A DNA stretch of 64,000 nt, taken from NCBI RefSeq assembly GCF_009914755.1, contig NC_060926.1; one strand, 5' to 3'. Position numbers and translations under genes: made by a program. Positions 1-64,000 of the stretch are shown here, piece by piece. Within the stretch, counting starts at the first letter, position 1. Each line of letters starts with the position of its first letter. The DNA comes from the human T2T-CHM13v2.0 reference genome, Homo sapiens. The notes below the pieces were generated by a model, which was given only the letters and a program-made list of their open reading frames with translations, did not search any database and was not told where the DNA came from.

Positions 1-1826
1 CACGAGAGGAGTATATTGGGCACTCAGAATGTTTGGAATTTGCCTTTTAAGTTGAACAAAGGATGGAATTAGTGGTGAGTTGCCTTTAGGTGCCCTCCAA
101 CTCCAAGGCCAAGTTCCTGGGCAGTGGTGGGAAAGATGAGCTGTTTCATTATGAATTCCTGAGACCCTGTTCCCTAGCACATACCTCCCTTTTCACAAGG
201 CAAGAAGGTTAGTAAATTGGGAACACAGTAAAATAAAACACATAGACTAATTAGCCCAAAAAAATTTTAGGATTCACACAAATTAGGAACTCAGGGATTC
301 ATCTGTGAATATTGTCCAATACCCTAGTGACAGTGGGAAGATGACATTTTCTGGACTTTGTAGAGACTTTTCTTTAACCTTATCTAAGCTGATGAGAAGC
401 TAATGAGACACTGCTGTTCTCGTATGACACAGCCTCCATGGAAGACGAGCTCTCTTTCGTACACCACTTGAAAATGGCCATTTAACTACCTGGCTAATTC
501 AATAACATCCAGAATAAGGTCCCCAAAAGTACTATTGATAAAAGAAAGATTATCAAAATGTTGCTTAAGGGTTTTTTTTCTTTAACCAGTTCAGTCACAG
601 ACAACAAATGGTACTCGTATTCGTGGAAAAGCCACTATGTGCAGAGAGTCTTAGATGACTCAAAAGAAAAATTAGGAGATTTTGTTCCTAAGATTACATT
701 ATTTAGAATTAAGTTTCTTGAGCTGGTGCTAATTGAATGAGTGAAATATCATTTAATATCCTTCTTGATAACATTAGCGGAATGTCTATTTTCTCAGAAA
801 AATAGTTGTATCCAAAAACAAGCATTCTCTTTGAGAATCGAAAATCAGGTCGGGATAAACAAATACCAAGTCAGGGCATGATTTGTGTAACTCAGGTGTT
901 TGTGAGACACCTCTTACCCTTGTACCGAATGGGGATTTATGAGACATATATTCACATAACATTGTTTCTTCAAGAAGATACATTGTACAAACATCTATTC
1001 CATTCAGATACCACCTGAAAATCTACCATGTCATGCTCTTATTCAGGGAGTGGCAGGAGATAGAGTTGGAACCAGCTCCTCTTTCATTTTCCCATGAGCC
1101 TGGGAATGTATTCCTGAGAATGTTTTTCCCTCCTCTACATAGCAAGGGGTCTTTGGGACAGTGTATGGCATGGGGGTAGGGTCACACATGATTATGCTTT
1201 TTTATTGCACCCTTTGCTGCTGAGTTGTAAGGTCAGAGGAGAATTTATCAAATAGTGAACCGCTCAACACCTTGTAAATGAAAGTATGACAAGTATAGGA
1301 AGGTGCCTAGAATAATTTTGGGTAGAACAGCAGGCAGACATAGGCATGAAGGGAAGTGTTAATTACCAGTTGGAAAAAGGTTGAAGTGAGAAAGGGTATG
1401 AAAAATGAATTAGGTCTCCTTTTCAATTTTTCCTGTAGTCGATCCCATGGACTAGTGATGCAGAAATAGAGAAGCTGTTCTAACTACTGTAAGCAGGGAC
1501 AAGAAGGTAAAGAACATTTCATTTCAGGCTGCTAGATTTTGGCACTGAGAATTAAAATGCAATTACACAGTTAAAAAAATCCAGATTGTAAGCCCAAGGT
1601 CATTTAACTTGAGAAAGATCCTTTTAAAATAAAGAACTACTGGGAAGTATTTTATGGAGAAAACAGGGCACAGGGGCTTGGCCTGGGAAATCGCTCATGT
1701 ACCCGATTTGCTCCTAGTCAAAAAGGGACAATAATATCTGTTCTGTTTTTTCACAGGCTTGTTGAGAAGCAAGTAGGATGAGGCACATGGAGGCACTTTG
1801 TGACAATAAGACATGAAAATCCTACC

Positions 1827-2712
<886 letters not shown>

Positions 2713-3390
2713 GTTATTATTAATTTGAAATCTTTTAAAACGAGTCTACTTTTAAATTATGGAAAATTGAGCTTGAAGACATTGGGAGACAGATTCATGC
2801 CTTACTCTTAATAGCTAAGATTCTACCGCAGTTAATGGTAGGTCTTAGAGATATAGAATTAGAGTGATAGTTACTATTAATTTTGATGTTGGCCAAGGAT
2901 CTCTTCCCTAGCTTTATATTTCTGGTAGGTGGAGAATAATAAATAAAAAGTCTTCCTAACACGAACCTGTTTGGAAGGGAATTAAAAATGCCTTCTCTTG
3001 GCCTGTTTTAGATGTCAGTGTGGCCTCACTTTGGTTTCTGTTATATATCAGGTTCTTCTTTCTTTCTTTTATTTAAAGGATCACTATCAAGAAGTTTGTC
3101 CCAGAGCAAGAAAACACCAAAAAAATAACAGACTCTAAAAAAGTTCCCATCCCCTCAATTTACTTTTCTCACTACCACCTACTAGCCAAGACAAAGTAAG
3201 GATCAAAGAAACGCTAAGTATATTATATTTACACAGGTGGAAGATTTCAATGTTCTAGCCGCAATTTTAAGATCAAGAACAGTCAGGATCAAATAATTCA
3301 AATGGACAGGGGTTTACTGAGCATTTACTGAGTTTCCAGTGGTGATGAAAACACAAAGCTTTCTTGTTTTCCAAACCTGGTACATGATAC

Positions 3391-3575
3391 CTTTTCAATT
3401 CTGTTTTCCTGAGATTTCTTAAAGTAGATGGTGGGAATCCCCAGTTCAGAGGCAGCTATCCACTGCAGAGTGGCTCGGAGCTCGGCATCTGGACACTCTG
3501 GCTCCAGGTCAAAGTTGATCACCAGCAGGCTCCTCTGGGGGCTGGCTGTTCCCGTAGGCGGTCCAGATGCAGGTG
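3391..3575 (-). CDS. SPHKAP: SPHKAP coding exon (exon 11), AKAP110-like C-terminal domain (LLVINFD...LRATLQWIAASELGIPTIYF)
   Basis: 185 nt, cag|CACCT...AAG|gtatc, phase 1-0; motif shared with AKAP3/4/11 C-termini. Confidence 0.95.
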
Positions 3576-3664
3576 CTGAGAACAGACACAACCACAGCCT
3601 TATCCTTCTTTCCAAAGGGACAGCCCAGGCAACTGTGTGTCAAAAGTATGGGAAGGTGGCTTAC

Positions 3665-3717
3665 CCTCTGTGCTTTCTGACTGTCCTTTAAGAATCTTCT
3701 TTTCTTCTACTAATTCA
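3665..3717 (-). CDS. SPHKAP: SPHKAP coding exon (exon 10), ELVEEKKILKGQSESTE
   Basis: 53 nt, aag|TGAA...GAGG|gtaag, phase 2-1. Confidence 0.92.
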
Positions 3718-5924
3718 CTTTGGGAGAAAACAACAGTATATGGTTGGTAATGTTTAGAAGAATAAGCTGTAAATGAAAGATGAGGCGATGGGTCTTACTG
3801 ATCTAAAAGCTTCTGAAGTTCATTCTGGATTTATTGTTTTTGTAGAGTAGAGTAATGCTGGGAAAACACCAATGTGGCTATTATGTAAGATCACTGGGTC
3901 TGCAATAAATGTCCTCCTCCAACAACAACAACAGGCCAGATAACTCAAGTTACTTTAGTTAGGATAGCTGGTGTGGGAGACTGAGAGATGCAACCTTCTC
4001 TTCAACCTCCTTACCATAAACTTTCATAGGTTTAAACAATGAAAGAGAGATTTTGTGGGTAACTAGTTCTGATTTGGAGATTTATTCTTTTGCATTTTAC
4101 TTTCATCTTAATGAATCATATGTTCCCATCTTGTCACAATTTTTTTTCTATACTACAATAGCAACATAGCTTTTATTTTATTTAAAAAATAATTTTACAT
4201 GTATATGGTTCTTTGATCTGAAATAAGAAAAAAGACAACCAACAAACTGCAGAACTTAAATTTGACAGCAAAATATCACAATTAAAGTTTTTCTTTTTCT
4301 TTCTTCTTATTGGGGAAGTGTAGCAGGCTGGGTGGTTTAGAATGAGGGACTCATAACTGAAGTATTTCATTAGATATGGTAGAGTTTAATATTGGAGGTG
4401 TTTTCATATGGTGTGTACTTATTACAGAACCTTGCATGTAGTGGGAGGACTTGGTAAATGTTTCTAAAGTAAGAACATATGGCCAGCAGCTGAAAGGAAG
4501 TGGCTATCCTGGGAAGCCTGTGGTTGTCCTATATTTTTGTCGTGTCTAGAAATTAGAGTACAGGAGCCCTCAAAAATGTGTTGTTTGACGATAGATGATT
4601 CTCTCATTCTGCTACTGCTAAGATATGGCTGAAAAATTCCATTGTGTTCCTGATGTTGAGAGAAAGAGTATAGTAATTCTTTCATTCATACTTATTTATT
4701 TGCAGAAATGCTAATTTTTCAAGGATCTAGATTTTCTTCTAGATCTCTATGCAAGTGACATAGGGGGTATGACAAATGGGAGGCACAGTTTCTGCTGTTT
4801 TGGAGCTGCAGGATGCTGACCATGGAGGTGATTTCTTGGCTTCCTCAGAATACAGATTTTCCCTGGGGTTGTAGGGTCATAGGCTCATATTGCAGAGAAA
4901 GTTGGGAAAAGTAGCTAAATAAATGTTTCCTGAAAGAGAAAAATAAATTTACCCCAAGGTAGTTTTTGTTTGTTTTGGTTTTTGGTTTCTCCTTAAAACA
5001 AAAGAAAAGAAAACAAAACAAAACAAAAAAACAAGATAATGTGTATGCTCATCTCTACTTGTGAATAATGGCTGTGTGGAGCCACAAAGGAACCACTGTC
5101 ACCCTCAATCACTGAGGAGCACAACTAGTTAAATGGTGAAATAAAAGTGCTGTAGTTATAGATAGTGATTGAGAAAATAGGTCAGGGAACAACTTTAGCC
5201 TATACTTATTTATCATTGCTCTGAAATTTCAGAAATCTCCAAATCATAAGCTAAATCACAATGGTCAAAAATAGATTTCAATCATTTTAATTTTCCAGAA
5301 TAACCACATATTCTAGAAGTAGTCCCGACCTCATGCTGCCCTCTCTTTTTGCGCCATATTTTAGGATGTATGTACTTCCTAAAAGTACCTGTCCTTCTCT
5401 AAGTCCTTTTTTCCTTCTTAAGGAAGTCCCCATATTGTGGAGAGCATAGTCACGGGGTGGGAATGACACATATCCATCATGACAACCATGTAATATTAGA
5501 CACATTTAGTAGTGATAATCCCAGGTTTCTACATGTAAAGGAAAAGCCATTCACATTTGATTTTATTGAAATGATTATGTTTTATAGTGAAGACTATTGA
5601 GTAGTCCTCTTTAGTTGGCATGGTATAATTTAAATGGGTTCTTGCTTCTGTTTCTAGGTAGGTAAAATGACATACACTTCAGATTATATTGATAAGTTTT
5701 ATCTGAAATGATTATTTCACAGGGGGCAGATTTGAAACCCAGAAAGCAGGTGGTGGTAGGGCAGGGCCTATTCTAGGCTTGAATTCTTCCTCCAGTGACA
5801 TGGAACCACAGCAGTACAGACATGATGAGGTCAGTGGTTGGGCACAACCTGAATGATCAAAATGGATTGCCAGATGGAATTGGAGTAGTGGTCTCACAAT
5901 CACTGCATCTCAGTGGCTACTTAC

Positions 5925-6011
5925 TTAATCATGGGAGAAGATGGCATGCTTTCCTGATAAATGTCCAGATCCATAATGCCAAGACTGCTAGTGGCACTAC
6001 TGTTGCCATTG
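5925..6011 (-). CDS. SPHKAP: SPHKAP coding exon (exon 9), NGNSSATSSLGIMDLDIYQESMPSSPMI; probable cassette exon
   Basis: 87 nt, cag|CAAT...ATTAA|gtaag, phase 2-2; its 29 codons match the size difference I recall between the two annotated isoforms. Confidence 0.9.
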
Positions 6012-6250
6012 CTGACAAAGCAAAAGTTTACATATTAATGCCCGTCTCCACCCTCTAACATGCTGCTGACAGTGATGTTCCATTGTTGTACAAGCTCCTT
6101 CCTTTGGTCCCCAGAAAAATATCGCTTTGTGCCTAGGACACCTCAATTCATATTTATTTCTGAACAAATTAAGAGAAATCATAATGAGACATAGGCCTAA
6201 CCAGCTCAGCAGATAATAATAATACTAATAATAATTTGTGAATAATAATA

Positions 6251-6286
6251 AGTTGTGATACCACTTTCTGAAGTGGTATCACAACT
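6251..6286. repeat. Perfect inverted repeat, 16-bp arms, 4-nt spacer
   Basis: AGTTGTGATACCACTT-tctg-AAGTGGTATCACAACT. Confidence 0.97.
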
Positions 6287-7899
6287 GGTAGATCACACCT
6301 AGGGGGTAACAATCAGTCTGCCTCTTTTCTTCATTCTAGTTACGGTGAAGGTATTTATCTATCGGCAAGAGATTTCTTGCTGCTGGGGACACCTGCAGAG
6401 ATGAAGGAACTTCTGAAAACATGGGCTGGCAGGAACCAGTTTTGACAGAAACCAGTGGACTCATGTTCTCCCTTTGACATTTGGGGGATTTTCTCAGGGA
6501 CATTCCATAGGATTTCATAGGCTGAGCATCTGGCTTGCTATTTTCCCATGAGACTACAGAACCATAAGTACAAAGCTGGGCAATGTCAATGTTTTATCAC
6601 TCCTTTATCTTACAATCTTCAAGAAAGAGCAACACCTGGTACCTTTTTTACTGTAGAGAGGGAGGACCACAGATTGCATCATGTTCATAGGCTGCACAGT
6701 CAACATATGGTCTAGTTACTAGCCTGGAACTTACTGACTGAAACACAGCAAAGTTGAGCCAATTTTTAGGCTCTGTTTGTGCTTGTGAAATGAAATATAT
6801 CCAATTTTACCAAACCACTCAGTCTCCTCACACCTTCTCTGTTTCCAGTGATGTCTCTTTCAAGCAAGTCTTCCAAAGGGTGAGTGGTGGTGCATCGTGT
6901 AGTGGGACGGCTTTCTCCTGGATATACCAAGAGTAGATGGTACTCTAAAAGTAGAAAATATCAACTGGATGCCCTCGAATTTAAATTCTTGTCTTAGCTT
7001 TTGAGGGGGGCACCAGGCATATTCATGTATTGAAACCTGATGGCTCAAAATTGCACTGGAGATAATCAACCCTATAAACCTTATTGTTGAGTCCAAAGAT
7101 TCGAGTTCTCTTTGCTTTTTGTTTCTATCTTGTAATACTTTCCGCTAGTTTTAGAAGTTTTGACAAACTCTTTAACATTGTGAAATGTTAAGTCTAAACA
7201 GACTAAACTCCCAGAAATAAAACTTTCCAAGAGTCATACATACACCCAGATGCTGATCCCATTTTCCATTTGGCCTCTGTGCAAAGTTTGTGGTTCAGTA
7301 TCAAATGAGATTTTGGGCAGAAACACAGGGAGTCTTTTAGAGGTTCCACCTCAGCAAGGAATAGATTTTAGTTAATGTCTCCTGACTGGCTTGAGCCCTT
7401 CCAAATCTGATGTCTCTTAATCTCCTCTCTAGCTTTTTGGGAGGAACAATACAGAGGGCAGGGGAGATAGAGGGAGGAACAGTCAGGCCAAACAATACAA
7501 CACAGTGTGGAAACACTTGCCTCGTGTAAACCCAGCCTGTGTTGCATCTGAAATACAAATGAACCAGAGACAGAGTATCAAACACACCAGGTGTAAAAGC
7601 AGCTCACCATTTAAAAACATTTACAGTTGTCATCATTGAATGTTCTAGCTGGGGCTTGCAGGGAAGGGAACACAGCTCATTCTTAATCACGGCCAAAGTA
7701 ATTTAAGCCATAACTGGATATTAAGATACCTCTCAGCACAAATCATGACAGGCAGGCCCCTCGACATAGTGGGAACTTTCCTTTTTTTGTTCTCTCCTTC
7801 TCTCTTTATTAGGGACCCTTTGCAGAGAACCATTAAAATGCATTTTTAGAATCTGTGTTGAGACCAATTTCCCTGGGAATTCAAGGGAAGAGCAGGTAC

Positions 7900-8085
7900 C
7901 TCATGGATCGCTCACTGAGCTGGAGAAAGCTACTTGTGTCATCTGGGTTGTCTTCCTCATTGGCAAGCTGGGTCCAGCTGCCTGTGCTCTCCTCGCTGCT
8001 GCTTGGAGGGTTGGGGGCCTCATCGGGGGCTCTGGCTTCTGTGGAGGCTTCAGCCTCTGGTACATCTCTGGTATCAAGGCTGTCA
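7900..8085 (-). CDS. SPHKAP: SPHKAP coding exon (exon 8), DSLDTRDVPEAE...STGSWTQL...LSERSM
   Basis: 186 nt, cag|TGAC...ATGAG|gtacc, phase 2-2; continues the exon 7 frame. Confidence 0.95.
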
Positions 8086-8121
8086 CTGTAGAGGGCAAGA
8101 TATTATTACCAAGAGAGGCAG

Positions 8122-8139
8122 CACACACACACACACACA
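8122..8139. repeat. (CA)9 microsatellite, (UG)9 in SPHKAP pre-mRNA
   Basis: Read directly; lies 37 nt upstream of the exon 8 start. Confidence 0.95.
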
Positions 8140-8389
8140 GAAACTTCACAGAGCCACTTTGTAGAGTCCCAATAAACAGGATGTCACTGGACACAGGCAG
8201 AGTCTCCCTGGGCTGATCCTTCTGCTGGTGCCCTAGGTCCCATTTGCCTTTTCAGGATTACTCCCCATCAGCCAGCTTTTCCATCTCTTCTATTAATCTC
8301 TTTCTACTGACTCCCTCCAATCATTTGAAAAACAGGTTGAATGTATGTAGCCTGGCCTACACACAAAAGAATTATTGAGGGACAATGAT

Positions 8390-8520
8390 GTTTAAAAAGA
8401 AGATACACAAAGCATTCACCCGAGAGATTATGATTCAGTGTTTCTGGAAGGAGGTCCACAAATCTGCATTTTTATCAATCACTCCTGGTTGATTCTAATG
8501 CAAGAGGATCATTAGAAAAA
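8390..8520. mobile_element. MER5-like hAT DNA transposon remnant
   Basis: 'gagattatgattcagt...aatctgcattttta...tcctggttgattctaatgca'. Confidence 0.6.
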
Positions 8521-8538
8521 TACCTACCCCGTTTCTGG

Positions 8539-8580
8539 TGCTTTTTACCAAGTCATTTTGCACTGACTTGGTAAAAAGCA
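8539..8580. repeat. Perfect inverted repeat, 17-bp arms, 8-nt spacer
   Basis: TGCTTTTTACCAAGTCA-ttttgcac-TGACTTGGTAAAAAGCA. Confidence 0.97.
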
Positions 8581-8879
8581 AGACGCCTCTATATTTTGAT
8601 ATGCATGCCTCTGTATTTTGCACTTGCACTATATTTTGTGCTGTATTTTACCCTATCTCCTCCCTCTGAAACCCCTGATTTATATCAGCACCACTCTTCT
8701 GGATGAGCACTTGCATTTTTAGACCAAGGAGCTCTCCAGAGCATTTAACCCTTGATCTGACAGGCCTTTGTTCTTGAAGCTTCTCCTCCCTGGCCTCCTG
8801 TGAATTTCTGTCTCTCTGGTCCCTTCTTGCCTGGAACCCAGTTGTCTGTTTTTCCTTTAAGTGTAGCTATAGCTGGCTC

Positions 8880-9920
8880 TGATTGATTTCCTGTCCTCCT
8901 TTCCACAGTCGGTTCCTAAGCAATCTCATCCACTTGCCTGTCTGTGAAAATAGCTTCCAAGTCTGGATCCCAGCCAGGACCCTTCTTCTGGATTCTGGGC
9001 TCCTTTACAAGCGGGTCTTCTGCATATCTCATTAACATCTCAAAATCAATACATCTAAAACGAATTCTAATTGCCTTCCCACCCTCTTCCTGGGCTTCTT
9101 ATTTCCATTGACTTTTCTGTGTGCCTAGGCTTAAAATCTTGCAGTCTTCCAATTTCTCCTCTTTGCCCTTTACATTCAATAAATTTCTTTGTTCATTCAG
9201 TTCCAACTCAAAAGCTTTCACAATTACTTTTAATGGCAAAACCCTCAATTACTGTTACACCAACATACTTTAATTTGTCTTTCTAAATTGCTATAATTCC
9301 AGATTTGGAAGGAAGATTTCCTGTAGATGAAGATCCAGAAGCCCAGTGAGATTGGAGGGCTTATCCTGAAACAGGAGTTGGTACTAGACATTTAGACCTT
9401 GTGTGCTTGCCTGGACTATAGTGCACCAGCCTTCCAACGGTTGTGCTTCAACTAGTCATCCACTTTCAAAACCTTCTTAACCCTGGTGCCAGATTAAAGT
9501 ACCTAAAGCATATTGTTGGTTGCTCTTGTCAGGAGCCTTCAGGAACTTCCTGAAGCCAAACTCTATCCGTTGTGGGCTCCCCCTGCTTATCAAGTTTCAT
9601 GTGCCTCAACCCTAATCACTATTTAACAAACAAAACTATCTACTGTTTTTCAAAACTGCAGGGATTTCTTGCCTCCCAGCCTTTGCCTAGTTGAGTCTTC
9701 TGACCAAATGGTGGAGAAGTGTGTGCTTCGAGCATACATTCTGCCATCCAACTGCTGTAGATTCCTGTTCCACGACTTGTCACCTGTTCAACTTAAGTTA
9801 ATAAATCTCTCCAAGAAAAGTAACAACATCTCATAAAGGTTTTTGGAAGACATAAATTAGAAAAAAAATCATTTAATGCATTTAGCTTAGTGCCTGTATA
9901 TAAGTATCCAATAAGTATTC
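8880..9920. mobile_element. Degraded L2 followed by a MIR remnant
   Basis: L2-like 'acatctcaaaatcaatacatctaaaacgaattc'; MIR-like 'atttagcttagtgcctgtatataagtatccaataagt'. Confidence 0.45.
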
Positions 9921-10388
9921 TTCTTTATTAATAAATTATATAATTCATTAAGTCTAATAACATGCTTTTGTTAAGAATCACGTCTAATAACACGCTGTTT
10001 TGATCTTTGCTTCTCACTACCCCTCAAGCCTCAGCCAAGACACTCCCACCTCCCCAAGGCCTTTCTTAATCTTTTTAGCTGGAGCTCTCTCCCTTGAATG
10101 GTTGAAGCAATCTATTTTTCTTTCTTTTTGGTGAAATGGAAGGCTTCCTGAGTCACATTCTAGTACATATAGTTATTTGTGTATATAATATTCGTTATTA
10201 AGAGTGTTTGCACTTGTTTGTATTTTAAGAACAGAGCTGTGAACACATAAACTATTCTTCAGATGAATATGTTATTGCTAAAAGTGTCTAGTTTCATAAG
10301 CAGAGCCACACTCTTAGTCTAGAGAGCTCCACTTGTTAAGTTGTAAACTGTGAAAGATCTGAGATGTGGCACTACTTGCAAGCTGGTA

Positions 10389-10725
<337 letters not shown>

Positions 10726-10959
10726 TGAGTGCCCTTTGCTCAGGAAACTCTGATGTACAGAAATGTAAACGTGTTCATGGAAATTTGTCTGCAGACTACT
10801 TACAAGGTCATCAAAAACTAACAGTATTTATGTTTTTGACATTAACAGACATAAATGACTACAAACAAAAAGCAACAGCATATTTTGCTATTGACAGTAA
10901 AAACAGTCACTTGATCTAGTAGATGCTGGATTGTTTTACTTCAGGCCATGGTACCCTGA

Positions 10960-11327
10960 CTGTGGAGAATACAGGCTGCTGACTGTACACACTGGGAATT
11001 ACCCTCAGTGAAGGAATTGCCTTGCCAAGGTTAGACCCTTTCCCGGTGAGGATCCTAATGTCTGGCTAACATAGAGATACAAAATCCCACTCCTTGCTTC
11101 CATTTGCATCAAAACTGACAGACCATCCCATCTTCCGGGTTTCCTGCAGGATGTGCCGAGGCCTCAGTTGCAGACACACTTGGGAAGGACCTCTCCTCTT
11201 GGCCAATCCTGCCTTTCCCACTTCCTTACATGGGTATGCATATATTTCTGCAGAGAACTCCCTGACAAATTATCTGCCTGCAGCTCTCCCTCTCAGAGTC
11301 TGTTCCCAGGGAATACAACCTAAGACA
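10960..11327 (+). mobile_element. ERVL LTR (LTR16-like) remnant
   Basis: 3' end 'ctctcagagtctgttcccagggaatacaacctaagaca'. Confidence 0.55.
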
Positions 11328-12338
11328 GGTGGCCTCTTTCATTTAAAGTAAAATATTGGCTGCAGAAAGGTCTATGTAATTTTCCTCAATCTTAGAATTA
11401 GTACTGTTATCCGTTCTCTGAGAATGGTTATATTTTAAAAATTTAAAAAAGTTCTCATATAGAGAGCAGAGTTTCAAATGCATAACTTTTTGAGTGTGAT
11501 TAAAAATCTCCTTTTTGATGTGTGAACTTGTCACCTAAGGAATTTTACAAAAGGCTTTGGATGCTTGATCCTGACAGTCCTTCTCACAGTGTTCTGGGTA
11601 GGTTTGGCATTGAGGTGTGGTTATTTCCAGTATGCTATGCTGCTAACACTTTGTGAAAGAAGGTCCTTGCTTGGTTTTTCTTGTTGAAATATTGAGATTT
11701 TTCCAAATCATGTAGGGAGGAAGGAGGAGAATGGTGCAGCCAAAGAGGCAGCATGGACTTAAATTCAAATGAAAAAAAAGTTCATTGATGACAAATGGAA
11801 ATAATACATATATCCCCAACACAGTGCAAATGAGCCAAGAACCAGATACAAAGGAGAAGATTCCCAAACCATTCACTTGCCTAGGTAAAAAGTCATTTCC
11901 TGGACCAATTTCTTATTAAGTTAGAATCTCATGTTATTAGAAACATTTATTCCAGGCTATTTCTTACTAAAGAAGTTAAATCTCAGTGATTGACATCCAA
12001 CATCCTTATTAAAAAATGAGTCTGTCAGTGTATTTTACTTTATCTCAACTTCATGCTCTATTTAAAGTAAATCTCACATTCCATGTCACATAACTAGGAG
12101 TTCAGAATGAATAATCATTATCCACAACACTAGTTTTCATTTTGAGAGAAATTGAAATTTACAGTTCTGCTCATTTATTTATGAATAATGCACAGAGGTG
12201 TTGTGCAGATGCATGCAGATGGCTTCCCCCTTCTTATCTTACATGTCATCCACAGAGATTCAGAAGACTATGTCATATCAAATTCCATCATAGAATCTAA
12301 TCTCTCAGTTGGCAGAGATTTTAGAGACCATCTAGCCT

Positions 12339-19548
<7,210 letters not shown>

Positions 19549-19574
19549 CTTTTGATCATTTTTCAAGTTTTGTA

Positions 19575-20380
19575 CTATCCTTAATGGACAAATAATAATT
19601 ACATCCATTTATGGGGTACGATACAATAATTTGATATATGTATATACTGTGGAATGATTAAATTGGGGTAATAAGAATATCCATCATGCCAAATATTTAT
19701 ATTTTTGATGAGAACATTTAAAACCTTCTCTTTTAGCTATTTTGAGATATATCATACATTATTATTAACTGTAGTCACCTTTCTGTGCAATAGAGCACCA
19801 GAACATGTTCTGTCTAACTATAGCTTTTTACCTATTGACTAGAATTTTCCTTTCTCTGTCCACCTCCCCCAGTCCCCAGCCTCTGGAAATCATCATTTTA
19901 CTCTCTCCTTCTATGAGTTTGACTTTTTAAGATTCCATACGTGAGATCAGACTGTATTTGTCTCTCAGTGCTTGGCGTATCTCATTTAACATAACATCCT
20001 CTAGGTTCATTCATGTTGTCACAAATGACAGAATTTCCTGATTTCAAAATATATTACAAAGCAATAGTAATTAAAACAGGATGGCAATGGCATAAAAACA
20101 GACACATTGACCAGTGTAATAGGATAGAGATTCCAGAAAGAAACCCACATATCTATGATCAACTGATTTTTGACAAAGGTGCCAAAAACACATAATGAAG
20201 AAAGGATAGTCTCATCAATAAATGGTGTAGGAAAACTGGATATCCACATAGAGAAGACTAAAAATGGACCCTTTTCTCACCTCTTATATAAAAATCAACT
20301 AAAAATGGATTAAATACTTAAATGTAAGGACTAAAAGTATAAAACTACTAGAAGAAAACATAGCTGAAAAACTCCTTGAC
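19575..20380. mobile_element. Old L1MA insertion with 5' inversion (minus 3' end to about 20038, plus ORF2 segment to about 20380)
   Basis: L1MA 3' end in reverse, then a strand switch at 'aatttcctg' into [10 protein letters not shown]...DQLIFDKG. Confidence 0.75.
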
Positions 20381-20399
20381 TTAAACTGATTTAAAAATG

Positions 20400-22620
<2,221 letters not shown>

Positions 22621-22624
22621 ATTA

Positions 22625-23056
<432 letters not shown>

Positions 23057-24092
23057 TCAATAATTAATACGTTTTTCTATCTAGTGGTTTTTAATTTCAT
23101 TATACTTTTCGTCTTTGTGGTAGTATTTTATTGATTTTTATATCTACCTTATTCTATTCTGATGGTAGTTTGTTTCTTGCTCCTATTTTGTATGTCTCAT
23201 TTTTTCCAAATATTAAACATAAGTACTTTACATTCTGTATTTAATAATTCCAGTGTCTGAGAACTTCGATAGGGCTAATTCTGCCTCTTCATGTTTGTGC
23301 TGAGTCTTTCTTACAGTGCCTTGATTCCTTGTGTGTCTTTCAGTTTAAGACTCTGAGCTTATACTTGATGGGGCTTTATTTGTTGAAATCCTTTAAGACT
23401 GGGCTTAACTCTCCAGAGATTTTACTTTTGTCTCTGCCAAGCTCTCACAGGGTTGTTAACCTGAGATTGCTTTAAGGTAACTTACCAGCTTGGGATTTCC
23501 TGGACCACAAGTATAATGCAAATTAGAATGACAAAAATGCATTAGGGTAAGCTGTGGTTATAAATTCTCAAGGGGATTGTTTTCTCCTCGTATCCAGAGC
23601 TTGAACCCTCAAAGATGCCTTTTTTTTTTTTTTTAATCAGTTCACTCTTCTGGTGGGTGAACTTTTTCCATAGTTCACACCTTTACTGAGGTTGTAACCC
23701 TTCAGGATGTGGAAGTCTGCCTCAGTTCCAAGTCTTCACCATTCGCAGACCCTCATTTCCTGGTTTCCACTAGCCTTTAGAAAATGAATTTTTAGGCTAC
23801 AGAGACTGGTAGATGCCCTCAAGGGCAAGCACAGAGTCAGCTTTAATTTACTACCTTTTCAAATTCTTTCCTTTTTTAACCTCTGAAATTTCTATAATTA
23901 CTATTGTTAAGATTAGCCTTGCAAATAAGGGTAAATAAAATAATTCCTGAGAATATAGAAATGAGGGTAAATCATAAATGGCAGACAGCATTCTGTTTCC
24001 ATCTCTCCAGATAAGGGTTCTTAGGGGCTGCTGTTTTAGACAGGGGTACCAAACATCCAAATCCATGGGGAATATATCACACTTGCTTGTCA

Positions 24093-24650
<558 letters not shown>

Positions 24651-25633
24651 GTCTTCCTTGCTTGTCTTCCTTTAAAAAAAAAGATCAGCTTCATACCTAA
24701 AAGGATGTTTATTATACTTAATCCAGGATTTCTAGGTGATTCATAGTGGGAACATTTTTCGGGCTGGCTAGATCACCATAATGCTTAAAATGCAAGTCTT
24801 TCACTCTAGTTCTTCTCACGGCTGGCACCTTCTCTTCGTTTAGGTCTCATCTCAATGCCAACATCCTATCTAAGTAGCCACTTTCCCTACCAGTCATTTG
24901 CTACCACATTATTTTTTATTTTTTCTCATCACACTGTACAATAATATTTTTTTGAAAGGTTTTCCTATGTACTCTCCCTGTCTCTCCCACTAGTGTGTAA
25001 GAACTATGAGAGTAGATATCAAGTCTTTCTATTTTCTTCTGTGTTTTCAGCCCCAAGGCCAACTGCTTGTCAGAATAAGCACTCAAATATTTGTTGGATG
25101 AATAATTTTTTTTCTTGAAGCAAATATAAATGGATACAGCACCTAAAATATGTTTCTAAAACTTAAGATTATGTCAGTAAGTATAGCATGTGAATGCTCA
25201 GAATTGTCAGTTTGTTGTTTATACTTTGTGGTCTCAACTTATCAAGAAGTCCAATAAATTCTGAAGTTGTTATTCTTTTATCAAAAAAGTAAGAAAGTGA
25301 TTTTTATTTCAGTATATTGAGCGTAAATAACTTTTTTTAAAGTAAGAATCATGAAAACATGCCTAAAGAAAGTAGCCTAAAATTATTTTCAGGACATGAC
25401 ACCTCCCCATCTCCAAACAAAATTAAGAGTGCATATGCCACTTACCTTGTTTGTGTATAAGGGAGTAGAACTGTTTCACAGAGAAGTGAGTTTTGTACTT
25501 AGCTATTTGACTAATCAAATCCCATAACATCTCTGAGCTTAGAAAATGTAATCTAAATATGGTTAATTTTCCCTCTAGCAAATCCTGGAAATCCTCGTTT
25601 TAATAAAATCTTCACAGTGTTTGTAAGATATTC

Positions 25634-25923
25634 CTTTTTCTTTTTTTTGAGACAGAGTCTTGCCCCGTCACCCAGGCTGGAGTGCAGAGGCACGATCTCG
25701 GCTCACTGCAACCTCCACCTCCCAGGTTCAAGCAATTCTCTGTCTCAGCCCCCCAAGTAGCTGGGAAGGTGCCCTCCACCACACCTGGCTAATTTTTGTA
25801 TTTTTAGTAGAGACAGGGTTTCACCACCTTGGCCAGGCTGGTCTTGAACTCCTGACCTCGTGATCCATCTGCCTCGGCCTCCCAAAGTGCTTGGATTATA
25901 GGCGTGAGCCACCATGCCCAGCT
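25634..25923 (-). mobile_element. Alu (S-type)
   Basis: Reverse dimeric Alu. Confidence 0.95.
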
Positions 25924-27289
25924 TTTAAGATACTTCTTTCGGAAAAAATTTCCTGGAATAAGGGTAATCATATACCCTAACTCCAAACAGCAATGACAAC
26001 AACCAAAAAGCAAGCATTTATTACAACAGGCGAGGCCCTGAGTTGAGAGATTTATGTGCATTTCCTTATTAAAACCTTAAAGATCCTCTTATAAGATAAT
26101 TATTATTCCTACCTATAGGTGAGTAAACCTTGGTAAACAGAGAAGTTGCTCATAGTTACAAGGTTAGTGAAATCCATGTTCTTTAATAATTCTTTATATT
26201 GTTCCACAAAGAAAAGCATTTTCAATATTTAGTCCTTATGTTTTGGAAGCAGATGTAGGTCTTGAATTTCTAGGGTGGATGACTCCACATTCTTTCCTGT
26301 TTTATTGGTGGAAAACCAAACCAGAAATCATGATTTGAGAGGGTGTGTTCTTGGGCCATTCTATGTAATACAAACCTAAGTCATTTGGGGACTTTATTCA
26401 TACATATTTCCAGTATATTTTGGAAAAAGCATTGAATTGTACCTATTTTAAGGATAATATCAGTGACATTTAATTCATAATTGTATTATGAATTTTATTC
26501 AACTTCAGTGACAATTGCTATTTGATCTCAGCCTACAATCATAAATCTTGTTGAACTACTATTTCATGAACATTCCCTAACTAGCCACTCTTTGGTTAAA
26601 AATCTTAGCTGGGTTTAAGATATCTGTGTTAAAGAAGACTCCAAGTCAGGCATCTGGATTCTCTAAGAAGGGTTTTCCATTTTCTTGTATTTCAGGTTAA
26701 GGGAATTCTAAAGAATTACACATGAGCTAATTTGTTTTTTTAACTCTGATCACTTTAAAAAATTTGTAATTCTCCAAACGACCTAGATAAAATGCTTTGA
26801 TAAATATTGTCTATAACTGGAGAACTACTGATGTATAAAAATGTGTCTTTTTGGTTAGCTCTGCCTACCTCATTTGATTTAGCTTTGTGTTCTTTTGCTT
26901 TTACGTTTTCATGCTTTCTCCTTATTCTTCCAGGATTTCATCCAATTGGAAAGTTAAGTTCTTAGTACTGAGTGGCTAAAAAAGAAATATTTAAATCCAC
27001 CTAGACACTATGTACCAAATACACTCAACCATAACCACACCAGTAATGATGTCCTCTAATGGGGAGCACTGGTACCTGAGGATGAATCCCTTCTCCTTCC
27101 CTGGTGGAAGTGGAAAAGTATCAAGAATTTTCAGAAAGCTGCTGAAATTTGATGAAGGCTGTGTTCAACTTGTTGGCTGCCACTCTTGGTAAATAATAAA
27201 CAATATAGGCATATGTCTCTGAAAAGACTTCTCCAACTTAGGTTTTCCAAGCCCAGTAGCTTAATTTTTTATTTTGTTTTCCTGTTTTT

Positions 27290-27860
27290 TAAATTTAATT
27301 TTATTATTATTATCATACTTTAAGTTTTAGGGTACATGTGCACAAAGTGCAGGTTAGTTACATATGTATACACGTGCCATGCTGGTGTGCTGCACCCATT
27401 AACTTGTCATTTAGCATTAGGTATATCTCCTAATGCTATCCCTCCCCCTCCCCCCTCCCCCACAACAGTCCCCAGAGTGTGATGTTCCCCTTCCTGTGTC
27501 CATGTGTTCTCATTGTTTAATTCCCACCTATGAGTGAGAACATGCAGTGTTTGGTTTTTTGTCCTTGCGATAGTTTACTGAGAATGATGATTTCCAATTT
27601 CATCCATGTCCCTACAAAGGACATGAACTCATCATTTTTTTATGGCTGCATAGTATTCCATGGTGTATATGTGCCACATTTTCTTAATCCAGTCTATCAT
27701 TGTTGGACATTTGGGTTGGTTCCAAGTCTTTGCTATTGTGAATAGTGCTGCAATAAACATACGTGTTCATGTGTCTTTATAGCAGCATGATTTATAGTCC
27801 TTTGGGTATATACCCAGTAATGGGATGGCTGGGTCAAATGGTATTTCTAGTTCTAGATCC
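27290..27860 (-). mobile_element. 5'-truncated young L1PA (about PA2-3) 3' end
   Basis: L1 3'UTR and ORF2 C-terminus in reverse; 'caggttagttacatatg' and 'ttttagggtac'. Confidence 0.93.
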
Positions 27861-28544
27861 TGTTTTGTTTAACTACAAACCAAAGCTAAAGAAATGATAC
27901 AATGGTCTCATATTCAAGAATCTTATAAATTTTCTACAGAAAATATAAGGTGTAAAAGGAATGGAGAGTTCTTTAAGCAGCCTCAGAGAAATTATTACCT
28001 TGCGTCAAATTCAAAATGGATTGTCAACTATGTCATAATTTTCTGGAAAAAGCTGTTTAAATAACAATACTTCAGTGTTGCTTTGCATTTACACTGCTAG
28101 AATTATACCAGGCATCTAAAGGGCAGCCCTTCTAGGACACAGTGTCCTTGGCAAGATCTTTAGAAAAAGACAAAAAACAAAAACAGAAAGCAAAACTTGA
28201 AAGGAGAGACTCTATGGAGAAGAAAAATGAGAGGAGAGAAAAATGATGCCAAAATATTTAATGTCAAATGCCAAAACTAATATTTATTTGACTGTTTTCA
28301 AATGAATAAGTTGCATCATTTATTATTAATATTATTGCATCATATACTATTAATATTATTATTTGCTTAAAAATTGCCATGAATGAATTTTAAAAGGTAG
28401 GAAACCGTAGGAGATTAATTTTAATGGGAGGAATGATATCTTACTTCTTTGGTTATATAGATGAGTTTAGTTAGTTTTGGAGATTTTAAGAAGAGATTTA
28501 CTTTCAACTCTCTATCATAAATGCATATTAACCTAGGAGATCAT

Positions 28545-28650
28545 TTTTTTTTTATTACACTTTAAATTTTAGGGCACATGTGCACAACGTGCATGTTTGT
28601 TACATATGTATACATGTGCCATGTTGGTGTGCTGCACTCATTAACTCATT
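28545..28650 (-). mobile_element. Very short L1PA 3'-terminal fragment
   Basis: About 100 nt of L1 3'UTR between TCATTTTTTTTTTT repeats (probable TSD). Confidence 0.88.
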
Positions 28651-28784
28651 TTTTTTTTTTTTGGTCTTGAAAATTTAGTTCTTGCACCAATCAAATCCTT
28701 TATGTCTAAAATTTAGACTAAACACTGATTAAGACGCAAACTCCAGTCACATGCACCCTATGTAGTCTGAGACGATTCACTCAC

Positions 28785-31700
28785 CTATGGATTTGACAAG
28801 CGCTCACGGCTGTGTCTCCACCTCTCACCACATCTGGGATGTTTTTGTCATTCGAATGCCCTTCTGCTTCCTCTAGGAGGCTGCTTTTGGAAAGGAAGGG
28901 TTCAGGTTCCCCAGCACAGGCTTCTCTCTGATCTGTTTCAATCTGAATCAAAGGCACTTCCCTCGAGCAAAGTGATCGCCTTTTGTGGTTTATTGGTACA
29001 GGGTCCTGGCACGAGGAAGTTTCTTTTTTAGAATCTAAAGGGCTGTGGTTTGTAAGAGAAGCAGTTTTGCTCAAAGATGACACTGGGGGCTGTTTACATT
29101 CGGTAACAGAGTCTTTCCTCGGGCAATCGAGAGACTCCTGAACAAGCAGAGTTGGCCCACTGCACATCCTGCTCGCAGCTAATCTATTTGCACACTTCTC
29201 TGCTTGCGAGGGAGAGCCACCAGAAACAGGCTCAGTGTCAGCTTCCTCTGCATCATCCACAATGATTTTGTTCTTGCGCATGAGAGCCTCAATGGAGCTA
29301 GCCCACGTTTCATGAATTAACATGTTGGTGATGTGGTCAGTCCCACCTCTCCGATACAAGCAAGAGTCAGATTTGCAGAGACCGGATGAGGACGCGCTAC
29401 TGACCGGCTGCACGCTTAGGAAATCTTGTGGGCAGTTCTGAGCAAAGCCATCTAAAGAGTTGGCTTTGATGGGCACATTCACTGTCAGCCTGGAGCATGG
29501 GGATCTGCTGTCTGGCATGGACGACTGTCTGTGGCACACTGGGGATCGCAGAGAAGGAGACAGCAGGCCGGCTGTCCAATCCTGGCTGCTCCGTCTGGAG
29601 GAGGCACTTTCTCTGCTGTCTCTTTCGATGTCCCTCAGCATGTACCTGTAGAACTCCTCAGTGATGCTCTCTGTGCTGGACTGCTTAGAGGGACAGCTAG
29701 GCCTCACACTGAGGTGGTCACTTTTCCGGCACGCCTGTTGCATGGCTGAGTTCAGAATGCTGCTGGCGTTCTTGCCAGCATAGTAATCCAGCAGTAACTC
29801 AAATCCTCTCCCTTCATTTTCCATCTGGTTCACCATGAACCTGGAAAACTCATCGGTGATGCTCTCACAGCTCGACTGCTTGGAGACAGAGCTGGCCCTG
29901 CTGACCGGCTGGCTCAGCGTGCTCATTAAGCCCAGGCTGTTGACATAGGCCCTGGCCTCGGAGTCTTCCTCAGGAATGCTTTCGCAGCTGGAGGCCTTCA
30001 GCCGGCTCCACCTGTCGCCACTCAGTAACCGATTCCGGGGATAGCCCTGCGCCTGCCACATGCCGTCCACCATAGAGAACTCCGTTAGGTTCATGATCTT
30101 GGCTGCCACTTCATTGGCAAAAAGATTGACAGAATCTGGGACATCTTCAAGGTTCATGGACTCATCCACAACCCTGTTCATCAGCTTTTCTTTAAGCTCA
30201 GGGTGCTCGTCCGTCTTCCTCTTGATCTCACTGAGCCGGGGAGGCTTGTGTTTCCTCACAGCGGTCCCGCTCCCCTGGCTCTCTTTCTTCCTCTTCAAGG
30301 ATCGGCAGGGTACGTTGGGTGTCATCAGAAACTCACTCCCTCTTTTCCATGCACAAAACCAGGGTTGTTTTCCACTGGAGTTGTCAAGGCAAATCGCTGC
30401 AATTTCAGTTGCCATGGAGACGACCGTGTCTGCTAATTCTTCCGCAAAGTCTGTAATGCAGTAGATGTCTGGATGCTTTGTTTGAAGCGTGGATTGAGCA
30501 GGAAGCAGCAGGTCATCCCCTAACAAGGACAGGTTGACTTGAACTTCGTTGATGCGAGATGTGGCACAGTTGTACTTTTCTTGGGTGTTTGGGTGGATAC
30601 TCTCCTCAGCCTCCTGGGAACCACTTCTGGACCGGCTGACCGTTGGGGACCTTTGTCCTTCGGAAGAGGCTCTGCATTCATTCTCACTGTGATGAGGGCT
30701 TTTTGTATCCTCTCCTGCTATTCCTTTCAGATATATTTCCTTGGAGGATGTTGTAGCAGTTGAAGAATCGGGCACTCTGTGACTACGTGATAATTGTGAC
30801 TGCAGCGTGGGGTTCTTGAAGAGGCCTGGCCTCACTCCACCCTTGTCTTGTTTTGAATACATGCCATCCACAAGATTGTTGATGACAAGACTCGTGTTGT
30901 GTGAATTGCTAAGTGGAGAGCTGCTGGAGGATTCAGTGGCTTTTGTCCAAGCTTGACTAGCACCCGGATCAGATGGCTGGCAGCTTGGTTCTGTCTCCCT
31001 CCTTCTGATGGTCTCCTTAGAAAGGACAGCAGGACATTCACCAAGCCGTACAATATGACTCATCTTCTTGAACGTGAAGCATATCACATCTAAAAGCAGT
31101 TGATTTGTACTTTCCATTAAGGTGTCCAGAATTTCAGATGAATGCCTGTTGTCATTGGGGTCGATTATCATATTTTTGTGGTGAACTTCATCAATGGAAT
31201 GCCTCAGGATAACATTGGACAGGGTATGTGCCAGTTCATTCCTGACGACATTTTCTGAGCACAGGGTCTGAGACTTTGAAGCAGTTTCCATGATTCTCCT
31301 GTTCATGGAGTCCAGAAAGTCTCCAATGCTGCTGTAGGTATTAGGCCTTGTTAAAACCAGAGCAGCCTCCTTGAGCAATCCCTCGGCAATGGCTTCCTTG
31401 CCAAGCTCCATGCTTGCTAAACCACAAAGTGGGGGCATGGCTTCAGAAGCCTCAGCTGCAGGCGGGAGGCTACCACTTGGAGCCACTGAGCATGTCACCT
31501 CTTCTCTTTCACCCAGACCACAGACAGCCACGGCACTGGCCACCTGAGTCATGCCACACAAAGCAGATGGAAAGGAGTACTCATTGATGGAAGGTTCCTT
31601 GAGTCCTTGGGGTGCTTGAGTTTGCAGTGCACCACTGCTCCCTGGGGGAAAGTTCGAGACCACTTGCTCCATTTTGAGTCTTTCTGTGGCCTGTGGACTG

Positions 31701-32535
31701 GAAATAGTTCCAATCACAGTGGCTGCACAAGCTAACGCCACTTCTAGAGCACTCTGGGGTTGTCTGCTGGAGTTCTCTCCAGAGAGGATGCTTGAGGTTT
31801 CAACAGAGACTTCCATCTCAGGCCAGGAGGAGATGCCTGGCTGTGGGGCAGCATCACTGCCATCTGGACTCTGAACAACGACGATTTTGGGGAGCTCATT
31901 CCATGACCGAGAAACCACTGTATCTTTTGTGGAATAGCAACTGGGAAGCAGAGAACTTCCTACAGAAACACTGACTGCAGATTCCTGGGGTAATGTGGAC
32001 TGAGATTGAGATAATCTAATAAATGCATCCTGCAGCACGGATTCTGCTAAATTTGTAGCATACTTGCCAGTGGTGACTTCTCCATCTTGTCTAGGAGGGA
32101 GAGCGTTTCTTGTGTCTTCATGGTCTCCTGGGTTTAGGTTGCTTCTCTGCTCTGCCACAGCACATGCAGAAGGTACATCTTTATCCATCATGGAGAAATA
32201 AGCATCTTTTGGAATATACAGTGCCTGTGATTTTTCCATTTGACCTTTAAAAGCTTCTGAATGATAATAATGTGTGGCTTGTCTCCCATTCCCCACAGCT
32301 TCTCTTTTCCACTGTGATGGCTTGGCTGAGGGATCTAGACTCTGCAAGGCTGTGTTCTTTGTTAGGTTTTCTGGAGATCGTTCTGTTTTAATCAATGGTG
32401 TGGGATATTTGTTGATGTATTTGTCTTCCAAAGCATAAAGCCACTTTTCCTTGTTGCAATTCCATTCCACCTGGGTGGCTCCCTTTAGCTGTTTACTTTC
32501 CAAAACATTGGCTGAGACATTTATATTTTCATAAT
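28785..32535 (-). CDS. SPHKAP: SPHKAP giant coding exon (exon 7) with PKA regulatory-subunit-binding amphipathic helices
   Basis: 3,751 nt within the 1259-aa ORF; ctag|ATTAT...CATAG|gtgag, phase 1-2; AKAP helices DFAEELADTVVSMATEIAA and LFANEVAAKIMNL; SKQSSxESITxEF repeats. Confidence 0.98.
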
Positions 32536-32629
32536 CTAGTGAGGAGAAAATGAGGGGCACTATTACTTTTTGGATAGCAGGTTACCATAAGTCTTAAGTA
32601 ATAATTACTTTCTAAAAATAAAACATCAA

Positions 32630-33114
32630 TAAAGACACATGCACACATATGTTTATTGCAGCACTATTCACAATAGCAAAGACTTGGAACCAACCCAAAT
32701 GTCCATCAATGATAGACTGGATTAAGAAAATGTGGTACATATACACCATGGAATACTATGCAGCCATAAAAAAAGGATGAGTTCATGTCATTTGTAGGGA
32801 CATGGATGAAGCCGGAAACCATTATTCTGAGCAAAGTATCACAAGGACAGAAAACCAAACACCGCATGTTCTCACTCATAGGTGGGAATTGAACAATAAG
32901 AACACTTGGATGCAGGGTGGGGAACATCACACACTAGGGCCTGTTGTTGGCGGGGGGAGTGGGGAGGGCTAGCATTAGGAGATATACCTAATGTAAATGA
33001 CAAGTTAATGGGTACAGCACACCAACATGGCACATGTATACATATGTAACAAACCTGCATGTTGTGCACATGTAGCCTAGAACTTAAAGTATAATAAAAA
33101 TAAAATAAATAAAT
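32630..33114 (+). mobile_element. 5'-truncated L1PA (about PA4-6) 3' end
   Basis: From 'aaagacacatgcacac' to the A-tail; degenerate TSD AAAAATAAAACATCAA / AAAAATAAAGCATTGA, consistent with CpG decay. Confidence 0.93.
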
Positions 33115-34089
33115 AAAAATAAAGCATTGACTTTTTTTCCCCCTTCAAGAATAACAGTTTGAATGGTTTTCCTCAAGAAAAATGAATCTGAAAAGGCTTT
33201 CAAATTTCATGATAGAATGCCACCCAACAAAATGGCTTTCCATATGGGATACAAATGCAAGTAGGAGATGTTTGAGGGCTGAGGGCTGCCACCATTTTTC
33301 AGGGGAAAGCAACCCAGACAGTTGCATCTTAGAGCTTCCCAGTGGGTACAGAAGGAGAAGGGAGGATGTTTACGGCAACCTCAGTAGTGGGACTTGCTGC
33401 AAAGATTTGTTCTAAAGTTTGCATGAGACTTGTCCCAGGGACAGTGGCAACAACATCTGGGGTACCCCTTCCTCTGTGGCTAAAAGTGGGGAGGAGGAAC
33501 GCATTGTTCATTGAGCTCTGTGAATGGGTCAACAGGAAGAGCTGAATAAATGGGTACTAAGCACTTTCCTGGATTATCTCTTTCTGTCTTCACAAAAATC
33601 ATTAGCTATAGGCATGATCGTACTCCCAAATTAGACAAACAAACTAGGCTAGGAAAGATTAGATAACTGGCGCCAGATCTCACAGCCTCAATGTGGCAGT
33701 GCTGGGATTCAAATCCAGGCTGGTCCAACTTGGCTTCAACTAATATATGGCTTTTATGGAAGTCTTAGGGAAGTTAACTTTCCTCCCAGTGATAGCCTCC
33801 ATCTCTTGGCAGGCAGGAGGATTTTCCTTTAAAGTACACAAATTCCCTTCAGTATGCCTAAGGCATCTTTTGGGAGTCTGGATCCATCCAACCATTAAGT
33901 CCGCTAAGTGAGTTTGTCAGTATCTTCACCAGTGTTCTCATATCCTCCTTCCTTCCTTCCTTAAAATTCAGCAAGTAAAGACTGTGATGTGTCAGCCAAA
34001 CTGATGTGGCCTGGAACTTTTCTGAAATCTCACCAAGACATTTTTATACGGGGACTAATTTCAGGAGGCACTAATTGGAAAGTTCTCAC

Positions 34090-34345
34090 CGTTCCTAGAT
34101 TCATCCACCTCGCTTTCCTCCTCCAAGTGCTCAGAAGCGGTGAGAAAGTCTTCCTCGATTGAAGATAAGGAACAGTTCGTGTCATCCTCCAGTTTCAAGA
34201 TGTTTGTTTCCAGGTGGAGCTGTCGCTCCTGCACCAGTTCCAGACCAATCAGAAATTTGTTGATTTCAAAGATGATGCAGTTGGTACTGTTTGGTCTGTT
34301 CCCTCTTGCACATTGGACCAAGCAGATATCTGGCAGCCAAGGGCA
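34090..34345 (-). CDS. SPHKAP: SPHKAP coding exon (exon 6), CPWLPDICLV...VDESRN; contains FFAT-like EEDFLTASEH
   Basis: 256 nt, tag|TGC...AACG|gtgag, phase 0-1; overlaps ORF 34061..34321. Confidence 0.95.
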
Positions 34346-34597
34346 CTAAAAGTGGAGAGAAAAGAAGGCATTTATTCAAAAGGGAAAATAAAAGACTATT
34401 GCCTCTGAGCTTTCCTTTTCCACCAAGCTCTCCTGTTAATAGGAGTGGGGACCTTTAAAATATTTGAAATGTCTTCTGGAATTATATTAATAAACTGCTT
34501 GAAAAAAATTCAAGTGATGTTTGGAACACAAGGTACCTAGGAGAAAGCCTGACTTAGGGAAAAATAGATCGGCTGTATCACATATTTTAATTTCCCT

Positions 34598-35158
34598 TGG
34601 TCAAAGCAAAAATTCAACTGGGTAAAGTTAAACAGGCAAAGAAGATTTTTATTTGAGGCTATTAAAATAGGGAAGAGAGGCCAGAATTAAGTTGGACCAC
34701 AACTCCACTGAAACAAAAGGCAATAGGGTTTTTAAGGGCTAGAGTGATGGGGGAGATCATAGGTCATCTGTGTTTGATAATTGGCTTTACCCAAAGAAAC
34801 AGTAAACTTTCTTGTATCTTTATGACAGGAGGTAGTTTTACAACCTGGAGCAAGATGCCCAGTGAAGTTAGGTTCTCATGCTCCCATAAAGACTGGGGAC
34901 TTTAAGGGAACTATCTTCCTTGATGATTACATTTCAAAGAGACAGCTCCCAGGTCCTTGAGAAAGACATTTCTGGGTATAAAGCTGGCAAGAGGCTTTTA
35001 CAAAAGGATTTACATTTCAAAAAGGCACAGGAGGAATTTACAATTATAAATTTTCTAGATTAAATGCTCTAAGAAAAGGGAAGTCAGGGTCTAGAGTCAG
35101 GAAGGAGCCTGTCTAAATTTTGGTCAAGCTGAAGGGAATGTCAACGCTGTCTTGGTTA
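34598..35158. mobile_element. ERV1-type solo LTR (MER31/MER67-like)
   Basis: 'ttaaacaggcaaagaagatttttatt...ttgatgattacatttcaaag' resembles these families; family call from memory. Confidence 0.5.
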
Positions 35159-35689
35159 CCTCTCTTGATTAAATTGAGTCCCAGTTTCTCAGATCAGTAT
35201 CTTTCTCTGCCTTGAAGATACTCAGTAAAACCTCTACTACTAGTACTTCAGATGTACAGTAAGTGTTCTATCAACTACAGTTAGATTCTATAATTTGTAT
35301 TGCTTATCTGAAGAAGCAGTCAACATGAAATTAAATGAAATCCATAGGAAGTGAACTAATTATCTCTAAAAGACCAGCGTATGGGAAAAACAGTGATAAA
35401 GAGGCCCAAATTATAGAATCATGTACTAGTCAGACCTGTTAATTCTGTTCCGTTCTAGGGTTACAAACCATATCCTCATTCTCCACTACACATTGTCACT
35501 ATTCATATTATTTATTGCTCATTGGAATCGTAATAAAAGGTTCCAATAATTCTAGGAGAGATGATTATAAAATGAAAAATTCAATCCTTCTCCAAGGGGT
35601 TTAGGAATCCCCTGGGGGCTCAAAAATAAAATTCCCCTAAATGCATATGTGATTAGGTCTATTTTTCAAAGAAGGTGGTCCATTGCCTT

Positions 35690-35851
35690 GCTTTTCTAAG
35701 TGTGGGTATGGACCTGCAGCCATGGCATCACCAGGGAGCTTGTTGGAAATATTTACTCTCAGGCCTCAACCCAGATCTACTCAATCAGAATCTGCATTTC
35801 CAATGAATCTGTTGGAGATGTGTACATGCATTAGCATTTGAGACCCACTGG
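35690..35851. mobile_element. MER5A-like DNA transposon
   Basis: 'ggcatcaccagggagcttgttggaaat...aatcagaatctgcattt...tttgagacccactg'. Confidence 0.75.
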
Positions 35852-35991
35852 TCCATAGCTTTTATTGAATTCACAAAGTATCTGTGATCCCCCGAATGGA
35901 GAGGAACTGCTGTTGTAGAGTAAGCAGAAGTTGGCTTAATTTTCTTTCCACTGAGTTTAGACACACTACACTAAGCTGAAACTTACCCAGT

Positions 35992-36077
35992 ATTTTCCGA
36001 GTGCCTATTGCATGCAAATTATGCAAGGAGGTGCATTTTCCGAGTGCCTATTGTATGCAAATTATGCAAGGAGGTGC
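35992..36077. repeat. 43-bp tandem duplication (2 copies, 1 mismatch)
   Basis: ATTTTCCGAGTGCCTATTG(C/T)ATGCAAATTATGCAAGGAGGTGC twice. Confidence 0.97.
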
Positions 36078-36139
36078 AAAAATGAATCAGACAATTGCTC
36101 TGGGGAGAAGGGCACACTATACTATCAGTGAGTCAACCT

Positions 36140-36570
36140 CAGCAGAGTCCAAGTGATTCACACGGAGTTGATTCACTTCCAGCGCCACGGGTGATCATGT
36201 GACTTAAGCCTGGCCAATCTGAATAATGCATTCCTTGGGTCATAGTGATTGGTTCAGAAATGGGCATGTGACATATGAGAGCCAATAGGATGCAATGAGA
36301 CTTCTGCTGAAAACCACCTGGAAATGACGTCCCATTCACTCTTTCCCGACTTGAACCCAAAAAGATATTGCTTCCTTGTGGGAGGAGCTTGTCTGATAAT
36401 GGGGCCAACGGAAAGAAAACAGGAAAGAGGCCACAAGAGAAAAATCCATGTGTTGATGACATTGTTTAAGTCTCTAATCTACTCCTGGATTTTTCTGGTT
36501 ACATGAAACAATATGTTCTCTTTTTGCTTAAGCTTATTTTCTGCCATGTTAAATTAAGAATCCTAACTGG
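36140..36570 (+). mobile_element. Old MaLR LTR (MLT1J/K-like)
   Basis: 'gattggttcagaaatgggcatgtgac...gccaatagga' and end 'aagaatcctaactg'. Confidence 0.55.
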
Positions 36571-37774
36571 GATTAATCAGGGTCTAGTAAGTTAAACTCA
36601 AGGTCAAGTCCAATTAATGTCAATACCAATTTTCATAGAGATATTGAAAGAAAGCTGGAATTTCTCAGTAATACCTGTACTTGCCAAAAGCTAGGAAAAG
36701 TGTTCTATAATGCAGAGGCAGTTTTTTTTTTTTTTTTTTTTTAAATCTGTGAATTCTAGAAAGAAAACGGGAATAAAATCTTCACTCTCAAAGACATAAT
36801 GTACAATTATTTGACAAGCCACAAATTACCTAGGATTCATGTAAAACTTATAGGACACAAGCCTTGTTAGTAGCTACAAAGTCAGGGAGATGTGATTACC
36901 TGGAAATAAAGCCTCCTCGTTTATTAATTGATTTATCACACTGTATTATGTTTCTTGAAATTTGGAGACTTTTGGGCTTTTTGAGATTTTGAAGAGTTGA
37001 AGGATAAAAGAAGACTTTAAAAATTGACAGTGAAATTAAAACCCAAGGAAGAACAATTTGTGGAAAACAAATGCTCATCATTTTAATCTGGAGCTGTTAC
37101 ATATCACTGTAATATACTTTATGTGTATTTTTCTTGTAAATTAATTAATTAAACAATTTTACTTACATATCTTTAAATAAATAATGTTATAGTGATTTAT
37201 ATAATAGGAATGAACATGAGTGCACGGAATGATAATAGTAGTATTTTAGTTACTGTTTATTTTTAATAACGTTTGTTTTGGAGGAGGGATATTTTATTTA
37301 TTGGGCCCAAGACACTCTCTTTCCATCCTTGAAGCTGCCATCCTGGATTTACTAGCTTGGCTAGTTTGGTACCTCCTAAGGAATACATAACATCTGAAAG
37401 ATGATATTGTGGGATTCTGAAATAGAATTTTCATACTGCTCCTAAAAGAGAAGATGATTCTGTTTTTGTTTATCCAGTAGATTTGTAGAAAACCAAGCTA
37501 AGTAACCAATGCCTACTCTATCTGCTCTAGTTCAAATACAACTTAGGAATTTGAGAAGATAATAGAAATTAGGAGTTGATGTAAGAAAAGCTCTGTCAAA
37601 CTCTAAGTGGCTCTATTTAAGAGAAATACAAATGCAGACTTTTCTCAAATATAAAGACACTTTGATTCCTATGTTACAGAAGCTTATGTGTAGCATCTGT
37701 TTGGGGTTTACACTGATCTGTGCTGAGCTAACTATAGATGTAAGTAAATGGCTTATCAAGAACTTATGTCTTAC

Positions 37775-37909
37775 CTGTGAAACTTCAAAATCTGCCTGGA
37801 GATTTCCAGAGGCTAACCCACTTAGGACAACAATTTCATTTTCTTTTGGTTGTTGGACATTCATGGAACTGATAAGTTTTGGAAGATCTGGTGAAACGTT
37901 GACCAGTTT
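37775..37909 (-). CDS. SPHKAP: SPHKAP coding exon (exon 5), KLVNVSPDLP...QADFEVSQ
   Basis: 135 nt, cag|AAA...CAG|gtaag, phase 0-0; overlaps ORF 37613..37864. Confidence 0.95.
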
Positions 37910-38274
37910 CTGTAAAGCAAGAATCTTTATTAGTTTAGCTGATTTCTTTTCACCAAATACTACTCACAAACTACTTTACCTTCAGAAATAATACTCATAA
38001 CTGCTCATACATATAGACTGCTTAATCTACCAAGATTCTTACTAGAAGAAATTTTATAAAATGGAAGCATGCAAGTTTAGATTGAAAGAGAAAATATAAG
38101 CTTCAAAAACTCTTTAGTTCTACATTTTACAAAAGTAAACATTTTACAAAGTAAACATAAAGTAAACATTATGATAGTAATTACTATCATACCACAGGTA
38201 TAAACAGTAACTTGGAAAAATTTTCCCTTTTAAGACCTTGCATAAAACATTTTTTGTTTTAACTAATAATCTTC

Positions 38275-38665
38275 CGATATGGCTTGGCTCTGTGTCCCCA
38301 TCCAAATCTCATCTTGTAGCTGCTATAATTGCCACGTGTTGTGGGAGGGACCTGGTGGGAGATGATTGGATCATGGGGGCGAGTCTCTCCTGCACTGTTC
38401 TTGTGATAGTGAGTGGGTCTCATGAGATCTGATGGTTTTAAAAAGTGGGAATTTTTCTGCACAAGCTCTCTCTTTGCCTGCTGCCATCCACATGAGATGT
38501 GACTTGCTCCTCCTTGCCTTCCATCATGATTGTGAGGCCTCCCCAGCCAGGTGGAACTGTAAATCCAATAAACCTCTTTCTTATAAGTCCAATAAACCTC
38601 TTTCTTATGTAAATTGCCCAGTATCGGGTATGTGTTTATCAGCATCCTGAAAATGGACTAATACC
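38275..38665 (+). mobile_element. THE1 solo LTR with a 24-bp internal duplication
   Basis: 'gatatggcttggctctgtgtcccca...aaatggactaatac'; 5-bp TSD TCTTC at 38270-38274 and 38666-38670. Confidence 0.9.
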
Positions 38666-39868
38666 TCTTCTTTTCTAATTGTGAATAATAATAATTATAA
38701 TAAAATTGTGACTAGCATTGATTTTACTCTGTGTACTAAGCACTATGCTAGAGCCTGTATATATGTTAAATCTGACTACATTTAATCTTCACAATAACCC
38801 TACATGGATTAGGTACCATTATTCCTTTCATGTTATACACAAGCAGCCTCAGGACCAGGCCCAGTAACTTGCACAGTTCATATAGCTAAATCAGTGCCAA
38901 GGTGTCTGCATGCTCTTAGCCATAGCAGACAATTATTTCAAATCACTCACGTAAACTCTTCAAACACACTACTCTTAGATACCAACTTGCTTTGGCCCTC
39001 CCTGCTCTCTCTTTGATGGACTCTGCACCATAATTCTATCAAATACAATTGTATGTGTAATTTCTTTTGAAAATCCCATAGTACTACACATATGATGATA
39101 TTTGGGGCTCGGTGAAAATTTGTAATCAATTAGCTGTGTGGGAAACTGGGTTTGAGAAGCTTGAAGTGCAGCATTGTCAATATGGGAATAACTGTCAGTA
39201 ACCGAGTAATTGCAGGTCTACTGTTCTGTGAAAATCAAGTGGCAAATCGTGTGCTGTTATACATTAAACAGTATTACACCAAATGGTAAATTCAAACCAT
39301 TGTCAGGTTTTAGCATGGAATGGCAACCTTATTACAGCACTTAATTCTTCCCATTGTATCAGCAGGCTCTAGTTCCAGAGGACTGAATAGATCTTCAAGT
39401 CCTTGCATACTGTCAAGCATTTACATCAGGGCCCTCACTGCCTTGGATGCACTTGGAGAATTTTAGCTGCAACAGGATGCAAAAAGTTCAAGCCAAGGGT
39501 ACAGGTAAAGCATTTGATGAAAGCAGCAGGAAGAAGCAAATCTGAGAGACAGAGGGGAGGGTTGGCTGGTATCAGCAGGTTTTGGAAAATTCTTAGAAAA
39601 GTCATCTACAAATAGTCATTTTAAGGCACTGATGGGCAAGAGGATGTGTGCCTGTTTGGACAGTTCTGCCTACATGGGAGAGCAAGTTTCACAAATGTAA
39701 AAAGGGCAAACGGTAGAGGGTAAGTGCTAGGGAAAGGGTCGGGGAAATGGCCTGTAATGAAACTATCTAACTAAAGAGTCTCCTACAAAATGAGCATTAT
39801 TTACAGATGAAATCAAGTTGAATAGTCCTTGTAATGACCTCCCGGTCAGCTTGAGTTTCAAATGTTAC

Positions 39869-39928
39869 CTGTTGCAGGTGCTCTGTGCTGCATTCATCCT
39901 TGTTCACATCAAGATTCACAAAGCAGAC
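39869..39928 (-). CDS. SPHKAP: SPHKAP coding exon (exon 4), VCFVNLDVNKDECSTEHLQQ
   Basis: 60 nt, cag|GTC...CAG|gtaac, phase 0-0; peptide recognised as the SPHKAP N-terminal region and joins in frame with the next exon. Confidence 0.93.
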
Positions 39929-40070
39929 CTGGGAAAAGAGGGCAAAAATAGTACGTTAAAGTCAAAAACCTGACTGTCTTTTTAGAAGAAAGAAAGCAGG
40001 AATCAGTTGGGGCAAATGCTTTGGGAGTCTTCCACATCTTAGACAGTTTGGCATAGAAATAGTCATTTCA

Positions 40071-40389
<319 letters not shown>

Positions 40390-40865
40390 TCACTTTTGAG
40401 CCTCCAAATAGCTCTCCAACACCCTGCTCAGCTTCCCACTGGTCACAACAAATGCCCGCTTCCTTTCATGGCCCAACATACTAAAAAAGTCTGCTTGTAT
40501 TAGAGCCAATAGAACAGTTACAACAAAATCTTCAAGTTTATAAGGTGTTATCAGATCTCATGAAATAGGAAAAATAACTTTTTATGCTCTAAGCCTCTGT
40601 TTGTAATTGCAATAAATACTTTTCTCTATTTTCTCCTTTCCTCTTCTCATTTTTGCTCCTTTTCTCTACCCACTTTTAATGTAGTGCATAATAAGCCAGG
40701 ACTCCTCTTTGCCACATTGTTTTAGTTCATTTTACTTTATTTAACCTTGTTATACAATTTGCCTCTTTGTTAGCTATGTTGGATAAATGTCTGAATGGGT
40801 TAGTCTAAAAACAATAGCCATAATATTAAACAATAAATCTGAACAACAGTGAAACATTGTTATAA

Positions 40866-41222
40866 AGTCATATGTTGCATAATGAACAACATTTTGGTCA
40901 AGAACTGATCACATATACAACAGTGGTCCTTTAAGATTATAATACCGTATTTTTACTGTTTTTACCTTTTCTATGTTTACATATGTTTAGATATACAAAT
41001 ACTTAATGATTGTGTTTCAGTTGCCTGTGGTATTTAGGACAGAAACATGCTGTACAGGTTTATAGCCTAGGAGTAATAGGTTATACCATATAACCTACAG
41101 GTACAGTAAGCTATGTCATCTAGACTTGTCTAAGTACAGTCTATGATGTTCAAACAGTGACAAAATCACCTAATCATGCATTTCTCATAACATGTCCCTA
41201 ACAGTAAGTGACTCATGCCTGT
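40866..41222 (+). mobile_element. Tigger3/Golem-derived DNA transposon
   Basis: 'aagattataataccgtatttttactg...catgctgtacaggtttatagcctaggag...tgcatttctca'. Confidence 0.75.
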
Positions 41223-42618
41223 AATTTAAATCCCAAATATACCACATAGTTAGAAAACTACTATGAGCATTCAGATGGGGTTGGAGAAAAGAAAGTTAAA
41301 GTTTTCAAAGAGGTTAGCTATGTTTTTGAAAGATAAAAAGACTTTTGTTGGGTAGGGAATGGGTGGGGACCATCACTAGTGGGTTGGACAGACAGCATGA
41401 TTAATACTTTGAGGTGAGAAAGTGTAACGCTGTCAAGCCACAGGGAATAAGAGAATCTGACTGCAGGCAGGCCTAGAGGAAGGGAAGTGTTGGTAATTAG
41501 GTCTAGTTAGGTTTGGGCTAAATGAGAAAATGCAAATGAGGTTCTCTAATACTTTGCTAGCAATCATCCAAAGGTTTTTATTTCTAACTAGTTGATTTGA
41601 TGTTACAAAACGGAGAACATTAATTACCTGGAATTTAGTTAGACATTTGAACTTTCAGATGCCTGCAAATATATGGGGCTTTCTGATCTTAGTTACTTTT
41701 TGGGATCATGGTTTCTTAGTCCATCTTTTTTCTTTTTGAGGTTAAAAAAATAATGGAAAGGTTTTGAGAAAGATCTTAAAAACTGAAATAGAAGTGTAAA
41801 GATCACTACTGCTTTAGTCCCAAAGAATAGGAGATTTCTTCAAGTTTCATGGACTCACAAGATCCTTGAAGTGCAACCCTAGGATGCACCATCTGCCTGT
41901 TAAGAATAACTTGATGGGCATTAGGGGGAAGAAAGGGCATGAAAGGACCCACACTCCCATTCAGAAGTTCTTTTTGCTCTGGGTTAATAAGATGGAAAAA
42001 TAGGAAGAAATTGGCATGAGTCCCTTTGCAGACAGTGCAAATGGAAGCATAAATAGAAGATGGAGCTCAGAAGCAGTTCATGATCTAGGGAAGTTTGATA
42101 ATATTCATATAATAATTGAAACTTTGCCCTTGGAAAACTAGTTCAATATCCATCAGTCCTCAGGGACTTTTAATAACATGCAGCTGGCACTGGTGGTATT
42201 GAATTGATGAGAAGATTTTCCATTCACCTTAAAGAAAGGCCCATTACCTTGCTCCTGGGCATGACAAAGCTTTTATTATCATGCATCACAGTGGCAGAGG
42301 GCAAAGCAGAGATCAGAGAGCAAAGAAAGGCCTCTATAGTAGCAATTTGTCTGCCCTCCAACATTTTCTTTAGTTTTCTGAGGATGAACTCTCTTTTCAC
42401 CCATTTTAGGCTACTATATGAAACTCTACCTACACCTGGAGGACACTCTCCACATTTGCTAGCTGAACCAAGATAAAAACAAAGCAAGACACAAACCAAC
42501 TTCTTGCTTATACTTCTCATGCACATCTTGCAATATCTTCATAGTAGGGGATGATCCAGGCTTCTTAAGGCCTGATGTGCATGCAATGTGGGGAGGCCTT
42601 CTTTAAGAAATGGAATAA

Positions 42619-42985
<367 letters not shown>

Positions 42986-43395
42986 TTACTTCTTTAGAAG
43001 GAAAAAAGGAATTACAAGAAAGCTAGAACTTAAAAGGGCTGGCAAATACTAAAAACATAAAAACTGCCAGGAATATGATATCTAATTGACTGCCCAATGC
43101 ACCTCCATAATATTTTTTTTTTTTTACATTTTTGACTGACTACTCTTTGGTCACCTCTTCATGTGAAAGCAATATTGAAATATTGTCTTCTCTAGAGAAA
43201 CTAGAAAAATAAGCTAGTTTTCCTCTGACATGGTTGACTGATTTTTTAACTTCCAGATTTTTATTGAAAATATGTTTTACGAGGGTGGAGCCAAGATGGC
43301 CGAATAGGAACAGCTCTGGTCTACAGCTCCCAGTGTGAGCGATGCAGAAGATGGGTGATTTCTGCATTTCTATCTGAGGTACCAGGCTCATCTCA

Positions 43396-43719
43396 CTAGG
43401 GAGTGCCAGAGAGTGGATGCAGCGCACCGTGCATGAGCCAAAGGAGGGCGAGGTGTTGCCTCACTTGGGAAGAGCAAGGGGTCAGGGAGTTCCCTTTCCT
43501 AGTCAAAGAAAGGGGTGACAGACGGCACCTGGAAAATTGGGTCACTCCCACCCTAATACTGTGCTTTTCCAACGGGCTTAAAAAACAGCACACCAGGAGA
43601 TTATATCCCGCACCTGGCTCAGAGGGTCCTACGCCCATGGAGTCTCCCTGATTGCTAGCACAGCAGTCTGAGATCAAACTGCAAGGCAGCAGCGAGGCTG
43701 GGGGAGGGGTGTTGGCCAT
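43396..43719 (-). CDS. L1 ORF0 homologue, C-terminally extended (107 aa)
   Basis: MANTPPPASLLPCSLISDCCASNQGDSMGVGPSEPG... resembles primate L1 ORF0; strong Kozak context gcaATGG; expression unknown. Confidence 0.5.
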   Translation of the reverse strand: MANTPPPASLLPCSLISDCCASNQGDSMGVGPSEPGAGYNLLVCCFLSPLEKHSIRVGVTQFSRCRLSPLSLTRKGNSLTPCSSQVRQHLALLWLMHGALHPLSGTP

Positions 43720-45386
43720 TGCCCAGGCTTGATTAGGCAAACAAAAATGCCAGGAAGCTCGATCTGGGTGGAGCCCACCACAGCTCAAGGAGGCCTGCCT
43801 GCCTCTGTAGGCTCCACCTCTGGGGGCAGGGCACAGACAAACAAAAAGACAGCAGTAACCTCTGCAGACTTAAATGTCCCTGTCTGACAGCTTTGAAGAG
43901 AGTAGTGGTTCTCCCAGCATGCAGCTGGAGATCTGAGAATGGGCAGACTGCCTCCTTAAGCGGGTCCTTGACCCCCGAGCAGCCTAACTCGGAGGCACCC
44001 CCCAGTAGGAGCAGACTGACACCTCACACGGCCAGATACTCCTCTGAGACAAAACTTCCAGAAGAACGATCAGGCAGCAGCATTTGCAGTTCACCAAGAT
44101 CTGCTGTTCTACAGCCACCGCTGTTCTGTAGCCACCGCTGCTGATACCAAGACAAACATGGTCTGGAATGGACCTCTAGCAAACTCCAACAGACCTGCAG
44201 CTGAGGGTCCTGTCTGCTAGAAGGAAAACTAACGAACAGAAAGGACATCCACACCAAAAACCCTTCTGTACATCACCATTATCAAAGACCAAAAGTAGAT
44301 AAAGCCACAAAGATGGGGAAAAAACAGCAGAAAAACTGGAAACTCTAAAAAGCAGAGCGCCTCTCCTCCTCCAAAGGAACGCAGCTCCTCACCAGCAACG
44401 GAACAAAGCTGGACGGAGAATGACTTTGATGAGCTGAGAGAAGAAGTCTTCAGACGATCAAACTACTCCGAACTACAGGAGGAAATTCAAACCAATGGCA
44501 AAGAAGTTAAAAACTTTGAAAAAAAATTAGATGAATGGATAACTAGAATAACCAACGCAGAGAAGTCCTTAAAGGAGCTGATGGAGCTGAAAGCCAAGGC
44601 TCGAGAACTACATGAAGGATACAGAAGCCTAAGGAGCTGATGCGATCAACTGGAAGAAAGGGTATCATTGATGGAAGATGAAATGAATGAAATGAAGCGA
44701 GAAGGGAAGATTAGAGAAAAAAGAATTAAAAAAACGAACAAAGCCTCCAAGAAATATGGCATTATGTGAAAAGACCAAATCTACGTCTGATTGCTGTACC
44801 TGAAACTGACGGGGAGAATGGAACCAAGTTGGAAAACACTCTGCAGGATGTTATCCAGGAGAACTTCCCCAATCTAGCAAGGCAGGCAAACATTCAGATC
44901 CAGGAAATACAGAGAACGCCACAAAGATACTCCTCGAGAAGAGCAACTCCAAGATAATTGTCAGATTCACCAAAGTTGAAATGAAGGAAAAAATGTTAAG
45001 GGCAGCCAGAGAGAAAGGTCGGGTTACCCACAAAGGGAAGCCCATCAGACTAACAGCTGATCTCTTGGCAGAAACTCTACAAGCCAGAAAAGAGTAGGGA
45101 CCAATATTCAACATTCTTAAAGAAAAGAATTTTCAACCCAGAATTTCATATCCAGCCAAACTAAGCTTCATAAGTGAAGGAGAAATAAAATACTTTACAG
45201 ACAAGCAAATACTGAGAGATTTTGTCACCACCAGGCCTGCCCTACAAGAGCTCCTGAAGGAAGCACTAAACATGGAAAGGAACAACCGGTACCTGCCACT
45301 CCAAAAACATGCCAAAATGTAAAGACCATCGAGGCTAGGAAGAAAACTGCATCAACTAACGAGCAAAATAACCAGCTAACATCATG

Positions 45387-49214
<3,828 letters not shown>

Positions 49215-52200
49215 ACCATGAGAACACATGGGCACAGGAAGGGGAACATCACACTCTGGGGCCTGTTGTGGGGTGGGAGGAGGGGGGAGGGATAGCATTA
49301 GGACATATACCTAATGCTAAGTGACGAGTTAATGGGTGCAGCACACCAACATGGCACCTGTATACATATGTAACAAACCTGCACATTGTGCGCATGTACC
49401 CTAAAACTTAAAGTATAATAATAAATAAATAAATAGATAAAATATTTTTCAGCTTATTGTCAAAATCAGTGGGAAACTACTGTACAGTTTCTTTCATATA
49501 TGAGTTGTTATAGGCATACTCACTCTTTTTAGTACCTTTACAGTTTTGTACTCTAAAGACATAATTTGGATTGATTCTCTTTGGTGTGATTTCCATGAAA
49601 AAAAATGCATCATGCATTTCTGATTTTCAATGCTGTACTATCAAATGAATGCCCACAAGGAGAAAATTTCTGGTTGACTGGGCATCAAAGAGGACCCAAT
49701 CTTGCACTTAAGTTTTACATGTCTGATGATTGGAAGAATTTTACACAGAATAGCTTCTGATATGTAAACCTTGTTTCCTCTCACTGCCTACATATTTTTG
49801 TATTGGAAACTGTAGGATATGCTCACACCATCCCTGACCTGGCACATTCATGTTGCAATGTCTGCTTGAGTTACCACTCTTGATGGTAGAAGCATTCCTG
49901 GAAGTCATTCCTATATGTGGATGGCTAGCAATCACTTAACTATATACGAAAGTGACCTGAAGCTACATAAATATATCTCATGTAAACAGAACCCCCCTCA
50001 ATTTCCCTTAAGCCAGAGCCCAATAACACCTGTGGTCATCCAATGACTCTCAGTTTGCGGGGAGATAAGAGGTAGTAGGAGTCGAAATGGAAAGAGATAA
50101 GCATAGTTAAAATATCTTACTTTGAATATTTTACAAAAACACATAACCATGTGAATACATTGATAGGCCCTGTCCCAAGGGCCTTGAAACTGGGGCCTAT
50201 GCACATTAACAGCCCTGAAACCTAAATTTTGGTAGTTTTACAGTAAATCCACTTCTTGATGAAATAGACAATGTGACTGGATTGCTCTTAGCAAGTTTTC
50301 AATCTCTACAAGTTTGGGCTATTAATTGAGATTTAAGCAACCACTAATGCTGAAGTCCAAGTAGAGAATACAGGACCAGCCTCTGTCTAGTAGAGCTGGG
50401 GAGTGGTGAGCCTGGATTAGGAGGCTTTGATGAGGAGACTGAACGTTTGATGAGGAGATCGAATGTCTTCAAAGTGCTTGGTGTCAATGCTGGGTGCTGA
50501 GAAGACAAACAATACAAGGCATTGTTTTTGCTCTTGGGAGTTATGATCTGTCTGAAGGCAGGACATGTCCTTAAAGTGACAGAAACATCATGGGCCACGT
50601 GTGCTGGAGAAGGGAGTTGGGAGAACTGGATCAATCATGAATGGTATCCAGGAGAAGGCTGAATTTGAGGTGAGCTTGGAGGTCAGGGGACATGTTTACA
50701 GTGTTATTACAGGAGGAAACTTTTGGTAGTGGGAAGCTGAAATAAAGTTTTTATTTTTTTTTGCAGGGGCAGTTAGGGTGAATGTTATGTGTGACTAAAA
50801 TGATAAAACCTGGAAGATTCTGCATTACGGTTGCATGAGCTGGAGAGAAACCTGTCAGTGGGGAGGCTAGGGCTGCATGCTGGAGCCACCAGCCAATGGA
50901 GAACAAGGCATAATTACTGTGCTCTTATTGCATTCTCTGTAAAATGCCTGCATGAGCAAATCCAAATATGCCAAATGACCTAGGAAAGGATTTTTTTAAG
51001 TATGTATTTTTACATAATTATCCTTTTTTCTTGAACATAGAAGTAGTGGATTTTCCTGCAGTCTTCACATCCTGTTAGTTCATGAGGGCAGGCCCTGTCC
51101 ATCACTGGATTCCCAGTGCTCAGCATGGTGCCAGGCATCTGGCAGATGCTCAATAAATTCTCGTTGGTGAGTGCAGGTGACAGGTGTACAAGAAAGGGAC
51201 ATTTGTAATAATCATTTCCCTTATTTATAGAATGAATTCCAATGAATGTAGTCAATAAACAGTTTTCTTCCCATAAAGGTACAGGGAATACGTACAGAAG
51301 CTACAGGAGAATTAAATGAGCTAATAAACCAGCTATTGGCTACCATTTCCAGTACTTAGATTGGCTTCGTTTTCTCACAAAGAAGCATTTGCTAAAAAAC
51401 AGACAAAGACAAAATGTTGAGAATCATAATTGGTAATAAAGACCCATAAAAGGTGCTAACATTTTTCTTGGAATGGCAGCTCCTTTCTCTTCACATAAAA
51501 TACATTTCTTTTGTGTGTTTGTGCACGTGTCCTTACTGAGACCATCTGCAGACATACTTAGCTGAAGCAGATGGAAACACACATCATCCCGAAAGAACAC
51601 AAGCACTTCTTCTCTTGCTTCCTGAACAGAGCTAATCTTGTGGTTGTACTCCACCTTTTACACTCTAATGCTGCTCTTCTATCACTATTATGGTTTTTAA
51701 ACAAAACATTGCAGGAATAAATGTCACTGAGAAGATGATGCCACCTTATGATTTTGACTTTAATAAAATATTCCTCACAACTACTTACATACAATAAAAT
51801 TTGAATGTCTATAGGAAATACACAGTTTTTTTTAGTATTATGGGTTATTAGCCAAGTAATCACAGTGATTACTCTTATTTATGACTCTCTTTTCATAAAT
51901 GAAGTTCCATGTAGGCATTTGTAAAACTAAAATTTTGTTGTGAAATTTTATTAACTAGTGATATAAAATATATTTTTGTGAAAAGCTAATGTGAGGAAGA
52001 GGATGACATGAAAATCTAGTATTCAATACAAAACACAGTCATTTTTAAGTGAATTGTAATTCACAGCAACTTTTGCGAGGCAACTGTATTTTCTAAACAG
52101 TTTTATTTTGACAGATAAAGTCAGACAAAATCAGTGCTTTTATATAAGATAAAAATGAGTTTGACTTTTTGAATTAAACACATAGAAAGAACTGATGATG

Positions 52201-53747
52201 ACAATTGTTGGGATCAAATCCATATCATAAGTGCAGTTTTATGTTTTCATGTATTAATTTTAGTCAACATTTTAGACTATTCTGATAGTGAAATGCAACC
52301 ATCAAGAAATGTCATTGTATTCTGCGTCCACTAGGGGGAAATCACTGTGCAAGGGGTCAGATGACAGCAGGGTTTTAGCCTAGGAGGTGAGCCCTTTGAT
52401 TTCCTCTGCTTGATTTTTTTTCATTTTTCCTAAAGTTAGCTAACATCTACTAAGAAAACTTTTTCAGAAAATATTAACCAAAAGCATGATGTCAAATTGC
52501 CTTAAAATCTAGGCATTTGAATGTTGAATATGACCAAATATTTACTAACAGTTTTTCTTAGAAGAAAACCAATTCCTTCTTTGAGCAGCTTCTAACAATG
52601 CAGCCATCTGGCCATGTGGGATATGACAGCATCTCTTAATTTGATGGCATCAAAATGCTGATTCACAAAGCGTCTAAAGAAAACATTGCCTCCTTTCTTT
52701 TTCTAACCAAAAGGCTTCTGTTAGATTCAGGACCCTGGACCAAAATTACCTTCTAAAGAATATGACATTTTCTGCCTAGTACTGTAGGCAATTTTTTCAT
52801 CAACGGTGTTATGCCACCCATGCTGTGGACATTCCGGAATACATTCGACTGTTTGAGAAAATGTTGCATTTATATCCAGTCATTGCTTTGAAGTGATTGC
52901 AACAATTACACAAAATGAAATATAAAGTTTTATTTACATTTAAGACTGTCCAGCTTCTCTTTTTTTATTGTCAGCATTAAAAATAATTTTGAACTGCAAT
53001 TCTGGGGGAAGCTCTTCAAGCAGTTTGTGATAAGAGATACAGTAAAAGGAGTACAAATATCTAAAATACTAGAGATCTTTTAACTAAACCTACCTGAAGC
53101 CAATTGTATTGACAGCTTAAAAAATAAAATTAAAAAAATAAGTATGCACTCAAGATAATTGTCTATTTTGCCATAAAAATTTAGTGTTATTGTCTTAGAC
53201 ATTTCATTTGAATCGAGGATACACTTATATGTAATGTCTGATGTACATTTACTAGATATGTAACACATTATATTTATTTTAGATTTCCATTTTAAAGAAC
53301 TGCTAGTAGCAAGTGTTTCCTTCCTGAAAGTAGGCCCTAAGTAATTATGTGGACTAGAAGAAAACTAAAGAATCAGTAGAAAAATGTGTTTCTACATTTC
53401 ACCTGCTTGGAAAAATGTGCTCTGGGCTATATAAAAATAAAGCGGTAATAGAAAATTAACATATTAAAAATACACAATACCATAAGATGTTTTCCTATAT
53501 GATTTTTTAGGAATAGCTTTCTTGTGTTTTATCAGCCACTGGCAGTTTCTCTAGTGTGACTATTCTCTGTTTTCCATCAATCAGCAATTTTTTGTTGAAT
53601 TCCACTACATGCTAACACTAGACTCTAAGTTTAAGGCAGATATTCCAGGCACTAATTTTTTTCTCGGGGCTAAACATTTTTACCTCCAAGGGCTCTTAGG
53701 AAAGTTAAATCAGGATTCTCCAAGTATTTGTTCAGAAGACAGTTCTG

Positions 53748-54060
53748 GGCTGGGCACAGTGGCTCACACCTGTAGTCCCAGCACTTTGGGAGGCCGAGGC
53801 AGGTGCATCACAGGAATTCAGGAGTTCAAGACCAGCCTGGCCAACATGGCGAAACCCTGTCTCTACTAAAAATACAAAAATTAGCCAGGCGTGGTGGTGC
53901 GTGCCTGTAGTCCAGCTACTCAGGAGGCTGAGGCAGGAGAATCGCTTGAACCCAGGAGGCGGAGGAGGTTGCAGTGAACAGAGATCGTGTCACTGCTCTC
54001 CAGCCTGGGTGACAGAGTCAGACTCTGTCTCAAAAAAAAAAAAAAAAAAAGAAAAAAGAA
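53748..54060 (+). mobile_element. Alu (S-type)
   Basis: Dimeric Alu; TSD GAA(G/A)ACAGTTCT. Confidence 0.95.
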
Positions 54061-54749
54061 AACAGTTCTACATTCTCTGAAATCTTATGATCACTAGAGG
54101 GTATAACCTTGTCTTAGAGTAACTGTATTACTCTATGTAATACAGTGCAGATTTGCTGAATGAATCTAGGTGGTCATGTGGAGCGGAGGACACTGGCCGT
54201 GGGAGGGGATGTGCAGACTCTGGCTCTGCTCTCAGCTCCTATGCTGTTGTGAGGAAAGGAGATGGGAGCCATGTCCTGTGGGTTGTGAATTGTCAGGTGA
54301 GTCTTAGAAACAGAGCAGCTAATCATCTTTACTAGTCGGCAGTCTTAAGGCCGAACCATAACTATGAGGACTACTCTTGTTTCCTGGAAAAGGGAGAAGA
54401 AAGTGAAAGTGGAAATTAAAGGGCCCAAGTAGGAGAGAGCAGAAGAAAAAGAAACAAACAAACAAGAACAACATAAAAACAAGCAATCGTGCAAACAAAC
54501 AAACAACCAATGGAGCATCACAGGTACTGGCTTACTCCTGGAAGGAGCTGCATTTAGGTCTGAAGACCAATGGGCTCTGTGAGTAGGAGCACTTAACCTG
54601 CCTGCATGGCACATCAGAATCATCTGGACGGAGTTCTTACACTTGTATGTTCCTGCGCTCTGAACCACAACTATTTAATCAAAATCTCGGGTTGGGGCCT
54701 GAGGATATTTACTCAATTATTTATCAATTCTTACTATTATTATATATTT

Positions 54750-55005
54750 ATTTTTTAAAGATAATGGCTTTATTCAGATCTAATTTACATACCATATGAC
54801 GTATCCATTTAAAGTGTGTGATTCAATAACTTTTAGTATAGTCATCATTTCTAAAAGAAGCTATATCCATTAGCTGTCATTCACCATTTCCCCAAAATAC
54901 CCTTTTCCCAGCCCTAGGCAACTATTAATCTACTTTATATTTCTATAGATTTGTTTGTTCTGGAAATTTAATATAAATAGAATAATATGTAGTTTTTTGG
55001 TGACT
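54750..55005 (-). mobile_element. L1MB-like 3' end fragment
   Basis: 'tatccatttaaagtgt...cccagccctaggcaactattaatctacttt'. Confidence 0.6.
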
Positions 55006-55696
55006 GAGATAGAATATTTATAAAGAACCGTCATTTCTGAGAACATAAAACAATTAAAATTTGGCTCCTTGCCTGTAATTATTTTTTCTGCCACCCAATT
55101 TCTATTTACTTGGCGTAAGTATTTATTTCTGTTTAATTATATAAATGTTATCTACTGACCTAAGACATTAAATTGCCTTTTCTAAACCTTTATTACTTAT
55201 GTATAAGAACCGAATGTTATTTTGTTTTTCAGGGCTATGGAACATTTAATTAAGAAAAGACTTCCATCTTGTTCCCAGAGGTGTTTATGACTTAATGGAT
55301 ATAAATGGGTGCCAGCATTATGGGTGCTGCCTGTTATCATGTATTATAATACCAGGGAATGATTGCAAGAGATGCGCAATAGGTATCCAACTACATACAT
55401 GAAATTACAAAAAGACTGCAATTTAAAACGGAAATATAGACATGTTAAAAATATCAACCATTTCCTAGTCATTATTGCTGATTAAATTTCAAAAATGAAT
55501 AATGCTGAGAGAACTTATAGACCTGCAGACAACAGATCCTTTATTATTAGAGAAAAAAATATTGGATCAGAATGAGCAAATGCCAGCTTGTATGTGCAGA
55601 TCAAACCCGTGAATCCAAGGCATAATTTCAATTTCTCAACACAATGTATGAAAGGATATATAGGCTAGCTTTATTTTAAACATTTAAAAGAGTTAG

Positions 55697-56018
<322 letters not shown>

Positions 56019-57183
56019 TAGTTTTCATTGATGTTAAAAAGCTAATCAAATAATTGACAAAAATCTTCCTCAGGTACAATGAGACAACCTAACTTTGACT
56101 ATGGTGTAAGAAAAAATGCCACAGACATGATAAATTGAACATAATATTGCATGCTTTACAATTTTGTAGAATTTTATGTTTTAACTCTTCCACTAAGCTT
56201 CCATTAAAGACTTTTTTCACCTTTAAAGTAATAAAACATAATAACATCTAGTGGTTGCTTTCTCCCTTTTCTGAAAGTCATACACATTTGCACAGAGAAA
56301 ATATGAAAAAAGAAAAGGTAGAAAGTCATGTTTGTAATCTGAACAGCTCAATTATTTTAGAATAGATAAAAGATAATTTATATACTTAGAATCATGGTGA
56401 ATAAGTGATAGTGAACTTAATTTAAAAATACAAATAGTTTATCTAAACCAAACATCTAACATTCATCTCTCATATGTTTGACAACCAAACTACTAAATAA
56501 CTCCAAACTTAACCTCTCCAAGAAGCCTCAGGTATAATTGAGCAAACACTTTGTACATCTTTAATAATTAAGCATGCTGCAATCTCATTGGTATAGGTAA
56601 AATTTATTAAAAATCCCAACAACTCAAAGCAATGACTAAAGGCACAACTTGAGTGACTCTACATAGGGAAGTAGAAAAATATTTAGAGGATTTAGTCCTA
56701 AAATATAGTTGCAAATGCAGGAGAGGTGCTTCTTTTTTTAACGGAATTATCCAGATTGAATATCTATATTAATAAAAGACATCAAGTGGTTCTTAGTTTC
56801 ACGGGTACTCTAAGAACCACTCTATTTGGCCTGCTCCAGGTCTGCATATGAAAACTTTAGCCCAAGGCATGTATCTGAATTACTATCCCTATAGATTGGA
56901 TGCTTTAGGAACTCATTAATTTAAATCTTCTAACAGACTGCCAAGTGTTGAGAGGTAACTCACTTTTCAAAAAAAATGACCATTAAATTCAAGCCTTTGA
57001 AAAATGGAATTCTGCAAACTATAGTTGACACATAATGAATAAATACATAGAAAAAGTAATTGGAGAAAAACAAAACAAAATACAAGAGGGAACATCTATT
57101 ACAGTGAGTAGGATAACAACTAGTTTTTCATATTTGTTTCCTTTGACAATGATGCTAATTAGTTACTAAAATAGAATCTGGAG

Positions 57184-58152
57184 AGTGAACAGGCAATCTA
57201 CAGAATGGGAGAAAATTTTGGCAACCTACTTATCTGACAAAGGGCTAATATCCAAAATCTACAATGAACTCAAACAAATTTACAAGAAAATAACAAACAA
57301 CCCCATCAAAAAGTGGGCAAAGGATATGAACAGACACTTCTCAAAAGAAGACATTTATGCAGCCAAAAAACACATGAAAAAATGCTCATCATCACTGGCC
57401 ATCAGAGAAATGCAAATCAAAACCACGATGAGATACCATCTCACACCAGTTAGAATGGCAATCATTAAAAAGTCAGGAAACAACAGGTGCTGGAGAGGAT
57501 GTGGAGAAATAGGAACACTTTTACACTGTTGGTGGGACTGTAAACTAGTTCAACCATTGTGGAAGGCAGTGTGGCGATTCCTCAGGGATCTAGAACTAGA
57601 AATACCATTTGACCCAGCCATCCCATTACTGGGTATATACCCAAAGGATTATAAATCATGCTGCTATAAAGACACATGCACACGTATGTTTATTGCAGCA
57701 CTATTCACTATAGCAAAGACTTGGAACCAACACAAATGTCCAACAATGATAGACTGGATTAAGAAAATGTGGCACATGTACACCATGGAATACTATGCAG
57801 CCATAAAAAATGAAGAGTTCATGTCCTTTGTAGGGACATGGATGAAGCTGGAAACCATCATTCTCAGCAAACTATCGCAAGGACAAAAAACCAAACACCA
57901 CATGTTCTCACTCATAGGTGGGAATTGAACAATGAGAACACATGGACACACGAAGGGGAACATCACACAGCGGGGACTGTTGCGGGATTGGGGGAGCGGG
58001 GAGGGATAGCATTAGGAGATATACCTAATGCTAAATGACGAGTTAATGGGTGCAGCACACCAGCATGGCACATATATACATATGTAACAAACCTGCACAT
58101 TGTGCACACGTACCCTAAAACTTAAAGTATAATAATAATAAAAAAAAGAAAA
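57184..58152 (+). mobile_element. 5'-truncated L1PA (about PA3)
   Basis: ORF2 C-terminal 247 aa open; perfect 16-bp TSD AAAATAGAATCTGGAG at 57168-57183 and 58153-58168. Confidence 0.96.
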
Positions 58153-58158
58153 AAAATA

Positions 58159-58630
58159 GAATCTGGAGGACATTATGCTAGATGAAATAAGCCAGGCACG
58201 AAAAGATAAGTACTGTATTAACTCATTTATACGTGAAATCTAAAAAAGCCAAACTCACAGAAGCAGAGAGTAGAATGGTGATTGCATGGGGCTGGGGGAT
58301 GAGAAAAATGGGGAGAAATTGGTCAAAGGGAATAAACTTTCAGTTTTAAGATGAATCAGTTCTGGAGATCTAATGTACAGCATGGTGACTATACTTAATT
58401 GTACTATATTGTTTACTTGAATTTTGATAAAGAGCAGATTTTAACTGCCTTCATCCCACCCCCTACACACACACACACATACGGTAATTATGGGTGGTGA
58501 TGGCTGTGATAATTAGATTGCAGTAATCAGTACACAATGTATACATAGGTCAAATCAAGGTGTATACCCTGAATATATGCAATTTTTGTTTGTTCATTAA
58601 ATATTTCAAAGTAAACTAAAACAATAAAAA
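58159..58630 (+). mobile_element. Old L1MA/MB 3' end
   Basis: 'ctggaggacattatgcta...gaaataagccaggcac...gagatctaatgtacagcatggtgacta'. Confidence 0.75.
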
Positions 58631-59554
58631 TCCGTGTTTCAAAACATTTTCTGCATGCTGAATACTGTTGTTATTCTTTTTTTTTTTTTTTTTTTTTTTG
58701 GTCTCTGTTGGTAAAAACGATGTATATCCTGATTTCTGTGTTCTTCATCTAATTTACTCCCTTGAACTTCACTTGTTTTAGGCAATGACTTTTAGGAAAA
58801 TGGCCTTTACGATGCAAGCAGTAGCTTAAGCGAGCTCAGGGTGCTAAGTTGTGGTGAATAAATTTTGCACTTAAATTCCAGTTGTGGAACCAAGTATTAA
58901 AAATAAATAGGTGATTCAAAAAGCTTGCCAACACTTCATATTCTTTAATGCTACCAAAAATCATTGACAGCTACAGGATAGGGAACTGAGTTTTTTGTTT
59001 GTTTCTTTCATATTTCAATGTTTCTGACTTTATTCCCTGAAGCACTCATTAATCTGGCTTTAGTATATTCAGAAAACAACAACAACAAAAAGAATAAAGA
59101 AAAATTCTTTGTAATATCATTCTATTTTCCTGTCTGAGACTGAGAATTCCAGGAGGTAATTGAAGGATATGTGAACCCTCTATTCAGGGCCTTCAGAAAA
59201 GCCTCAAAAAGACCCCCCTCCTTGGGCAAGAAGAGACAACACTATCTGGGCAAGGGCAGCTGAGCATTGAAGTTTATCCTTTTGGCATTCCCCAACCTCA
59301 TTATGATTCCACATGTTAACTTCTAGTTAACATTTTCCCACTTGAAAGCAGAATAAAAGCATAAAAAATATTCTTGGGCTTCAAATAGCTCTTGCCAAAT
59401 ACATTTTTAAATTTCAGTATCAGTACCTGAATGAGATAACAAACAAAAGTGGAATAACTCTCCAAAATATAAGTGAGTATATGTAGGAAAATGTGTTTCT
59501 TGTATTTTTATTTCAACATAAAATCACAGAATTTGACAACAAGAAGTTACTTTA

Positions 59555-59919
<365 letters not shown>

Positions 59920-60889
59920 TTACAGATAAGTTAAGCAAAACATGCCAAGCCCCACAGCTACTTCATTCATTAATTTGTGTCCATTCATTCATTCATTCAT
60001 TCACTTTACTCACTCACTTATCCCTTTAAAGAACACTTAAGGACAGCCCCTCTGTGCTCGCAGAGCTAGGTGTGGTATGCAGTGATGAGATGAACGAGAT
60101 GGTCATGGTTCCTTGCAGTTTGGTGGGCTAAACTAGTCTAACTGTTTGATGATCTGAAACTTGAAATCAGACAGCTGTAAATGAAGACAGACTCCAGTGA
60201 GTGCTACAACAGAGGTACAAACTAAAAATTGATACTGAAGTCTGGACAAAAGAAAATGGGTGTGCTCTAAGATATGGAAATTCAGAAAGACCAGCTGGGG
60301 TTTTGAATGAGTTAATCTAGGATTCAACGTGGAAAGGAGAGTACACTGGGAGAGAAAGTTGGTAGGTGAAGAGTCCATTGTCTTGATAAGATTCTGTGCT
60401 TTCCGTTTTAAATACTGGGGAGTGACAGAAGATTTACTTCTAAAGACAACGAGGAGGAGAAAAAAGTTGTATCTTATTTTTGCCTAATTGTCCGCTGGGG
60501 CTGAAGGGGACACCATGCTCCTTGAAATCCCTTTTGATTACCTTTAATTCATCAGTTCGCTGCCACGAAATTGGAGCACCCTCAAAAGATTTCCACAAGG
60601 TTAGCTTGCTTACAGGAGATCAACCCTGACGTAAAACTCAGTCACTTCTTTGGTTTACATAGAAAAATAAATCATTCATTTCAAGTCTTTGAGTTTAGCA
60701 GGTTATCTGAATACCTTTTGGTGAAACGGGGGGGTGGAGATGGGTGGGGGGTATTTACCTATTTACCATTACCCTTTTCCTCTTTAATCTTTCAACTCCA
60801 CCTCATCTCTCACCTACTCCCTCCTGGCTAGTCCTTGACCTCTAAATTCTCTTCTCTTTATCATGTAGAACTGTTTCTTTGCTGAAGTA

Positions 60890-61367
60890 CAGTCATACAC
60901 CTCATAATGACATTTCTATCAATGACAGAACGCATATATGACTGTTCCCATAAAATTATAATACTGTACTTTTACTGTAATTTTTTTAATGTTCAGGTAT
61001 CTCTAGACTCACAAATACTTACCATTGTGTTACAATTGCCAACAGTATTCAGAACAGTAACCTGCTGTACAGGTTTGTAGCCGAGAAGCAATGGGCTACA
61101 GCATATGGCCTAGGTGTGTAGTAGGCTATGAGGATTAGTAATGTTGTTCATTTCTTCATATGTCTGTGGGCCACTTGTATGTGTTTTTTGAGAAGTGTCT
61201 GTTCATATCCTTTGCCCTCTTTTTATTGGGGTTGTTTTTTCTTGTTGAGGTGTTGCAGTTTCTTATAGATGTGTGTAAGCGCACTCTATGTTTGCAGAAT
61301 GACAAAATCACCTAATGACTCAATTCTCAGGATGCATTCCTGTCTATAAGCAACACGCGATTGCACT
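60890..61367 (+). mobile_element. Tigger3/Golem element interrupted by an L1 fragment at 61129-61270
   Basis: Same family as 40866-41222; termini cagtcat...gcactg. Confidence 0.78.
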
Positions 61368-61892
61368 GACACCAACCTAGACCGGGAAAGGGAGTGTGGG
61401 ACGGTGCTTGAGAGCCCAGCTCCAATCCCAGCTCTGCTCCTATTGATTGTGTAAATTATGCAACCACTAGGAGGCTCCATATCCTTGCCCATAAAATGGG
61501 GAAAACAACAGTACCTATCTCAGGATTTTTGGAAGGGTTTAAACACATACAGCTTACAAAGTCTAAAACACAGGAAGTGCTCAATGAATACTTTTGTTGT
61601 GTTACTGTTACTTCTCCAAACACTTATCAATGTATGTTTAAACATAATTACCTTTAAAAAATCTGTGCTATTTAAAATCTTTTAAATAACTATGTAAGTA
61701 ATACACATGCACAGTTTGCCTCTTAATGAAAAATATCTGCCTTCTGCCCCACATTTTCTAAAGTGTGATTCCCTTCCCAAACTAACTTCTCTTTCTTCCA
61801 GTATACTGTTGTTTATTGATCACAAATGTGAGACATTGCTGCATTATAAAGAATGAGGTTTTTAGCACTTCAAATTATTTATGTATTATTTA

Positions 61893-62882
61893 CAATAATT
61901 TTGGCTTTTATTTCAGATTTAAGGAGTGCATGTGCACCTGGGCTTACTGCATGACACTAAGGTTTGGGGTATGAATCTTATCACCCAGCTAGTGAGCATA
62001 AGACCTAATAGGTAGCTTTGTGAGCCCTTGGACTCCCACCTCTCTTCCTGCTCTAGCAGTCCCCAGATCTTCCCATTTTTTATGTCCATATGTACCCAAT
62101 GTTTAGCTCTTACTTGTAAGTGAGAACAAGTGGTATTTGGTTTTATGTTCCTGCCTTAATTCACATAGGATAATGACCTCCAGTTGCACCCATGTTGCTG
62201 CAAAAATATAATTTCATTGTTTTTTTATGGCTGCATAGCATTCCATGGTATATATGTACCACATTTTCTTTATCCAGGGTAAACAGAAAACCTACAGAAT
62301 GGGAGAAAATCTTCACAAACTCCAACATCCAACAAAGGTCTGATATTCAATATCTATAAGAAACTGCAATAACTCAACAAGAAAAAACAAATAACCCCAT
62401 TAAAAAGTGGGCAAAGGATATGAACAGACACTTCTTAAAAAAACACGTACAAGTGGCCCACAAACATATGAAGAAATGATCAACATTACTAATTCTCACA
62501 GACATGCAAATCAAAACCACAATGAGATACCATCTCACATCAGTCAGAATAGCTATTATTAAAAGGCCAAAAAATAGCAGATGTCAGGGCTTGAAGGAAA
62601 GGAACACTTAGAAACTGTTGATGGGAAAAATACATTAATTCAGCCACTGTGAAAAGCAGTTTGGAGGTTTCTCAAATAATTTAAAACTACCATTCAACCC
62701 AGCAATCCCATTGCTGAGTATAAACCCAAAGGAAAATAAGTCATTCTGCCACAAAGACACATGCACTTGAATGTTCACAGCAGCACTATTCACAATATTT
62801 CCTTTACCTACAATTTGTTCTTACCGATTTAATTTTTACCATATGCGGATGGAATCACCCTAGGTGCTCATCAATGGTGGAT
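61893..62882. mobile_element. Old L1PA (about PA13-16) with 5' inversion: minus 3' end to about 62276, plus segment 62277-62882
   Basis: The plus segment ends '...catcaatggtggat', exactly where the minus segment begins ('tggataaagaaaatg'), which is twin-priming geometry. Confidence 0.8.
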
Positions 62883-62884
62883 TT

Positions 62885-63491
<607 letters not shown>

Positions 63492-63719
63492 ACCCACTCC
63501 ACTTTCTCTACCTCTTCTCAGAATTGTTATATCACAATTTTGGGCAAATGAATATTTAGTGTTTGCCTTGTTGTGATCAGGTAATTATTGTTCAGTAGGG
63601 ACTACATTGTATATTGTAATATTTCCTTTACCTAAAACTTGTTTTTATTGATTTAATTTTTGCCTTATGCAGCAGATTGACTTATTGTTCATTCAATATT
63701 CATTCTTTTCTATATCCAT

Positions 63720-64000
63720 AGGAAAAAATCTACTTTTCTGCCCCTTAACTTTGAGTTTGGCTGCATGACTTGCTTTGGCTAAGGGGACGTTAATCAATGA
63801 AATGCAAGCAAGAATTTGAAATATGCCTGTGTGGTGGACTTGTCCTCTTTGTGCTTATGCCTGCCATTGCCCTGATAAGAACATGCTCTGAGGCTAGACC
63901 ACTGGTTCAAGTGGGGTTGAAAGACACACAGAACACCCAGATCCAGAAACGCCTGCCTAGCCTAGGTAAGCTGCTCCCCTGACCCCACTGTAAAACAACC
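63720..64000 (+). mobile_element. Old MaLR LTR (MLT1-type), partial
   Basis: 'gcatgacttgctttggctaa' is typical MLT1 text. Confidence 0.5.

What the first reader, a model, noticed from the sequence alone, without database searches (positions are those of the whole stretch)
27290..33114. Inverted L1 3' ends bracket the 3.75-kb exon: an L1-built scaffold for a giant SPHKAP circular RNA
Seen: a plus-strand L1PA 3' end starts about 95 nt from the exon 7 acceptor (32630-33114). Two minus-strand L1PA 3' ends lie about 135 nt (28545-28650) and about 0.9 kb (27290-27860) beyond its donor. They cover the same L1 segment in opposite orientation, so the pre-mRNA could form a duplex of roughly 470 bp that juxtaposes the splice sites. 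Known: long exons with reverse-complementary flanks back-splice, usually through Alus, and a cardiomyocyte-enriched circSPHKAP has been reported. Inference: three independent primate L1 insertions drive or boost this circle. The junction would read CATAG|ATTATGA (H-R-L-stop), so a translated circle would give an AKAP fragment that keeps the PKA-binding helices but lacks the FFAT-like motif and C-terminus. The exon 6-to-8 skipped product is frameshifted and stops at 7903-7901, making it an NMD candidate.
Basis: partly seen in the sequence, partly recalled or inferred. Interest (0 to 1): 0.8.

Follow-up and report, generated by a model that had tools for sequence, protein, structure and literature searches.

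The report
Inverted L1 ends flank circSPHKAP exon
The 3.75-kb SPHKAP exon that forms a published heart-enriched circular RNA is flanked by oppositely oriented L1 retrotransposon tails that could pair and favour circle formation, a plausible but untested case of a well-known mechanism.

Summary
SPHKAP exon 7 (28785-32535, minus strand, 3751 nt, AG/GT sites) has a plus-strand L1 3' end 93 nt from its acceptor. Minus-strand L1 3' ends lie 138 nt and 921 nt beyond its donor. The long pair is 90% complementary over 496 nt and co-folds into 473 intermolecular pairs. L1 identity is shown by matches to human ORF2p residues 1191-1237.

The circle is already published. circSPHKAP spans exactly 3751 nt, is the sixth most abundant circle in iPSC-cardiomyocytes, and is the only SPHKAP circle in that list.

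What I add: L1 copies are the only reverse-complementary matches between introns 6 and 7. Many other inverted pairs, including a 5.5-kb L1 pair, bracket exons 4-7, yet no exon 4-7 circle is listed.

The causal role of the L1s remains inference. Long-exon effects and QKI dependence are live rivals. Translation of the circle has no support beyond an open frame. I found no paper linking circSPHKAP to L1. This is a new member of a known kind, of moderate-to-low interest.

The parts
32627..33113 (+). Upstream arm. An L1 3' end (ORF2 C-terminal codons with one frameshift, 3' UTR, A-rich tail) in intron 6, antisense to SPHKAP, 93 nt from the exon 7 acceptor.
   Evidence: BLAST span 32629-33119. ORF2p residues 1191-1237, E 2.5e-26. 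Frames. Bounds taken from the candidate target-site duplication.
32613..32626 (+). Candidate left target-site duplication of the upstream L1 (TAAAAATAAAACAT). Its partner lies at 33114-33127 (TAAAAATAAAGCAT).
   Evidence: 13 of 14 positions match. The sequence is A-rich, so this is only moderately convincing.
28785..32535 (-). SPHKAP exon 7, 3751 nt. This is the body of the published circSPHKAP.
   Evidence: AG/GTGAGT sites and one open frame. Length equals the published circle.
28543..28646 (-). Short downstream arm. The last roughly 100 nt of an L1 3' UTR with its own tail, sense to SPHKAP, 138 nt from the donor. It pairs with 33003-33106.
   Evidence: 104 nt, 90% complementary. Co-fold gain -98 kcal/mol.
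27286..27863 (-). Long downstream arm. An L1 3' end of about 578 nt, sense to SPHKAP, 921 nt from the donor. It pairs with 32629-33119.
   Evidence: 90.1% over 496 columns. 473 intermolecular pairs. ORF2-like frames. Candidate target-site duplication, 10 of 11.
13967..14440 (-). A further complementary partner of the upstream arm, deep in intron 7. It is the 3' end of a roughly 5.5-kb L1 at 13972-19457.
   Evidence: 91.2% over 475 columns. 5.5-kb span.
28452..28475 (-). The only bipartite Quaking-type motif (ACUAAC N14 UAAC) within 2.5 kb of the donor. Intron 6 has none.
   Evidence: Pattern scan. The motif definition is recalled, not taken from a call.
34090..34345 (-). Exon 6. It holds the phospho-FFAT-like motif EEDFLTA about 20 codons before its end, outside the circle.
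   Evidence: Translation. F212/T214 of mouse SPHKAP reported as critical in PMC10460453.
7901..7903 (-). TGA reached by the frameshifted exon 6-to-8 product. It ends 1 nt before the end of exon 8.

Best explanation
SPHKAP exon 7 is the known heart-enriched circular RNA circSPHKAP. In the pre-mRNA, an antisense L1 3' end lies 93 nt upstream of the acceptor. It can base-pair with sense L1 3' ends 138 nt and 921 nt downstream of the donor, and with a third about 14 kb further on. The resulting duplex of about 100 to 470 bp loops out exon 7 and brings its donor and acceptor together. This would favour back-splicing, as inverted Alu pairs do elsewhere.

Shown: the anatomy, the pairing potential, the identity of the circle, and the absence of any other complementary pair between these two introns.

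Inferred: that the pairing forms in cells and raises circle output. I think the L1 pairing is most likely a contributor rather than the sole cause. The very long exon, the 20.7-kb downstream intron and RNA-binding proteins such as QKI probably act alongside it.
For: 1. The circle's length and gene match. The published span is 3751 nt and the exon is 3751 nt.

2. Between intron 6 and intron 7, 4 of 5 BLAST matches are inverted and all 5 involve the L1 copy in intron 6: 27286-27780, 13967-14440, 28543-28646, a weak 13119-13259, and one direct 41-nt A-rich match. No other family appears.

3. Intron 6 has no internal inverted repeat. The downstream arms have no strong inverted partner inside intron 7; the only one is a 29-nt A/T-rich match. 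Pairing across the exon is therefore not out-competed within either intron.

4. The duplex is strong: 473 intermolecular against 22 intramolecular pairs and a net -518.6 kcal/mol. Exact runs reach 58 nt.

5. All 36 inverted matches at E<=1e-10 between sequence upstream and downstream of exon 7 were listed. 3 of them involve intron 6, and all 3 are L1. The other 33 start in intron 3 and would bracket exons 4-7 or more. Even so, the full 5602-circle list of Lei et al. 2018 holds SPHKAP once, as the exon 7 span. Acceptor choice therefore follows the intron 6 element or the exon itself, not the bulk of repeats.

6. A mouse-heart circle table that lists Slc8a1, Hipk3, Ryr2 and Ttn has no Sphkap entry. 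This is a weak hint of species specificity.
Against: There is no direct evidence that the duplex forms or matters. I had no RNA-seq, no editing data, no deletion experiment and no mammalian genomes for presence/absence mapping.

Inverted orientation of two nearby L1 pieces is expected half the time.

Single-exon circles generally come from unusually long exons (abstract of PMC6376117). Exon 7 might therefore circularise without any pairing.

QKI knock-down lowered circSPHKAP (PMC5845222), so a protein factor is involved. It also lowered the other 4 of the 5 circles tested, so the effect is not specific to this circle.

The downstream arm is more complementary to the intron 3 copies (94.1% and 93.4%) than to the intron 6 copy (90.1%), yet no exon 4-7 circle is listed. 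Complementarity alone does not predict the outcome.

The absence from the mouse table could reflect low Sphkap expression or that pipeline's filters.
Confidence: 0.55

Rival explanations
1. The L1s are bystanders. Exon 7 circularises because it is very long and strongly exon-defined, because it is followed by a 20.7-kb intron that delays the competing linear splice, and because cardiomyocyte RNA-binding proteins (QKI and perhaps others) bridge or stabilise the flanks.
For: Single-exon circles derive from unusually long exons and long flanking introns (abstract and passages of PMC6376117). The Lei et al. list contains other spans of 3.3-3.5 kb, such as FAT1 and TET2. QKI siRNA lowered circSPHKAP. 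One bipartite QKI-type motif lies 310 nt downstream of the donor. L1 orientation is a 1-in-2 event.
Against: The upstream intron is short (1554 nt), which is atypical for circle flanks. It holds no ACUAAY motif at all (0 found), so a QKI bridge across both introns is not supported by the sequence. ACUAAY is not enriched in the window either: 0.33 per kb against about 0.87 per kb expected from base composition. The only repeat in intron 6 is exactly the complementary one, placed 93 nt from the acceptor.
Confidence: 0.33
2. The circle forms mainly through a lariat. Exon 6 is first spliced to exon 8, and the excised lariat carrying exon 7 is then spliced internally to give the circle. The frameshifted linear by-product is degraded. 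L1 pairing may or may not help this loop-out.
For: The skipped product is out of frame (3751 mod 3 = 1). It stops at 7903-7901, upstream of four further exon junctions, so it would be hard to see. Complementary matches are reported to promote back-splicing and exon skipping together (PMC8330042 and PMC13019027; I saw only titles and abstract starts in the listings).
Against: No exon 6-8 transcript is in the annotation table given with the finding. I had no read data to look for one. This pathway is not exclusive of the main explanation.
Confidence: 0.1
3. The circle is translated from the first in-frame AUG (exon 7 nt 297) into a 1153-residue protein ending in ...CQIH-RL. This protein would keep the type I PKA-anchoring region but lack the FFAT-like VAP-binding motif and the C-terminus.
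For: One open frame of 1153 codons crosses the junction and stops 7 nt beyond it. The FFAT-like motif is in exon 6. A mouse construct without the FFAT region (residues 820-1658) still co-clusters with RI-alpha but loses VAP co-localisation (PMC10460453). Such a product would therefore have a distinct behaviour.
Against: There is no evidence of ribosome association, internal initiation or a junction peptide in any paper opened. The frame is open only because it is the normal coding frame. The positions of the PKA-binding helices are recalled from memory, not taken from a call. Pfam gave no domain for the exon 7 protein.
Confidence: 0.04

Closest known systems
Inverted-Alu (IRAlu) or reverse-complementary-match driven exon circularisation in human genes. 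Described in passages of PMC6376117 and PMC9148063 and in the abstract start of PMC8938519 (listing); the classic examples are recalled.
   Same: Complementary repeats in both flanking introns, close to the back-spliced sites. Across-exon pairing is not out-competed by within-intron pairs. The splice sites are canonical.
   Different: The arms are L1 3' ends (ORF2 C-terminal codons plus 3' UTR), not Alu. The potential duplex is longer, at about 470 bp and 90% complementarity. The upstream intron is only 1.55 kb. Dependence on the arms is untested.
[quoted passage not shown] 2018, as cited in PMC6965350; passage seen).
   Same: LINE-type elements in opposite orientation flank circularised exons.
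   Different: That system is in a plant and uses a different LINE lineage, and its evidence is population-level. Here there is one human locus with no functional test.
Published circSPHKAP (Lei et al. 2018, PMC5845222; Cerina, PMC7746713; medulloblastoma screen, PMC6308054).
   Same: Same gene and same 3751-nt span. Validated with divergent primers and Sanger sequencing, enriched in heart, and also listed in a cerebellum/medulloblastoma screen as lower in tumours.
   Different: None of these papers discusses flanking repeats. Lei et al. has 0 occurrences of 'Alu', 'complementary', 'LINE-1' or 'repeat'.
QKI-promoted circular RNAs (as cited in PMC5845222 and PMC6376117).
   Same: QKI knock-down lowers circSPHKAP.
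   Different: QKI-type motifs are found on the downstream side only.

Membership tests
Exonic circular RNA made by back-splicing | A head-to-tail junction of annotated splice sites has been observed experimentally. | tested here: met
   From the literature, not from reads. The hg19 span is 228881121-228884872 (3751 nt), with RT-PCR using divergent primers and Sanger sequencing. The exon is 3751 nt.
Exonic circular RNA made by back-splicing | Canonical AG acceptor and GT donor at the two ends of the circularised exon. | tested here: met
   AG before 32535 and GTGAGT after 28785 on the minus strand.
Circular RNA driven by reverse-complementary matches (IRAlu-type) | Reverse-complementary sequences in the upstream and downstream flanking introns. 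| tested here: met
   90.1% over 496 columns, 91.2% over 475 and 90.4% over 104. 473 intermolecular pairs.
Circular RNA driven by reverse-complementary matches (IRAlu-type) | Across-exon pairing is not out-competed by pairing within a single intron. | tested here: met
   No inverted repeat inside intron 6. The only inverted partner inside intron 7 is a 29-nt A/T-rich match.
Circular RNA driven by reverse-complementary matches (IRAlu-type) | Circle output falls when an arm is deleted or mutated and returns with compensatory changes. | not testable with these tools
   Needs a minigene or genome editing.
Circular RNA driven by reverse-complementary matches (IRAlu-type) | Evidence that the duplex forms in cells (A-to-I editing clusters or duplex-mapping reads). 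| not testable with these tools
   No RNA-seq or editing database is on hand.
LINE-1 3' end fragments | Coding similarity to the C-terminus of ORF2p, followed by a 3' UTR and an A-rich tail. | tested here: met
   ORF2p residues 1191-1237 (E 2.5e-26) and 1181-1275 for a sister copy. Tails were read. Pfam gave no match for these short pieces.
LINE-1 3' end fragments | Target-site duplications flank each insertion. | tested here: inconclusive
   13 of 14 (upstream copy), 10 of 11 (long downstream copy) and 15 of 16 in a T-run (short copy). All are low-complexity sequence.
L1PA (primate-specific L1 subfamilies) | Diagnostic subfamily positions against a repeat library. | not testable with these tools
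   No Dfam or RepeatMasker library is available. Near-identity to the human ORF2p sequence in HMMER's alignments and pairwise K2P distances of 0.06-0.10 among five copies fit a primate L1 lineage only indirectly.
QKI-bridged circular RNA | QKI response elements in both flanking introns. | tested here: not met
   0 ACUAAY motifs in intron 6. One bipartite motif at 28475-28452 in intron 7.
Translated circular RNA | An open frame spans the junction, together with evidence of ribosome engagement. | tested here: inconclusive
   A frame of 1153 codons crosses the junction. Ribosome or peptide evidence was not available.

The most novel reading that the evidence does not exclude
L1 insertions in the primate lineage completed an inverted pair around SPHKAP exon 7 and so created one of the most abundant cardiomyocyte circular RNAs. 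That circle is translated into an FFAT-less, C-terminally truncated type I PKA anchor that holds PKA-RI away from VAP/ER contact sites. This would be a retrotransposon-built, lineage-specific modifier of compartmentalised cAMP signalling in heart and brain.
Probability: 0.04. Interest if true: 0.8.

Novelty: new member of a known kind. Interest (0 to 1): 0.33.

Why it matters
circSPHKAP is proposed as a cardiomyocyte marker and ranks among the most abundant circles in human heart cells, yet nothing in the papers I could open explains why it forms. If the L1 arms are responsible, this would be a clean human example of back-splicing set up by L1 rather than Alu. It would come with a simple test: delete about 490 bp next to the acceptor. 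It would also give a datable evolutionary origin. Circle formation, or the linked exon 7 skipping, would cost SPHKAP mRNA, so the arms could also tune the level of a type I PKA anchor. If the arms are bystanders, the locus is an ordinary long-exon circle.

Tried and rejected
- Pfam on three translated L1 pieces and on the 1249-residue exon 7 protein gave no family. L1 identity was obtained instead from solved ORF2p structures.
- Rfam at gathering threshold on 26000-35000 gave 0 matches.
- Search for a non-L1 complementary pair across exon 7: none.
- Search for complementarity between exon 7 and either intron: none.
- QKI bridge model: motifs were found on one side only.
- Mouse or rat circSphkap in print: the hits for 'Sphkap' with circRNA terms were linear-gene mentions (PMC6704709, PMC9329895, PMC13606584). 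The supplements of PMC7648966 mention SPHKAP only as a miRNA target.
- Search for a human L1-driven circle in print. (2, 12, 25 and 17 papers) showed none by title. I opened PMC6965350, PMC9148063, PMC8938519 and PMC12267954; they gave only the maize example and Alu statements.
- Coordinate search found only PMC6308054.
- An age estimate from divergence was left rough. The upstream copy has 22 private differences in about 474 columns, against 8-12 for the four other copies. I did not build any consensus.


Full report
**The claim**

It proposed that these could zip into a duplex of about 470 bp and so build or boost a very large circular RNA. It added several consequences read from the sequence.

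The repeat finder reports four inverted arm pairs:
- 27445-27797 with 32612-32964 (353 nt, 89%)
- 27285-27413 with 32994-33122 (129 nt, 88%)
- 27415-27455 with 32953-32993 (41 nt, 90%)
- 28543-28646 with 33003-33106 (104 nt, 90%)

BLAST merges the first three into 32629-33119 against 27286-27780, 90.1% identical over 496 columns. The gene is on the minus strand, so I folded the two intronic pieces as pre-mRNA. They form 473 intermolecular and 22 intramolecular pairs, with a net gain of -518.6 kcal/mol over the separately folded pieces. The duplex-only energy is -771.2 kcal/mol, against -164.6 to -197.3 for five shuffles. Exact complementary runs reach 58 nt, and seven are 20 nt or longer.

- 93 nt from the acceptor to the upstream L1
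- 138 nt from the donor to the short L1
- 921 nt from the donor to the long L1

**The elements are L1**

Pfam gave nothing for the short translated pieces. A search of solved structures did. 32634-32777 translates to a match with residues 1191-1237 of human LINE-1 ORF2p (E 2.5e-26). An intact sister copy at 57641-57925 matches residues 1181-1275 up to the stop (E 5.9e-58). The upstream copy continues after one frameshift to the ORF2 stop, then 3' UTR and an A-rich tail.

The three copies near exon 7 look like separate insertions:
- They are truncated at different points. The long one reaches 33 codons further 5' than the upstream one. The short one holds only the last roughly 100 nt of the 3' UTR.
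- Each has its own tail.
- Each has a candidate target-site duplication: 13 of 14, 10 of 11, and 15 of 16 in a T-run.

The subfamily name L1PA could not be tested without a repeat library. Pairwise K2P distances among five copies in the window are 0.062-0.102. The intron 6 copy has 22 private differences in about 474 columns, against 8-12 for the others, so it is probably the oldest. If so, the inverted pair was completed when the downstream copies landed.

**The exon and its read-outs**

- Exon 7 is 3751 nt, with AG before it and GTGAGT after it, and one open frame (0 stops, against 60 and 68).
- The back-splice junction reads CAT AG|A TTA TGA, that is H-R-L-stop. The longest frame on the circle has 1153 codons, starts at nt 297 of the exon and ends 7 nt past the junction.
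- Joining exon 6 to exon 8 shifts the frame and stops at TGA 7903-7901.
- The phospho-FFAT-like motif EEDFLTA lies in exon 6. Its F and T correspond to F212 and T214 of mouse SPHKAP, which PMC10460453 reports as needed for VAP co-localisation (passages).
- That both PKA-RI anchoring helices lie in exon 7 fits two things. The mouse 820-1658 construct retains RI binding, and helix-like stretches are visible in P0001. The published residue ranges themselves are recalled, not taken from a call.

**The circle is already known**

- Cerina (PMC7746713, passage) gives circSPHKAP as chr2:228,881,121-228,884,872. It reports the circle as detected only in heart among the ENCODE tissues examined, at rank 62 of 9281.
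- Lei et al. 2018 (PMC5845222; passages, supplement search, and part 1 of supplement 2) list the same span at 0 RPB in iPSCs and 2420 RPB in iPSC-cardiomyocytes. It is the sixth row of the table. They validated it with divergent primers and Sanger sequencing, found it enriched in fetal heart, and saw it fall after QKI knock-down.
- PMC6308054 lists chr2_228020156_228016406 as an exonic circle lower in medulloblastoma than in normal cerebellum.
- PMC7648966 places circSPHKAP_1 in the top 30 of normal human heart.

**What the sequence adds**

I compared intron 6 (1554 nt) with intron 7 (20.7 kb). All five matches involve the L1 in intron 6. Four are inverted: 27286-27780, 13967-14440, 28543-28646 and a weak 13119-13259. 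Neither intron has complementarity to exon 7, and intron 6 has no internal inverted repeat. Inside intron 7 the downstream arms have only a 29-nt A/T-rich inverted partner.

I then listed all 36 inverted matches (E<=1e-10) between everything upstream and everything downstream of exon 7 in the window. Three involve intron 6, and all three are L1. The other 33 start in intron 3. They include a 5.5-kb L1 pair (43889-49421 with 13972-19457, 91.8% over 5540 columns) and many pairs of about 300 nt. Those would bracket exons 4-7 or more.

Even so, 'SPHKAP' occurs once in the full circle table of Lei et al., as the exon 7 span. Acceptor choice therefore follows either the intron 6 element or the exon itself.

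**Evidence that cuts the other way**

- Complementarity does not rank the outcome. The downstream arm matches the intron 3 copies better (94.1% and 93.4%) than the intron 6 copy (90.1%).
- Inverted orientation of two neighbouring L1 pieces is a coin toss.
- Long exons circularise often (abstract of PMC6376117).
- QKI matters experimentally. However, it lowered all five circles tested. The sequence shows a QKI-type motif only downstream (28475-28452) and none in intron 6.

**Species comparison**

No mammalian genome or read data were available. One indirect check was possible. The circle table of PMC6376117 includes mouse heart and lists Slc8a1, Hipk3, Ryr2 and Ttn, but it has no Sphkap entry. 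PMC7648966 says circSPHKAP_1 was not in the top 100 of earlier human or mouse heart studies. Both are weak evidence.

**Is the L1 idea in print?**

- Of 17 papers holding 'circSPHKAP' and 12 holding SPHKAP plus circRNA, I opened five that discuss the circle. None mentions flanking repeats.
- Lei et al. has no occurrence of 'Alu', 'complementary', 'LINE-1' or 'repeat'.
- Searches pairing circRNA with LINE-1 or L1PA terms gave no human L1-driven circle by title. The four papers I opened gave the maize LINE1-like pairs and general Alu statements.
- Subscription papers, PDF supplements, bioRxiv supplements and circRNA databases were not visible.

**Verdict**

The anatomy is real and the circle is real and already published. 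The L1 pairing is a reasonable mechanism, specific to this locus, of a well-known kind. I put 0.55 on a measurable contribution, 0.33 on the L1s being bystanders to a long-exon, protein-assisted circle, and about 0.04 on translation. It is a new member of a known kind, of moderate-to-low interest.

Noticed in passing
window 43889-49421 (+) and 13972-19457 (-): Two nearly full-length L1 copies in intron 3 and intron 7 are inverted and 91.8% identical over 5540 columns. They bracket exons 4-7, so the pre-mRNA could form a 5.5-kb double-stranded region. No exon 4-7 circle appears in the one full list I could search.
   Followed up: partly
window 40070-40391, 42616-42970, 53748-54057, 55708-56039, 59570-59884, 63192-63492 (intron 3) against 2005-2308, 10385-10692, 12587-13056, 20686-20985, 22635-22937, 24250-24572, 25635-25922: Many inverted repeat pairs of about 300 nt (75-85% identity; presumably Alu, family not verified) link intron 3 with intron 7 and beyond. 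Introns 4, 5 and 6 contribute none of them.
   Followed up: no
window 13967-14440, 27286-27863, 28543-28646 (-) and 32629-33119, 48872-49442, 57586-58146 (+): All three young L1 3' ends downstream of exon 7 are sense to SPHKAP, and all three upstream are antisense. By chance this would be about 1 in 32, but it was noticed post hoc. An older, 77%-identical piece at 62119-62277 breaks the pattern.
   Followed up: no
window 29611-29704 and 29806-29899 (exon 7): A 94-nt internal direct repeat (72% identity, 195 nt apart) encodes two copies of a serine-rich motif, SSCESITDEFSRFM and SSTESITEEFYRYM, 65 residues apart in SPHKAP. Its function was not looked into.
   Followed up: no
window 28556, 27305, 27273 (minus strand, proximal intron 7): AATAAA hexamers sit at the ends of the sense-oriented L1 tails just downstream of exon 7. 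They might serve as premature polyadenylation sites giving exon 7-terminated transcripts. This was not tested.
   Followed up: no
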